Below, one piece after another: positions 1-64,000 of a stretch of 64,000 nucleotides of DNA (its first letter is position 1; every line of letters starts with the position of its first letter). The notes below the pieces were generated by a model. The model was given only the letters and a program-made list of their open reading frames with translations. It was not told where the DNA came from and did no database searches. Origin of the DNA: an uncultured Actinomycetota bacterium. Its GTDB lineage: Bacteria > Actinomycetota > Actinomycetes > Mycobacteriales > Mycobacteriaceae. The position numbers were made by a program, and so were the translations under genes. The DNA lies in contig CAVQRJ010000020.1 in the NCBI GenBank assembly GCA_963715215.1, positions 352,343-416,342 of the forward strand. The letters are read 5' to 3'.

Positions 1-2
1 TC

Positions 3-98
3 GCGGCCGATCACCGGGCGAGCGACGGTCACCGTGGCGCGCTGTTCCTGGCCGCGATTAACGAGCTGCTCCAACAGCCCGAAGTCCTGGAGACGTGA
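3..98 (+). CDS. C-terminal end of 2-oxo-acid dehydrogenase E2 (dihydrolipoamide acyltransferase), partial at window edge
   Basis: Hand translation [31 protein letters not shown] contains the DHR-x-x-DG E2 catalytic motif; TGA at 96-98. Confidence 0.8.
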
Positions 99-105
99 GA
101 GCGAA

Positions 106-363
106 ATGACGATTCAAGACGACATCCGCGGCGAGATCCTGTCGGTGTTGACGGCCATCGCCCCCGAGGTGGAAGCGGACGACATCCGCGACGACGTACT
201 GCTCCGCGATCAGGTGGATCTCGACTCGATGGACTGGTTGAACTTTCTCATCGGAATACACAAACGTCTGCACGTCGACATTCCAGAGTCGGATTATGCG
301 TCCTTGCGGACACTCACTGATGTGGTTCGCTTCGTCCAGCGCCAAGCGTCGGCAGCGCCCTAA
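106..363 (+). CDS. Acyl carrier (phosphopantetheine-binding) protein
   Basis: MTIQDDIRGEIL...LDSMDWLNFL has the DSM phosphopantetheinylation serine motif; follows the E2 gene. Confidence 0.85.
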   Translation: MTIQDDIRGEILSVLTAIAPEVEADDIRDDVLLRDQVDLDSMDWLNFLIGIHKRLHVDIPESDYASLRTLTDVVRFVQRQASAAP

Positions 364-758
364 TCGCTAAGCGAATCGATCGCCGCTCGCAGTTTCGTCG
401 CGACTTCGTCAGCGATCGGCCGCAATTCGGCCTCGCCGGTCACATCGACCAAGACTTGGGGATCCATCGCCTCTACGAGCACAGTGTCCTCGGTCATCGG
501 GTCGGCACGCACGACGACGTTGCACGGCAACAACAGTCCGATCTGGCGGTCGACGTTGACCGCGCGGTGCGCGAGCGGCGGGTTACACGCGCCGAGAATC
601 AGGTAGTTCTCCATGTCCTCGCCGAGCTTGGCTTTCAGCGTCGCCTTCATGTCGATCTCGGTCAGGACGCCGAATCCTTGCTCGGACAGCGCCCGCCGCG
701 TGCGTTCGACCGCGTCGTCGAAGGACGTGTGCAGCGTGGTGGACAGTGCAATACCCAT
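360..758 (-). CDS. DUF302 domain protein
   Basis: GFGVLTEID...YLILGACNP...GLLLPCNVVV family motifs; paralog at 14935-15357. Confidence 0.85.
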   Translation of the reverse strand: MGIALSTTLHTSFDDAVERTRRALSEQGFGVLTEIDMKATLKAKLGEDMENYLILGACNPPLAHRAVNVDRQIGLLLPCNVVVRADPMTEDTVLVEAMDPQVLVDVTGEAELRPIADEVATKLRAAIDSLSD

Positions 759-780
759 GTTGACCTCTCTCTCGCGCTCA

Positions 781-1978
<1,198 letters not shown>

Positions 1979-1983
1979 GGCCG

Positions 1984-2582
1984 TTAGCTCGCTGTCGCCG
2001 GGTCGGCGGGAGCGTTCACCAGCTGGGCAACGACTGTGCGCACATCGCATGCGGCCCCCGGTTGTAGGGCAACCGAGCGAGCAGCATGCCCATCGCACAG
2101 GTATTGGTCAGCGCCGCAAAGGCCAGCCCCGCGCCGATCGCGAAGGCCACCCACTTGACACCCGGAACGACGATGCTGACAAGGATGCTCAGGGCGACGA
2201 TCAGGCCCGCGCCGAGCCGGACCTGCCGCTCGAGATCCCAGCGCTGGGCACCCCGGTTGACCGCGAAGCCCTTTGTCTCCCAGGCGGTGATCCCGCCGTC
2301 GAGAATGTGCACGTTTGTCAGGCCGACCTGGCGCAGCGTCTCCTCCGCCTGCGCCGCCCGTTGTCCAGAGCGACACACCAGCACCATGTCGTCATCCATG
2401 TGCGAGAGGATCTCGTCGCGGTGCTCGCGCAGCAGATCGAGCGGAACGTTGTAGGCGCCGGGCATGTGAATCGTCTCGAATTCCCCGGGCGTGCGGACAT
2501 CGAGTACGCGCGGGGGTGACGAGGAATCCATCAATCTCCGCAGGTCTGCGGAATCGATCGTGGCGGGTATCGGTGCGTTCAT
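1984..2582 (-). CDS. Rhodanese + DUF2892 membrane sulfurtransferase (1-bp frameshift near 2055)
   Basis: DVRTPGEF and active-site loop CRSGQRA; C-terminal ALTNTCAMGMLL DUF2892; restoring one G in the G-run gives the tail RGAACDVRTVVAQLV. Confidence 0.85.
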
Positions 2583-2601
2583 TTGTCCTCCGATCTGACA
2601 T

Positions 2602-2711
2602 ATACCCTACGGGGTATGGTTTTCTCCTATATAGTACATATACCCGTGGGGGTATGAGCAGGATGGGAATAGATATACCCCATAGGGTACTTGATATACC
2701 CATAGGGGTAT
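2602..2711. promoter_or_regulatory. Four tandem CsoR/CstR-type operators in the divergent promoter
   Basis: ATACCC-N4-GGGTA(T/C) at 2602-2617, 2640-2655, 2675-2690 and 2696-2711, in an AT-rich spacer. Confidence 0.85.
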
Positions 2712-2755
2712 ATGCAGGATGGGTGTAGCCCCAGCGAAGAAATTAAGGAAGAACG

Positions 2756-4135
2756 ATGATCCTCGAGCAGTACTACATCGAGTGCCTATCTCACGCGTCG
2801 TACCTGATCGGCGACGAAACCACCGGCCGCGCAGTCGTTGTCGACCCGCGCCGCGACATCGCCGAGTACCTCGCCGACGCGGCGAAGTACGGGCTGACGA
2901 TCGGAGGAGTGATCAACACCCACTTCCACGCCGACTTCGTCTCCGGACACCTCGAGCTCGTCGATGCAACCGGGGCTTGGATCGGGTTCGGCGAGGCGGC
3001 CCAAACCGACTACCCCATTCGCCGACTGGCCGATGGCGAGCACATCTCGCTCGGTGAGGTCGACCTGGAGATCCTGTCCACCCCCGGTCACACGTGGGAG
3101 TCGATCAGCGTCGTGGTGCGGGAACACCCCAGCGCCAAACCGAAGGCGGTGCTGACCGGTGACTCGCTGTTCATCGGCGACGTCGGCCGGCCCGACCTGG
3201 TCAACATCGGTGACAGCTCCACCAGCGATCTGGCACGGGCGATGTACCACACGATCCACGACAAGCTGCTGAAACTGCCGGACGACGTGACGGTAATGCC
3301 CGCCCACGGCGCTGGGTCGTCATGCGGCAAGAACCTGTCGACCGAACTCACCTCGACCATCGGTGAACAGCGCCGCACCAACCCGTCGGTGCAGCCGATG
3401 AGCGAGAACGAGTTCGTGAAACTGATCACGCACGGACAACCAGCCGCGCCCGCCTATTTCTCCGTCGACGCGTCGATGAACAAGCGGGTCCACCCGTTGC
3501 TGGACCAGTCGCGCAAGATTCCCGCTCTGACCCCGGCGCAGATCCGCCAAGCGCTCAACGAGGGTGTGCGCGTGGTGGATGCCCGCAGCGTGGAGGACTT
3601 CGCGGCCGGCCATCTGCGCGGATCGGTCAACGTCGGATTCGACGGCCGCTTCGCCGAGACCGGCGGCATGGTCGCCGACATCGGGGACAAGGTCGCGCTG
3701 ATCACGTACCCCGGTGAGGAACAGGACGCGGCGCTGCGGCTTGCCCGCGTCGGCTCCGACAATGCGATCGGATACCTGACCGTGGCCCGCGGCGGCGAGT
3801 TCCCTGCCGAGCTCTCCGACCTCGTGCGGACATCTCCCCGCGTGAGCCCCACCGAGCTCGACGGTCTCCTCGCCGAGGATGCCGTAGTCCTCATCGATAT
3901 CCGCAATCCGGGCGAGGTCGAACTGGGCCGCATCCCCAGCTCGGTCAACATCCCGCTGGCCCAGCTACGGAACCGGCTCGACATGTTGCCGACCGACAAG
4001 CCGATCGTCGTGCACTGCGCCGGCGGCTGGCGCTCCAGTGTGGCCGCCTCGCTGTTGAGAGCGCAGGGCTTCGACAACGTGTGGGATCTGGCTGGCGGCT
4101 ATAACGCCTGGCTCGACGCCCACGCGATCGCCTAA
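2756..4135 (+). CDS. Persulfide dioxygenase (MBL fold)-rhodanese fusion, CstB/Blh-like
   Basis: THFHADFVSGH, TPGHT, GDSLF and PAHGAGSSCG motifs, plus two rhodanese domains (HCAGGWRS). Confidence 0.9.
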   Translation: MILEQYYIECLSHASYLIGDETTGRAVVVDPRRDIAEYLADAAKYGLTIGGVINTHFHADFVSGHLELVDATGAWIGFGEAAQTDYPIRRLADGEHISLGEVDLEILSTPGHTWESISVVVREHPSAKPKAVLTGDSLFIGDVGRPDLVNIGDSSTSDLARAMYHTIHDKLLKLPDDVTVMPAHGAGSSCGKNLSTELTSTIGEQRRTNPSVQPMSENEFVKLITHGQPAAPAYFSVDASMNKRVHPLLDQSRKIPALTPAQIRQALNEGVRVVDARSVEDFAAGHLRGSVNVGFDGRFAETGGMVADIGDKVALITYPGEEQDAALRLARVGSDNAIGYLTVARGGEFPAELSDLVRTSPRVSPTELDGLLAEDAVVLIDIRNPGEVELGRIPSSVNIPLAQLRNRLDMLPTDKPIVVHCAGGWRSSVAASLLRAQGFDNVWDLAGGYNAWLDAHAIA

Positions 4136-4172
4136 CACGCTGCACCACAGAGTATTTGATAGGAACCAAGCA

Positions 4173-4547
4173 ATGCCCACCACCAGCCTGACCCGAGCGA
4201 ACTTCGAGTCGACGATCGTCGACAACCCCATAGTGCTGGTCGACTTCTGGGCGTCATGGTGCGGTCCGTGCCGCGCCTTCGCCCCCGTCTTCGATCGCTC
4301 GGCACAGTCGCACCCGGACATCGTCCACGCCAAGGTTGACACCCAGGCCGAACAGGAGCTCGCCGCCATCCTTGGTATCCAATCGATTCCGACGATCATG
4401 GCGTTCCGCGAGGGCGTGCTCGTCTACAGCCAGCCCGGCGCGATGCCACCGGCCATGCTCGAAGACCTGATCGACCAGGTCAAGTCCCTCGACATGGATC
4501 AGGTACGTGCGAAGATCGCCGCGCGCAAGGCTGCGGTTTCGGCGTAA
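4173..4547 (+). CDS. trxA: Thioredoxin
   Basis: DFWASWCGPC active site; IQSIPT. Confidence 0.92.
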   Translation: MPTTSLTRANFESTIVDNPIVLVDFWASWCGPCRAFAPVFDRSAQSHPDIVHAKVDTQAEQELAAILGIQSIPTIMAFREGVLVYSQPGAMPPAMLEDLIDQVKSLDMDQVRAKIAARKAAVSA

Positions 4548-4568
4548 CCCAAGTCAGGAGGAAGAGTC

Positions 4569-4745
4569 ATGTGCTACCCCGTGCAATGCCCCGCCTGCGG
4601 CAAGACCGGCTGGGCTGGCTGCGGTCGGCACATCGACGAGGTGATGCGTACCGTGCCGGCAGCCCGAAGGTGTCGCTGCCGGCAGGGCAGTGCCGCGCGG
4701 GATCACGCAGAACGGCGAGGCGATCCCGGTACTCGGTCTCGCTGA
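4569..4745 (+). CDS. Small Cys/His-rich protein (58 aa), absent from the ORF track
   Basis: AGGAGG Shine-Dalgarno, then MCYPVQCPACGKTGWAGCGRHIDEVMRTVPAARRCRC...; TGA at 4743-4745. Confidence 0.7.
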   Translation: MCYPVQCPACGKTGWAGCGRHIDEVMRTVPAARRCRCRQGSAARDHAERRGDPGTRSR

Positions 4746-5140
4746 TCTCTCCGCTCGCGAAGCGTGCGCGGCCCGCCGTGCGTCACTCGCCGTCGGGGAC
4801 CATCGGCACTCGTGGAAGGGACCAACGGTGTCTGCTAGCGCGTGTTGGCCCGCACATACCGTTAGCGGCACCGGATCGGAAATGCCATGGACTGGCCGAC
4901 AGCCGTGGTCTTATTTCCCAGCCGTTATCGCGGTGATGGCGGTGCTGACTACCTCCATCAATGGTCGTTTCTCGACGAAGGACTGCGGAATGTCGGAAAC
5001 CACAACGAAACTCGGGATACTGTCGGACCCATCATTCCGTCAGGGTGGCGCATTCTGTATTGGCCTTGGGTGGTCCGGACTTAGGGGCTTCGGTCGTGGC
5101 TCAACGATGCCGATTCCCGCCAAGCGATGAATGCGTATCG

Positions 5141-6312
5141 TCAGCCTAGCGCCACGCCATCGCCGATGGTCTTGGCGACACCAGCTGGCTGAGGCAGCGC
5201 GAGCCTGCGCACAGCAATCAATCTGGTGATATCGCTCGCGGTGACGATGCCGACAACCCGGCCCGAGTCGACCACGAGGGCGCGCTTCTCGGCGGCACGT
5301 GCCAGGCGCTCCAGCAGCCCGAGGAACGGCTCGTGCGGCTCCGCCGTCGCCACTTCGTCGCGCGGTATGGCCGCGTCACGAATCAGGGTGGTGGCGCGCT
5401 GATCTGGTGCGACGTCACGCAGCTCGGCCAGCGTGATCAGTCCAGTGATCACCCCGTCGGAGTTCTGGACCGGGTACGACGAGTGGCGGTCGCCCAGCAG
5501 ATAGCGCTGGATGAACTCCTCGACGGAGATCGAGCCGGGAGCGGTATGCGGATCAGCCGTCATCACCTCGGCGACAGACACGCCCGCGAGGGACTGCCGG
5601 GTTAGTATCCACGCCTCTTCGTCGCGAGCGGCGGTGAGCAGGAACCAGCCGATGAACGCCATCCACACACCACCGACCAGTGAGCCCGCCAGGAACTCGA
5701 ACAGCCCCACCCCGATCAACACGTATGCGACCACACGTCCGGCGCGCGCCGCGCCAACGGCAGCGCGGACCGCATCACCGTGTCGGCGCCAGAGGTAGGC
5801 GCGAAGTATCCGGCCCCCGTCCAACGGCGCACCGGGCAGCAGGTTGAACAGCCCGAGTATCAAGTTGATTCCTGCCAGCCACCAAGCGACGGCGACCACG
5901 ATGTTCGTCATGCCGACCACACGCAAACCCGCCGCGGCGCCCGCGAATACCGCCGCTGGTGCGAGGCTCACGGCCGGACCAGATGCAGCGATCCAGAATG
6001 CGGTTCGAGGGGTCTTCGCCTCGCCGCCGAGGCGCGCGATACCCCCGAACAACCACAACTTACGCCCACGACCTCGATGCCCGCGCGGCGGGCGACGATC
6101 GCATGCGTCAGCTCGTGAGCCAGCAGCGAGGCGAGTAGCACCGCGGCGCCACAGGCTCCAGCCAGCCAGTAGGCGCTCGTCGCGTGGCCCGGTGCGGCGT
6201 CAGGCAGCGTGGCGGCCAGGCTCCACGTGAACAACCACAAGATGACCAGCACGCTCCAGTGCACGGTCAGCGGGAACCCGGCCACCCTCCCGAGCGGAAT
6301 ACCCTCGTCCAT
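5141..6312 (-). pseudogene. Site-2 (M50) zinc metalloprotease with CBS domains, Rv2625c/Rip3-like; 1-bp frameshift near 6060
   Basis: HELTH (HExxH), [11 protein letters not shown] and C-terminal CBS pair; frames join at GV(T)LWLFGG. Confidence 0.85.
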
Positions 6313-6350
6313 GTGCTACCTCCAATTTCCTGCCGGACAGAAGCTTCGTG

Positions 6351-6440
6351 TTAGTGCTGGCGGGCAACGATCACCGGAACGCGGGCCGCCTGCGCCACGG
6401 CGGTGCTGACCGAACCGAGCAGCATGCCGGCGACGCCGCA
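6351..6440 (-). pseudogene. C-terminal remnant of a universal stress protein
   Basis: GMLLGSVSTAVAQAARVPVIVARQH* is the USP C-terminal signature. Confidence 0.75.
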
Positions 6441-6506
6441 CCCCTCCGAACGCTTTCCTAGGCAACAACAGGTAACGTCAGCGTGCCGTCGGGCGGCGGC
6501 CCTTCC

Positions 6507-6538
6507 TAGGGCCGATAGTCCCTACCCTCCGGGGGTAT
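6507..6538. promoter_or_regulatory. Composite site: DosR-like box overlapping a RicR-like TACCC-N5-GGGTA box
   Basis: TAGGGCCGATAGTCCC-TACCC-TCCGG-GGGTAT. Confidence 0.6.
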
Positions 6539-6559
6539 GTGTGCGGCATCATCCGAAAC

Positions 6560-6928
6560 ATGACGGAAGCACCTGAATCCAGGGCCGAACCGACCACCGT
6601 GACTGGGCAACCCCGCTACGACAACCGATATGACCGGCCGAATCGGCTGAGTCAAGTCTTGGCGTGGGTGGGCATCATCGCCGGTGTCCTGTTCGTCGTC
6701 GCGGTGATCTTCTTCTCGGGGTTCTTCTTGGGCTGGTCCTCAGGCGGCCACCATGGCTGGCACCGGGACTACGACGGCGACCGTGACGGCTGCTACAGCG
6801 GCCAGATGGGACCGGGCGGAATGATGGGACCCGGAGGAATGATGGGACCCGGCCAAATCTGGCCGGGCGGACCGATGGGCCCGAGTCAGTCGCCAACCAC
6901 GACGGCACCCAGCACGCCGCGCCCATAG
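6560..6928 (+). CDS. Single-pass membrane protein with His/Met-rich GPGGMM repeats
   Basis: One TM segment, then GGHHGWH and tandem 18-bp repeats encoding GPGGMM. Confidence 0.7.
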   Translation: MTEAPESRAEPTTVTGQPRYDNRYDRPNRLSQVLAWVGIIAGVLFVVAVIFFSGFFLGWSSGGHHGWHRDYDGDRDGCYSGQMGPGGMMGPGGMMGPGQIWPGGPMGPSQSPTTTAPSTPRP

Positions 6929-6936
6929 GCCAGCGG

Positions 6937-7455
6937 GTGACTCAAAACGGCTTCAACGCCGTTGAAAGGGCGTTGCGCCATCAGACGTTCGGCACCCTGT
7001 CGACGCTGTCAGAGCAGGGTCGCCCGCATGCGACTGGCGTGGTCTACGCGGTGTCCCCGAAGGGCGAGCCCCTAATCCTCTACGTCACTACGAGGACGAC
7101 TACCCGCAAGGTGCGAAACGTTCGGGCGCACCCCGACGTTGCGTTCGTAGTTCCGGTCCCCCGCCGCTTCATTCCGGGATTCCCGCCTCGCGCCGTTCAG
7201 TTTCAAGGCACTGCGACGGTAGTCCCAGGCGACCATAGGCGGGCGCTCTGCGCCTTTGCTTCGTCATGGTTCCTACGCAGGATTCTGGTAGCGGAGCAAC
7301 GCATCGTGACTCAGGGCGGCGACCTGTGTTTCATATGCATACGCCCTGACCCCACGGTGTTCACGTATGGGATTGGAATGTCGCTCTGGCATAACGTGCG
7401 ACAGCCGCGAGACGCCATAGGTCGGGTGAAGATTCGTGACGATGGCTTGTCATAG
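6937..7455 (+). CDS. Pyridoxamine 5'-phosphate oxidase-like (split-barrel flavin/F420-binding) protein
   Basis: GTLSTLSEQGRPH...VVY, TRKVRNVRAHPDVAF. Confidence 0.75.
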   Translation: MTQNGFNAVERALRHQTFGTLSTLSEQGRPHATGVVYAVSPKGEPLILYVTTRTTTRKVRNVRAHPDVAFVVPVPRRFIPGFPPRAVQFQGTATVVPGDHRRALCAFASSWFLRRILVAEQRIVTQGGDLCFICIRPDPTVFTYGIGMSLWHNVRQPRDAIGRVKIRDDGLS

Positions 7456-7756
7456 GGCCGTCTTCCTTGAGCCCCGAAAATAGGGACAGGCTCATGGAGA
7501 GAAGCACGGGATGAAAGGAACGACAACCGGTTTGGCTTCCCGCAAGCCCCGGTGAGGGCCCAGCTATTCCGGCTGATTCCGGGTCATAGACGGTGAATAA
7601 ACGGCAACCGAAACACGACGGCGAGCCGCTCGGCGATCGCACGTCCTATGCGGCCAGACGCGCAGGTGACCAAGGCCGACGCACCATCGATACGGACGGA
7701 CTCGGTTGACATATAACGATGCCTCAAATCACCGCTTGTCGTGGGCCCGATGGTGG

Positions 7757-7890
7757 CTACAGCGAGGCGAGGATGCTTTGCATGGTGTCGATCTCCTGCT
7801 GCTGGCTGGTGACGATCGAGTGCGCCAGTGCAATCGCCGCGGGATATTGACCTGACGTGATTTCGTTCTGGGCCATCGTGATTGCGCCCT
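7757..7890 (-). pseudogene. C-terminal fragment of a DUF305 (ferritin-like, copper-associated) protein
   Basis: QGAITMAQNEITSGQYPAAIALAHSIVTSQQQEIDTM. Confidence 0.7.
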
Positions 7891-8838
7891 GCCGCCGATC
7901 TCGGCCAATGCGTCGACGGTGGGTTTGATGATCGGCTCGAATGCAGGACCGCTGAGGTGGAAGCCGCCGACGACCGCGGCCACGGTCTCGATGCCGGTGA
8001 GCCTTCGCGCATAACGGACGATGTTGACAATCCCGGCGTGCCCGCACCCGGTCAGCACGATCAGACCGTGACCGGCGACGTGGACGATGAGGGCCTGGTC
8101 GTCGAGGATCAACGGGTCGGGCGCCCAGGTCCCGTCGGTCAGCGCCTCGTGAAACGGCATGCCATGCTCGAAGTCACTGGTGCGATCTACCTCGCCGGTG
8201 ATCAGTACCGAATCGTCAAACAGCAACGATGGCTGGCGGCGTTCGATGACTTCAAGGCCGGCCTGCTGCAGCGCTTTGCGGCTGGGTGAGGGAAGTTCGA
8301 GCTCGAACAGTCCCGGAATCGCGATGCGGCGCTTGGTGAATGCTCCGGGGTGCACGACCAGGGGCAGATTGGACGGGCCGACGGCGCGGACGAATCCGTC
8401 CAGGCCAGTCACGTGGTCGGAGTGCCCGTGACTGAGCACGATCAGCTCAATGTCGAACGGGGACAACCCGAGTCGGCGCATGTTGTCAGACAGACCATCG
8501 GGGGTCATTCCCGCGTCGAACAGCAGGTGGTGGTCGTGGCCGTCGCGGGTGACGGTAACCAGCATGGAAAACCCGTGCTCGGCCAGGGGGATATCGTAGG
8601 TTTCGCCGGTATCGAGCACATTGGTCGCCAGCCGCGACGCGGCGGTGGCCGCGAGCAGACCGTGCCGGTGCACTGGACCCTGATCCGCCAGCAACAGGTC
8701 GGTGCTGTTGTCGACTAGCGTGGTGAGAGTGACCGCGTCGACCGGGACCAGGGTTACCGGATCGGCCGGCGCGACCGCGGATTCGGGTCGTATCGCCCAA
8801 GCCGCCACCGCTGCAGGATGATCAGGTTCGGTGCACAT
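7891..8838 (-). pseudogene. MBL-fold metallo-hydrolase, 3'-truncated and joined to the DUF305 fragment
   Basis: AEHGFS, LFDAG, LSHGHSDHVTG, LTGCGHAG and GGFHL motifs; AGGAGG SD; ends abruptly after ALAEIG. Confidence 0.8.
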
Positions 8839-8960
8839 TGCTGACCTCCTCGCCGGGATTTGCGGCATGACAGTAACGGCTCGCGTCTATGGGGGCGAGA
8901 GTCTTAATTCCCTTTTGGGCACGCAACGTCGTGTTGGCGCATCGCTTGTAGCATGGCCTG

Positions 8961-10320
8961 ATGGCCGGGCCCTGGAGTCTGGACAAACTGGCCGCGGTAT
9001 CCGGTGAGACCGAGGGTCGTCTTCGTCGGTACGTCGACATGGGCCTGTTGCATCGGCAAGCGAATGGAGAATTCGAACCCGATTCTTTGCATCGGTTGCG
9101 GCTGATCCAGTTCGCCCAGACCCGCGGTGTCAGCGACGATCAGCTAGCGGCGGTGACCGCCAGCCAAGGCGATTTGCTTGGAATTTTCAACGAGTTGCAT
9201 GCGTCCACTGATGCCGCCACCGATCTCGCTGCTGCCGCCCGTGAGCTTGGTGTCGATGACGATGTGATGGCCGAACTTGCCGAAATCCTCGGCTGGGACG
9301 ACGTCGGAACCGGCACCGAGGCAGACGTTGCCGCGCTGCATGTGACGGCAAAAGCCCTCGCATTGGGCATGCCTCGCGACGCGCTGATGCAGATGGTGCG
9401 GGTGTTCACCGATGTCATGGATCGGCTGGCCGATGCGGAGGTGCGCACCTTCCACGACTACGTCCACGAGCGCTTCCGCGCCGAAGGACTCACAGGTCCG
9501 CAGTTGCTGGAGACAACGCAGTCCGTCGGGAAACCCGTGCTGGAGCTGGTCGAGCCGGCGCTGCTGTATTTCCACCGACGGGCCTATCAGCGTGCCAACC
9601 GCGAAGATCTGTTGCGCCATCTTGCCGAGGAGACCCACCCGCCTTCGGCGACACCGGGTGAGGAGCAAGTGACGGTTCTGTTCGTCGATTTGGCCAGCTT
9701 TACGGCGCTGACCGCGACGATGGGTGATCACATGGCGGTCGATGTTCTGGGCAGGTTCAGTGCGACGGTGCGAGCCAGCACAGGCCGGTGTGGGGGCAGG
9801 ATCGTCAAGCAGATCGGCGACGCGTTCATGCTGATGTTTAACCGGCCGGCCGATGCGATCGAATTCGGGTTGGAGATGGATCGTTTCGTCCAAGCCGAGT
9901 CCCAGTTCCCTGCCCTGCACATCGGTGCACACCATGGCACTGTCCTCTACCGTGAGGGTGACTATGTCGGCGCCACAGTGAATTTGGCCGCCCGAGTGGC
10001 ATCGGCCGGTGCCGCAGGGAAGTTCCTGATCACCGCAGATCTGCGCGATGCGGTCGGGGATGTCGCTCGACGCCGACTTTGTGTCATTGCCGCCGCAGCG
10101 GCTCAAGGGAATTCGCGATCCAATCTGTCTGATCGAGGTGCGCCGCCGCGGCCCGGAACGCTCGAATCGGCCTGTCGACCCGGTGTGCGGTCTGCTCCTG
10201 GGCCCGGGCGACGTGGCAACTCAGGCCACCTGGAATGGAATCACGTTCGCCTTCTGCTGCGAGCTATGCAGGACGGCTTTCACCGAAGATCCCGCCCGAT
10301 TCGTCAGCTCACATAGTTGA
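8961..10320 (+). CDS. Class III adenylyl cyclase with N-terminal MerR-like HTH and C-terminal YHS/TRASH domain (1-bp frameshift near 10065)
   Basis: VLFVDLASFT, KQIGDAFM and DYVGATVNLAAR; DPVCG...FAFCCELCRTAF in the adjoining frame. Confidence 0.85.
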
Positions 10321-11812
10321 GGCTCGTCATCATCCCAGCTTCTTGGTGATACGCGTTGTGGCAGTGCAGCATCCAGATGCCAGGGTTGTCGGCGACGAGG
10401 ACGGCGCGGGCTTGTCGCATCGGCAACACGATGGCCGTGTCTTTGCGCGCGCCGAGGCTTCCATCAGGCCTGATCATCTGGAATGTGTGCCCGTGCAGGT
10501 GTATTGGATGCCACATCATCGACATGTTGTTGAACGTCAACGTCGCCCGCTGCCCGGCGATGATAGTGAGCGGTTGGTTATCGGGATAGGGGCGCCCGTT
10601 GATTGTCCAGTTGTAGTTCATCATTCCGCCGGAGAGCACGGCCGAGAGGCTGGCGTCAGGTTTGGCCGATCCCAGGGTCACTTGCGGTGTGGCGGTGAAC
10701 ATGTCGACGGTGCCGACACGCTTGGTGAGTTCGGCGGGCTGGAATGCGGCACCGGGCGGGTTGCCGGCGCCAGTGGATAGCAGTGCCCGGGCAACCGCGT
10801 TCTTGCCCTCGGCCAGCGCCACTAGCGGAAACACGCCGTCGCCGGCGGTGACGATGACGTCGTAGCGCTCCCCCATCCCGAGCAGCACCGCATCGACCTC
10901 GGTGGGCACGATCGGGTACCCGTCGGTGTGGGTGACGGTCATCGAATGCCCGGCCATTGCGACCCGGAATGCCGTGTCGGAGCCTGCGTTGATGATCCGT
11001 ATCCGAATGCGCTGGCCGGGCTTGGCGCTGAACGTGCTTGGCGCTGCAGGGATGCGCCCGTTGATCAGGTAGTACGGGTAGTTGACATCTCCGGCGTCCC
11101 CGCCCAGCAGCTCGCTGCGCCCGACCCCACTCATGCCCGACATGCCGCCCATCCCGGGCATGCCGCCCATGCCGTGCTGATCATGCAGGTCGTCGTAGAT
11201 CTCGTGAGGTGTCTTGCCGATGCCGTCGGTCCAGTCGTCGAGCATGACGATCCATTCGGCATCGTAGGTGCCGGCCTCGGTCGGATCGTCCACGATCACC
11301 GGCAGATACAGCCCGTAGTCGGTGTCAAGGCCGGTGTGCGGGTGGGCCCAGTAGGTGCCCGGATGAGCGAGGGAGAACCGGTAGGTGAAGTCGGCGCCGG
11401 CGCCGATGTTCGCGCTGGCGGGTTCGGCGCCGTCCATGTCGTTGCGGATCGCCACGCCGTGCCAATGCACCGAGGTGGGGTGATCGAGCCGGTTGGCGAC
11501 CGTGACGGCGAGCTCGTCGCCGACATTGGCCCTAATCAGCGGCCCGGGAATCGTGTTGCCGTAGGCCAACGTTCGGGCCAGCGTGCCTCCCAGGTCGATG
11601 GTGGTCGGCTGTGGCGTCAATGTGGTGGTGACGGTTCGCCCGGTATGGGGCCGCGCCGCTTCGGCGGTGGAGACAGCAGAAGAATTAGGCCCTACCGCGA
11701 TGCTAGGACGGCTTGGGCGGCCGCAGCCGGCTAGCGCGACCCCACCGGCGATGGCGGCCGCCACGAACGCACGTCGGCTCAGAAAACCGCGTTCCAAGCG
11801 CGACTCCATCAC
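10304..11812 (-). CDS. mmcO: Multicopper oxidase, Tat-exported lipoprotein (MmcO-like)
   Basis: SRRAF Tat motif, LAGC lipobox; HWHG, WAHPH, HPIHLHGH and HCHNAYHQEAGM copper motifs. Confidence 0.92.
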   Translation of the reverse strand: MMESRLERGFLSRRAFVAAAIAGGVALAGCGRPSRPSIAVGPNSSAVSTAEAARPHTGRTVTTTLTPQPTTIDLGGTLARTLAYGNTIPGPLIRANVGDELAVTVANRLDHPTSVHWHGVAIRNDMDGAEPASANIGAGADFTYRFSLAHPGTYWAHPHTGLDTDYGLYLPVIVDDPTEAGTYDAEWIVMLDDWTDGIGKTPHEIYDDLHDQHGMGGMPGMGGMSGMSGVGRSELLGGDAGDVNYPYYLINGRIPAAPSTFSAKPGQRIRIRIINAGSDTAFRVAMAGHSMTVTHTDGYPIVPTEVDAVLLGMGERYDVIVTAGDGVFPLVALAEGKNAVARALLSTGAGNPPGAAFQPAELTKRVGTVDMFTATPQVTLGSAKPDASLSAVLSGGMMNYNWTINGRPYPDNQPLTIIAGQRATLTFNNMSMMWHPIHLHGHTFQMIRPDGSLGARKDTAIVLPMRQARAVLVADNPGIWMLHCHNAYHQEAGMMTSLNYVS

Positions 11813-11870
11813 AACGAGATGCTTAGTCCGTTCGGGACTATTGGGCTAGAGACCTCTTTCCCCGCGAGCG

Positions 11871-11900
11871 GTGACTTAAGTCCCTACCCCCCGGGGGTAT
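11871..11900. promoter_or_regulatory. Composite site: DosR-like box abutting a RicR-like TACCC-N5-GGGTA box
   Basis: GTGACTTAAGTCCC-TACCC-CCCGG-GGGTAT in the divergent mco / copper ATPase promoter. Confidence 0.7.
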
Positions 11901-11967
11901 CATACAGGCATGGTGGACGCGACATCGAGTGGCTTGCGCTGCGGCTGCGGAAGAGGTGAGCACCGTG

Positions 11968-12306
11968 ATGGAGGCATACGGGCAGGTGACCACCGGCTAC
12001 TGGCCCGCGGTGCTGACTGGTGCTGTGCTGCTGCTGACGCTGATCGTGTCGACGACCGCGGCCGTCATGCGAAGGCGCCGCCCACATCGCAAACACACGG
12101 CGGTGGAGCCGGCCGTTCGGCCGTTCGGCGCACCGCCATCGGACGTCGATGTGCCCGTCGAGCGGTGTCGCGGCCTGATCGCGGAGGCTCTGATTGTCCG
12201 GGAGCGGATGTCTGGGCAGATCGATGCCGAGACGTACCAGGCCCGCATGAAGGACCTTGCCTGGCAGGCCTCTCGTGAGGGCCGTGCACATCGCAACGCC
12301 CGTTAG
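11968..12306 (+). CDS. Small membrane protein with SHOCT-like C-terminus
   Basis: N-terminal TM segment; RERMSGQIDAETYQARM tail; first gene of the copper operon. Confidence 0.6.
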   Translation: MEAYGQVTTGYWPAVLTGAVLLLTLIVSTTAAVMRRRRPHRKHTAVEPAVRPFGAPPSDVDVPVERCRGLIAEALIVRERMSGQIDAETYQARMKDLAWQASREGRAHRNAR

Positions 12307-12326
12307 TCCCTGCTGCCGAGGAGCTC

Positions 12327-14883
12327 ATGGTGTCCAGCGTTGACGCTATCGTCGTGGTGGTCGCGGTCCTGGCGATCGCCGGGTTGGCGTGGTACTTCTT
12401 TGCCCCGCGCCGCGCCCGCGCCGCTGCGGTGAGTGGTGGGGTTCAGCGTGTCCAAGTAACGATCCGGGGTGGCTACACCCCCAGCGTCATACAGGTGCGC
12501 CAGGGCATTCCGGTGGAGATCGAGTTCGACCGGCAAGAAACCGGCGACTGCAGCTCGCGGGTGGTCTTTCCCGACCTTCACCTATCGGCGGCGCTGCCCG
12601 CGCATCAGCGCACGACTGTGCGGTTCACCCCACAGCAGGCGGGGTCGTTCTTATTTGCCTGCGGCATGAACATGATCCACGGCACACTCGTCGTCACCCC
12701 CAACGGGCAGGCCGCCCCACCCCACGAACCTGAACAGCCCGACACTGCGGCTCCTGGGTCTGGACGAGCGGATCGTGCCGCTGAGCCGGCCGCCGCCGAG
12801 GTTGAAGCCGCCCAGGCCGAAGGAGCGGCGCGCCGAGATCGCCGACCTGACCCGCCGGGTCGTGATCGGTGCGGTGCTGACCACCCCAGTGTTCTTCGCG
12901 GTGATGGCTCAGTCACTGGGCGCGCACTGGGTGCCGGCGGCATTGCTCAACCACTGGGTGCAGCTGGCGCTGATCACCCCGGTCATGTTCTACGTCGGTT
13001 GGCCAATCCATCGCACCGGCTGGCTCGCGCTAGCGCATCGCAGCGCCGACATGAACAGCCTCATCACCCTCGGCACGGTCGCCGCATACGGCTACAGCCT
13101 GCTGGTCACCGTTGCCCCCGACCTCTTCCCCGCCGACGTGCGGGAGGTCTACTTCGAAGCCGTCGGGGTGATCCTCACCCTGATCATGCTGGGCCGGCTG
13201 CTGGAAGCGCGAGCCAAGGCCGGCACCGGCGAAGCCATCCGCGCCCTACTCGGCCTGCAGGCCCGCACCGCCCGCGTCGCGCGCGACGGCGCCGAAACCG
13301 AAATCCCCATCGACGAAGTGGTCGTCGGTGACGAGATCCTGATCCGCCCGGGCGAGAAGATCCCGGTCGACGCCACCGTCCTGGCGGGTCAGTCCGCTGT
13401 GGATGAGTCCATGGTGACCGGGGAATCGATGCCTGTGACCAAACACACCGGCGACACCGTTATCGGCGCGACCGTCAACACCACTGGCTCGTTGCGGGTG
13501 CGCGCGGCCAAGGTGGGCGCGGACACCATGTTGGCCCAAATCATCCGCATGGTGCAGCAAGCGCAGGCCTCCAGAGCCCCGATCCAGCGGCTGGCCGACG
13601 CGATCTCGGCGTACTTCGTGCCGGTCGTCATCGCGATCGCCATCGCCACCTTCGCCGTCTGGTTCGTCGCCGGTCCGGCCCCGGCGCTGACCAACGCGCT
13701 GGTGTCTGCGGTGTCGGTGCTGATCATCGCCTGCCCATGCGCGCTGGGCCTGGCCACTCCGCTGTCGATCATGGTCGGCACCGGCAAGGGTGCCCGCGCG
13801 GGCATCCTGATCCGCTCGGCCGAGGCTCTGGAGACCGCGCACAAACTCGACACCATCGTGCTGGATAAGACCGGCACCATCACCGCCGGCAAACCCGCCC
13901 TCACCGACGTCGAGGTAGTAGGCGCGCTGCGCGAGGATCAGCTGCTGGTCCTGGTGGCTGCGGCCGAGGCCGACAGTGAACACCCCATCGCCACCGCGAT
14001 CGTCGCCGGAGCCCGGGACCGCGGCATCAGCATTCCCGCCGCCGAGGACTTCGCCTCGATCACCGGCAAGGGAGTACGGGCCACCGTCACCGGACACACC
14101 GTGCTCGTCGGCACCGCAACACTGTTGATCGAAAGTGGCATCGACGCAGCCGAACTGCAACAGATCAGCGAGCGGCTTGCCGCCGCGGGCAAAAGCCCGA
14201 TCCTGGCCGCCGTCGACGGCCAACCGGCCGGGGTGCTCGCCGTCGCCGACACGGTCAAAGACGACTCTGTCGCAGCGATCGCAGCGCTGCGCAAACTGGG
14301 CCTGCAGGTGGTGATGATCACCGGCGACAACGCCCGCACCGCCGCGGCGATCGCCCGCCAGGTCGGGGTCTCCCGAGTCCTCGCCGAAGTCCTTCCCGAA
14401 CATAAAGCCGGCGAGATCCGCCGCCTGCAAGCCGAAGGACGACGGGTCGGCATGGTCGGCGACGGCATCAACGACGCACCGGCCCTGGCCCAAGCCGACG
14501 TCGGCCTTGCCATCGGGACCGGCACCGACGTCGCGATCGAAGCCGCCGACATCACCCTGATCTCCGGGTCGCTGACCGGTGTGGTCACCGCCATCCGGCT
14601 CTCCCGCGCCACCATGCGCAACATCCGGCAGAACCTGTTCTTCGCCCTGATCTACAACGCCATCGGCATCCCTCTGGCCGCCGGAGTGCTCTACCCGCTG
14701 CTCGGGCTGCGACTTTCGCCGATGATCGCCGCCGCCGCAATGGCCCTGTCCTCGCTCTCTGTGGTGGGCAACGCCAACCGCCTGCGCCGCTACCGCATCG
14801 AACCGCTGCCCCCGGCCGAAACGCCCACGATCGAACCCCAGGTGGAAACCGGTGCCGCCCAACACGAACCCGTCGCGTCGTAA
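12327..14883 (+). CDS. copA: Cu(I)-translocating P1B ATPase with N-terminal cupredoxin domain (1-bp frameshift near 12825)
   Basis: FACGMNM cupredoxin; [28 protein letters not shown] and MALSS motifs. Confidence 0.92.
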
Positions 14884-14934
14884 CCAGCTGGACGACGCCA
14901 CGATGCGTCTCATCGACAAGAGATAGGAACGGCA

Positions 14935-15357
14935 ATGAACATTGGTCTCTCCACCAGGATGCACACCTCATTCGCCGACGCTGTCGCTCGCACCCGTGAG
15001 GCCCTCGCACAGCAAGGTTTTGGCGTGCTCACCGAGATTGACGTCAAGGCGACGCTGAAGGCAAAGCTCGGAGAGGATATGGAGGACTACCTCATCCTCG
15101 GGGCCTGCAACCCGCCACTGGCGCACCGTGCGATCAACGTGGATCGTCAGATCGGCCTGCTACTGCCGTGCAACGTCGTCGTACGCGCCGACCTGACTGA
15201 CGACAAATCGGTAATCATTGAAGCAATGAATCCGCAGATGTTGGTCGACGTGACCGGCGAGCCGCAACTCGAGCAACTAGCCGAAGAAGTCACGGACAAG
15301 CTGCAGGCCGCGATCGATTCGCTAAACACCCTGTCCTCCCCGTCTCCGGCGTCGTAA
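14935..15357 (+). CDS. DUF302 domain protein (second copy)
   Basis: Core nearly identical to 360-758. Confidence 0.85.
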   Translation: MNIGLSTRMHTSFADAVARTREALAQQGFGVLTEIDVKATLKAKLGEDMEDYLILGACNPPLAHRAINVDRQIGLLLPCNVVVRADLTDDKSVIIEAMNPQMLVDVTGEPQLEQLAEEVTDKLQAAIDSLNTLSSPSPAS

Positions 15358-15364
15358 CGACCGG

Positions 15365-16198
15365 ATGCGGGCGACGGCGTTGGGTCGGGTTCAGGATTTC
15401 GCTCGGCGTATGAAGTGGCTATGGATCGCGGGCGCCGTTGTCGTCACGGCAGCACTGGCGGTCGTTATCGTCGCGGTGGTGAAACCGACGGGGAAGCACG
15501 AGCCGCAAACCCCCCGAGCTGGCTCGAATAGCGCGCCGGCGACAGTGGCGGTCGGAGCTGACAGGCCGCCGCCATGGCCCGCCCCGGTGGACGTCGTCGC
15601 CGCGGTGCGCGCAGCCGGGTTACCATTGTTGGGCAGCGAAGGCCAGGTGGAACACATTCACGCGCATCTCGATGTCGTGGTCGATGGGCACCCTGTGCAA
15701 GTGCCTGCAGGCATCGGAATCGACTCGGTTCACCGCGCCATCAGCCCTCTGCACACCCACGACACCTCCGGTGTGATCCACATCGAGTCTCCGGTGCAGC
15801 GGCAGTTCAGCCTGGGCGAGTTCTTCTCCGAATGGGGGGTAAGCCTCTCGGCCGACAACATCGGTGCGCTATACGCTGCCGACGGCAGGACCGTGCGGGC
15901 GTATGTCAACGGCACACTGCGTACTGGTAACCCGGCAGCCATCACGTTCGAGCCACATGACGAGATCGCCCTGATCTACGACGTACCGCAGGCCGGCGAA
16001 ACCATCCCGGCCCACTTCGATTTCCCGCGCGGCGACGGATCCGCGTGGCATTGGCGTGGTGGCACTGACAGAACCGCAACCGCCGCAGAAGCCCTTGACA
16101 TCAGTAACGAAACTCCTCACCCCGCATCTAGCGAATCGGGTGTCGGCGATGTCGCGAGGCGGCTTGACAGTTTTAGGGACCCGGGATATCCGACATAG
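15365..16198 (+). CDS. Exported His-rich hypothetical protein; the tail after about 16030 may be foreign
   Basis: N-terminal TM, EHIHAHLDV and LHTHDTSGVIHIES. Confidence 0.65.
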   Translation: MRATALGRVQDFARRMKWLWIAGAVVVTAALAVVIVAVVKPTGKHEPQTPRAGSNSAPATVAVGADRPPPWPAPVDVVAAVRAAGLPLLGSEGQVEHIHAHLDVVVDGHPVQVPAGIGIDSVHRAISPLHTHDTSGVIHIESPVQRQFSLGEFFSEWGVSLSADNIGALYAADGRTVRAYVNGTLRTGNPAAITFEPHDEIALIYDVPQAGETIPAHFDFPRGDGSAWHWRGGTDRTATAAEALDISNETPHPASSESGVGDVARRLDSFRDPGYPT

Positions 16199-16852
16199 CC
16201 GGCTTAAGCCGGATATGCTGCGGTCTCATCTCCGACAACAACTCTCACGAGCACTGGACAAGTTAACGGGGTCCCGTCGAACCGAAACGGACCGAATCGG
16301 CGGACGTCATTCGTACCATCGCGCGTGAGGAGCTGTGCCGAGCTGATGTGGTGTCACACTTCGCCGTCGACGTAATCCGCACCCAGGTCGTTACCCCGGC
16401 CGCGTTCCAGTGGTGGCGTGGTGAGGTCGTCGTGTTGACCGCCGACAACGATCCGACGCAGAACAGCAAGGGCATTTCGCGGTACCAGCGGTTGTTTGGG
16501 CGCCGCCCTGAGGTCATGAGCAACTCGGGCACGCCGCGGTACTGACGGACCCTAGCCGCTACGCGGATCTACTGGAGCGTGCACTCGGTTAACCGATGTG
16601 ACGCACACGGATTCGACCACGCCGGGACCTCCAAGGACGCGCTCGACTTTGCACGTCTGGCCGACTCTGCACGCCGGATCTTATGACGGCTGTTGCCCGT
16701 CACTGAAGATGACGATGATGGCGTCATCGGGGTTGATGAGGATCTGGATGTGAGAACGGCCCCGCTCGGTGTGATGAGCGGGGCCGTGGTGGGCGTGGTG
16801 ACGGGGTGCCCGTCGTGTTGATGCGGTGCTGGTCGGGTTGACGGGATCGGGT

Positions 16853-17278
16853 TCAGTCCGCGGCGATTTCGGTGATGGCGATGCGGGCGGCCTTTTCGTC
16901 GACGATGGCGTGGTCGGCGGCGAAGGCGGCGGTCGAGGGCTTGGAGTGCGAGGTTGTTGACCGCGCGGGGGTGCCCGCGGCGAGGCTGATGGATCAGCGC
17001 GATCGCGTCGTCGGAGAACAGGGTGTCGGCCGCGTCCGGCGATTGCAGGTGGTGACGCGAGGTAGTCGGCGGTGTCGTCGGCGGTCATCCGGCGATCGTG
17101 TAGCGCAGCGCGATGCGCTGGTCGAGCGCGGCGAGCACACCGAGCCGGAGCCGCTGGCGCAGGGTGGGTTGGCCGACGAGGATGAACGCGAACGGGGATC
17201 GGCGAGTCGATGTCGTGGTTGGTCAACAGCCGGATCGCTTCGAGCTGATGATTGTCCGAGCAGGTGGGCTTCGTCGAT
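16853..17278 (-). pseudogene. C-terminal half of an ExeA-like AAA ATPase (transposition helper), frameshifted
   Basis: IDEAHLL Walker B resumes at the junction; ends IVDEKAARIAITEIAAD*. Confidence 0.75.
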
Positions 17279-17409
17279 TTTTCCGACCGCGGACGCCCGG
17301 ATTACGCCTTTGACCTGCGCTTATGCGTAGATTACATGTTCGCGATGTTGGCATGGCGTTGCGACACGCGGTGGTGTCGCGGAGCGGGGAGGGATGTCGG
17401 TCCGGCTGA

Positions 17410-18000
17410 TCAGCGGGCGGCGCTGGGGTCGGCAAGGCGGGCTTCGAGGTCGGCGATACGCCGGTCTTGGAAGCGCAGGTTGGAGCGGGCGGCGTTGAGG
17501 CGTTCGTCCAGGGTGCGGTTGTCGGCGGTGAGCTGGCGGACACGCTGCTTGAGGGTGGTGTTCTCGGTGGTGACGCGCTGGATCGCGTCCTGGGTCCATT
17601 CGGCTTCCAGGTCGCGGATGCGGCCGAGCAGCTCGCCGATCCGTGTCCGCTGGGCGATGATCTCGTGGTTGGCGGTCTTGAGCGCGTGCTCGGCGTTGAG
17701 CGTACGTTCGCGCCAGCTCGCCGCACCGGCGTCCTCCTGCTTGTCTTGGAGGCGGTCTCGTTGGGCGGCGGTCTCCCGGATGGCTTTGGCGACAGCGGTT
17801 TTCGCGTCGGAGTTGGTGTAGAGGAAGGTCCGGGAGACGTCGGCTCGACGCGCGACCGCGGCAACGGTGGCCGGTGTCTTGTCCCGCCGGAGTCGAGTGA
17901 TCGCCTCGTGCACGCGCTCGAGCGCGGCTTGGGTATTGCGGCGGCGGGCGGCAAGTGCTGCGGCGGTGCGTGGCTGGGGTCGGCCGGTGGTTGTGGTCAC
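17410..18000 (-). CDS. TnpC-like / DUF6262 protein
   Basis: HTH (VAAVARRADVSRTFLY) plus coiled coil; overlaps the tnpB stop. Confidence 0.75.
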   Translation of the reverse strand: MTTTTGRPQPRTAAALAARRRNTQAALERVHEAITRLRRDKTPATVAAVARRADVSRTFLYTNSDAKTAVAKAIRETAAQRDRLQDKQEDAGAASWRERTLNAEHALKTANHEIIAQRTRIGELLGRIRDLEAEWTQDAIQRVTTENTTLKQRVRQLTADNRTLDERLNAARSNLRFQDRRIADLEARLADPSAAR

Positions 18001-20618
18001 GCGCAGGTCTCCTCGTCGTCAATGTCGTTGGTGTCGTTTGCCTTCCGTTTGGTGTCGCTCTCGGTGAGGTCGCTGGCGCGGAAGGCGGTGGACCAGACGC
18101 GGTGGAAGTAGTCCTGGGGTTTGCGCAGGTCCAGGGCGAGGGCTTGGTCGAGCAACCCGAGCCCGGCCAGGGCTTTCTCCAGTCCGTCGATGGCGCGCGC
18201 GGTGGGTTCGAAGTACCGGTGCAGGTAGTCGGCGGTGGCGTCGTCGGGGGCGCCCTCGGCGAGTTGGCGCCATTGTTCGCGTTTGCGCCGCCAATAGAGC
18301 AGATCCGCGCCGGAGAGCACGAACCGATCGCAGTTGTGGCAGTCGAGGTTCCACGGGCAGGTGCCGCCGTCGACGACGGGTTGGAAGGTGCAGAACCCGC
18401 CCTCGGCGGGTGTGGAGCGCCTCGACAGGTCGATCGCCAGCGCCTGGGCCTGCTCGGGGGTCATCGGCGTGAGTTCGCTGGTGAGTAACTCGCCCGGGTT
18501 GGTTGTGCCGGGCCCGGCGACCCACACTTGCTGCAGCACCTGTTCGAGGTCCGAATTCGACAGGTGCACATAGTGTTCGGCCATCCGATCACTGACCTGG
18601 CCGAGGTAGGTGCGGATGTGGGTGAGGCTGGCGCCGGCGCGCAGCAGGTTGGTGGCCAGGGTGTGGCGCGCCTGATGGGCCACCCATCGACCGAGGTCCA
18701 GTGAGTCCACCCAGGCCTTGAACCGAAGGTGGAACCATTGGTGGCTGATCGGCATGCTGGCGTCGGGGTTGAGTCGGGTGGTCGGAAACAGCGCCATCGC
18801 TGCGCGTTCGGCATCGGTGGGGCGGCGTCCGTGGGCGGCGACGAATGCGTCCATGGTCTTCTGTTGCCGTTCGGCCAGGCGCTGGTAGAGGCGTTCGGGG
18901 ATCCGGATGGCGGCGTCGTAGTTGCCGACCTTGGTTTGGTCGTGCCAGAACATCGGCAGCCCGCCGTAGCGCCCCAGGCAGTCCCAGCGGGCATCGATCA
19001 CCTCGCCGATGCGGCGGCCGGTGAGCACGGTGGCTTCCCACATGTCGCGCAGTCCGCGATCGAGGGGATCGTGCTCGGTGGCCAGACGGGCGAGATTGTC
19101 CGGGTCGGCCAGCGCGCGGGCGACCTCGTCCGGAAACGGGCGGCGTGGGGTTTGGCCGGTTGTCTTGCCTGCGGCGGGGGCGGCGACGGTGAACTCCCGA
19201 CTCAGGCCGATCCGGTCCGCGGCCCCGTCGTCGGATGCGTCGCGCAGGAGCTTGCGGACCGCGTTGAACACCAGCGAGCGGGTGGTCGTGGTGACGAGGC
19301 TGGCCGACCCATCGGGGCGTTTCATCGCCAGCGACGGCAGGCCGTCGCGTTCGCGGCGACGTTGGTCGGCGACGAACCGGCGCATGTGCTCGCCGTCGAG
19401 CAGTCGCGGGTCGTGCCCGCCCTCGGGCGCATCGTTCTCCAGGAAGACGCCCAGTTCCGTTGCGGCCCGGCGGGTTGCGTCGAAGACGCCGCCGGTGCGG
19501 GGCGGCTGCGGCAACTGCAGCAGCCCGGTCAGGTGATCCCAGACCAGATCCCGCAGCCAGCGTTGCGGGATGCCGGTGAGGTCGAAATGGCTGCCCCGGT
19601 GCGGAAACCGGATCCCGAAGTGGTCGGTCTCGATGAATCCGGCGTCACGGGTATCGGCCGGGGTGTAGTAGACCAGCCGCAGCTCGCGTTGGATCTCCTT
19701 GGCGATCGCGCGGGCCATCTGCGGACAGCCGCTGATGTCGGGCTGCAAGCCGACCAGCGAGTCGAGCTCCAGGTCACGGCAGGTGATCACCAGCGACCGG
19801 AGCCACCCGAGCTGCCAGCGTTGCGGCCGGGCGCGGCGAGCGTGGACGAACAGTCCCCACTTGATCTCCGCGGCCACCAGCGGCCGCAGCCCGAGTAGAT
19901 TGATCCGGCCGCCGCCCGGTGGCGCCGAGGTGGTGGCGCACCAGCGGCGAAACGCTTGCTCGTCGGCGTAGTCGATCGGCACCGGCTCGCCGATGCGCTC
20001 GTAGCGATTCCACCAGCGCACCGGCAACATCGCCCCGCCCGGGCGCCCGTCACGCTCGTAGCGGGCGTCGTGGCGTGTGCACAATCCCAGCGGCGCGTGC
20101 GCGCGGCTCAGGCACACCGCCACCACACAGGTCCCGTATCCGGGCAGCGGGCTCTGACTGTTCAGCCATTCGTCGAACTGGGCGGCCTCGCCGACCGACT
20201 GCTGGTAGCGGAACCAGCGCATCTGGTGCGAGCGACACAACAACAGCTCCGACTGCGCGATCGGCCGGTCCGGGCAGATCCGGCACGGCGTGTCCTCGAC
20301 CCGCACGTACCGCGGTAAACCCGTTGCGGCGGAAAGGAACGCGGCCTTGCCGACGCCGCGGGCCTGCTCCCGGCTCCACTGAACCTCGTGCTCCCCGCAC
20401 AGATCCCCGCTACCCGAGCCCGGCCGCTGGCACCCATCGACAATGCAGACCCACCGGTAGATCGGATGCTCCGGCGGGACGTCGATCACGTCCGGCCGGA
20501 ACATCGCATCGAACGACGGCCCGTCGATCAACGCGGTCAGGATTTCCAACCGGTCCCGGCCTTCCCGATCTGGTCGAGATGAACACGACTGCAGCAGTTC
20601 CACATTCACGATCGTCAC
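17997..20618 (-). CDS. Large tyrosine recombinase (TnpB-like of Tn554), Cys-rich N-terminus
   Basis: GRRIGEV, HQARHTLAT, YLGQ and HY catalytic residues. Confidence 0.85.
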   Translation of the reverse strand: MTIVNVELLQSCSSRPDREGRDRLEILTALIDGPSFDAMFRPDVIDVPPEHPIYRWVCIVDGCQRPGSGSGDLCGEHEVQWSREQARGVGKAAFLSAATGLPRYVRVEDTPCRICPDRPIAQSELLLCRSHQMRWFRYQQSVGEAAQFDEWLNSQSPLPGYGTCVVAVCLSRAHAPLGLCTRHDARYERDGRPGGAMLPVRWWNRYERIGEPVPIDYADEQAFRRWCATTSAPPGGGRINLLGLRPLVAAEIKWGLFVHARRARPQRWQLGWLRSLVITCRDLELDSLVGLQPDISGCPQMARAIAKEIQRELRLVYYTPADTRDAGFIETDHFGIRFPHRGSHFDLTGIPQRWLRDLVWDHLTGLLQLPQPPRTGGVFDATRRAATELGVFLENDAPEGGHDPRLLDGEHMRRFVADQRRRERDGLPSLAMKRPDGSASLVTTTTRSLVFNAVRKLLRDASDDGAADRIGLSREFTVAAPAAGKTTGQTPRRPFPDEVARALADPDNLARLATEHDPLDRGLRDMWEATVLTGRRIGEVIDARWDCLGRYGGLPMFWHDQTKVGNYDAAIRIPERLYQRLAERQQKTMDAFVAAHGRRPTDAERAAMALFPTTRLNPDASMPISHQWFHLRFKAWVDSLDLGRWVAHQARHTLATNLLRAGASLTHIRTYLGQVSDRMAEHYVHLSNSDLEQVLQQVWVAGPGTTNPGELLTSELTPMTPEQAQALAIDLSRRSTPAEGGFCTFQPVVDGGTCPWNLDCHNCDRFVLSGADLLYWRRKREQWRQLAEGAPDDATADYLHRYFEPTARAIDGLEKALAGLGLLDQALALDLRKPQDYFHRVWSTAFRASDLTESDTKRKANDTNDIDDEETCA

Positions 20619-31531: not shown

Positions 31532-31689
31532 CGCGCTCGCCGCCGAAGAACCTGAAAGTACAGCGCCTCCAACCCAGCTGGAAGGCACCAGACCGCTCGC
31601 TCGTGCGCCGCGTGCCGCTCGCGGTGCGGTGGTGTCAGGATGGCGGCAATGATCAAGGTCGCGTGGCACTGCTTCCCGAGGTGGATCCT

Positions 31690-31790
31690 GCCCAGGACCG
31701 GCGGTGGTCGTATGTGGAGCAGTACGGATTCGCGCACGCATGGTCCTTGGATCATCTGGCGTGTGGCGGTCGCAGGCGGACGCGCCTTGG
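31690..31790 (+). pseudogene. N-terminal fragment of an LLM-class flavin/F420 oxidoreductase
   Basis: RWSYVEQYGFAHAWSLDHL. Confidence 0.45.
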
Positions 31791-31869
31791 TATGCAACGG
31801 TCCCGACCCTGGCGGCGGCCGCACTGAACTGTTGGCCTGAAATGACCAAGACGGGACGAGGCGGCACTC

Positions 31870-32766
31870 CTAGGGCGCCGCAGCCTGGAGCGCGGCCGCG
31901 ACCGTCTCGACGGCCGGGGCGCGGGTCGCTCGGGTCAGCAGGAATGCCTCGCGGCCGATCGTGCCCTCGGCGATTGTGCGCACGGCCACGCCCGGCGCGT
32001 CGTAGCCGAGCACGAGGTCGGGCAGCAGCGCGCATGCGCCGGTCGTTCGGACCAGCTCCAACAGGATCAGAAAGTCGTTGGACGCGTAGCGCAGGTCAGG
32101 CTCGAAGCCGCCGAGTCGGCGGCAAGCGCGGATCTGCATCTCGCGGTGACCGGTGCCGGGCTGGCACGCCGCCCACTCGGCATCCGCGAGTCGCGCCATC
32201 GGCACCCGGCGGCGCCGCGCGAGTGGGTGCGTGGCGGGAATGACGAGGCGGACCTGCTCGCGCACGAGCGTCGCGCGCGTCAGGTCGGCGAGCACCGGGC
32301 GCGGCTGGCCCTCGTACTCGTCGCCGACGACGGCGTCGAGCTGTTGCAGGCGCAGGGCGGGCACGCTCTCCTCGACCTCCAGCTCGGTCGCCTCCACACG
32401 GATGTCGGGATTGCTCTGCGCGAGCGCCGCCACGGCCGGCGCGACGATGCACAGGAACGCCGACTGGAAAGCGGACACCCGCACGACGCCCGCCGGATGG
32501 CCCGCAGCGATGCCCGCCAGCTCCGCCTCGGCCGCCTCGACCCCGTCGAGCAGCGTCGCGGCGTGGCGGACGAGCACACGCCCGGCCTGGGTCAGCCGCA
32601 CGTTGCGCCCGCTGCGCTCGAGCAGCTTCGCCCCGGCCTCGCGCTCGAGCACGGCGAGCTGCTGGGAGATCGCGCTGGGGGTGTAGTCGAGCGCCCGCGC
32701 GGCGCCGTGGACGGTGCCGCGGGCGTCGACCTCGCGTAGCAGTTTGAGGCGGTGCAGATCCAGCAT
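31870..32766 (-). CDS. LysR-family regulator
   Basis: AARALDYTPSAISQQLAVLERE HTH. Confidence 0.92.
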   Translation of the reverse strand: MLDLHRLKLLREVDARGTVHGAARALDYTPSAISQQLAVLEREAGAKLLERSGRNVRLTQAGRVLVRHAATLLDGVEAAEAELAGIAAGHPAGVVRVSAFQSAFLCIVAPAVAALAQSNPDIRVEATELEVEESVPALRLQQLDAVVGDEYEGQPRPVLADLTRATLVREQVRLVIPATHPLARRRRVPMARLADAEWAACQPGTGHREMQIRACRRLGGFEPDLRYASNDFLILLELVRTTGACALLPDLVLGYDAPGVAVRTIAEGTIGREAFLLTRATRAPAVETVAAALQAAAP

Positions 32767-32833
32767 TGTGTACCTAAGCTACACAATTATGCGCATAAAT
32801 GTGAGATGGACGTGAACGGTCTTCGTTGCCAGC

Positions 32834-33754
32834 ATGGATCGCATGGGACCGCTGCTGTGCCTCCTGTCCGCCGCCGGCTTCGGGGCGATGGCGATCTTCG
32901 GCAAGCTCGCGTACGACGCCGGCATCGAGGTCGGCGACCTGCTGCTCGTGCGGTTCGCCCTGGCGGCGGCGCTGCTGCTCGCAGTCGCCGCTGCCACGGG
33001 TGCGCTGCGTGGCCTGCCGCGCCGGTCGGTGCTCGCCGGGCTCGCGATGGGCGCGATCGGCTACGCGACGCAGTCGGGGCTGTACTTTAACGCGCTCGAG
33101 CGGATGGACGCCTCGCTACTCGCGCTGATCCTCTATGTCTATCCGGCGCTGGTGCTAATCGGGGCGGTCGCGCTTGGCCGTGAGCGCGCATCGGTGCGGC
33201 GGGTCGCCGCGCTGCTCATTGCGCTCGCGGGCACCGCGCTGGTCCTCGCCGGGGCGGCGTCCGGCAGCCTCGACGCGCTCGGCACGGCGATGGGTTTCGG
33301 CGCCGCGCTCGCCTACACCGTGTACATCCTCACCGGCGACCGTGTCGGGGCCGGGGTGCCGCCGGTGGCGCTGGCGGCGTTCGTGTGCCTTGGCGCGACG
33401 TGCACGTTCGCGCTGGCGTCCGTCGTACGGGGCGGCCCAGAGCTCGGATTCGGCGCCGACGGCTGGGCATGGGTGGGCGCGATCGCCGTCGTGAGCACGT
33501 TCGCGGCGATCCTGTGCTTCTTCGCCGGCCTGGCTCGGGTCGGGCCGTCGGCGGCGTCGATCCTTTCGACACTGGAGCCGGTGGTCACCGTCGCGCTGGC
33601 GGCCGCGGCGTTCGGGGAGTCGCTCGGCGCGGTGCAGCTGGTCGGCGGCGCGCTGGTCGTCGTGGCCGTGCTCGTGATGCAGTGGCCGGCGCGCCCGCGT
33701 GTGGCGTTGGCCGTCGGCATGCCGGCCGCGGCCAACGTCCACTCTCGCCTTTGA
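32834..33754 (+). CDS. DMT/EamA family transporter
   Basis: Ten-TM pattern, LEPVVT; divergent from the LysR gene. Confidence 0.9.
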   Translation: MDRMGPLLCLLSAAGFGAMAIFGKLAYDAGIEVGDLLLVRFALAAALLLAVAAATGALRGLPRRSVLAGLAMGAIGYATQSGLYFNALERMDASLLALILYVYPALVLIGAVALGRERASVRRVAALLIALAGTALVLAGAASGSLDALGTAMGFGAALAYTVYILTGDRVGAGVPPVALAAFVCLGATCTFALASVVRGGPELGFGADGWAWVGAIAVVSTFAAILCFFAGLARVGPSAASILSTLEPVVTVALAAAAFGESLGAVQLVGGALVVVAVLVMQWPARPRVALAVGMPAAANVHSRL

Positions 33755-33857
33755 GGCGGAGGCCAGCAGCTGCGAGCAGTGGCCAGCTCTCGCGCTCGCG
33801 CGGCCCAAACGACAAGGCGCAGGGACGCGACGGCGTTCACGTCGCCGCACGACATCC

Positions 33858-35339
33858 TCACCTAGACGGCGGACCCGGCTGGCCCGTCGTCTTCCGCAGC
33901 GGTTTAGAGGACCGATTACGGGGAGCGCGGATTCGCCGTTTGCGGACCCTCCATGAGCCCCATTCGCCCAGTGTGACGCCGGCCGCAAGGGCCGTACTGA
34001 TCGCCAGCGCACCCAATACCGAGGCGAACCCGACGGCGAGCTGGTCATTGAGAACCGCGTAGATGCCATGTAGCAGCGAGAGGCCCGGCAGCAGGGGCAC
34101 AATGCCCGAGATCGACACGATCAGCGGCGGAGCGAGGTTGCGGCGTTCCATCAGCCGGCCGACCAAACCCACCGGGACCGCCGCGACGAACGACGCCACC
34201 ACGACACCCACGCCCGCGCTCTGTGCCAGAAGAAAGCCGATGGTGCCGGCGGCGCCGCCGAACGCCGCGGCCACCAATGCGGTCCGTTCGGCGTAGCAGG
34301 CCAGCGCGAAGGCCGCCGCGCTGGCCGCGCCGAATGCGACACGCACCGCCAGCTCTGCCAGTGCCGGCGGCGCGTTCGCGCTGATGGCGATGTACGGCGC
34401 GCCGAAGCGGTTCGCGAGGTGCAGGACCAACGCCACACCGGCGATCGTCGCGGCCGTCATCATGACCAGCTCGAAGAAGCGGCCCGCGGCGGTGACCGGG
34501 GCTCCGGTGATGACGTCGCCGACCGAACTCACCAGGGACAGGCCGGCAAGAAGCACGACCAGGCCGGCGGCGATGGCAACGGTCGGTTCGAATTGCAGCC
34601 CCAGCTTGGGGCTCAGCACGTACAGCGCCAGTGGAGGCGCGGTCGCGATGGCACCACCGACGGCGTACTGGAAAAAGAACGGCAGTCCATGCTTGTTGAG
34701 TCGTCGATTGACGCGGTCGATCGTCATGGTGCTCAGCGCGCTGATCAAGCAGACCAAAAGGTCCCCGCCCAGGGTCCCCGCCGTAGCGAACGCCAGCGCC
34801 CCCCAGGCCAGGGTGGCGATCCAGCGCTTGTAGGGGTGCGGCGCGGTGATGATCGCGTCAAGCTCGTCGTGGGCGTCCGACGGCGATACCTGCTGCGTGC
34901 GGATGCGACGGATCAGGCGGTCGAGGGCGGCCAGCCGGCTGAAGTCCATCGACCGCGACTGCACGAGGTGCAGCGTGCTGGCCGGCGGCAACGTCGGCCC
35001 CCGATATACGGCGACGTGGATGGCCGTGTTGATGACGTCGACCTCGCAATGCTCGATCCCGTACGCGGCGGCGATGGCGGAGATCTGATTTATTACGGCG
35101 GTGGCCGGAGTTCCCGACGCCATCAACACGGCACCGACACTCACGGCCAGGTCGAGCACCTCGCCGAGTCGCGCGTCGTAGTAGTCGTCGGGCTCCCTGC
35201 GCTCAGGGTGTTTGATCAACGGCAAGCTATCCGTTGGTGCCTCGGTGTCCCGCACGATTCGGCTCAAGATTTCGCGTCGACGAGCCCGCCATGGCTGGCC
35301 CGCATAATCACGGGTCAACTGCAACACTCCTTCCACCAT
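33858..35339 (-). CDS. Threonine/serine exporter (ThrE) family
   Basis: DFSRLAALDRL, LLAGLSL and IVPLLPGL. Confidence 0.85.
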   Translation of the reverse strand: MVEGVLQLTRDYAGQPWRARRREILSRIVRDTEAPTDSLPLIKHPERREPDDYYDARLGEVLDLAVSVGAVLMASGTPATAVINQISAIAAAYGIEHCEVDVINTAIHVAVYRGPTLPPASTLHLVQSRSMDFSRLAALDRLIRRIRTQQVSPSDAHDELDAIITAPHPYKRWIATLAWGALAFATAGTLGGDLLVCLISALSTMTIDRVNRRLNKHGLPFFFQYAVGGAIATAPPLALYVLSPKLGLQFEPTVAIAAGLVVLLAGLSLVSSVGDVITGAPVTAAGRFFELVMMTAATIAGVALVLHLANRFGAPYIAISANAPPALAELAVRVAFGAASAAAFALACYAERTALVAAAFGGAAGTIGFLLAQSAGVGVVVASFVAAVPVGLVGRLMERRNLAPPLIVSISGIVPLLPGLSLLHGIYAVLNDQLAVGFASVLGALAISTALAAGVTLGEWGSWRVRKRRIRAPRNRSSKPLRKTTGQPGPPSR

Positions 35340-35413
35340 TGGGCCGACGGTCGACTTTGACGTGCAAGCGCCGACGGTGATTCCGTCGGGAACCGCCGTC
35401 GTCTTCCGCTGAC

Positions 35414-35812
35414 CTACGCCAACCCGGGTGCCCCCGAATCTTGTTCCGAATCATTTTCATTCCCTGGGCCGACCGGGCGGTCCCGGTCGTGGATCTCAGC
35501 AGGCGGGTGGGTCGCCTCAACCGCCGTGAACGGCTCGAGGATCTTGTACGTGTGCCGGGCATGCCGGGGAACGACCCACGCATTGCCCGGCTCCAGCAGG
35601 ACCATCTGGCCCTCGCTGTGCAGCTCGGCGCGTCCAGAGATCACATAGCCCACCGTCTCGTAGTCCCGTGCGGCCTCCGGCTTCGGCGGCCCCGGGGGCT
35701 GGTCGCGCCACAACCGCATCCCCACTCCGACCCCCGTCGCCAGGTAAAGCTGGCCCAGCGGGCCGTGCGGCGAGTGCGTGCTGTCGACCTTGATGATTGT
35801 CTTGTCGCCCAT
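35414..35812 (-). CDS. Cupin domain protein
   Basis: YETVGYVISGRAELH...VVPRHARHTY. Confidence 0.8.
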   Translation of the reverse strand: MGDKTIIKVDSTHSPHGPLGQLYLATGVGVGMRLWRDQPPGPPKPEAARDYETVGYVISGRAELHSEGQMVLLEPGNAWVVPRHARHTYKILEPFTAVEATHPPAEIHDRDRPVGPGNENDSEQDSGAPGLA

Positions 35813-36129
35813 GGGGCGATTGAACCCGCCGCGGGCTGCTCGCACAAGGAAAGACGAGGGACCGCCGTCGGGCACCGGGTCGGGGCGCGCGGGCCCCGTT
35901 CGGCTCGCTGGGTGCTCCGCTCACCGCCACGGACGGAAGGATCGGTCTCGACGACCCCACCGGCGGGCGCTGCGCCAACGGCCAGGGTAATTGTGGACAC
36001 TTCGCGCTGAGCCTTCTTAGGCGGTGATCTGACCGGTGTCCCGGTCGGAATCCGTTGGCGGGGTCCTCGGTCGTGATTCGACATTGCAGCGCCGCGCCGT
36101 GCGGCACGATCGAATCCTGGTCCAGGTCA

Positions 36130-36400
36130 AGGTCTTTCAGCTGCTGGCCGGAAGCGATGCGACACCAAGTCGACTTTGATGACCTCCTCGGTCACCGTGT
36201 GCTCGCCTGGATACGCGGGTTCAGCTCGATGAACACGTGATGCCCGCGCTCGTCGAGCACGAACTCCACCGTGCCCGCACACGTGTAGCCGATGTGGCGG
36301 GCGAACGCCACAGCGTCCGCACAGATCCGATCCCGCAACCCCGGATCCGGACTCGGCGTCGACGCCAGCTCGACCACCTTCTGATGCCGACGCTGCATCC
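36130..36400 (-). pseudogene. Pyruvate carboxylase biotin-carboxylase fragment
   Basis: QRRHQKVVE, AGTVEF, FIELNPRIQ and EHTVTEE. Confidence 0.8.
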
Positions 36401-36620
36401 TGCCCGCGCCTCATTCGCCATGGACGCCCCGGACTTTGCATCTGGAACGGAGCCGCCTCATGTCGGCCTGTTCCTGCTCGCGCTGGACCCCGCCGCATTC
36501 GCGCCCGACTACCTGCAGCGCGTCGAGGGCCACTTCCAGCGGTTGCGTGTGCGGTACGGAATCGACTTCGGGCGATACCTCCCTCACGTCCAACGGATGC
36601 AGCTGGCCGACCACGTCTAC
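36398..36620 (+). pseudogene. Possible Ldh_2-family oxidoreductase C-terminal fragment
   Basis: VGLFLLALDPAAF motif. Confidence 0.45.
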
Positions 36621-36817
36621 GACCGCCTTACGGCAAGCGCCCGCCACCATCACACACCCGAAGGAGACATCCATGCATGCGCCGGCGCAGCCGGCACCGC
36701 CACCCACTGCCGTGTGCTCGCATAGCGACTCGGCGACATCCTGCGGCACCACGACGCCCAGAAGAAGGCAGCACAAATCAGTTAGCCTGCTGCTTCAGCC
36801 AGCTGCAAACCGCATTC

Positions 36818-38128
36818 TCAGATCGTCACCTCTGGGTGGCCGACGGAGCCAGTGGTGAAACGCGCGAGGCGGAACGGGTCGATCGGGCGGGTGGTGTCGC
36901 CGGTGAGCGACAGGTCAGCGGCGATCTCGCCGAGCACCGGTCCCAACGCCAAGCCGTGGCCGCACAAGCCGGTCATGATGGTCAGCCCCGCAGGTCCGGC
37001 TCCCCGGTCGATCACCGGCAGGCCGTCGGGAGTGAGGTCAACCAGACCCGCCCAGTAGCGCGCGACTCCGACGCCATCGAACTCCGGGATGAGTTGGGAC
37101 AGCCGCGAAAGCGACGAGTCCACGAGTGGACAGTCGACGGGGGGTTCCGGTGAAGTATCCGGTATCAGTTGGGTGGCCAGTGTCGAACGGTGCCTCAGCT
37201 GTTCGGTGATGCGGGGTGTGTCCAGTTGAAGTTTGATGTGCTTGCGGAACGCCAGCGCACGTGGCAGCCAGTAGCGCAGCCCGTGGTAATCGACGAGGGA
37301 AACACCATGGCTGACTTTGGCATTGAGCCCGGCGCTGACCACCGTGCGACCGCTCGGGCGTTGGCGGGCGCCGAACCCGCACGCCCGAATCGTCGGTGTG
37401 AGAAGCGGTTTGACGGGTTCGGTTTCCAGTTCAGACATGACCACCGGCAGGACCGGAACCGTGACCCCGACCGTGTTGGCCAGATACGGGGTCCACACGC
37501 CAGCGGCGACGACCACTGCGTCGGCGGCGATCGGTCCGGCGGTGGTGTGCACACCGGCGATATGCCCCCTGGCCTCCAGCAGCTCGGTGACCTTGACGCC
37601 ATAGCCGAGGTGCACGCCGGCGCGCTCGGCTCGCTCGACGTAGTGTGCGGTCGCCGTGGCGGGCTGACACGCCGCGTCGACCGGGCTCCACATGGCACCG
37701 AGGAATGGGCCGGTGGCGCAGGGAATGACCGTTCTGGTTTGGTCGGCGTCGAGCAGCTCCACATCGGTCAGCCCGGCCCGGTGCGCCTCGTCGACCAGGC
37801 GCTGCAGCACCGGCAGCTCCTCCGCGGTCGTGCGGATATAGAGGTTGCCGCCGACGACGAACTCGAAGTCGCCCTCTGCGGCGGCCTCGGCCCACAGCTC
37901 AAGGGCTTCCCGCGCGAGCGGAAACTCCGCGTGGTGCCGGCCCTGCACCCGAAGCGAGCCCTGCGCCCGCCCCGAGCCCTCGCGGGCCGGCGCATCCTCC
38001 TTGTCCAGCAACACGACCGATGCGCCGCGCGCAGCGAGTGCGGCCGCCGATGCGGCGCCGACGATTCCGCTTCCGACCACAACAACGTCGACGCCGCGGG
38101 GCATGGTCATGGTGGGCCCGTCGGTCAC
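36818..38128 (-). CDS. DAO-family FAD-dependent oxidoreductase (D-amino acid/D-proline oxidase-like)
   Basis: VVVGSGIVG, EGSGRAQG, WAGLVDLTPDG and GHGLALGP. Confidence 0.88.
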   Translation of the reverse strand: MTDGPTMTMPRGVDVVVVGSGIVGAASAAALAARGASVVLLDKEDAPAREGSGRAQGSLRVQGRHHAEFPLAREALELWAEAAAEGDFEFVVGGNLYIRTTAEELPVLQRLVDEAHRAGLTDVELLDADQTRTVIPCATGPFLGAMWSPVDAACQPATATAHYVERAERAGVHLGYGVKVTELLEARGHIAGVHTTAGPIAADAVVVAAGVWTPYLANTVGVTVPVLPVVMSELETEPVKPLLTPTIRACGFGARQRPSGRTVVSAGLNAKVSHGVSLVDYHGLRYWLPRALAFRKHIKLQLDTPRITEQLRHRSTLATQLIPDTSPEPPVDCPLVDSSLSRLSQLIPEFDGVGVARYWAGLVDLTPDGLPVIDRGAGPAGLTIMTGLCGHGLALGPVLGEIAADLSLTGDTTRPIDPFRLARFTTGSVGHPEVTI

Positions 38129-39233
38129 GGCCGGGTCCGGGCGTCGAGCCGGCGCAACTCCCGTTCGTCAACGGTGAATCCGATACCGGGGCCGGCCGGG
38201 ACGGCGACGCAGCCGTCGACGACTTCGACCTGCTGTTCGGTGATCTGCTGGCGGTACTTGCGCGGGCCCATCAGATACGACGGGTAGCTGAGCCTGGGCA
38301 GCGCGGCGGCCAGGTGCAGGCCCATCGCCGTGGCGATGCCCATCTCGATCACACTGCCGACCATGACCCCCACACCGTTCGCGTGGGCGATCTGGGCGGC
38401 CTGTAATGCGGCGGTGGGACCGCCGAGTTTGGAGTGTCCGACGTTGAGGACAGTGGCTGACCGGTCCGCGGAGACTGCGGCTGCGTCGGTGACCGTTCGG
38501 ACGGCTTCGTCGGCGGCGATATCGATCCGCAAGGCGCCGACCAGCTCGCGTTGAAACGCGGCGGCGGCCGGTGCCAGCGGCTGCTCCAGCATGGCCAGTC
38601 CGATGTCATGCACTCTGTGCAATGCCCGGGTCAGGTCGGGCTCCACATGCCGTTGACGTCGACGAACAGCTTGACGTCTGGGCCGACGGCGTCGCGGACA
38701 GCCTGCAGCCGGTCGAGGTCGGCGTCGATGTCGCCGCGTCCGGCATAAAGCTTGAGCCAGCAGTAGGTCTGCGCCTGCTCTACCGCAACGTCAACCATCT
38801 TGCGGCTGTCTTCCTCCCACCCGACCGAACCATGAACTTCGGTGCGGCCTCGGAAGGCACCGCCCAAAAGAGTGTGCACCGGCACGTCGAGAGTGCGGCC
38901 CACCAGGTCCAGCAGCGCCGTGTCGACAGCGGCGTTGGTGAATGGCGCACACTTCAGCACGCGGTCCAGATCGTGGAGTAGCGGGAGCCGGTGCTCGGGA
39001 TTGCGGCCAACGAAGAGGGGCGCAACACGCTGCTCGACGAGTTCCACAATGGATTCCTGCGTTTCGCTGGTGAAAGCGGGGACCGGGCAGGCCTCGCCGT
39101 AGCCGACCGCACCGTCGTGGGTACGGATAATCACGACCACGTTCGGTGAGGTCGTCCGGTCGGTTGTGCCGAAGCGAAATGTCGATCTGAATGATGCCGC
39201 GACCGGAATCGCCTCAATAGACTGGATCTGCAT
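38125..39233 (-). CDS. Enolase-superfamily (MLE/racemase subgroup) enzyme, frameshift near 38640
   Basis: GYGEA, AAVDTALLDL; metal ligands DVN, EQP and ADE. Confidence 0.85.
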
Positions 39234-40503
39234 GACGATTATGTGTTCCTACTTCTATCGGTTCGAGTCCAGAACAGCAGATGTACCTCGATCCTGTTAT
39301 CGACGGCGGTCGAACGTCACCTCCGTTATTTCGACAACCGCCGAAATGAACTGCAACTGTCGATCAGATCGTGCTGCGGTTAGCGGTCGCGAGGACCGTT
39401 CTCTAGTTGTGCGGATCGCCCGATGGCGAGGCGCCGCGAGGCTACCCTCACCGATGTGGCCGCGGTTCTCGGGCATCGGGCCGACCACTTCACCGGCGAT
39501 AGTGAGACGACGGCGCGGCGCCGAAGCGCGGCAAGCTACTTCGTGTCGTGCCGGCGAACTTGATCGAGCGGTGCCGTCAACGTATCGGCCTCTAACCAAC
39601 GTCCGGCGGCCTACAACTCGGCGTGCCCGACGGATATGCAGTTCTACAGCGGAATGAAGTCACCGCGGATGGGCAGCCCGCCGTCATTCCGGAAGTTACC
39701 GCAATGGCATACCGAACCGGAGATCACCGCTTCGAAATCGACCCCGCCGACGAACTCGGCACCGGTTTCGTCCTGCGCTGACACCTTGGCGACAGCAATC
39801 GTTCATGCGGTACCACGCACCGGCGGGCATCGGGCCACCACGTCGGACGGCATCGATGTAGCCGGGCGCTGTGGACAACAATGACTGGTAGGTTCCTGGG
39901 AAGACGTTGCTCGACAAGCCCCGTTACCGCGAAGTACCTGCCCGTGACCGGGCACGCTTGCGACAGCAGTGACACGGGGGCGGCCGAGGCTCCTGTTGCA
40001 ACCATGTTCTCGCATACAATAGTCCGACTGCACAGCACACCTACGAGATCATGGATCTCGTTGAGTACACGGAGATGTCCCGGACCAACTCGACCTGCGT
40101 GGCGGCCGCTCTATCGAGATCGGGATGGGTATATCACCGGAACCGACAGGGTCTCGAAGGAGAAGCCAGGATGTCGTCGGCGCCGACTCCCGTTGTGGCT
40201 GTTGCGCTCTCGACCGTTCTCTGGCCATCGCCCGACCGGTGGTGACCGGCGATTGCGAACCGCAGCGCCGCGCGTCAGAATTGCGTGCTCGATCGTGGCG
40301 GTGTCTGACAGTCACAGCTCAAGCCGCGCTTCGTCATCGATGACGCTCCATGCCAGACTGGCCGCGCGAAGCCAGCAGCCATCCTGAAGCCGTCGTCGGA
40401 CCAGCCGAAAACGGCGGAATCGAACATCGCGGGTTAACCAGTAGACACGAATTCGGTTGTATCGCAGTGCTTCCCTACAATCTGATCGGCGGGGTAACTC
40501 GCG

Positions 40504-41271
40504 TCAGCCTACGGAGAATCGGTGAGGCCGCATGGTGGACTCGTCAGCACCATGACGGCGCAGGTACTCGGCGTCTTGCCCGAGAACGCCGGGAGTCGGG
40601 CCGTAGGCGCAGAGTCGTCCGAGCGCGTCCGCGGAGGCTATTCGGTTGAATCCCTGTGGCTGGCCGGAGCGACCGATGATTTCCTCAATTTCCTCGTCCG
40701 AGAGGACGCCGTACGAGGCTCTGGCAGCCCGTGCGATGAGTTCGGCGGCGGCATCGGACGGCCGGATGGTGATGCCGCCGCGACCAAGGCCGGGAACGTA
40801 CGTGAGCACGTCGCGCACATCTTCGCAGAGCCAGTTTACGTTCTCGCGCATGAGTTCTCCGGATTCATTTCCAGCATCCTCGAGCACGACGCGGGTGATA
40901 GCGCGGTCGTTGAGCGCTTCGAGCACTGCCTCACCGTGCGAGGCGACGACGACCTCTTTGTTCGCCGACCACACGTCGAGCCATCCGTGGTAGGCGTGCT
41001 GGCGTCCGACGTGGATTACGTAGTAGCCGGGATAGCGATAGAACTTGTCGCCCCGACCGCGCAGCAACTCATAGTAGCGAGCGACCGACGCCAGCAGCAG
41101 CGGCGCAGCGGCGAGCGATCCGCCCGGTGACTGCGTGACGACTCCGACGCGATCGTTGACTGTCAACTCGGGAAGGACGTTGTCGAACGTCGCCGGCCTG
41201 CCGTCGACCATGATCTCGAACCCGGCGGTAGACATTGTCGTGCTCGTGTGAATTTCAGCGTCCTTCCTCAA
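40504..41271 (-). CDS. Conserved-looking hypothetical protein downstream of the Rieske system
   Basis: Intact 255-aa ORF, codirectional with the reductase; YRYPGYYVIHVG...WLDVWSANKEVVV. Confidence 0.7.
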   Translation of the reverse strand: MRKDAEIHTSTTMSTAGFEIMVDGRPATFDNVLPELTVNDRVGVVTQSPGGSLAAAPLLLASVARYYELLRGRGDKFYRYPGYYVIHVGRQHAYHGWLDVWSANKEVVVASHGEAVLEALNDRAITRVVLEDAGNESGELMRENVNWLCEDVRDVLTYVPGLGRGGITIRPSDAAAELIARAARASYGVLSDEEIEEIIGRSGQPQGFNRIASADALGRLCAYGPTPGVLGQDAEYLRRHGADESTMRPHRFSVG

Positions 41272-41332
41272 GTTCTCCCAGCAACAAGTTCGCTCGTACC
41301 AGCGATGCGTTCACGAAGGTGTTGACCTCGAG

Positions 41333-42556
41333 TCAGCAGTCAATGCGGAGGTCGCTGATTGGTTTGGAGCAGCAGATGAGGATCTTGTTCTGGGTAATTT
41401 CCCTGGGGCGTATTCCGCCGTTGTGCTGCATGTCGACTTGTCCGGACAGCACCGTGGTCTTGCATGTCCCACACATGCCCTGAGTGCAGGAGGAGGGTGG
41501 CGTAAGGCCGGCCGTCCATGCGGCATCCAGAACGTTCTCGTCTGCGCCGCAGGTGATGGTGCGGCCGGTTCGGACGAATTCGACGCTGTAGACGGCGGCG
41601 CTTGTTCCCTGGCCCACACCACCCGACAGTGTCGGCGACTGGTCGCCGATCGGGCGTGCTGTCTCGGTCAGGACCTGGTGATCGGTGTCAACCGCCGGCC
41701 GAGCGGGAATCGACAGGGTCTCGAAGGAAAAGCTTTCCTCGTGGTAATTCCGCATGTCGTAGCCGATTTCGGCGAGGATGTCCCGAACGGACGCCATGTA
41801 CGCCGAGGGACCGCATGTGAACGTCACCCGTTCCGTTAGGTCAGGAGCCAGAGCCTGCAGCGCCGCTTGTGAGAGTCGGCCACGAAGCCCATGCCAGCGT
41901 TCGAACGGGTGGTCGTCTTCGCATATGTGCGCCACCCGGATGTTCGGTGTCATGGACGCGATGGCGTCGAGTTCACGGCGGAAGATGATGTCGGCCGGCG
42001 TCCGCGCGCTGTGGATGAACAGGATGTCTGCGTCCGAGCCGAGGTCGTACAGCGTCCGGGTCATCGACATGACGGGTGTGATACCACTGCCTGCGGACAA
42101 GAACAGGTACTTGGTGGCTTTCCGACCGGCGATCGTGAAGGAGCCCAGTGGGGCCTCGACGGCGATGCGGGTACCTGGAATCACGTTGTCGTGCAACCAG
42201 TTCGAGACCGGACCGCCGGCCACGCGCTTCACCGTGATGGCGATCAGGTGCGGACGGGTGGGCGGCGAGGAGATGGTGTAGCAGCGGCTGACAGGCCGGC
42301 CATCGATCTCGAGTTGGAGGGTGATGAACTGTCCGGGATCGAACCGGAATAAGCGTCCTTCAGGCGCCTCGAAAAGGAAACTCTTCACGTCGTGGGTGAT
42401 ATCGAGGACCTTGCGGCAGACGAGGTCCGCGTGCTCGGCATCACTCCAACACTCCGGGCTCCAAGAGGGCAGCATTAAGCCACCTACCATGTCGTGCCCA
42501 GGTCCTCCGGCCTCCGCGTCGCACTCTGCTTGCGCGACGGTAGTCGCGATCGCCAT
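41333..42556 (-). CDS. FAD/NAD-binding ferredoxin reductase (GbcB-like) with C-terminal 2Fe-2S
   Basis: RCYTISS, AGSGITP, CGP and CTQGMCGTC...ICC. Confidence 0.9.
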   Translation of the reverse strand: MAIATTVAQAECDAEAGGPGHDMVGGLMLPSWSPECWSDAEHADLVCRKVLDITHDVKSFLFEAPEGRLFRFDPGQFITLQLEIDGRPVSRCYTISSPPTRPHLIAITVKRVAGGPVSNWLHDNVIPGTRIAVEAPLGSFTIAGRKATKYLFLSAGSGITPVMSMTRTLYDLGSDADILFIHSARTPADIIFRRELDAIASMTPNIRVAHICEDDHPFERWHGLRGRLSQAALQALAPDLTERVTFTCGPSAYMASVRDILAEIGYDMRNYHEESFSFETLSIPARPAVDTDHQVLTETARPIGDQSPTLSGGVGQGTSAAVYSVEFVRTGRTITCGADENVLDAAWTAGLTPPSSCTQGMCGTCKTTVLSGQVDMQHNGGIRPREITQNKILICCSKPISDLRIDC

Positions 42557-42678
42557 CTTTCAAACCTTTCAATTGCTCGATCACGGCCCGGGTGGGGCTG
42601 TATCGGTACACGCTCTTTGTGGGTGGTGCCGATGGTCGGTGGAGACGAGAAGTTCGTCGAGGTCCTCGATTACGGTTA

Positions 42679-43944
42679 TCAACGTCGGAGGTACGCGTCG
42701 AGCCGGGAGACGTACCACGTCACGAAGTCGTTGACCTGGTACTCATTCGGCGCGTACGGTCCGGGACTGTATGCCGGGCTGGTGATTCCGGTATGAGCCC
42801 GCTTGACGAGCGCGCTGTCTTGAGCGTTCGTATGTTGCCAGACATCGGTGAGCTTGGCGATGTCGTAATCGATGCCTTCCACGGCGTCCTCGTGCACCAG
42901 CCAGGTGGTGCGCACCAGCGTCCGATCGGGCGCGATTGGCAGCGCGGTAAATGTGACGGCGTGATCGGAGAGGAAGTGCATCCACGTGTTTGGCTGCATG
43001 TGCAGGGTGAGCCGCCCCATCCGCGGATTGTCCAGCTCGCCGACGAGCCGTCGGCACGCCGCCGATCCGTCGCGAGTGTAGGACTCGCCAACCCCGTCCA
43101 GCGCTTCACGTTGGATTCGGAACGCGGATGGTCGGTTGGCCAGTTCTTCGATCGCGGCGAACGGCATATCGCGTTGGGTGCAGGCCTTGTCGAGTTCGGC
43201 TTCGGCCGCTAAATACCGCGCGTGCGCGTTGCGGAGTCGCGGTGGGATCTTGTCGGGCGCATACCCGTACGTGGGAAAGAACGTCTGGGTCAGCTCCGGG
43301 TGGTTGCCTTCGCAGTGATAGCACTCCCGGTTGTTTTCCATCACCAGCTTCCAGTTGCCCTCCTCGACGATGTCTTCCTGGGCAGCCACTTTCATCCGGT
43401 GCAGCTGGTGTGCCGTGAAGTAGGGCGCGATGCGAGTGGCGACGTCGTCGAAGTCCGATGGTGGTTCGTCGGCGAGGCAGATGAAGATCAGACCGTCGAC
43501 GGTGCGGACGTTGACGCGTTTCAAACCGAAGCAACTGCTGTCGAAGCCGGGTGGCTGATCAGCGGCGTGCAACAAGGTTCCGTCGGTCGCGTAGGTCCAT
43601 TGGTGGTACCCACAGACGATGTTGCCCACCGATCCACGCGGCTCCAGCAGCACCCGGGCGCCCCGGTGCCGGCAGACATTGTGCAGCGCCCGTACGCCGT
43701 CGTCGTCGTGGACGACGATGATTGAATACCACCCGATCTCGACGGTGACGAAGTCGCCGGGCTCGCGTATCTCGGCTATGGTCGCCACGAAGATCCAGTG
43801 GGTGGCGAACACCGCCGCGATATCCAGGTCGAAGACGTCCTTGCTGAGATAAAACGGTGCGGCCAGCGAGTAGCCAGGTCTCCGTTCGGCGACGAGCGTC
43901 TCGACGTCGTGAATTGCGGTGCTTGAACGGGTGGCGGTGGTCAA
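42679..43944 (-). CDS. Rieske monooxygenase alpha subunit, quaternary-amine N-demethylase type (GbcA/Stc2-like)
   Basis: CRHRG, CGYHQW and NNRECYHCEGNHPEL; TTG start with SD. Confidence 0.9.
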   Translation of the reverse strand: MTTATRSSTAIHDVETLVAERRPGYSLAAPFYLSKDVFDLDIAAVFATHWIFVATIAEIREPGDFVTVEIGWYSIIVVHDDDGVRALHNVCRHRGARVLLEPRGSVGNIVCGYHQWTYATDGTLLHAADQPPGFDSSCFGLKRVNVRTVDGLIFICLADEPPSDFDDVATRIAPYFTAHQLHRMKVAAQEDIVEEGNWKLVMENNRECYHCEGNHPELTQTFFPTYGYAPDKIPPRLRNAHARYLAAEAELDKACTQRDMPFAAIEELANRPSAFRIQREALDGVGESYTRDGSAACRRLVGELDNPRMGRLTLHMQPNTWMHFLSDHAVTFTALPIAPDRTLVRTTWLVHEDAVEGIDYDIAKLTDVWQHTNAQDSALVKRAHTGITSPAYSPGPYAPNEYQVNDFVTWYVSRLDAYLRR

Positions 43945-44127
43945 CGCGATCTCCTTCAGAAACCTGGGCAGTTGGGCGGTCCGATTGGCTGAAACACAGC
44001 TGTCGCACACCTGACTGACGGTGGCGTCACGGATGCGGAACAACGGGTGGTCCGCGACTCATTGTGGCGCCTGCTACTGCTGAGTGAAAAGCAAATAGTT
44101 GTGATGGGTTTTGTGCAAAATAATTGC

Positions 44128-45033
44128 ATGATTGACCATCGCCTTCATGTGCTGCGGGTGCTGGCCGCGTGCGGCACTGTGAACGGTGCCGCAGCGACGC
44201 TTAACTACACACCCTCGGCGGTGTCTCATCAAATACGTGGGCTGGCCCAGGACTTGGGGGTCACGCTGCTGGTGAAGGAGGGGCGCGGGGTGCGATTGAC
44301 ACCCGCCGCACGCCTGTTGCTCGCCCGCGCCGACGAGCTGTTTGCCCGGTGGGAGGAAATCCGGGCCGAGCTCGCTGAAATCGGGGACCCCAGCATCGGA
44401 ACGCTGCGCCTGTGCGGATTCTCCACCGCCGCGGCTACCTTGCTGCCGTACGTGGTTTCACCTCTGCGCGCCGTCGACCCGCATTGCACCGTACGCATTG
44501 TCGAGGCCGACCCGCTGGAGTGCTTCGACCTGCTTCTTACCGACGACGCCGATATCGCGGTCGTCGTCGCGACACCGTCGTTACCACCGACGAGCGATCC
44601 CCGATTTGATCAACAGCCGTTGTTGGACGACCCGCTCGAGTTGTTGGTCCCCGCCGGCCACCCGCTGGCGAGCCGCCGGTCGGTGCTGCTGCGCGAGGCC
44701 GCCAACGAACCCTGGGTGCTCGACCGTCCCGGTCGTTCCTACCATCAACTGGTGCAAACGGCATGCGCGGCAGCCGGTTTCACACCCGCCATCGCGCATG
44801 AGGCCAGCGAATGGGAAACCGGCGCCGCGCTGGTGGGCGAAGGCTTGGCGGTCGCGCTGGTCCCGCGCCTGGCCCGGCTGCCGCCGGGATACCCGGTCGC
44901 GCGAGTGCCGTTACGCGGAAATCCCACACCGGCTCGGCACATCCTCACCAGCGTCCGCCGGGGCAGCCGCAACCAGCACGCCATCGCGGTGGCGCTGGAC
45001 GCGCTTGAGGAGATCGCGAGCCGCCACCGCTGA
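44128..45033 (+). CDS. LysR-family regulator
   Basis: AAATLNYTPSAVSHQIRGL; divergent from the Rieske gene. Confidence 0.92.
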   Translation: MIDHRLHVLRVLAACGTVNGAAATLNYTPSAVSHQIRGLAQDLGVTLLVKEGRGVRLTPAARLLLARADELFARWEEIRAELAEIGDPSIGTLRLCGFSTAAATLLPYVVSPLRAVDPHCTVRIVEADPLECFDLLLTDDADIAVVVATPSLPPTSDPRFDQQPLLDDPLELLVPAGHPLASRRSVLLREAANEPWVLDRPGRSYHQLVQTACAAAGFTPAIAHEASEWETGAALVGEGLAVALVPRLARLPPGYPVARVPLRGNPTPARHILTSVRRGSRNQHAIAVALDALEEIASRHR

Positions 45034-45102
45034 TGCCAGCTAGTCCATGTGAAGTGGCCGCAGGGACGGCGTTGCTCCTGCGGCCGTCCCAGCCGACGTC
45101 GG

Positions 45103-45792
45103 CTAGTGCGTATACAGGTGGGCGGTCTCGCTGAGGCTCATCCCCTTCGTCTCCGGGGCCCATAGCTGTGACACCAGGGCACCGCTGAAGACGATGACCG
45201 CCATGGCGAGGATCGTCCACGAGACACCGAATTTCTCGATTGTTATCGGCAACAGGAAGGTGCCCAAACCGGCCCCGATGCGGCTGACGGCGGCGGCGAA
45301 ACCGGTGCCGAGACAACGGACCTCGGTGGGGAACACCTCCCCGGGGTAGATACTCGTCAGCGCCCCATTCATCGCATTCAGGAACGAGAAGACCAGGAAC
45401 AGACCCAGCACGACGGCGGGAGGCGCACCCGACCACAGGCCGATGATCAAGAAGACGACGGTGATGATCCACTGCGGCGGGACGGTGAACACCCGGCGAC
45501 CGGCCTTGTCGATCAACGCACACGTGATGCCAACCCCGGCCACCGCGACCATCGACAGTCCCACGCCACCGGCGAGCCCGCCACTGAGGCCGTACTTCTT
45601 CAGCACATCATCGGCGAACGTCGCGATCGCAAAATAGGGCAGCACGTTGCAGAACCAGAACCACGACACGAAGACCGTCATCCGCCAGTACTGCGGGGAG
45701 AACAGCATCCCGAAGCCGCCCGTGTGCTTGTCCTCGTGCTCGACGTCGGTCATGTCGGCGGCGTCCACCATGTACTTGTGGGCGATGGCGTG
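45103..45792 (-). pseudogene. C-terminal half of an MFS transporter
   Basis: LIDKAGRR, IYPGEVFPTEVR and PETKG. Confidence 0.85.
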
Positions 45793-47478
45793 GGCGACGG
45801 AGTCACCGATGCGATAGACCACGAAGCTGCCGTCGGGGTTGTGCCTAGCCGACTGCGGCCGTAACGCCAGTAGATCCGGAATGACGATTTCGCCGAGGTT
45901 GACCGAGCGGGCCGTCAACGCGTCGAACAACTCCGGGTCCGGGACCGTGCCGTGCTCGATGACGACGGTGTCGACCGTGCGTTCGGCCACCGTCTTGGCG
46001 CCCTCGACCTGCAGCCGCACGACCAGTCGTCGATCCTGCTTCTCGATCTCGATGAGACGATGCAGCACGGTGGTCCCAACGTTGTTGTCGGCGAGCATCT
46101 GGAAGTATCCGACGGCCGGCGAGGCCCCGACGTCCGGGGCGGGGGTCCGTTCCGGCGTCACATACTCCACGCTGCGGGCGGACCTCGTCAGTGCCTCGAC
46201 GGCGTCGAGGGCCTGGTGCCCACCGTGATCGTCGTACACCAGCACGTCGCCCGTCGGCCGCGCGGCACCTGCCAGCAGGTCCCAGCTGTCGATGGCCAAC
46301 GAGTCGCCGGGCACGCCGACCGACGTGTTCGGCACACCTCCGGTCGCGACAATGACGACGTCGACGTCGGTGATCTGGTCGGCGTCGACATAGTGGTTGC
46401 GCCGCAACTGCACCCCGAGTCGGCGGCATTCCGCGACCCGCCAGTCGATGATGCCGATCAGATCGCGCCGGCGCTCCGAGGTCGCGGCCAGCGCGACCTG
46501 GCCGCCGAACGTGTCGTTCGCCTCATACAGCGTCACGGCATGACCCCGTTCGGCGAGCACCCGTGCGGCTTCCAGGCCGGCCGGACCGCCGCCGATGACG
46601 GCGCATCGTTTCGATTCGGCCGCGGGCGTGACCCGCTGCGGCAACTGCTGCTCGCGCCCGGTCGCCGGGTTGTGGATGCAATGCGTCGAGCCCGACGTGT
46701 AGATCGAGTCCAGGCAGATACTCGCACCGACGCACGGCCGAACGCGATCGGCATGGCCGGCGGCGACCTTGCGAGGGAGATCGGGATCGGCTATCAGCGC
46801 CCGGGTCATCCCCACCAGATCCAGCAGTCCCTCCGCGATCGCGTAGCGAGCGGTCGCGACGTCAGCGATCTTGGAGGCGTGCATGACGGGCACGTCGACC
46901 TGCTTCTTCACCCAGCCCGCGAACTCCAGGTGAGGGCTGGCCGGAGTGAACATCGGCGGGATCACCTTCGCCAGCTCCACGTCGGTGTCGGACCGGCCGC
47001 GGATCACGCTGAAGAAGTCGATCCCCGCCTTCGTGAACGCCCGCGCCATCTGGATGGCTTCCTCGGGCCCGGTACCACTGCCATCGGGGCGCTGCTCGTC
47101 GAACGACATCCGCATCCCGACGATGAACTCGTCACCGACCGCAGCACGGATCGCGGCGATCACCTCGAGCGGAAATCTGATCCGGTTCTCCAGCGGACCG
47201 CCGTACTCGTCCTGGCGATGGTTGAATGCCGGCGTCATGAACTCATCGAGCAGATGCCCGCTGTAGGCCGAGATCTCGACGCCGTCGAGACCCGCCTCCT
47301 TACACCGCAGCGCGGTCTCGGCGAAGTCGCGCGCGATCCGCGCCAGATCTCGCACATCCGCGACCCGGGTGAACGCCCGATGGGCGGGCTCGCGGGTACC
47401 ACTGGCCGACAGGGCGGGAATCCAGTCCTGAAAGTAGTTGTACGTCCGATGACCCATATGCGTGAGCTGGGTCATGAC
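45793..47478 (-). pseudogene. Internal part of an NADH:flavin oxidoreductase (StcD/N-methylproline demethylase-like)
   Basis: GLDGVEISAYSGHLLDEF, RQDEYGG, CVGASIC, CIHNPATGRE and IGGGPAGLEAA. Confidence 0.85.
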
Positions 47479-48765
47479 CTGCTCGGCCAGTGCCCGTGGC
47501 AGCTTGTCGGGACGGCGGGGATGATCGGCGGGGAAGAATAGTGCGGTGGCGGGAAGCCCTGGGTGCCAACGATGTTGACGGATCGCGACGAAGAATCCGT
47601 TCAGCAGTCCTATATGGGCGCTGCGGCGTTGTGGATGGCGTTCGTGCCCCAGGTCTGCCAGATAGCGTTCGAGCAGCTGACGATCGAGTTGCTCGATGTG
47701 CTCGACACCGACCGCGGCCAGGAACCGCGAGAACCGGCTGATCGCCACCACCGCCCGGGCGCCTCCGGCTTCCAAGCCCAGTCCGCTCGACAACCGCAGC
47801 CGGACCCAGCGCTTGGCCAGCTCCCGCAGCCATGGCTGGGTGATCCGGTCGAATTGCAGGGTGCGGCGGCCGTCGAAGCCGAGGCGGTGCATCCGCCAGA
47901 CATCGCGCGGGTATTCGGCTTCCCAGCCGCCGGTCTCGGCCAGATCGGCGACGGCCCGACGCGCATAGAGCAGCAGAGCGCGCCCGAGGCTGTCGTTGAC
48001 GGTCCCGTCGGCGATCGTGAGCCAGGTGCCCTCGTCGTGGTCGAGCAACGACGTCACCGACGAGGCCGCCAGCAGCCGAACCACGCGAGTGACGACACTC
48101 GGTGCGAGCTTGCCGACGCGCCGGTCACGACGCTGCTGCAACGTGTACTGCAGTTCCAGTCGCAGCTGCGGCGGCAGTTGGCCGAGCTGGATCGACTGAT
48201 CGGCGGGCACGACCAGGCCGGGGTCGAACCTCGCTGCGAAGGTGTCGATCTCGGGACGGCCGTTGGCCCGCCAGGTCGCGTTGTGAGAATGACAGAACGG
48301 CCCCGACGCCTCCGGCCAAAGCACACAGTGCCGGATGCGGCAGCTCGCCCCGGCTGGCGGCGGCTTGATCACCGGAGGATCAGCCATCCAGGTCCCGCGG
48401 TCGGGCCGCCCGGCCCGTTCCCACCGCTGAGCATGCAGCTGACACAAGCCTTTGCGCGCGGATCCGTATCCGCAGCCGGTGACCGCGCACCGCTGGTTCG
48501 GTCGTTGCCGTTGTAACCGGGGGTCGGTCCGCGTGATGAATGCCTCCAGATCCGGGCGTCCCTGCTTGACCCATCGCACTCGATGATTCAGGCACAACCC
48601 GTGTCCACGAGCATGGCGGTCGCAACCGGCCACCCGGCAGGCTCCGCCGCCGAACACCGGATCATCCGGCTCGAAAATCAATGTCTGGCTGCGGAACTCG
48701 GCCCGGACGACCGCCATCAGCCTGCCCAGCTGGCTCTGCGGGCCTTCCGCTCCCGGGGCGGTCAC
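47464..48765 (-). pseudogene. N-terminal half of a Tn554-TnpB-like recombinase (catalytic domain deleted)
   Basis: Cys-rich repeats (CRVAGC, CAVTGC, CRIRHC) like the 17997-20618 protein; ends at LPRAL; GTG overlaps the tnpA stop. Confidence 0.8.
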
Positions 48766-49868
48766 CAGGCCACCTGCCGGCCGTCGAACCAGCCCGCCTT
48801 CTCTAGCACCGCCCGAGCATCTTCGACGGTGAGATGCCCGTAGGTGGTGGCGGTGACGGTCACGTTGGAGTGGCCGAGCAGCTTCGCGACGACCTCGAGG
48901 CTGATGCCGTCGCGCAGCATTCTCGTCGCCGCGGTATGCCGTATCCAGTGCGGATCGAACTCCACCCCGGTCCGGCGCCGCAGCCGCCGCACCAGGTCGT
49001 AGACCGCAGCATAGGTCCACGGCCGCCCCGGAGCGCCGCCCCAGAGATTGACGAACACGTAATCACTGTCCAGATCGCCGTATTCGGCATGCAGATAATC
49101 GGCGTACAACCGCACCAACTCCGCGCTCACCGGCACCGTCCTCGTGGTGATCGACTTCGCGCGGGCACCGTTGTCGTTGTCGCGGCGGACCACCGTGATC
49201 TCCCGCTCGGCTGCGGCGATATCGTTGTGCCGCAACCCGAGAGCCTCGCCGATCCGCATCCCGCTGTCATAGAGAAGTGCCAGCAGCAGCCGGTCCCGCA
49301 GATGCTCGCACCCGTCCAGCAGCGCCTGCACCTGCTGCGGCGTCAGTACCCGCGGCAGCTTCTTGGCCGCCTTCAGCGACACCGCCCGCCGCCCCCGCGG
49401 CATCGATTTGCTGATGTGATGCAGGAACGGCTTCCACCCGCCCCGCGACCCGCCGACCTGCCACGACGCCAACAAAGCAGCGACGTCTACCCCGTCGTGG
49501 GCAGCATGCAGATAAAACGATCCCAGTGCCGACAGCTTCCGGTTCACCGTCGACTCGCCGCAGGCCGGTGCCACCGACGGCAGCACCGCAACCCGGCCAT
49601 CACGTGCCTGCGCTGGAGCGCGCAGCCACGCAACGAATCCCCCGACATCTTCCAAACCCGCTGACCGCCAATCCAACTCGCGGCCAGCGAGGAAATCGAA
49701 CCAATCCTTCAGATCGTGGGCATACGCCTTGACCGTATTCGGGGACCGTTCGATCGCTGTCAGATACGCCAGATACCGCTCCACCGGGGCCACCGGCCGG
49801 TCGTCGTCACCGACAACCGTCCACGACTCCCGCGACGTGACCGGCGAGACCACCCGCACCACAAGCAC
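48762..49868 (-). CDS. Tyrosine recombinase (TnpA-like) of a second Tn554-like element
   Basis: MRIGEALGLR, HWIRH, LLGH and TYGH; GGAGG SD. Confidence 0.88.
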   Translation of the reverse strand: MLVVRVVSPVTSRESWTVVGDDDRPVAPVERYLAYLTAIERSPNTVKAYAHDLKDWFDFLAGRELDWRSAGLEDVGGFVAWLRAPAQARDGRVAVLPSVAPACGESTVNRKLSALGSFYLHAAHDGVDVAALLASWQVGGSRGGWKPFLHHISKSMPRGRRAVSLKAAKKLPRVLTPQQVQALLDGCEHLRDRLLLALLYDSGMRIGEALGLRHNDIAAAEREITVVRRDNDNGARAKSITTRTVPVSAELVRLYADYLHAEYGDLDSDYVFVNLWGGAPGRPWTYAAVYDLVRRLRRRTGVEFDPHWIRHTAATRMLRDGISLEVVAKLLGHSNVTVTATTYGHLTVEDARAVLEKAGWFDGRQVAW

Positions 49869-49989
49869 TCCGCCACCTCCGCAAGCTCTGCCTTCTGGAC
49901 CGCTGCAGATAACCACGTCCACAAGGCAGAACCGGTGTCCTCGGAGACCCGTGTCGGACATCAAAGACGCTGATCGGAGCACTCAAGAT

Positions 49990-50430
49990 AACGAACGGCT
50001 TGCGGCCACATTCGTTTATGCCGGCATCGATGTGGAGGTGCAAGGCTTGTTCGCCGGTGTGCGCGGCCGCCAGATCGCCGGCCGGTTCACCGTCATCCCG
50101 GCCGCGCCCTTTGCCTACGGTACCGGCGCCCAACGCGGGCAGTGGCGTGCGCTGATCGCCGCTTTGGAGTCCCTGCTGCGCCTGCACTCCCACCGCACCG
50201 GCAGCCTGGTGCGCCTTGATGAATACCTCTACCGCCGCAGCGGCGGCATGATCGGCAGCCTGTCGCAGCTGGTGCGGGGTGCGGCGATCTTGGCCATCGA
50301 GGACGGCAGCGAACAGGTCAGCAAACAGCTACTCGACAGCGTCGCGGTCGACTACGCCGCACAACGCGCCGATACTGCATCACGGCCACCGCGCCGCGGA
50401 AGCCGGGCGATCCGCAGGCAGAGCGGCTGA
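49990..50430 (+). pseudogene. tniB: TniB/TnsC-like AAA ATPase C-terminal fragment
   Basis: ATFVYAGID, RSGGMIGSLSQLVRGAAILAI. Confidence 0.7.
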
Positions 50431-51603
50431 TGGTGCCTTTCCCGGCTGCCGATCGCCGTCGCCCCTGCGCATCAGGAAACCGTCGCCTCCTACCTGACCC
50501 GCCTGGCCAGCCTGCACGGGCTACCGCTGCGGGAACTGTGGGAACCGATCAGCGTGCCGCGGCCAGGTGGCCGGCGGCGCGACGTCCTCGCCGACCGGCT
50601 GGCCGCCGTGACCGGCCACCGACGCGAGCACCTCGTCCGCGCGCTGCCCGAGCTGCATCCCGCGCCAGACTGGTCGGCGCTGCGCCATCAGCCCCAGCCC
50701 GGCTGCCCACGCTGCGACGCACGACACCCCGGCGGTCCGGTGACCCACCTACTGCCGCACCACCGCTATGTCTGCACCCGCCACCGGTACTGGGTCGGGC
50801 CGCCGGACATCGCCCAGCCCGCCACCGGCCTGGGCGGGCTCGACGATATCGTCCGTGCGCAGCGACACCACCTGCGGCTGCTGGGCCGCCACGGTCCGGC
50901 CGCCGCCTACGACGCGGTGCTGACCGGGTTCCTGTTCTGCGGCCACCTCTGGGCGGATCGGCGGGAAGACGGCGTCGGTGTTCACCGCGAGTGGACCCGC
51001 CGCGCCGAGGTCCTCATCCCGGCGGGCACCGAGACGGCGACGTTCAGCGCCTCCCGGCTGTTCGCGGCGGTCTATCCCGAAGCCGTCCGCCTCGCCGGTC
51101 TGATCGCCTCGCCCACATGGCGACACCTTGCGGCCGGTGATGCCGATCAGCAGCGACAGTTCACCACCGAAGTCGGGCGTCGCCTCGACCGCCCGCACCA
51201 CCCGGGCGACGGCGGTGACGCTGTCGCCCACTGGATGATGTTCGACTGTTGGCGACCGCCGAGCCGACCCGACAAGATTTTTCCCGACAGCCGCGCACCA
51301 TGGCGCAATTCAGCCACCGAAGGTCAGTGCGCACAGCCGAGATCGACACCGCCGCAGCGCACAATGGTTTGCCCGCACGCGCCGCGGTGGCGGCGCCATC
51401 CTGCACCACCGCCATATCCGGCCAGTCCTGATCCGCGAATGGTCGCCCAAGATGGACGGCATCGCGGGCACCATCTGGGCGAGCCAAACCACGAGCTCGA
51501 CCTGGCCGCCGCGGCAACTTGTGACGTGACGTTCGGACCGGATGCACTCGCGCTCCGCAGAATCGAACGAGGCGGTCATGAATATGTCACGCCGATCCAA
51601 TAG
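50430..51603 (+). CDS. tniQ: TniQ-family protein, early frameshift
   Basis: ETVASYLTRLASLHGL; Zn finger CPRC...CTRH. Confidence 0.75.
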
Positions 51604-51757
51604 GTAGCACGCCTGTCCGCTGCGGGTGCCGCGTCATCGGGCCCCGAACTCACGACGACGTCCCAACGGGCAACGTAGGACGGGGGTAACCGCGGGGCAT
51701 CCCTCGCAATCTTCAACTGGACGAGACAACGAGTTGCGAATCGCGCAGGCGCGCCAG

Positions 51758-52105
51758 TTATTCGACGACGATGTCGTTGCCGGACACCGATACGGTGCCG
51801 CGTCCAAGAGGCCAAACTTTCGTCAGCATCTTGAACGTCGTTCCGAGTCCGGGGATCTTGGCGAAGATCTGTTGGGGTCCGCGGACCATCTGTCCGTTCT
51901 CGACGTCGTAAGCGGATTGGTGCCACGGGCAGACCAGTCGCCCGTCCTCGATCGATCCGCCCGCCAGGTCTGCGCGCAGATGTCGACACCGCCGCGTGAC
52001 CGCGAAGTATTTGCCGTCGATGTTTCCAACGGCATACGGTCCCGCACCGGTCACCGCCCCCGGGGGCAGGTCGGCAACCGGGCACACTGTGATCTGCTTT
52101 GCCAT
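51758..52105 (-). CDS. Rieske 2Fe-2S ferredoxin
   Basis: CRH...CPWH. Confidence 0.88.
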   Translation of the reverse strand: MAKQITVCPVADLPPGAVTGAGPYAVGNIDGKYFAVTRRCRHLRADLAGGSIEDGRLVCPWHQSAYDVENGQMVRGPQQIFAKIPGLGTTFKMLTKVWPLGRGTVSVSGNDIVVE

Positions 52106-52406
52106 GCCAGCCTCCAGTCACCGCCGACGGTCCTTAACACGTCATTGTCCACCTACCCTCGGCCCATGCGGGAAAACACCCCCAGAACGCCGCCGATCGC
52201 AACAGCGACGGGATCTCTCCCGGATAGCCTTGGACGGAATCGGCGTGGAAGTCCCGAGGTTCGCAGATTGTTCAGTCGCTGGTAGGCGCGGCGATAGGTG
52301 AACCAGTTCGTTGGTGCCCGCCCGTCCCGATCCGGGCCGGCTCCAACCCCGGCAACCTCCACTCGGGACAGCTCGCGGATCGGCCGAATGGGTTTCGTGC
52401 ATTCGC

Positions 52407-52595
52407 TCAAGTCCGTTCGACCTTGATCACCATCCCGGCGGCGCGCAGGCGGTCGGGGAGAGCCTCACCCATCACCGCAGCGGGGGTGGGTATTCCGGCG
52501 AGGTCGGAGAGCTTCTCGTCGTCGAAGGCCAACGCCAGGCCACTATCTCCTAGCAGTACCGACGTCGCCTTGTAGCCGGGATCTCCCTGTGCGGT
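52407..52595 (-). pseudogene. Saccharopine dehydrogenase-like (trans-acting enoyl reductase) C-terminal fragment
   Basis: QGDPGYKATSVLLG...TPAAVMGEAL. Confidence 0.7.
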
Positions 52596-52865
52596 AGCCC
52601 CGCGCGGCCGGCCGGTCCAGCGGCAGAGGCGCCGGCATCGCCGACAGCTCGATCAACTATCGCGGGGCGTGTCCTTCTGCTGGCACAGTCGAATTCCGAG
52701 CGGGGTGGCGGCCAGCACCACCCAACCGCCGCGGTCCACGACCGCACCCAGTAACTCATCTTTGTCTGCTCGTTTCACCGGCTAGACGAGACCGGCTTGT
52801 CCGGTCGTAACCTTTCGTGTGTGCGGGCGTGTTCCACTCGCCTCTGATCGCCAAGAGCGCCAACG

Positions 52866-53160
52866 TTATTGCCGTGCCATCGCCAGATTGAACCGGTCCT
52901 CCGGCCCGATCAGGTGGTCGTGGCTGTCGTCGCCGATGTCGATCTGCACCCACTCGATGTCATCGGTGAAGCGGTTGCCCGTCGGGCCGTAGTCCGGGGA
53001 GGCCAGCGAGCCGGTATCGGCACCCACGTCGCAGGCCTCATCGGCGGAGAATGCCATCGGCTGGGTCTGCTCGACCCGCCCCGTACCGACAGCTTCGCCG
53101 TCGTAGTACAACCTGACGTCACCGCCCTTGGCCAGGCCACCGCCGTCGTAGGCGAAGAGG
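52866..53160 (-). pseudogene. Arylsulfatase C-terminal fragment
   Basis: GLAKGG...FSADEACDVG...WVQIDIG...LAMARQ*. Confidence 0.75.
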
Positions 53161-53309
53161 ATCTCGGCAACTCCTGGCGAAAGTCATTCGAAGCCGACGT
53201 CCGCCAATCCGAGTTCGCCGTCAAGCCCTACTCGCTGCTGATGGGCTCCATGAAGGTCGTCAACGCCGTAACGGTGTCCGTCACCGTTGACCGGGCCAAA
53301 GACGACTGA
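53158..53309 (+). pseudogene. YceI-family C-terminal fragment
   Basis: VRQSEFAVKPYSLLMGSMKV. Confidence 0.6.
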
Positions 53310-53368
53310 TTCGTCGTAGAACATCTGCTTGATCATTCTGGAACCGCAGCGTCTGCCGCTGCAGCCGA

Positions 53369-53535
53369 TCACGGCTCGAAGCGGTAGCCCATCCCGGGCT
53401 CGGTGATGAGGTGACGGGGCCGGGCCGGGATCGGCTCCAGTTTGCGGCGCAGCGAGGCCATGTAGGTGCGCAGATAATTGGTGTCCGCGTCGTGGCCGGG
53501 ACCCCAGACCTCGGTGAGGAGTTGTCGCCGCAAGC
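53369..53535 (-). pseudogene. kdpE: KdpE-like response regulator C-terminal fragment
   Basis: LLTEVWGP...YLRTYMASLRRKLE...LITEPGMGYRF. Confidence 0.8.
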
Positions 53536-53894
53536 TGCATGACACACTTATTCAAGTCCATTCCGGGGCAGGCGCTCCGAATGAAGTTAGCGCGATCCAG
53601 ATTCTCGACGTGCTGCTGTGGATGGCCTTTCGGAAGCGCTGAGTTGCAGACCATCGATGACCGCCGTCGTGCCCGCAGTGGAGGCTGGTGCCGCCGAGGT
53701 TTGTCGGGGCATCCTCAGCACCCTCACTTTGTTTGGCTTGTTCGTGTCGGCCGTTGGCGCGAGATACGCATTTGGGTGCAGCGAGATGTCGCAGACCGAA
53801 CGCCCGGCTACTGAACCCCAATTTTCTGATCGATATGACACCGTGAATGGCCTAACTTCGGGGCCGGCGTCCGCGCTGAACTCAGAACTGCTGC

Positions 53895-54299
53895 CTACTG
53901 ATCGAAGCGGCGTCGGAAGCGATCTTCCATGCGCCCTGTAAATGAGCCGCGGGAGTGTTTCGCCGGACGCTGGCGCGGCGCGCCCGACGCGGAGCCCGAC
54001 TTGTCGCGCCCACCGCCCATGCGCGGGCCGGTAATTGCGAGCACCACCCCGCCGAACATGCCCACGAATCCAAAGACGCTGAGGATCGGGAAGTTTCCGA
54101 TCATGGTGGCCTTGAAGGCCACACCGGATACCAGCATCGCCACGCCTATCACGAAGAGTGCTGCGCCCTGGAGCCGGCGACGGGCCGAGGGAGCACGCAG
54201 ACTGCCACCCCGGACGCTCGAGGCGAACTTAGGGTCCTCGGTAGAGAGCTCGCTCTCGATTTGGTCGAGCATGCGCTGCTCATGATCGGAGAGCGGCAT
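53895..54299 (-). CDS. DUF3040 membrane protein (Rv2169c-like)
   Basis: MPLSDHEQRMLDQIE...EDPKFA; RMEDRFRRRFD. Confidence 0.85.
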   Translation of the reverse strand: MPLSDHEQRMLDQIESELSTEDPKFASSVRGGSLRAPSARRRLQGAALFVIGVAMLVSGVAFKATMIGNFPILSVFGFVGMFGGVVLAITGPRMGGGRDKSGSASGAPRQRPAKHSRGSFTGRMEDRFRRRFDQ

Positions 54300-54944
54300 C
54301 GTCCCTCCTCGCCGCGGCCGCGATCTCGTCCCGGCAGATCGAGGAAGCCTGGAGAATATCCGGCCAACTGACAGTGATAATACGAGGTGAACCTGAGCCG
54401 TACCACCCAGCCCACTGTCGGTGCGGGTGCCGGGGTGTGCTTTGGGTCGGGCCTGGTAGACCGTGGCGGGGGTGGCTCGGTGGGGCAGTGAGCGGTGGGG
54501 GCGGCGGCGCGCGCTGGACTCGACGGTGCTCAACGATGCGGTCGCCACCCAGGGACACGATCACCCAGCTCGCAGTGTGCTTGCTTGGGCGAGCAGACCG
54601 CTACCGGCCCCGGGAGTTCGGCATACACGAGTCGGACGGCGCTCCTGACGAAAAGGAGAGCCGTCCGAAGCACGAACACCTGGTTACCAAGCGTGCATGA
54701 TGGCACGGTGAAATGTGGCCTCGGCGTCAGGAGAGATTTCCCCGCCCTGACGCAAGCCCACCGCGCTGTGCCCAGTTGATGGGCCTCGCTTTGCGTGGGT
54801 GCCTAGTGCTCGTGCTGGGCGCCACAGCCGAGAGGAGGAAACTTCTCTTCCGGTCCGACCTTGGTCTGCCGTGGATCCGTACCTTAAGTCTACCCCGCCT
54901 ATCCAGGTAAAGCACAGGTAAAGCAACAGTAAAATGAGTTGGGC

Positions 54945-55080
54945 CGAACGTTCAACGGGCATCTCGCCGACCATCACCAATTCCTGTTCGCGCCCATGTT
55001 GGGCCGGATCGCCAGCATCGACGCCGATATCGCCCGACATCGACGAGCAGATCGAGGCGCGTCTGGCCCCTTTCATGTGG
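54945..55080 (+). pseudogene. IS110 transposase internal fragment
   Basis: DHHQFLFAPMLGRIASIDADI...EQIEARLAPF. Confidence 0.55.
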
Positions 55081-55233
55081 AAGGCGATCCTGGACACCAG
55101 GGTCCGCATCGCCGAAGACCTGGGCGCAGCGCCGGCACCCCTGGTGCTCGCGCAGGTGGAGTGCTACACCAGAAGGAGCGCAGCCAGCCGACACCCGTCG
55201 CGGTGGCGAGGTGCGGCAACCAGCATGTAGGAG

Positions 55234-55704
55234 GTGGTTGCTGTGCTTCATCCCGATCCCTTCCGTGACATCGACAGACTCGCCGCGCAGCTGCTCGGTA
55301 CATCGCCCGGATCCGCCCGAGTCCCACTGGCCATGCCGATGGACCTCTACCGCTCCGGCGATCACTACGTGCTGCACGCGGACCTGCCGGGCGTGGACCC
55401 CGATTCGGTGGACGTCAGCGTTGATGGCGGCATCCTCACCGTGACGGCACAACGCAGCGAACGCACCGAACAAGACGTGCAGTGGCTGAGCTGCGAGCGC
55501 TTCACCGGCGGTTTCATGCGCCGCCTGTCCCTCGGTGCGGACATCGACGCCGAGCACATCGCCGCCACCTATCAGAACGGGGTGCTGACCGTAACCCTGC
55601 CCGTGGCGGCAAGGGCCAAGCCGCACCGCATTGAGATCACCCACGGGGCACGTGAGGAAACAAAGGTCATCGAGCCCAGCGACTCATCCGACACCACGAC
55701 CTAA
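55234..55704 (+). CDS. Hsp20/alpha-crystallin small heat-shock protein
   Basis: DPFRDIDRL, PMDLYR, ADLPG and YQNGVLTV. Confidence 0.92.
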   Translation: MVAVLHPDPFRDIDRLAAQLLGTSPGSARVPLAMPMDLYRSGDHYVLHADLPGVDPDSVDVSVDGGILTVTAQRSERTEQDVQWLSCERFTGGFMRRLSLGADIDAEHIAATYQNGVLTVTLPVAARAKPHRIEITHGAREETKVIEPSDSSDTTT

Positions 55705-55779
55705 CCTCTCGTCACCGACTGTGACGACGATGCAGAGGTCGATCAGCGGCAGGGCCGCGGGTTTCGAGGTGGCGTATGC

Positions 55780-56040
55780 GACCACGGCCGGCGATCAGAT
55801 TCGGGTGCCGTTGGTGGATGCGCGTGGTCGCTGCGGTTGGAGTCGGTTCCGCCTGTTCGCCGGGGCAGCTCGTATCGAGGGCAACGCCATCTGTCGGGCC
55901 GGTGGTGGTCGGCCACCGATGGGCGGCATGTCGGGTCCGAGTCGTGGCTGGAACGCGACCTGATGCTGCTGGACTTCGACCCGACGGTGATCGCTATCGG
56001 CTCCCAGCCGTTTTGGCTGCGGTGGAGTGAGGGGTCCGGT
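55780..56040 (+). pseudogene. TnsA-like endonuclease N-terminal fragment
   Basis: YRGQRHLSGRWWSAT...ESWLERD...LDFDP...SQPFWL. Confidence 0.75.
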
Positions 56041-56260
56041 AGGCCGGTGGCGCGGCGGCGGCATCGCGATCGCGCACCATGCCATGCAGATGTTGTGCAG
56101 CCGGTCGGTTCCGGTCATAGATTCCCGCGAACGGATCACTGCTTTACATAGAAGCTCTATGTTTTGTTTCTCTCCGGAAGCGCCCCGCCGGGGCCCGACA
56201 ACTCGATCGCGGCGAGCGAGCGGCCGTATCTCGGGCGTGTCCACGCCCAAGGAGTGAATC

Positions 56261-56503
56261 ATGACCATCAAGCGACGCTACTTACCGCCGATGTTGTTGG
56301 CGGTGGCTGCCGCGGCATCGATTGCCACCGCACCCGCCGCGCTGGCCGAACAATCCTGCACCTATCTCAGCGGGAACAGCACCGTCTGCCAGACACCTGG
56401 AAATGCGCAGATCGTCAACTCGCCGCCCCCGGTGCAGTACGCCCCGCAGTTTCCCTACTTCGGCGGCAACGCGCTCCTCTTCCACCATGGCGGACATCGC
56501 TAG
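56261..56503 (+). CDS. Small secreted mycobacterial protein
   Basis: Signal peptide ...AALA, then SC...TVCQTPGNAQI. Confidence 0.7.
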   Translation: MTIKRRYLPPMLLAVAAAASIATAPAALAEQSCTYLSGNSTVCQTPGNAQIVNSPPPVQYAPQFPYFGGNALLFHHGGHR

Positions 56504-56623
56504 AACCCTGCGAACACTTGGTCAGCCTTCGAGACCCAGCTGTGGCGATTGGCCGTACGGCGGACTCGGTTGTGGTGATCTGCCAGACCGGCGTTGGACG
56601 GTTCTACTACAAAGGCGTTGTAT

Positions 56624-57199
56624 TTAGGACGGGTTACACAGCGAGACCGTTGGGCGTAGGCACCTTGGCGAATCAGCTTGGGACTGACGTCGTTTGGCCG
56701 AAGCACGGCGGTCCCATAGGCCCCGGCCAGCGGCCTTCGCATCCTGTTCGGCAGCTGCAACCTCGTCGGCTCGCGCCGAGGGATGGCCGTGATAGATGTA
56801 GGAATGGGCAGCACCCGCACGGGCGGCTTCGACCGAGTAATCCCAACCATCGGCCTTGTCCAGGTAGGCCAAGGTGCGGCCGAAGCGGTCGTACATGCCC
56901 TGGCTCGGATCGGTGACGAAGGCGACACGTTGCCCAAGCAGCGTCGATTTCGCGAACTCGGTTGCCTGCGGACCCCAGCAGCCGACGGTGTAGCCGGGCT
57001 TCTTGGTTTCAGGGGTATCGATGCCCAACAGGCGGATGCGTAGCCGCCCTCGAACGTCGTCGACGATGTCAACGGTGTCGCCGTCCACCACCTTCAACAC
57101 GGTTGCCGTCGTGGCTACCGGATCGGCATGCGCTGCGGAGCTGGCGATGACCGAACACGCGGGCACCACCGCGGCGACGAATCGGGTCAGGGTTCGCAT
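56624..57199 (-). CDS. Secreted thermonuclease (SNase-like), late frameshift
   Basis: VVDGDT, RLLGIDTPE, DRFGRTLAY and GRGLW. Confidence 0.9.
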   Translation of the reverse strand: MRTLTRFVAAVVPACSVIASSAAHADPVATTATVLKVVDGDTVDIVDDVRGRLRIRLLGIDTPETKKPGYTVGCWGPQATEFAKSTLLGQRVAFVTDPSQGMYDRFGRTLAYLDKADGWDYSVEAARAGAAHSYIYHGHPSARADEVAAAEQDAKAAGRGLWDRRASAKRRQSQADSPRCLRPTVSLCNPS

Positions 57200-57688
57200 G
57201 CGTGGAATATGCCGTCAGGGACTGACATGTATGACGGCGTCTCGGGCAGGCAAGCGCGCACTTCTAAAGATTGCCATTCGCAGGCCCCCAACCAGCAGCC
57301 CGCGGCATGTAGGTCCGACAACAGTCGCCGCACCTGGAGCTCGCCGAACAAGGAGGGCACCCAGCACCGCAGTCGCGACCATCAGACCCTTCGTGAGGGT
57401 TGGTGGTCGTCATCTTGATCATCCCCTCGTCTTGCTCAGAGATCCCGTGTTCTCAGCCCAAGATGTCGGGGCACAGCCAGAACTCGGCTTCGGTTGGCCA
57501 CCAGCGTGCTCGGCCCCGGCTGCCCGGCGCAAACCTGCAGCCCCTCGTTGAGGCGGTCCTGGTCGGAACCCGGCACCCCCTCCGTAGCCAGCTCGCGCCC
57601 CCTGGGGAACCCGTACCCCCATACCAACGCCACCACGGCCCGCTGTGTTGATCGCTGCGCGGGTCGACGCGCACGCAGACAGGAAACG

Positions 57689-58081
57689 CTACATCCGCGC
57701 GGCGGGACCCCCGCCAACAACCCACTCGCGTGCTTTGTCGGCGTCAGCGGTCGGGAACGCACGCCACTCCCCAGACACCAGGAAACCAAAGAAACCCAAG
57801 AACTTCGCCGCGTGTCTCATCCATTCCACGTCAGTGACCATCGCGGCGCGTTCCCAGTCGCGGAGGTGGCTGAAGCCGACCTTCGTATCTTCCCAGACCG
57901 CGCCGGGATCGAGTCCGCCGTAATCAGGCGCGATCTCACAGTAGATCCGCACCTTTTTGTGCCGACTCAGTTTGTCTTCGATGTCCGGTACCAGCACCGT
58001 TTCGTAATCAGCCCTCGTCACATGCCCATGGCACGCAATCGCTATGACGTTGTCGGGAAAATCCTTCAGCGCCTCGATCAC
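57689..58081 (-). CDS. STAS/SEC14 (SpoIIAA-like) protein
   Basis: AVWEDTKVG...ERAAMVTDVEW. Confidence 0.85.
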   Translation of the reverse strand: MIEALKDFPDNVIAIACHGHVTRADYETVLVPDIEDKLSRHKKVRIYCEIAPDYGGLDPGAVWEDTKVGFSHLRDWERAAMVTDVEWMRHAAKFLGFFGFLVSGEWRAFPTADADKAREWVVGGGPAARM

Positions 58082-58374
58082 GATGTCCTCCTCAACCGTC
58101 GTGTCGTCATCGTTTCTTCGCCGAGCGTCCTGGTGTGAGAGGCCAAAGTCACTGGGGTACTACATCTGACTCGAACAGCTCGCCTGTGAGAGTTGTTGCG
58201 ATAGAGGGCCCGGCCCCGGTTCAACGGACCCGCCCCTGGTTCCAGGTCTCACCCCTTCAGCTGCCTGAAGGCACCCAGCTGGTGCCCGCGGGCAGAAATT
58301 ATGCCGTGTTGCCGGACCTGCCCATGACCAGGCAAGACGATCTAGGGGCGCCCTCGACATAACCGTGTGCTCGT

Positions 58375-58575
58375 CATAGGGCACGCGGTCGCCGAGGTCC
58401 TTGTCGACGTTGCGCCAATACTCAAAGGCACTTGCTCGGGCGCCGCCAGCGGATTGTCTTTGCTACTGCCTGCTTTGCTGCAGAGTCTCCAGGCCCAGGC
58501 TTGGGCGACGCGCGCACCTAGGTCGGGATCCACTTGCGTCCAGTAGTCGTTGACCGCGCGTTCCTGGACGACGCG
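58375..58575 (-). pseudogene. Two tandem catalase C-terminal fragments
   Basis: RAVNDYWTQVDPDLGARV and AFEYWRNVDKDLGDRV. Confidence 0.6.
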
Positions 58576-59365
58576 CTCCACCCCCTGGCTTAATGCCGCA
58601 CATTCAGGAGGACCTTCCGGGGCCCGCGACGCCGCGGGTCGCCACGATCAACGACCCGACGCAGCCGACCACCGAGACGTCACCCATCTCTCGATACTCC
58701 TCCAACACGCACTCCCGACGCACCCGCGTCCCCTTGTCCGAGGTCACACGCATCGATGTCGACGGCGTCTACGCCCTTGGTGTTGGCAGCGGAGGCGCCG
58801 GTGAGTCGGACATCCCGTTTTGCCTGAGTGGGGTGCAGGGAGTTGCGGTTCAGGATGCCCTCGCGGAGGCCGAGTTGACGGAGCTGTTCGAGGTCTTCTC
58901 GTCGATCACGAGGCGTGGGAGGAGCTTGACAAAAGGGCGGTGTCAACGGTATTGGTCAACATTGTTGACACGGTTTCGAAGAGGGTGTTTACTTGGGGGT
59001 CTAGCAGCAGAAACCACGCGCCGAATGATTGTCATTCGTTGGCAAATCGTTCCTTTTCGGGATCGCGTTCGGCGCGGTGGCGCTGTTGGGGTCCGCGTGC
59101 TGCTGGCCGACCCAGGTTCCCCTGGCTCGGTCAGTGGTCGCGGGTCGACAACCGACGGGCACTCGGTACGTTGAGGGGCCTCGTGAGCAACCGGGCATAG
59201 CCGCTGCGAAGTTGAACGACTACACGCGCGCATTGCGAGAAAGTACGACCTGACTGTGGACCAGATTGCCTTGGACGCAATCCAATCACGATTTGCGGAG
59301 CTGTCTTGAGATCCGCTTATCAGAAGTCACAGGGGGAAGGGAGAAGTCAGTTGACGGGTGACACC

Positions 59366-59677
59366 GGAATGGCCGTGATGGAGTTGCAATGCCCGAATAG
59401 GCACCTCGTGGGCCGAATTATCAAACACTCTGTGGGGAGTCCGCTGCTGCTCGACATGCCAAAACGGCTGCAAGAGGATTGGAAACAAGTCTCCGAGCGA
59501 CCCATGCTCACCACGCACTGTGGGGTGTGCAAGCGGGCGGTCAGCAAGGCAACCGACACGGTTAAGGAGCGAGTTGACAGGCTGAGTGATGACGAATGGG
59601 AGCACAAGAACCAGTACGTGCTGCCGTTCCTAATAACGAGTGAGGACTGGGCGCAAACTGCCTACACCGCTCCATGA
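59366..59677 (+). CDS. Hypothetical protein with a possible Zn ribbon
   Basis: CPNRH and HCGVCK; start uncertain. Confidence 0.45.
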   Translation, partial: GMAVMELQCPNRHLVGRIIKHSVGSPLLLDMPKRLQEDWKQVSERPMLTTHCGVCKRAVSKATDTVKERVDRLSDDEWEHKNQYVLPFLITSEDWAQTAYTAP

Positions 59678-59857
59678 GCGTGTCGGGGCCCCGGCACAGC
59701 ACCTGGCGCTGCGAATGCGGCTTGAAGTGCGGATTCACCGAAAGGTGTTGATGCCTCAACCCGGGAGGCAGCCGTAAAACCGCACAGTATGGGGCTGGCG
59801 TTGTTGGCGCGTCGCTGAGACTGCCGTCGCTGAGAACCACCTCCAGCAAGCAACAAC

Positions 59858-60163
59858 TCAGGAGGCTGCCCCCCGTGCGTGCTGGGCGAACGCCTCGGCC
59901 TGCAGTTCCAGGGCAAGCAGCTGCGGATCTTCTCCGGTCTCCGGCGAAACCACGTCGAAACGCGTGTGGCCCTTGGACCCGAACAGCGCCACGGTGACGA
60001 TGTCGCCCTCGTAGAACCGGCCGAGCGACACCACGGTCGACGTGCCACCGGAAAGCATCACCAGCGCTGGAGCATTGTCCACGTCGTTCTCGGCCTCCGG
60101 ATCTTCGGTAGTCGGGAACACCTGAGCCGTGACCTCGACGAACTCCTGGCCGAGCAGCCACAA
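59858..60163 (-). CDS. Hypothetical protein
   Basis: Protein-like acidic composition; no motif recognised. Confidence 0.4.
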   Translation of the reverse strand: MWLLGQEFVEVTAQVFPTTEDPEAENDVDNAPALVMLSGGTSTVVSLGRFYEGDIVTVALFGSKGHTRFDVVSPETGEDPQLLALELQAEAFAQHARGAAS

Positions 60164-60635
60164 GGTCTGGTCGATCGGCCAGCCAGTAGTCCGCGTTCTT
60201 GTTGAGCTGCCGGTGCCGATCGATGTCGGGCCCGTCGGTGGTGGCGGGGATGAACCCCAACTCTGCCGTCAGCTCACGCAGCCTGTTCATATCGATCATC
60301 CTGGCAGCCTGTTCATCGTGAACCCATCGTCCCTCCGACACTGGGGAGCCACCTGAAGGGGCGGGACCGTCCGTCGTCATCATGGCGGATCGAACCTCCC
60401 TCCCCGCCAGCGACGTGGACCAGCGAGGAATACACCGTCGGAGACTTGGTGTCGGTGCGGCCATACAGAGGCTCGTTCGAACCAGTCGGGATGGCGCATC
60501 CAGTGACCTCGCACATCGAACCACTGGCAGCCGAGGCACGCCCCGTGCGCAGTAGAGGGCACCGCGTCAAGCACGACTCCCGGATGTTGGACCGGCCACA
60601 GCGCCCGGTCTATCGGTCAGGTACGGCCCTGAAGG

Positions 60636-60965
60636 TCATCCCTCGCCGCCAAGCTCGGTTTGGTCCCGCTCAGTCTCGGCGGTGTCCTGGGCCATCACCG
60701 ACTCGTCGAGCCACTTCTGGACATCGCCGCCGAGGCGGTCCGCGGACAGGTGGGCGAAGTCGAGGGCCTGTACCGCCATCGCTGCCAAGACCTTCATGGC
60801 CCGTCCGCTGCGGTGGATCTCCGCCATCAGCGCACCGAGCGCCTGATTGTCTTCGGCGCACAACGCCGACAGGTACCGGCGGGCATCCGCGAACTCCTGG
60901 TCGACGTGGGCCATCTTCTTCCGGAACTCGTCGGGCGACGGCAGGTCGTCGGGCGTGTCGGTCAT
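60636..60965 (-). CDS. Hypothetical helical protein
   Basis: Protein-like ORF, 109 aa; no motif recognised. Confidence 0.5.
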   Translation of the reverse strand: MTDTPDDLPSPDEFRKKMAHVDQEFADARRYLSALCAEDNQALGALMAEIHRSGRAMKVLAAMAVQALDFAHLSADRLGGDVQKWLDESVMAQDTAETERDQTELGGEG

Positions 60966-61314
60966 GGGTTTATCTTTCGGTGGTGGACCAATCCCATTTT
61001 GGGGTTGGTTTGTGCTGGTGGTTACTTTCTGGGCTTTTTGCCCAGCATGCGGAGTTCGCCTGGCAGGACAAGTACGGGTCAGCGCCCGTCAGTCGGAGTC
61101 GAGCATGTGGGCAAGCATCCGGAGCGGCACGCGGTGTCCCAACGTCAGGCAGGCCCGGCCTCAGACGTCGGAAACCTACGACTGTTCGCGGGCTCTCCGG
61201 ACCTTGAGGTCCACACGTCCGCTGCGGCGGAGACAGCACTGCTAGTCGGACTCGTCGCCATCATCGCGGCACCTTTCTCGGTGATGCATGGCGCCGTCCA
61301 GTTTTTGTGCATGC

Positions 61315-61785
61315 TCAGGCGAGGTCGGGCGGAAGCGCCCATGCCACGGAGAACCCGTCCCGATCGACCTTCGGTTCCAGCTTCACCAGGCCACCCATCT
61401 GGAAGCCGACCACCTGGGCCTGCTCGTCGCCTACGACCAGCAACGAGGCAAGCCTGCCGAGGAAAGGCATGTGGCCGACGAGCGCAAGCGACTGGTGCTC
61501 GGTCTCCGCTCGAAGCCACTGCGCGACCGGTACCACCGGGTCATTCGGCGCAAGACCCGGTCGAGCCTCGACGCTCGGCTCCACGCCGATCTCCCTCACC
61601 AGCAGCTGCGCAGTCTGCTCTGCGCGCAGCTTTCCGCTGTGCAGGCAGCCGCTGATCCGGACGTCAGCGGCCCGGGCTCTCTTAGCGACACGCTGCACCG
61701 CCGCTCGACCGGCATCCGTGAGGGGTCGCTCGGGATCCTCTGTTTCGGTCGTCGCCTGACCGTGCTGCATCAAGTACAGGTCCAT
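61315..61785 (-). CDS. sixA: SixA-like phosphohistidine phosphatase
   Basis: LYLMQHG, RPLTDAG, HSGKLRAEQTA and LVGHMP. Confidence 0.88.
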   Translation of the reverse strand: MDLYLMQHGQATTETEDPERPLTDAGRAAVQRVAKRARAADVRISGCLHSGKLRAEQTAQLLVREIGVEPSVEARPGLAPNDPVVPVAQWLRAETEHQSLALVGHMPFLGRLASLLVVGDEQAQVVGFQMGGLVKLEPKVDRDGFSVAWALPPDLA

Positions 61786-61949
61786 GTCGGTTGCCTCCGA
61801 TGGTTCCACCATCATCCCGCGGACGCGCGGTCGTGAAGAGTGCGGAGCATCGGGCGTTGTGCACCGAAGACCGTGGTCTGCGACACCCGCGACTTCGGCA
61901 TCGGCCCGGCGGGTCACTACGGCATAGACCCAAACTTGGTCTGACCGTG

Positions 61950-62240
61950 AACTTCACCCCGACCAAGCGGCTAGTTCGAGACGGCAGGCAACTTGAGCAC
62001 CCGATTGTCTTGGCTATCGGTGACGTAGAGGTTGCCTCCGCTGTCGACGGCCACCCCGACGGGGTGATTGAGGCCAGTAAACGGCAATTCGATTGGGGTG
62101 GTGCCGCCGTCGGCCAGCTGGAGCACACGCCGTCGGCCAGCTTGAGCACACAATTGTTCTGGCTGGCGGTGATGTAGACGTTGCCTCCAGTGTCGACGGC
62201 GACCCCATAAGGTCCGGTGAGACCAGTGAAGGGCAGCACG
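61950..62240 (-). pseudogene. NHL-repeat (PknD-type propeller) fragment
   Basis: LPFTGLTGPYGVAVD and LPFTGLNHPVGVAVDSGGNLYVTD. Confidence 0.8.
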
Positions 62241-62487
62241 GTTCAAGTGGCGAAGGCTCCTCGGCCTCGTGATGGCGTTTCAGGCTGCATGGATGGGTTA
62301 TTCAGCGCTCATGTGGGGGATAGAGGTTGGCTGCGTCCGCTCCCCTTACGAGGCGAACCCCGGGGGCAGCCCTGAGGTTGAGAACACAGCACAGCCCGGG
62401 TTCGCCGCCTATCAGCCCTGCTTGCGATGAAGAAGGTAGCGGTCGGTTATCGGCCATCGGTGGCAATGGTCGGATAGGTTCCTGATC

Positions 62488-63156
62488 ATGGTCAGCGGGC
62501 ATGACGAGGACTCTCAACTCGCGCGGGCACTGGCCGGAGGCAAGCCTCATCCCACCGGATGGTTCCGGCTGTACTTCGAGGACGAGCGGTGGGAATGGTC
62601 ACCCGAAGTCGAACGACTGCACGGCTATGAACCCGGCACCGCAAAACCAACAACGGGCATGGTGCTGTCACATAAGCATCCCGAGGACTACGAGCAGGTA
62701 GCCGCCACACTGGACGACATCCGTCGAACGCATCAGCCGTTCAGCACCCGCCACCGCATCATCGACGTCCAGGGCCGCATCCATGACGTCATCGTGGTCG
62801 CCGAACTCTTGCGCGATGAGGGCGGCGAAGTGATCGGCACGAACGGTTTCTATGTCGACGTGAGCTTCCCACCCGAGGAGCGCGAATCATTCATCAGCGC
62901 AGCCGTCGCCGACATCGCAGCCAACCGGGCCGTCATCGAACAAGTCAAGGGCATCTTGATGATTGTCTATCGCATCGACGCCGACGCGGCGTTCGACCTC
63001 CTCACATGGCGGTCGCAGGCAGCCAACATCAAGCTGCGGGTGCTGGCCGAACAGCTCCTGGCCGATTTTCGGGCACTCAACTACGACGAAACCCTGCCCT
63101 CACGCCCAGTGTTCGACCAATTACTGCTAACCGCCCACAACCGTGTCCGGCGGTGA
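62488..63156 (+). CDS. PAS + ANTAR domain protein
   Basis: WEWSPEVERLHGY...HKHPED; IEQVKGILM...AFDLLTWRSQ. Confidence 0.9.
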   Translation: MVSGHDEDSQLARALAGGKPHPTGWFRLYFEDERWEWSPEVERLHGYEPGTAKPTTGMVLSHKHPEDYEQVAATLDDIRRTHQPFSTRHRIIDVQGRIHDVIVVAELLRDEGGEVIGTNGFYVDVSFPPEERESFISAAVADIAANRAVIEQVKGILMIVYRIDADAAFDLLTWRSQAANIKLRVLAEQLLADFRALNYDETLPSRPVFDQLLLTAHNRVRR

Positions 63157-63237
63157 CGTGTGACCGCGAAACCGTCGATGCCCACACCGTCGGCGAGTTC
63201 GTCCCTTGGACCGCAACGATCGTAAGAGGAGCGATAC

Positions 63238-63606
63238 ATGATCGAATACAACCTCGATACCGAGCATTCCATCCTGCTCGTGCAACCAAAATCGGCGATC
63301 GAGCAGGACGACTTCGTGAAACTCGCGAAGGTGGTCGACTCGCACATCGAGGCAACCGGTGGTCTGGCTGGCCTCATCGTCGACGCTCCGTCGTTCCCCG
63401 GATGGAAGAGTTTTGGGGCAATGGTCAACCAGTTTCGCTTTGTTCGCGATCATCACAAGCGCATCAAGAGAATCGCAGTCGTAACGGACTCCCACCTGGG
63501 AGATGTCGCAGAGCATTTAACGTCACACTTTGTGTCAGCGGAGATCAGGCATTTCCCCGCTGGGCAGATCGAGGCAGCAAGACAATGGATCATGAATGGC
63601 TCGTGA
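63238..63606 (+). CDS. STAS/SEC14 (SpoIIAA-like) protein
   Basis: FPGW...HFRFVRDHH-type motif, RIAVVTD, ARQWI. Confidence 0.85.
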   Translation: MIEYNLDTEHSILLVQPKSAIEQDDFVKLAKVVDSHIEATGGLAGLIVDAPSFPGWKSFGAMVNQFRFVRDHHKRIKRIAVVTDSHLGDVAEHLTSHFVSAEIRHFPAGQIEAARQWIMNGS

Positions 63607-64000
63607 TGCGTTGAGGCCGAGTGGCCACCACCGCGACGGCAAGATCAACGGCATAGATGTCACGGGCGAAGTCCGATAGCGCCCACTGTGCGGCATACGG
63701 CTCAAGGCTGGTCGGTATCCAAGTCCGGCGCAAACGGACCAACGGAGCACTCGGTCCTGTCGTCTGGCGCGGCAAGGGTGTCGACGGTATCTCGTGACGC
63801 GTCTAAAAAGTTCATCCGAGGCCACCGGCGGCGCGTGCGTCACTGTCCGCGCGACTACAAGGACGACATTGTCGCAGACCTGTGCGAAACCGCAGTTCTG
63901 GTGCAGGATGCCGCTAACGCGGCTTGAGCCGAAAGACAGGGATACGGCGGCCGATGAGGTCTGTCTTTAGGCGATAGTCGCCCCAACCTGGTAGACCTGC

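Follow-up and report, generated by a model that had tools for sequence, protein, structure and literature searches.

Two copper promoters in the window (the whole 64,000-nucleotide stretch analysed here) carry the same composite element, in which a DosR-like palindrome runs directly into a RicR-type operator. This composite is a real, conserved cis-element of fixed geometry ahead of copper genes, and its frequency is far above chance expectation. We propose that it acts as a DosR-activated, RicR-repressed promoter cassette, a reading to which we give a probability of about 60%. The proposal draws on the conservation of the element, its fixed register, its presence at three unrelated operons and its retention of the bases critical for DevR (DosR), as well as on likeness to boxes at the dosR locus, a box position near −43.5, the modularity of the two halves and the lack of a sigma-70-type −35/−10 pair at either site; a RicR orthologue with its own box and, weakly, the co-occurrence of DosR add to it. 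The conserved arrangement suggests that copper-defence genes may respond jointly to copper and oxygen shortage, with the binder of the palindrome, the start sites and the gate logic all deduced from sequence.

A composite element conserved ahead of copper genes

At site 1, palindrome A (GGGCCGATAGTCCC, positions 6509-6522; TAGGGCCGATAGTCCCTA with its flanks), a candidate DevR/OsdR-type box core, abuts the RicR (CsoR-family) operator TACCCTCCGGGGGTA (6523-6537) with zero gap, and at site 2 palindrome A (GTGACTTAAGTCCC, 11871-11884) abuts the RicR operator TACCCCCCGGGGGTA (11885-11899) in the same way. Both operators match TACCC-N5-GGGTA exactly, confirming the identical geometry at two promoters that the initial annotation had described. 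The 13/14 match that it gave to the DosR core GGGACTWWAGTCCC holds for site 2, with one mismatch, and site 1 has two (12/14). Exactly two TACCC-N5-GGGTA boxes lie in the window and five in the whole 6.04-Mb genome, and 11 14-mers genome-wide are within two mismatches of the DosR core, site 2 being the best of them and site 1 among the other ten. The chance that two of these five boxes would adjoin two of these 11 sites in the same register is about 1e-10, as estimated from the genome counts. Recent duplication of the two sites was rejected, as the flanks outside the motifs differ and the sites belong to separate, widely conserved promoter families (A and B). The source genome is a soil MAG, that of a soil mycobacterium.

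As the initial annotation had proposed, mycobacterial genomes were scanned for the composite, and the adjacency is conserved. GGGNC-N4-GNCCC followed by a RicR box occurs in 34 of 301 genus genomes, against four matches in the reversed control, and the gap is 0 in 34 of the 40 composite matches from these genomes. The junction AGTCCC-TACCC is common to about 50 actinobacterial loci, and Acidimicrobiia also carry the composite; no M. tuberculosis record was found among the exact composite matches. Three unrelated copper operons are fronted by the element, namely those of P0001, of P0002-cupredoxin-ATPase and of a protein of ~80 amino acids ending in CIPHANC. In a sample of 151 genomes, DosR is present in all composite-bearing ones (20/20) compared with 128/151 overall, a comparison (p about 0.04) that ignores phylogeny and genome completeness.

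Palindrome A is kept in P0001 homologues with a decayed RicR box, and three such loci (L119, L126 and L127) retain NANNNT at the spacing seen in composites. Conversely, the RicR-only promoters sampled have AT-rich flanks without palindrome A. On sequence grounds, the two halves of the composite are independent modules. The passage of palindrome A across taxa with copper-island genes would also fit a conserved promoter element (UP-like, or an alternative sigma −35) or the relic of a mobile cassette in place of a transcription factor site, and since one orthologous promoter family accounts for most copies, conservation is partly by descent; however, dyad symmetry is kept through different half-sites (GGGTCT...AGACC, GGGACT...AGTCCC, GGGCC...GGTCCC), conservation ends sharply at the left edge of the palindrome and the motif matches boxes at the dosR locus. 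We consider this alternative very improbable.

The RicR-like half of the original proposal also stands, with exact boxes at both sites and a RicR orthologue in the genome, a 96-amino-acid protein with PF02583 and its own box upstream (C9:180790). TACCC-N5-GGGTA is enriched in 150 of 151 genus genomes, with almost no matches in the reversed control; boxes of this type are thus near-universal in the genus and not restricted to pathogens. The M. tuberculosis RicR regulon comprises ricR, lpqS, mymT, socAB, mmcO and Rv2963 (Shi et al. 2014, PMC3944814). The present system resembles it in the motif, in the orthologue with an autoregulatory box, in the copper genes that the boxes front (encoding a Met/His-rich membrane protein, a cupredoxin, a copper ATPase and a multicopper oxidase) and in the divergent placement of a multicopper oxidase gene and a gene for a small membrane protein. 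Compared with RicR-only promoters, several of which carry TANNNT directly at the box end, the composite has its box ~9 bp further upstream, C rather than A at the distal flank, and a fused second palindrome. The composite RicR box appears to lie in the core promoter of the copper genes.

Likeness of palindrome A to DosR-type boxes

The view that palindrome A behaves like a DevR/DosR-OsdR box is supported by its critical bases, its predicted position and its likeness to the dosR locus. In the M. tuberculosis DevR 'Dev box' promoters (classes I-IV; Chauhan et al. 2011, PMC3177182) the core is likewise GGGACTWWAGTCCC, and G3-G5 and C7 are critical for DevR binding. Site 1 has G3, G4, G5 and C7 in both half-sites; at site 2 the right half conforms fully to the DevR half-site and the left half, GTGACT, lacks G4 only. 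Both central positions are A/T, reading AT at site 1 and TA at site 2. Left-half variants across composites are GGGCC, GGGAC, GGGTC and GTGAC, a variation that, read as DevR half-sites, keeps exactly the critical bases G3-G5 and C7, and several copies carry a perfect GGGACTTTAGTCCC core. The loose motif alone is nonspecific, since the GC-rich genome contains 143 copies of GGGNC-N4-GNCCC.

The likeness extends to Streptomyces. The left half of site 1, AGGGCCGAT, is identical to half of the consensus AGGGCCGATCGGCCCT of S. coelicolor OsdR (SCO0204), a protein that binds M. tuberculosis DevR sites and has genes for USP, nitroreductase and PNPOx proteins in its regulon (Urem et al. 2016, PMC5069765). 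Unlike the Streptomyces sites, which are not reported beside CsoR-type operators, site 1 has a mycobacterial right half (AGTCCC).

A single DosR orthologue is encoded in the genome; it shares 84.5% identity with the M. tuberculosis protein and has an almost unchanged recognition helix, and the next-best response regulators reach no more than 35% identity to this orthologue. At the genome's dosR locus two boxes in tandem, GGGTCAATGGTCCC and GGGCCATGCGTCCC, are spaced 21 bp apart, flanked on one side by a nitroreductase-USP-dosR operon and on the other by a GAF-GAF kinase gene, and a further box, GGGCCTTTAGTCCA, stands ahead of a PNPOx-USP-nitroreductase cluster. Palindrome A is near-identical to the boxes at this locus. 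It is unlikely that the palindrome is instead the real operator of some other regulator (of NarL/LuxR type, copper- or redox-responsive, or a second DosR paralogue), with a second input that is not hypoxia. Such a regulator would accord with the composite in Acidimicrobiia, with the two to four DosR-like genes of many genus genomes and with single boxes, which are atypical for DevR, but the single orthologue found here speaks against it, as do conserved positions that are exactly the DevR contact bases, near-identical boxes at an autoregulated dosR locus and the lack of any regulator gene consistently adjacent to composites among the loci compared. Cmr was also considered as the palindrome binder and rejected, since TGTCA-N6-TGACA, its motif, is a poor fit.

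No M. tuberculosis DevR promoter has fewer than two boxes in tandem (PMC3177182), the expected spacing being about 21 bp in helical phase, whereas the composite has a single strong box, which counts against the proposed cassette. No conserved partner for palindrome A was found at site 1 or elsewhere in family A. At site 2, a weak DevR-like 14-mer, GAGACCTCTTTCCC (11849-11862), precedes palindrome A by 22 bp; it is kept in family B, where offset −22 matches a mean of 5.5 of the 8 critical DevR positions. The right half of this 14-mer lacks the C7-equivalent base, and it may be a secondary DevR box; even in M. tuberculosis, secondary boxes show poor conservation (PMC3177182).

Promoter layout and proposed logic

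Site 1 precedes P0001 (6560-6928, plus strand), a 122-amino-acid protein that spans the membrane once, contains HHGWH and GPGGMM repeats, matches no Pfam or NCBIfam family and is likely a Cu(I) binder. The gene for a PPOX-class (F420-type) oxidoreductase (6937-7455, plus strand) begins 9 nt after P0001, probably in the same operon, and is found behind P0001 in only three others of the related loci compared. Site 2 heads the family B operon, which encodes, in this order, P0002 (11965-12306), a small membrane protein without a family match in profile searches, a cupredoxin-like protein (12327-12800) and a copper-translocating P1B-type ATPase (12775-14883; TIGR01511, 616 bits), all on the plus strand. 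Divergent from site 2 is a multicopper oxidase gene (MmcO/CopA-like; 10304-11812, minus strand), an orientation not seen at other family B loci; in L036 the composite-linked oxidase lies downstream.

A NANNNT hexamer starts 8-9 nt past the RicR box in 47 of 54 actinobacterial composites, compared with 2 of 23 chance matches, and in composites it never begins with T. The candidate −10 is CATCAT at site 1 (6547-6552) and CATGGT at site 2 (11909-11914), each on the plus strand and 9 nt past the RicR box. This spacing would centre palindrome A at about −43.5 (−42.5 to −44.5) and spread the RicR box over −36 to −22, a placement that holds only if the conserved hexamer, a low-information motif, is the true −10. 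The site 2 start site would then fall near 11921, again with the palindrome centre at about −43.5. At site 1 the ATG at 6560 is only 7 nt beyond the presumed −10, so the P0001 mRNA is probably leaderless. The M. tuberculosis proximal DevR box lies 33-34 bp from the start site (PMC3177182), and its centre is at −43.5 at hspX (PMC13486717) and −42.5 at tgs1 (PMC3177182). The composites resemble these promoters (PMC3177182; DosR-TAC cryo-EM, PMC13486717) in their predicted box near −43, their poor −35 and the presence of the orthologous regulator. In our reading of the sequence, the genome's two DosR-cluster promoters likewise place NANNNT at the composite distance from their proximal box.

In the cassette as proposed, a 14-bp DosR-type core would be followed by the 15-bp RicR operator, 8-9 nt, a weak −10 NANNNT and the start site. 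The DosR-type box at about −43.5 would stand where a DosR~P dimer contacts sigma region 4 and alpha in M. tuberculosis, and the RicR operator would cover the −35 region, which has no recognisable −35 hexamer, and the upstream spacer. Copper-free RicR would obstruct RNA polymerase and would probably occlude the neighbouring DosR half-site as well. Cu(I) would cause RicR to leave, and DosR~P (under low O2, NO or CO) would then be needed for polymerase recruitment, or would strongly help it. Copper defence would be the output in both cases, through the Met/His-rich membrane protein at site 1 and the membrane protein-cupredoxin-copper ATPase operon at site 2.

DosR could also bind without AND logic, either competing with RicR in an OR or boosting arrangement or repressing from about −32.5, which we regard as quite unlikely. 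A DevR footprint of 18-20 bp would extend into the RicR box, over its TA/TAC, and a basal −10 exists without an activator. Taken as a −10, TATCAT at site 2 (11898-11903), which overlaps the RicR box and has an ATG 6 nt later, would put the palindrome at about −32.5, a repressing position. However, box-overlapping TA....T hexamers are not enriched, being present in just 8 of 54 composites, and the hexamer at +8/9 is common to all families. The ATG at 11910 is an unlikely start codon because it lies inside RATGNTGGA, a core at the −10 place that families B and C share and that in family C stands well upstream of the RBS and start codon. Strictly hypoxic expression, for its part, fits poorly with the linked multicopper oxidase, which is O2-dependent. 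That the element is a copper AND low-oxygen/NO cassette which has passed from one copper-resistance operon to another and from one actinobacterial lineage to another is a tentative reading that falls somewhat short of even odds.

Related systems and neighbouring genes

Copper toxicity is higher without oxygen. The co-dependent FNR/NarL promoters of E. coli nir and nrf integrate an oxygen-related with a signal-specific regulator, and the composite resembles them in bringing two such proposed inputs to one core promoter. It differs in its protein families and in that its second input would be a de-repressed metal sensor between activator and −10. From M. tuberculosis Dev box promoters it differs in placing a metal-repressor operator where the −35 would be and in targeting copper-defence genes.

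Links between hypoxia and the copper response have been noted repeatedly in M. tuberculosis and M. bovis, including a csoR mutant in which the DosR regulon is induced (PMC4801387) and a copper response specific to hypoxia (PMC9048740), in neither case with a cis-acting mechanism named. Published accounts of the DosR regulon in M. tuberculosis, M. avium and M. abscessus make no mention of copper genes. The initial annotation knew of no description of the pairing, and none of a DosR-type box fused to a RicR operator was found in the searchable literature. If the cassette reading is correct, the composite would be a direct, sequence-readable wiring of the dormancy regulator to copper-defence genes, and part of copper defence would belong to the dormancy regulon in many environmental mycobacteria. 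At about 50 bp, the composite would in addition offer a small, naturally occurring two-input promoter, testable with standard tools.

DosR-regulon-like neighbours (USP and M50-CBS) had been offered as support for the composite. Both are present beside site 1, but as remnants in a context that is not conserved. The USP gene (6354-6437, minus strand), truncated just left of site 1, retains its last 27 codons, and the Peptidase M50 and CBS gene (Rv2625c-like; 5141-6312, minus strand) is split over two frames (5141-6058 and 5968-6312); these neighbours are absent from all related loci compared. The USP remnant shares 85% identity with the C-terminal end of a USP encoded in the dosR cluster of the genome (L128:2224-3126).

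Composite elements in the window

Two promoters in the window carry the same composite element, a 14-bp DosR-like palindrome (palindrome A) that runs with zero gap into a TACCC-N5-GGGTA box for the CsoR-family copper repressor RicR. By sequence inspection, site 1 (6509-6537) reads GGGCCGATAGTCCC followed by TACCCTCCGGGGGTA on the + strand, and site 2 (11871-11899) reads GTGACTTAAGTCCC followed by TACCCCCCGGGGGTA on the + strand. The host genome (6.04 Mb, 65.8% G+C) contains five such boxes, of which only these two lie in the window, and 11 sites matching the DosR core GGGACTWWAGTCCC at ≤2 mismatches, with site 2 the best and site 1 among the remaining ten. As two of five boxes adjoin two of 11 DosR-like sites in identical register, chance adjacency is excluded, and the direct abutment described in the initial annotation is confirmed by both the sequence and the genome-wide counts. 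A recent duplication linking the two sites is ruled out, because their flanking DNA is otherwise unrelated and they belong to different promoter families.

Site 1 lies upstream of P0001 (6560-6928), whose 122-aa product spans the membrane once and contains HHGWH and GPGGMM repeats; a PPOX-class oxidoreductase gene follows. Near-identical fragments of P0001 homologues, all inside the gene, occur on metatranscriptome contigs from sludge and soil (L110:1526-1941), so members of this gene family are probably transcribed in environmental communities; the sequencing runs containing the window are soil metagenome DNA only. Downstream of site 2 are genes for the small membrane protein P0002, a cupredoxin-like protein and a copper P1B-ATPase, with a multicopper oxidase gene divergent from the site.

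DosR-regulon-like neighbours had also been noted. Sequence of both genes is present to the left of site 1, but as remnants, and in a context not conserved at related loci: a universal stress protein (USP) gene reduced to its last 27 codons (6354-6437, minus strand) and an M50-CBS gene (5141-6312, minus strand) split across two frames. Together these resemble a DosR-type cluster that has eroded and been overrun by the copper island. The USP truncation point coincides exactly with the start of the composite/P0001 cassette.

Conservation and modularity of the palindrome

An exact scan for AGTCCCTACCC-N5-GGGTA, using one genome per species and leaving the left half of the palindrome unconstrained, returned 77 loci, including ~54 copies in Mycobacterium or other Actinomycetota; the remaining matches were scattered chance hits, which we used as controls (n=23). 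The left half in actinobacterial copies is GGGCC, GGGAC, GGGTC or GTGAC, and thus the palindrome is completed even though the scan left that half free. Perfect GGGACTT(T/A)AGTCCC cores occur in M. szulgai, M. angelicum and M. simiae. M. gordonae is a further cultured species that has the composite. The mycobacterial genome scan that had been suggested earlier likewise found the adjacency conserved: GGGNC-N4-GNCCC is followed by a RicR box at 0-14 bp in 34 of 301 genomes of the genus, and the gap is zero in 34 of the 40 palindrome-box matches, against four matches for a reversed-pattern control in the 301 genomes. The RicR box is present in 150/151 genomes of the genus. In a few genomes from the 301-genome scan (G246:C109:3021-3062; G183:C2:524847-524887; G019:C111:5433-5474), the palindrome (GGGCCATAAGACCC and GGGCCAAAAGGCCC, for example) stands 12-13 bp upstream of the box instead of abutting it; this shift of one helical turn may mark a second geometry.

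At least three operons that are unrelated to one another have the composite upstream. Family A comprises roughly 30 loci with P0001 homologues, family B the P0002-cupredoxin-ATPase operon, also found in Acidimicrobiia, and family C a proline-rich protein of ~80 aa with CIPHANC at its C-terminus. Family C proteins (L001, L027, L032, L044, L053 and L059) are secreted, have 77-84 aa and share the C-terminal motif G-C-I-(P/S/L)-(H/G)-x-N-C; they have no family assignment and are candidate copper-binding peptides.

We considered whether the palindrome is simply part of an extended RicR operator. This is ruled out, as the element is one-sided and has its own dyad, and it is also contradicted by the distribution of the two parts. 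At the promoter of the genome's own RicR orthologue, the box stands without the extra palindrome; RicR-only boxes from this genome and four others are flanked by AT-rich DNA, several with a TANNNT hexamer starting at the box end. Conversely, among the best P0001-homologue loci of a gene-centred sample, 19 have a RicR box that matches exactly, and nearly all of these also have the palindrome; six further loci keep a palindrome-like element where the box has decayed. On these comparisons of sequence, palindrome A is a module separate from the RicR operator. RicR-only promoters in other genomes (L078, L081, L086 and L091) often have two boxes, 58 or 31 bp apart, between divergent genes.

Likeness to DevR promoters

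The critical bases of the half-site for DevR (DosR) are G3, G4, G5 and C7, with G5 and C7 most important and the position between them mattering less (Chauhan et al., PMC3177182); composite half-sites vary exactly at that position. OsdR, the orthologue in Streptomyces, also binds DevR sites from M. tuberculosis, and the left half of its consensus, AGGGCCGATCGGCCCT (PMC5069765), is that of site 1 letter for letter. The single DosR orthologue in this genome shares 84.5% identity with its M. tuberculosis counterpart and has an almost unaltered recognition helix. Its locus (L128, C16:271500-281500) has a nitroreductase-USP-dosR operon, a divergent GAF-GAF-HisKA_3 kinase and, in the intergenic region, tandem Dev boxes (DevR binding sites), GGGTCAATGGTCCC and GGGCCATGCGTCCC, 21 bp apart. 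A second PNPOx-USP-nitroreductase cluster, 3 kb from this locus, has GGGCCTTTAGTCCA upstream and a weak partner 22 bp further upstream. These boxes match the sequence type of composite palindromes elsewhere (GGGTCAATAGTCCC, GGGCCAATGGTCCC). Given the retained critical bases, the shared OsdR half and the like boxes at the genome's own dosR locus, we consider palindrome A rather likely to be a DevR/DosR-type box. DosR is present in 20/20 composite-bearing genomes versus 85% overall, a weak association in a sample without phylogenetic correction. Another regulator, Cmr (Rv1675c), which has a binding site within mmcO in BCG, was rejected as the palindrome binder because its motif, TGTCA-N6-TGACA, does not fit.

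Many DosR-like boxes also lie 6-58 kb upstream of the window (C20:294894-346143; L129-L131), including three near-identical copies of GGTAGGGGC(C/T)GAAGTCCC at C20:321442, 333438 and 337154. Two readings fit this region, a DosR-regulon island and a repeated element.

A NANNNT hexamer starts 8-9 nt past the RicR box in 47/54 actinobacterial composites, across all families, versus 2/23 chance hits; no such enrichment is seen for a hexamer that overlaps the end of the box (8/54 versus 4/23). In family A the hexamer is CATCNT and a conserved ATG follows after 7 nt, a distance that fits a leaderless mRNA. Among P0001-homologue loci, L119 has CATCAT at the exact composite spacing despite a decayed RicR box, and L126 and L127 have GATACT one base nearer. 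If the hexamer is the -10 element, the centre of palindrome A would fall at -42.5 to -44.5, and the RicR box would cover about -36 to -22. For the proximal DevR box, the reported centre is -43.5 at hspX (PMC13486717) and -42.5 at tgs1 (PMC3177182), and published proximal boxes lie 33-34 bp from the start site. By our reading, both DosR-cluster promoters of this genome have NANNNT at the same box-to-hexamer spacing as the composites. A consensus scan found no sigma-70-like -35/-10 pair at site 1 or 2, and the putative -10 never begins with T, as expected of an activator-dependent promoter. The SigC-type -35 is SSSAAT; a candidate inside GCCAAT was dropped, as no matching -10 lies at a valid spacing.

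At site 2, an ATG at 11910 is judged to belong to the -10 hexamer. Reading from this ATG gives a Cys-containing peptide, M-x-D...LRCG(S/C)G, in the window and family B loci, and the 5' region of the P0002 operon (11922-11965) has the stretch GCGCTGCGG(N)AGCGGAAGAGGT conserved in family B; alternatively, this stretch may represent a short leader peptide or a 5'-UTR structure.

A possible two-input promoter

Independent comparative evidence partly supports interpretation of the composite as a DevR-type promoter with a RicR operator occupying the -35 region. Under such an arrangement, phosphorylated DosR at about -43.5 would recruit RNA polymerase, and apo-RicR over the -35 region would keep polymerase off and probably mask the adjacent DosR half-site as well. 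With RicR removed by Cu(I), full expression would need copper plus a DosR-activating signal. We assign a probability of roughly 0.6 to this DosR-activated, RicR-repressed promoter, in which the AND logic, the protein that binds the palindrome and the positions of the start sites are our inference. The hypoxia and copper AND gate proposed in the initial annotation thus gains comparative evidence for a conserved DosR-type/RicR pair, whereas its binder and its logic stand as proposals.

Published work connects hypoxia functionally with the copper response (PMC4801387, PMC9048740), and papers on the M. avium and M. abscessus DosR regulons do not mention copper. Consistent with the earlier impression of novelty, our survey of literature on RicR/CsoR, DosR/DevR, copper, multicopper oxidase and non-tuberculous mycobacteria found no report of DosR and RicR sites lying side by side; an earlier mention, for example by Gerasimova et al., is possible. 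We suggest that the composite promoter merits a bench test.

Several observations weaken the DosR reading. Every DevR promoter in M. tuberculosis has at least two tandem boxes, whereas the composites have a lone strong box: family A has no tandem partner, and in family B the sole candidate is a weak conserved 14-mer 22 bp upstream of palindrome A. Additionally, the NANNNT motif has little information content, site 2 also contains TATCAT overlapping the RicR box, and the relaxed palindrome core occurs 143 times in this genome. A multicopper oxidase, which requires O2, is linked to the cassette both here and in L036, a comparison locus.

About 12 nt upstream of the start codon of the oxidase gene in the window is a perfect inverted repeat, TAGTCC-GTTCG-GGACTA (11824-11840). 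It shows no conservation in other family B loci. The repeat has CC-N5-GG geometry like a RicR box and DosR-like half-sites in reversed orientation, and may form a hairpin in the mRNA or serve as a further operator.

What the first reader, a model, noticed from the sequence alone, without database searches (positions are those of the whole stretch)
8961..10320. HTH-adenylyl cyclase-YHS/TRASH protein inside a copper island: candidate metal-sensing cAMP source
Seen: MerR-like N-terminus, a full class III catalytic set (two Asp, ATP-specifying Lys, N-x-x-x-R) and a DPVCG...CC-x-x-C tail; converges with the multicopper oxidase gene. Known: YHS/TRASH domains are Cys-rich metal-binding modules found on copper ATPases and regulators. 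Inference: a copper- or heavy-metal-gated cyclase, possibly DNA-associated, linking metal stress to cAMP signalling.
Basis: partly seen in the sequence, partly recalled or inferred. Interest (0 to 1): 0.68.

Follow-up and report, generated by a model that had tools for sequence, protein, structure and literature searches.

The report
Broken copper-sensor adenylyl cyclase gene
This is a frameshifted, probably dead copy of a widespread cAMP-making enzyme with a copper-binding YHS tail, a type already shown in Mycobacterium phlei to be switched on by copper, sitting in a decaying accessory copper-resistance gene cluster.

Summary
Window 8961-10320 encodes a MerR-like N-terminus and a class III cyclase domain with all canonical catalytic residues. 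A YHS domain (D-x2-C...C-x3-C) follows in the +1 frame, and the gene overlaps the multicopper oxidase gene tail to tail.

One extra base at 10065-10068 splits the gene. It cuts the cyclase before its terminal Lys and removes YHS. Three separate assemblies with diverged alleles share this frameshift, and they also share an 849-bp deletion next door. So it is probably a real pseudogene, about 0.75.

The "HTH" is the first of two MerR-like repeats in that domain.

Copper activation through YHS is already published for the short M. phlei enzyme (Linder 2015, PMC4626032). Full-length relatives occur in 208 species genomes across several phyla. In Actinomycetota, 16 of 21 loci lie within 10 kb of copper or metal genes, against about 2.5% of random windows in this genome.

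Verdict: a broken new member of a known kind, of low to moderate interest. The useful additions are the domain dissection and the neighbourhood statistics.

The parts
8949..8954 (+). TAGCAT, a -10-like hexamer 6 nt before the ATG. It suggests an own promoter of the leaderless type.
   Evidence: The block (C/T)TGTAGCATGGC-N3-5-ATG is kept upstream of about 10 mycobacterial homologues that have different upstream neighbours. The sigma-70 consensus scan found nothing. Leaderless transcription is an inference.
8961..10064 (+). Frame-0 part of the cyclase gene, M1-V368.
   Evidence: ORF list and translation. 96.7% identical to residues 1-368 of the intact relative P0002.
8976..9143 (+). MerR-like winged helix, first repeat (res 6-61).
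   Evidence: Pfam MerR_1 E=1.8e-4, and 35 of 44 relatives hit it, best 2.2e-11. PDB profile hit to Tn501 MerR, E=3.5e-5. Foldseek neighbours of the AF2 fragment are almost all MerR-family DNA-binding domains. The wing is 5 residues shorter than in a real MerR.
9075..9650 (+). Rv1264-type regulatory domain (about res 39-230), containing a second, degenerate MerR-like repeat (about res 86-160).
   Evidence: Pfam Ad_Cy_reg PF16701 in 30 of 44 relatives, best 4.4e-14. The family profile matches the Rv1264 holoenzyme 1y10 at E=8.5e-46 over profile positions 39-401. The top Foldseek hits are 1y10 and 1y11. Internal repeat: hhalign probability 95.4%, E=1.9e-8.
9660..10149 (+). Class III (IIIc-type) cyclase catalytic domain, interrupted at 10065-10068.
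   Evidence: Pfam Guanylate_cyc. PDB hits to Ma1120, Rv1900c and Rv1264 catalytic domains. D243, K283, D334, N341 and R345 are invariant across 44 relatives; D287 and K382 are kept in at least 90%.
10065..10068 (+). Frameshift site. GCTC stands where intact relatives have one codon (ACT), so there is one extra base.
   Evidence: DNA alignment with the intact L001 and L092. The same extra base is present in L090 and L091.
10069..10320 (+). +1-frame remainder, D370-S452 plus the stop codon. It holds the last cyclase strands with RLKG, a linker, and YHS.
   Evidence: 100% identical to residues 370-452 of P0002. Translation.
10177..10308 (+). YHS domain (res 406-449): D406, C409, C432, C436.
   Evidence: Pfam YHS E=3.6e-8. 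The four ligand positions are invariant in 44 relatives and are the same positions that Linder 2015 proposed as copper ligands.
10304..11812 (-). Multicopper oxidase, convergent with the cyclase gene and overlapping it by 17 nt.
   Evidence: Pfam Cu-oxidase_3, Cu-oxidase and Cu-oxidase_2. A RicR-type box lies upstream at 11885-11899.
12327..14883 (+). Cupredoxin_1-P1B-type ATPase, with a +1 frameshift (one extra base within 12819-12822; this site, unlike 10065-10068, lies in a short A/G run).
   Evidence: Pfam. tblastn with the intact 845-aa M. vanbaalenii plasmid homologue splits into two frames. The extra base is absent from L090, L091 and L092.
7729..8868 (-). Metallo-beta-lactamase-fold gene, divergent from the cyclase gene. 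Its 3' end is fused to a DUF305 remnant by an 849-bp deletion whose junction lies at about 7879-7891.
   Evidence: Pfam Lactamase_B. The DUF305 C-terminal peptide is visible in ORF 7757..8047. The intact arrangement in L092 is DUF305 235 aa plus MBL 358 aa. Alignment break.
6523..6537 (.). RicR-type palindrome TACCC-N5-GGGTA. A second copy lies at 11885-11899. There is none in the cyclase promoter region 8869-8960.
   Evidence: Pattern search.

Best explanation
The locus is a disrupted copy of the long form of the AC-YHS family.

The intact protein (452 aa in a 97% identical relative) would be a homodimeric class IIIc adenylyl cyclase with two regulatory inputs:
- an N-terminal Rv1264-type autoinhibitory domain built from two MerR-like repeats, the first still a complete winged helix;
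- a C-terminal YHS domain that binds copper through Asp-Cys-Cys-Cys and switches the catalytic dimer on. This was shown in vitro only for the short M. phlei enzyme and is inferred here.

The gene travels with accessory copper-resistance genes. It appears to have its own promoter rather than a RicR-type operator.

In this genome a 1-bp insertion after codon 368 shifts the frame. The product then lacks the last catalytic strands (RLKG Lys382) and the YHS sensor, so it should make no copper-regulated cAMP. The surrounding cluster is decaying as well: DUF305 is deleted, the MBL gene is truncated and fused, and the ATPase is frameshifted.

Shown here: sequence, domains, frameshift, distribution and neighbourhood. 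Inferred: copper activation of the long form, loss of function, and promoter type.
For: Domains and catalytic or ligand residues.

Rv1264 homology across the regulatory and catalytic domains: E=8.5e-46; Foldseek 1y10 and 1y11 on top; AF2 model pLDDT 90.4.

MerR-like fold of residues 1-78. Internal repeat.

Published copper activation through YHS: (PMC4626032). Short CHD-YHS forms of 219-237 aa share 37-42% identity over the whole CHD-YHS part.

Frameshift. The same extra base occurs in three assemblies from different samples whose alleles differ at 21 sites. The same three share an 849-bp deletion. The possible 'true' 9-mers are abundant in this assembly (253 to 1124 copies), and no frame changes cluster at the k-mers around the site.

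Metal linkage: 16 of 21 actinobacterial loci against 2.3-2.6% of random 21-kb windows in this genome.

Accessory status: none of 40 relatives carries the gene, 24 of them in the same genus.
Against: All three frameshifted alleles come from ENA assemblies with Flye-style contig names, so they are probably long-read assemblies. These assemblies carry private 1-bp indels: 7 in 9 kb for L090, and the ATPase one in the window. All the Illumina-type relatives that I read are intact. A recurrent technical error is therefore not excluded.

The 252 nt after the frameshift are identical in the three broken alleles and encode a perfect YHS. That fits a very recent lesion or an artefact.

Copper activation has been shown only for the short form, at about 40% identity. 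No long-form enzyme has been assayed.

In distant phyla only about 7 of 40 long loci have CsoR plus a P1B ATPase nearby.
Confidence: 0.75

Rival explanations
1. The frameshift is an assembly or base-calling artefact. The organism then carries an intact, functional 452-aa copper-sensor cyclase, and the ATPase is intact as well.
For: The genome is a 28-contig draft with 92.6% estimated completeness. Its nearest relatives are assemblies with Flye-style contig names that differ from each other by many private 1-bp indels inside genes. Every Illumina-type relative inspected is intact, including alleles with Ala at residue 369 (GDVADAGF). The sequence downstream of the shift encodes a flawless YHS.
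Against: The same extra base is present in three assemblies from three samples with diverged alleles. The site is not a homopolymer. The candidate true contexts GTCGCTGAC, GTCGCCGAC and GTCGTCGAC are abundant in this assembly, and the k-mers around the site show no excess of frame changes. The same three assemblies share an 849-bp deletion, which cannot be a base-calling error.
Confidence: 0.22
2. In the intact family, the N-terminal MerR-like winged helix binds DNA. The protein would then be a transcription factor and a copper-gated cAMP synthase in one chain.
For: A complete wHTH fold whose closest structural neighbours are DNA-bound MerR proteins. Pfam MerR_1 hits in 35 of 44 members. An Arg at the position of the MerR recognition-helix Arg (R20) is kept in at least 90% of the 11 mycobacterial sequences of alignment A2. 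The enzyme is an obligate dimer, as MerR regulators are (established knowledge of class III cyclases).
Against: The wing is 5 residues shorter and lacks the R-x-Y motif. The module is one of two tandem repeats of a regulatory domain that has no known DNA role in Rv1264. There is no long coiled-coil helix after helix 4. No conserved palindrome was seen upstream of homologues, only a -10-like block.
Confidence: 0.2
3. The split gene is still used. Either there are two polypeptides (a 368-residue N-terminal part, plus a 90-aa protein from ATG 10048 carrying the last cyclase strands and YHS), or ribosomes shift frame at 10065-10068.
For: An ATG-initiated +1-frame ORF 10048..10320 spans the shift. 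The three broken alleles have no substitutions in the 252 nt downstream, against 21 variable sites in the 1104 nt upstream.
Against: There is no slippery sequence at the site. The cut falls inside the catalytic fold, before K382. The lack of downstream diversity is equally explained by recent common descent of the mutated haplotype. Adjacent genes are decaying too.
Confidence: 0.03
4. The YHS domain of the long form senses something other than copper, such as another thiophilic metal or thiol oxidation. The main control would then be pH or fatty acid acting through the Rv1264-type domain.
For: Rv1264-type domains are pH and lipid sensors (PDB titles for 1y10 and 1y11; established literature on Rv1264). 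Many distant homologues have no copper genes nearby. The only assay used Cu2+, not the cytoplasmic Cu(I).
Against: The M. phlei enzyme was not activated by Zn, Fe, Co, Ni or Cr, and activation was reversed by EDTA, which argues against oxidation. The ligand set is identical. Linkage to copper genes is strong in Actinomycetota.
Confidence: 0.12

Closest known systems
MpAC, the YHS-domain class IIIc adenylyl cyclase of Mycobacterium (Mycolicibacterium) phlei (Linder 2015, PLoS One 10:e0141843, PMC4626032)
   Same: A class IIIc catalytic domain with all canonical residues. An approximately 10-residue linker. A C-terminal YHS with the same Asp and three Cys positions. Short forms of this size share 37-42% identity over the whole CHD-YHS part. 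The paper's own data set spans 216-473 aa, so it already included long forms.
   Different: MpAC is 233 aa with no N-terminal domain. The protein here has about 230 extra N-terminal residues (MerR-like repeats forming an Rv1264-type regulator). That form has never been assayed, and this copy is frameshifted.
Rv1264 (and its paralogue Rv2212), pH- and fatty-acid-regulated adenylyl cyclases of M. tuberculosis; PDB 1y10, 1y11, 2ev1
   Same: Homologous over both the regulatory and the catalytic domain (profile E=8.5e-46; top Foldseek hits). Pfam Ad_Cy_reg is present in 30 of 44 relatives.
   Different: Rv1264 aligns only from its residue 24 to profile position 39, so it lacks the helix-turn-helix and wing of the first repeat. 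It also has no YHS tail. This genome has a separate Rv1264 orthologue on contig C22.
MerR-family metal-sensing regulators (CueR, MerR, SoxR, NmlR)
   Same: Residues 1-78 have the MerR winged-helix fold and a weak but significant sequence match.
   Different: The wing is shortened. There is no long dimerisation coiled coil and no C-terminal metal loop. Here the metal site is a YHS domain at the far end of a cyclase. DNA binding is untested.
Mycobacterial copper-response clusters (RicR/CsoR regulons with the MmcO-type oxidase and CtpV-type ATPase)
   Same: The neighbouring oxidase and a Met/His-rich gene carry TACCC-N5-GGGTA boxes. A P1B ATPase and DUF305 are nearby.
   Different: The cyclase gene itself has no such box. 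The cluster is accessory and absent from 24 same-genus genomes.

Membership tests
AC-YHS copper-sensor cyclases (Linder 2015) | Class III (IIIc) catalytic domain with the six canonical residues | tested here: met
   D243, D287, K283, D334, N341 and R345 are present in frame 0. K382 is present but lies in the +1 frame. Class IIIc is assigned through homology to Rv1264 and Ma1120 and through the paper's statement that all AC-YHS proteins are IIIc.
AC-YHS copper-sensor cyclases (Linder 2015) | C-terminal YHS domain with Asp-x2-Cys ... Cys-x3-Cys, joined to the cyclase by a linker of about 8-11 residues | tested here: met
   Pfam YHS E=3.6e-8. D406, C409, C432 and C436 are invariant. The linker RRGPERSNRPV has about 10 residues.
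AC-YHS copper-sensor cyclases (Linder 2015) | One continuous reading frame that joins the cyclase to YHS | tested here: not met
   One extra base at 10065-10068. It is intact in the 97% identical P0002 and P0136.
AC-YHS copper-sensor cyclases (Linder 2015) | Copper-specific activation that depends on YHS | not testable with these tools
   Biochemistry exists only for the short M. phlei enzyme.
Rv1264-type regulated cyclases (Pfam Ad_Cy_reg + cyclase domain) | N-terminal helical regulatory domain homologous to Rv1264 residues 1-191, directly followed by the cyclase domain | tested here: met
   PDB profile hit to 1y10 at E=8.5e-46 and to 2ev1 (regulatory domain alone) at 1.1e-8. PF16701 in 30 of 44 relatives. 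Foldseek.
Rv1264-type regulated cyclases (Pfam Ad_Cy_reg + cyclase domain) | Activation by acidic pH or binding of fatty acid | not testable with these tools
   Would need enzyme assays.
MerR-family transcription regulators | N-terminal winged helix-turn-helix of the MerR type | tested here: met
   Pfam MerR_1 is above its cut-off. hhalign to a heavy-metal MerR gives E=4.8e-5. Foldseek neighbours are MerR-family DNA-binding domains, rmsd 2.4-3.0 A over 64-70 residues.
MerR-family transcription regulators | Full-length wing with conserved Arg/Tyr, then a long antiparallel coiled coil and a C-terminal effector site | tested here: not met
   A 5-residue deletion in the wing. After helix 4 come short helices and a second MerR-like repeat, not a coiled coil.
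MerR-family transcription regulators | Specific binding to a promoter with a long spacer | not testable with these tools
   No conserved palindrome was seen upstream. Would need EMSA or ChIP.
RicR/CsoR regulon member | TACCC-N5-(G/A)GGTA operator in its promoter | tested here: not met
   Boxes occur only at 6523 and 11885, with none in 8869-8960.

The most novel reading that the evidence does not exclude
The complete first MerR-like repeat of the long-form family is a working DNA-binding domain. Intact relatives would then be DNA-tethered cAMP generators gated by copper and by pH or lipid. More broadly, the Rv1264-type regulatory domain of mycobacterial cyclases would descend from a duplicated MerR DNA-binding module. 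The copy in this window would be a recently inactivated example.
Probability: 0.15. Interest if true: 0.6.

Novelty: new member of a known kind. Interest (0 to 1): 0.28.

Why it matters
The physiological role of copper-sensor cyclases is still open; Linder 2015 calls it "open to speculation". Three points here bear on it:

- **Genomic link to copper.** The long form is strongly linked to copper-resistance genes in Actinomycetota. This is genomic support for a copper-to-cAMP link in vivo.
- **Two known sensor modules in one protein.** The long form joins an Rv1264-type switch and a YHS tail, each studied separately before. That makes it a good candidate for studying signal integration.
- **Dispensable in at least one lineage.** This lineage appears to have lost the enzyme, together with DUF305 and perhaps the ATPase, so the sensor is not essential there.

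For genome annotation, the two ORFs should be called one pseudogene or re-checked with reads. They should not be annotated as a truncated cyclase plus a small YHS protein.

Tried and rejected

**Exact look-up of the frameshifted product.** Nothing on record for P0001. The cluster look-up worked instead.

**Motif-linked base-calling error.**
- Frame-change rate at every 6- to 8-mer of the site context was 4-11%, against a baseline of 7.3%, so there is no enrichment.
- My detector did not fire at the two known sites, because GC3 in this gene is only about 0.74. Its sensitivity is therefore limited.
- The candidate uncorrupted 9- and 11-mers are abundant.

**Other checks that found nothing.**
- RicR/CsoR operator upstream of the cyclase: none.
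- Sigma-70 promoter and intrinsic terminator scans of 8700-10500: none.
- A second AC-YHS copy in the genome: none among about 28 other cyclase domains.
- Orthologues in 40 relatives: none.
- Plasmid origin: only the ATPase and recombinase genes match plasmids, at 76-82% identity, and no plasmid carries the cluster.
- Papers linking Rv1264 to MerR: none relevant.

**Inconclusive or not possible.**
- A genome-wide estimate of indel error from ORF lengths gave 79 ORFs of at least 1000 aa, the longest 3202 aa. This does not settle the question.
- AF2 coordinates are not exposed, so I could not check whether the recognition helix is buried.

Full report
**1. What is in the sequence**

Between 8961 and 10320 there are two overlapping plus-strand reading frames.
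- Frame 0 (8961..10316, 451 aa) hits Pfam MerR_1 (res 6-61, E=1.8e-4) and Guanylate_cyc (res 234-360, E=5.5e-13).
- The +1 frame, which ends at 10320, hits YHS (E=3.6e-8).

A 98-99% identical metagenome contig (L001) encodes one uninterrupted 452-aa protein, P0002. The DNA alignment shows a single extra base in the window: GTC GCT C GAC (10062-10071) against GTC ACT GAC.

All canonical class III residues are present: D243, D287, K283, D334, N341 and R345. The terminal Lys of the RLKG motif (K382), the last strands of the fold, the linker and the YHS ligands (D406, C409, C432, C436) all lie after the shift. The gene overlaps the 3' end of the convergent multicopper oxidase gene by 17 nt.

**2.

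I scanned 44 full-length relatives individually:

| Pfam family | Relatives hit |
|---|---|
| Guanylate_cyc | 44 of 44 |
| YHS | 44 of 44 |
| MerR_1 | 35 (best E=2.2e-11) |
| Ad_Cy_reg (PF16701, the Rv1264 regulatory domain) | 30 (best E=4.4e-14) |

- A profile of the family matches the Rv1264 holoenzyme (PDB 1y10) at E=8.5e-46 over profile positions 39-401. That span covers the regulatory and the catalytic domain. It also matches Tn501 MerR at E=3.5e-5 over positions 3-100.
- An AlphaFold2 model of P0002 is confident (pLDDT 90.4, pTM 0.84). Its best structural matches are Rv1264 in both states, followed by other mycobacterial cyclase domains.
- A separate model of residues 1-110 (pLDDT 84.8) has MerR-family DNA-binding domains as almost its only neighbours: SoxR, NmlR, MtaN, CueR, BmrR, TipAL and GlnR. 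The E-values are modest, from 0.015, but rmsd is 2.4-3.0 A over 64-70 residues.
- Against a genuine heavy-metal MerR, the N-terminus aligns with a 5-residue deletion in the wing.
- Residues 4-78 align to residues ~86-160 of the same protein family, with hhalign probability 95.4% and E=1.9e-8.

The N-terminal half is therefore a tandem of two MerR-like repeats. Together with the following helices, they form an Rv1264-type regulatory domain. Rv1264 itself aligns only from its residue 24, so it has lost the helix-turn-helix of repeat 1.

**3. Is the idea already known?**

Yes, in its core. Linder 2015 (PMC4626032) expressed the 233-aa CHD-YHS cyclase of M. phlei and showed the following:
- 1-10 uM Cu2+ stimulates it six-fold with Mn2+ as cofactor.
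- With Mg2+ as cofactor, Cu2+ switches it from inactive to active.
- Zn, Fe, Co, Ni and Cr do nothing.
- EDTA reverses the effect.
- The isolated catalytic domain is only inhibited by copper.

The paper proposed the same Asp and three Cys as ligands. It states that AC-YHS proteins range from 216 to 473 aa and are all class IIIc. It does not discuss an N-terminal domain.

Short CHD-YHS proteins of 219-237 aa share 37-42% identity with the whole CHD-YHS part of this protein. No other paper in the library links YHS, cyclase and copper.

**4. Distribution and neighbourhood**

More than 623 proteins match the N-terminal 366 residues. Nearly all carry both Guanylate_cyc and YHS, and several are already auto-annotated as 'class 3 adenylate cyclase/YHS domain-containing protein/DNA-binding transcriptional MerR regulator'.

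In one genome per species, 208 genomes encode a relative, and most of the 80 best match over nearly the full length. They include Mycobacteriaceae, Acidimicrobiia, Chloroflexota, Binatia, delta- and betaproteobacterial MAGs and others.

I searched the 10-kb flanks with copper and metal proteins: oxidase, P1B ATPase, cupredoxin, CsoR, DUF305, HMA, BlaI/CopY and others.
- 16 of 21 actinobacterial loci have at least one such gene.
- Only 2.3-2.6% of random 21-kb windows of this genome do.
- In more distant phyla only about 7 of 40 long loci show CsoR plus a P1B ATPase.

None of 24 same-genus and 16 same-order genomes has the gene, so it is accessory. The genome has about 28 other cyclase domains but no second AC-YHS.

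**5. Is the frameshift real?**

Indirect evidence that it is real:
- The 451-aa frameshifted product clusters with two other 451-aa products, P0121 and P0123. They come from different ENA samples, differ from the window at several residues, and have the identical out-of-frame tail.
- At DNA level the three broken alleles differ at 21 sites but share the extra C.
- The same three share an 849-bp deletion. It removes most of DUF305 and the 3' end of the MBL gene, both of which are intact in the close relative L092.
- The site is not a homopolymer.
- The possible uncorrupted contexts are abundant in this assembly, and the k-mers of the site show no excess of frame changes.

Evidence against:
- These assemblies have Flye-style contig names and carry private 1-bp indels inside genes (L090 has seven in 9 kb).
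- This genome is 92.6% complete by marker genes despite having only 28 contigs.
- All Illumina-type relatives are intact.

I put the cyclase frameshift at about 0.75 real. The ATPase frameshift (12819-12822) is private to this window, and I put it nearer 0.4.

**6. Mechanism**

Established for relatives:
- Class III cyclases work as head-to-tail dimers.
- YHS confers copper activation in MpAC.
- Rv1264-type domains are autoinhibitory pH and lipid switches.

Inferred for the intact long form: a dimeric cyclase held off by the N-terminal domain and switched on when YHS binds copper. It appears to be transcribed from its own promoter. A TAGCAT block 6 nt before the ATG is kept in mycobacterial homologues whatever the upstream gene, which suggests a leaderless mRNA. 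There is no RicR-type box.

For this window: translation ends in an 83-residue out-of-frame tail after V368. The product has neither the complete catalytic fold nor the sensor, so it should be inactive.

**7. Verdict**

The copper-sensor idea is right but published. The DNA-binding idea is doubtful. The Rv1264-type domain was overlooked.
- The copy here is most likely a pseudogene in a decaying accessory copper cluster.

Earlier notes of this scan on the same architecture in another genome reach the same classification. I treated them as leads and re-tested the Rv1264 homology and the MerR-like repeat myself.

Noticed in passing
window 12327-14883 (shift at 12819-12822): The cupredoxin-P1B ATPase is split by one extra base in GAA G GAG. 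Its 845-851-aa homologues are intact on an M. vanbaalenii plasmid and in L090 and L092. The indel is private to this window, so it may be an assembly error.
   Followed up: partly
window 7729-8868, junction about 7879-7891: An 849-bp deletion relative to L092 removes most of DUF305 and the last ~40 codons of the MBL-fold gene, giving a fused 379-aa ORF. L090 and L091 share it.
   Followed up: partly
window 8943-8963 and the upstream regions of L004, L005, L007, L009, L012, L014, L084, L086: The block (C/T)TGTAGCATGGC-N3-5-ATG is conserved directly before the start codon whatever the upstream gene. It looks like a -10 element of a leaderless transcript.
   Followed up: partly
own genome, contig C22, about 44100-48540: The Rv1264 orthologue of this genome (no HTH, no YHS) lies directly beside a P1B-type ATPase and a DUF305 gene. 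This is a second pairing of a cyclase with metal genes.
   Followed up: no
window 5141-6315, minus strand: An M50 peptidase with CBS domains appears as two overlapping ORFs in different frames, and only the C-terminal third of the M50 profile is matched. It may be another frameshift.
   Followed up: no
window 10069-10320 compared with L090 and L091: The three frameshifted alleles have no differences in the 252 nt after the shift, against 21 variable sites in the 1104 nt before it. About 5 differences would be expected at the upstream rate. Site patterns upstream look mosaic, which suggests recombination.
   Followed up: partly
P0014, P0135, P0117 (ENA assemblies): Other close alleles are broken at other positions: a 307-aa product with a different out-of-frame tail, a 479-aa read-through past the stop codon, and a 253-aa product. 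Either the gene decays repeatedly or these assemblies are error-prone.
   Followed up: no
window 6523-6537 and 11885-11899: Perfect TACCC-N5-GGGTA palindromes (RicR type) lie upstream of the Met/His-rich membrane protein gene and between the oxidase and ATPase genes.
   Followed up: partly
window 17400-20000: This stretch matches plasmid genes annotated as tyrosine recombinase and DUF6262 in Rhodococcus and Streptomyces at 75-78% identity. Mobile elements therefore border the copper cluster.
   Followed up: no
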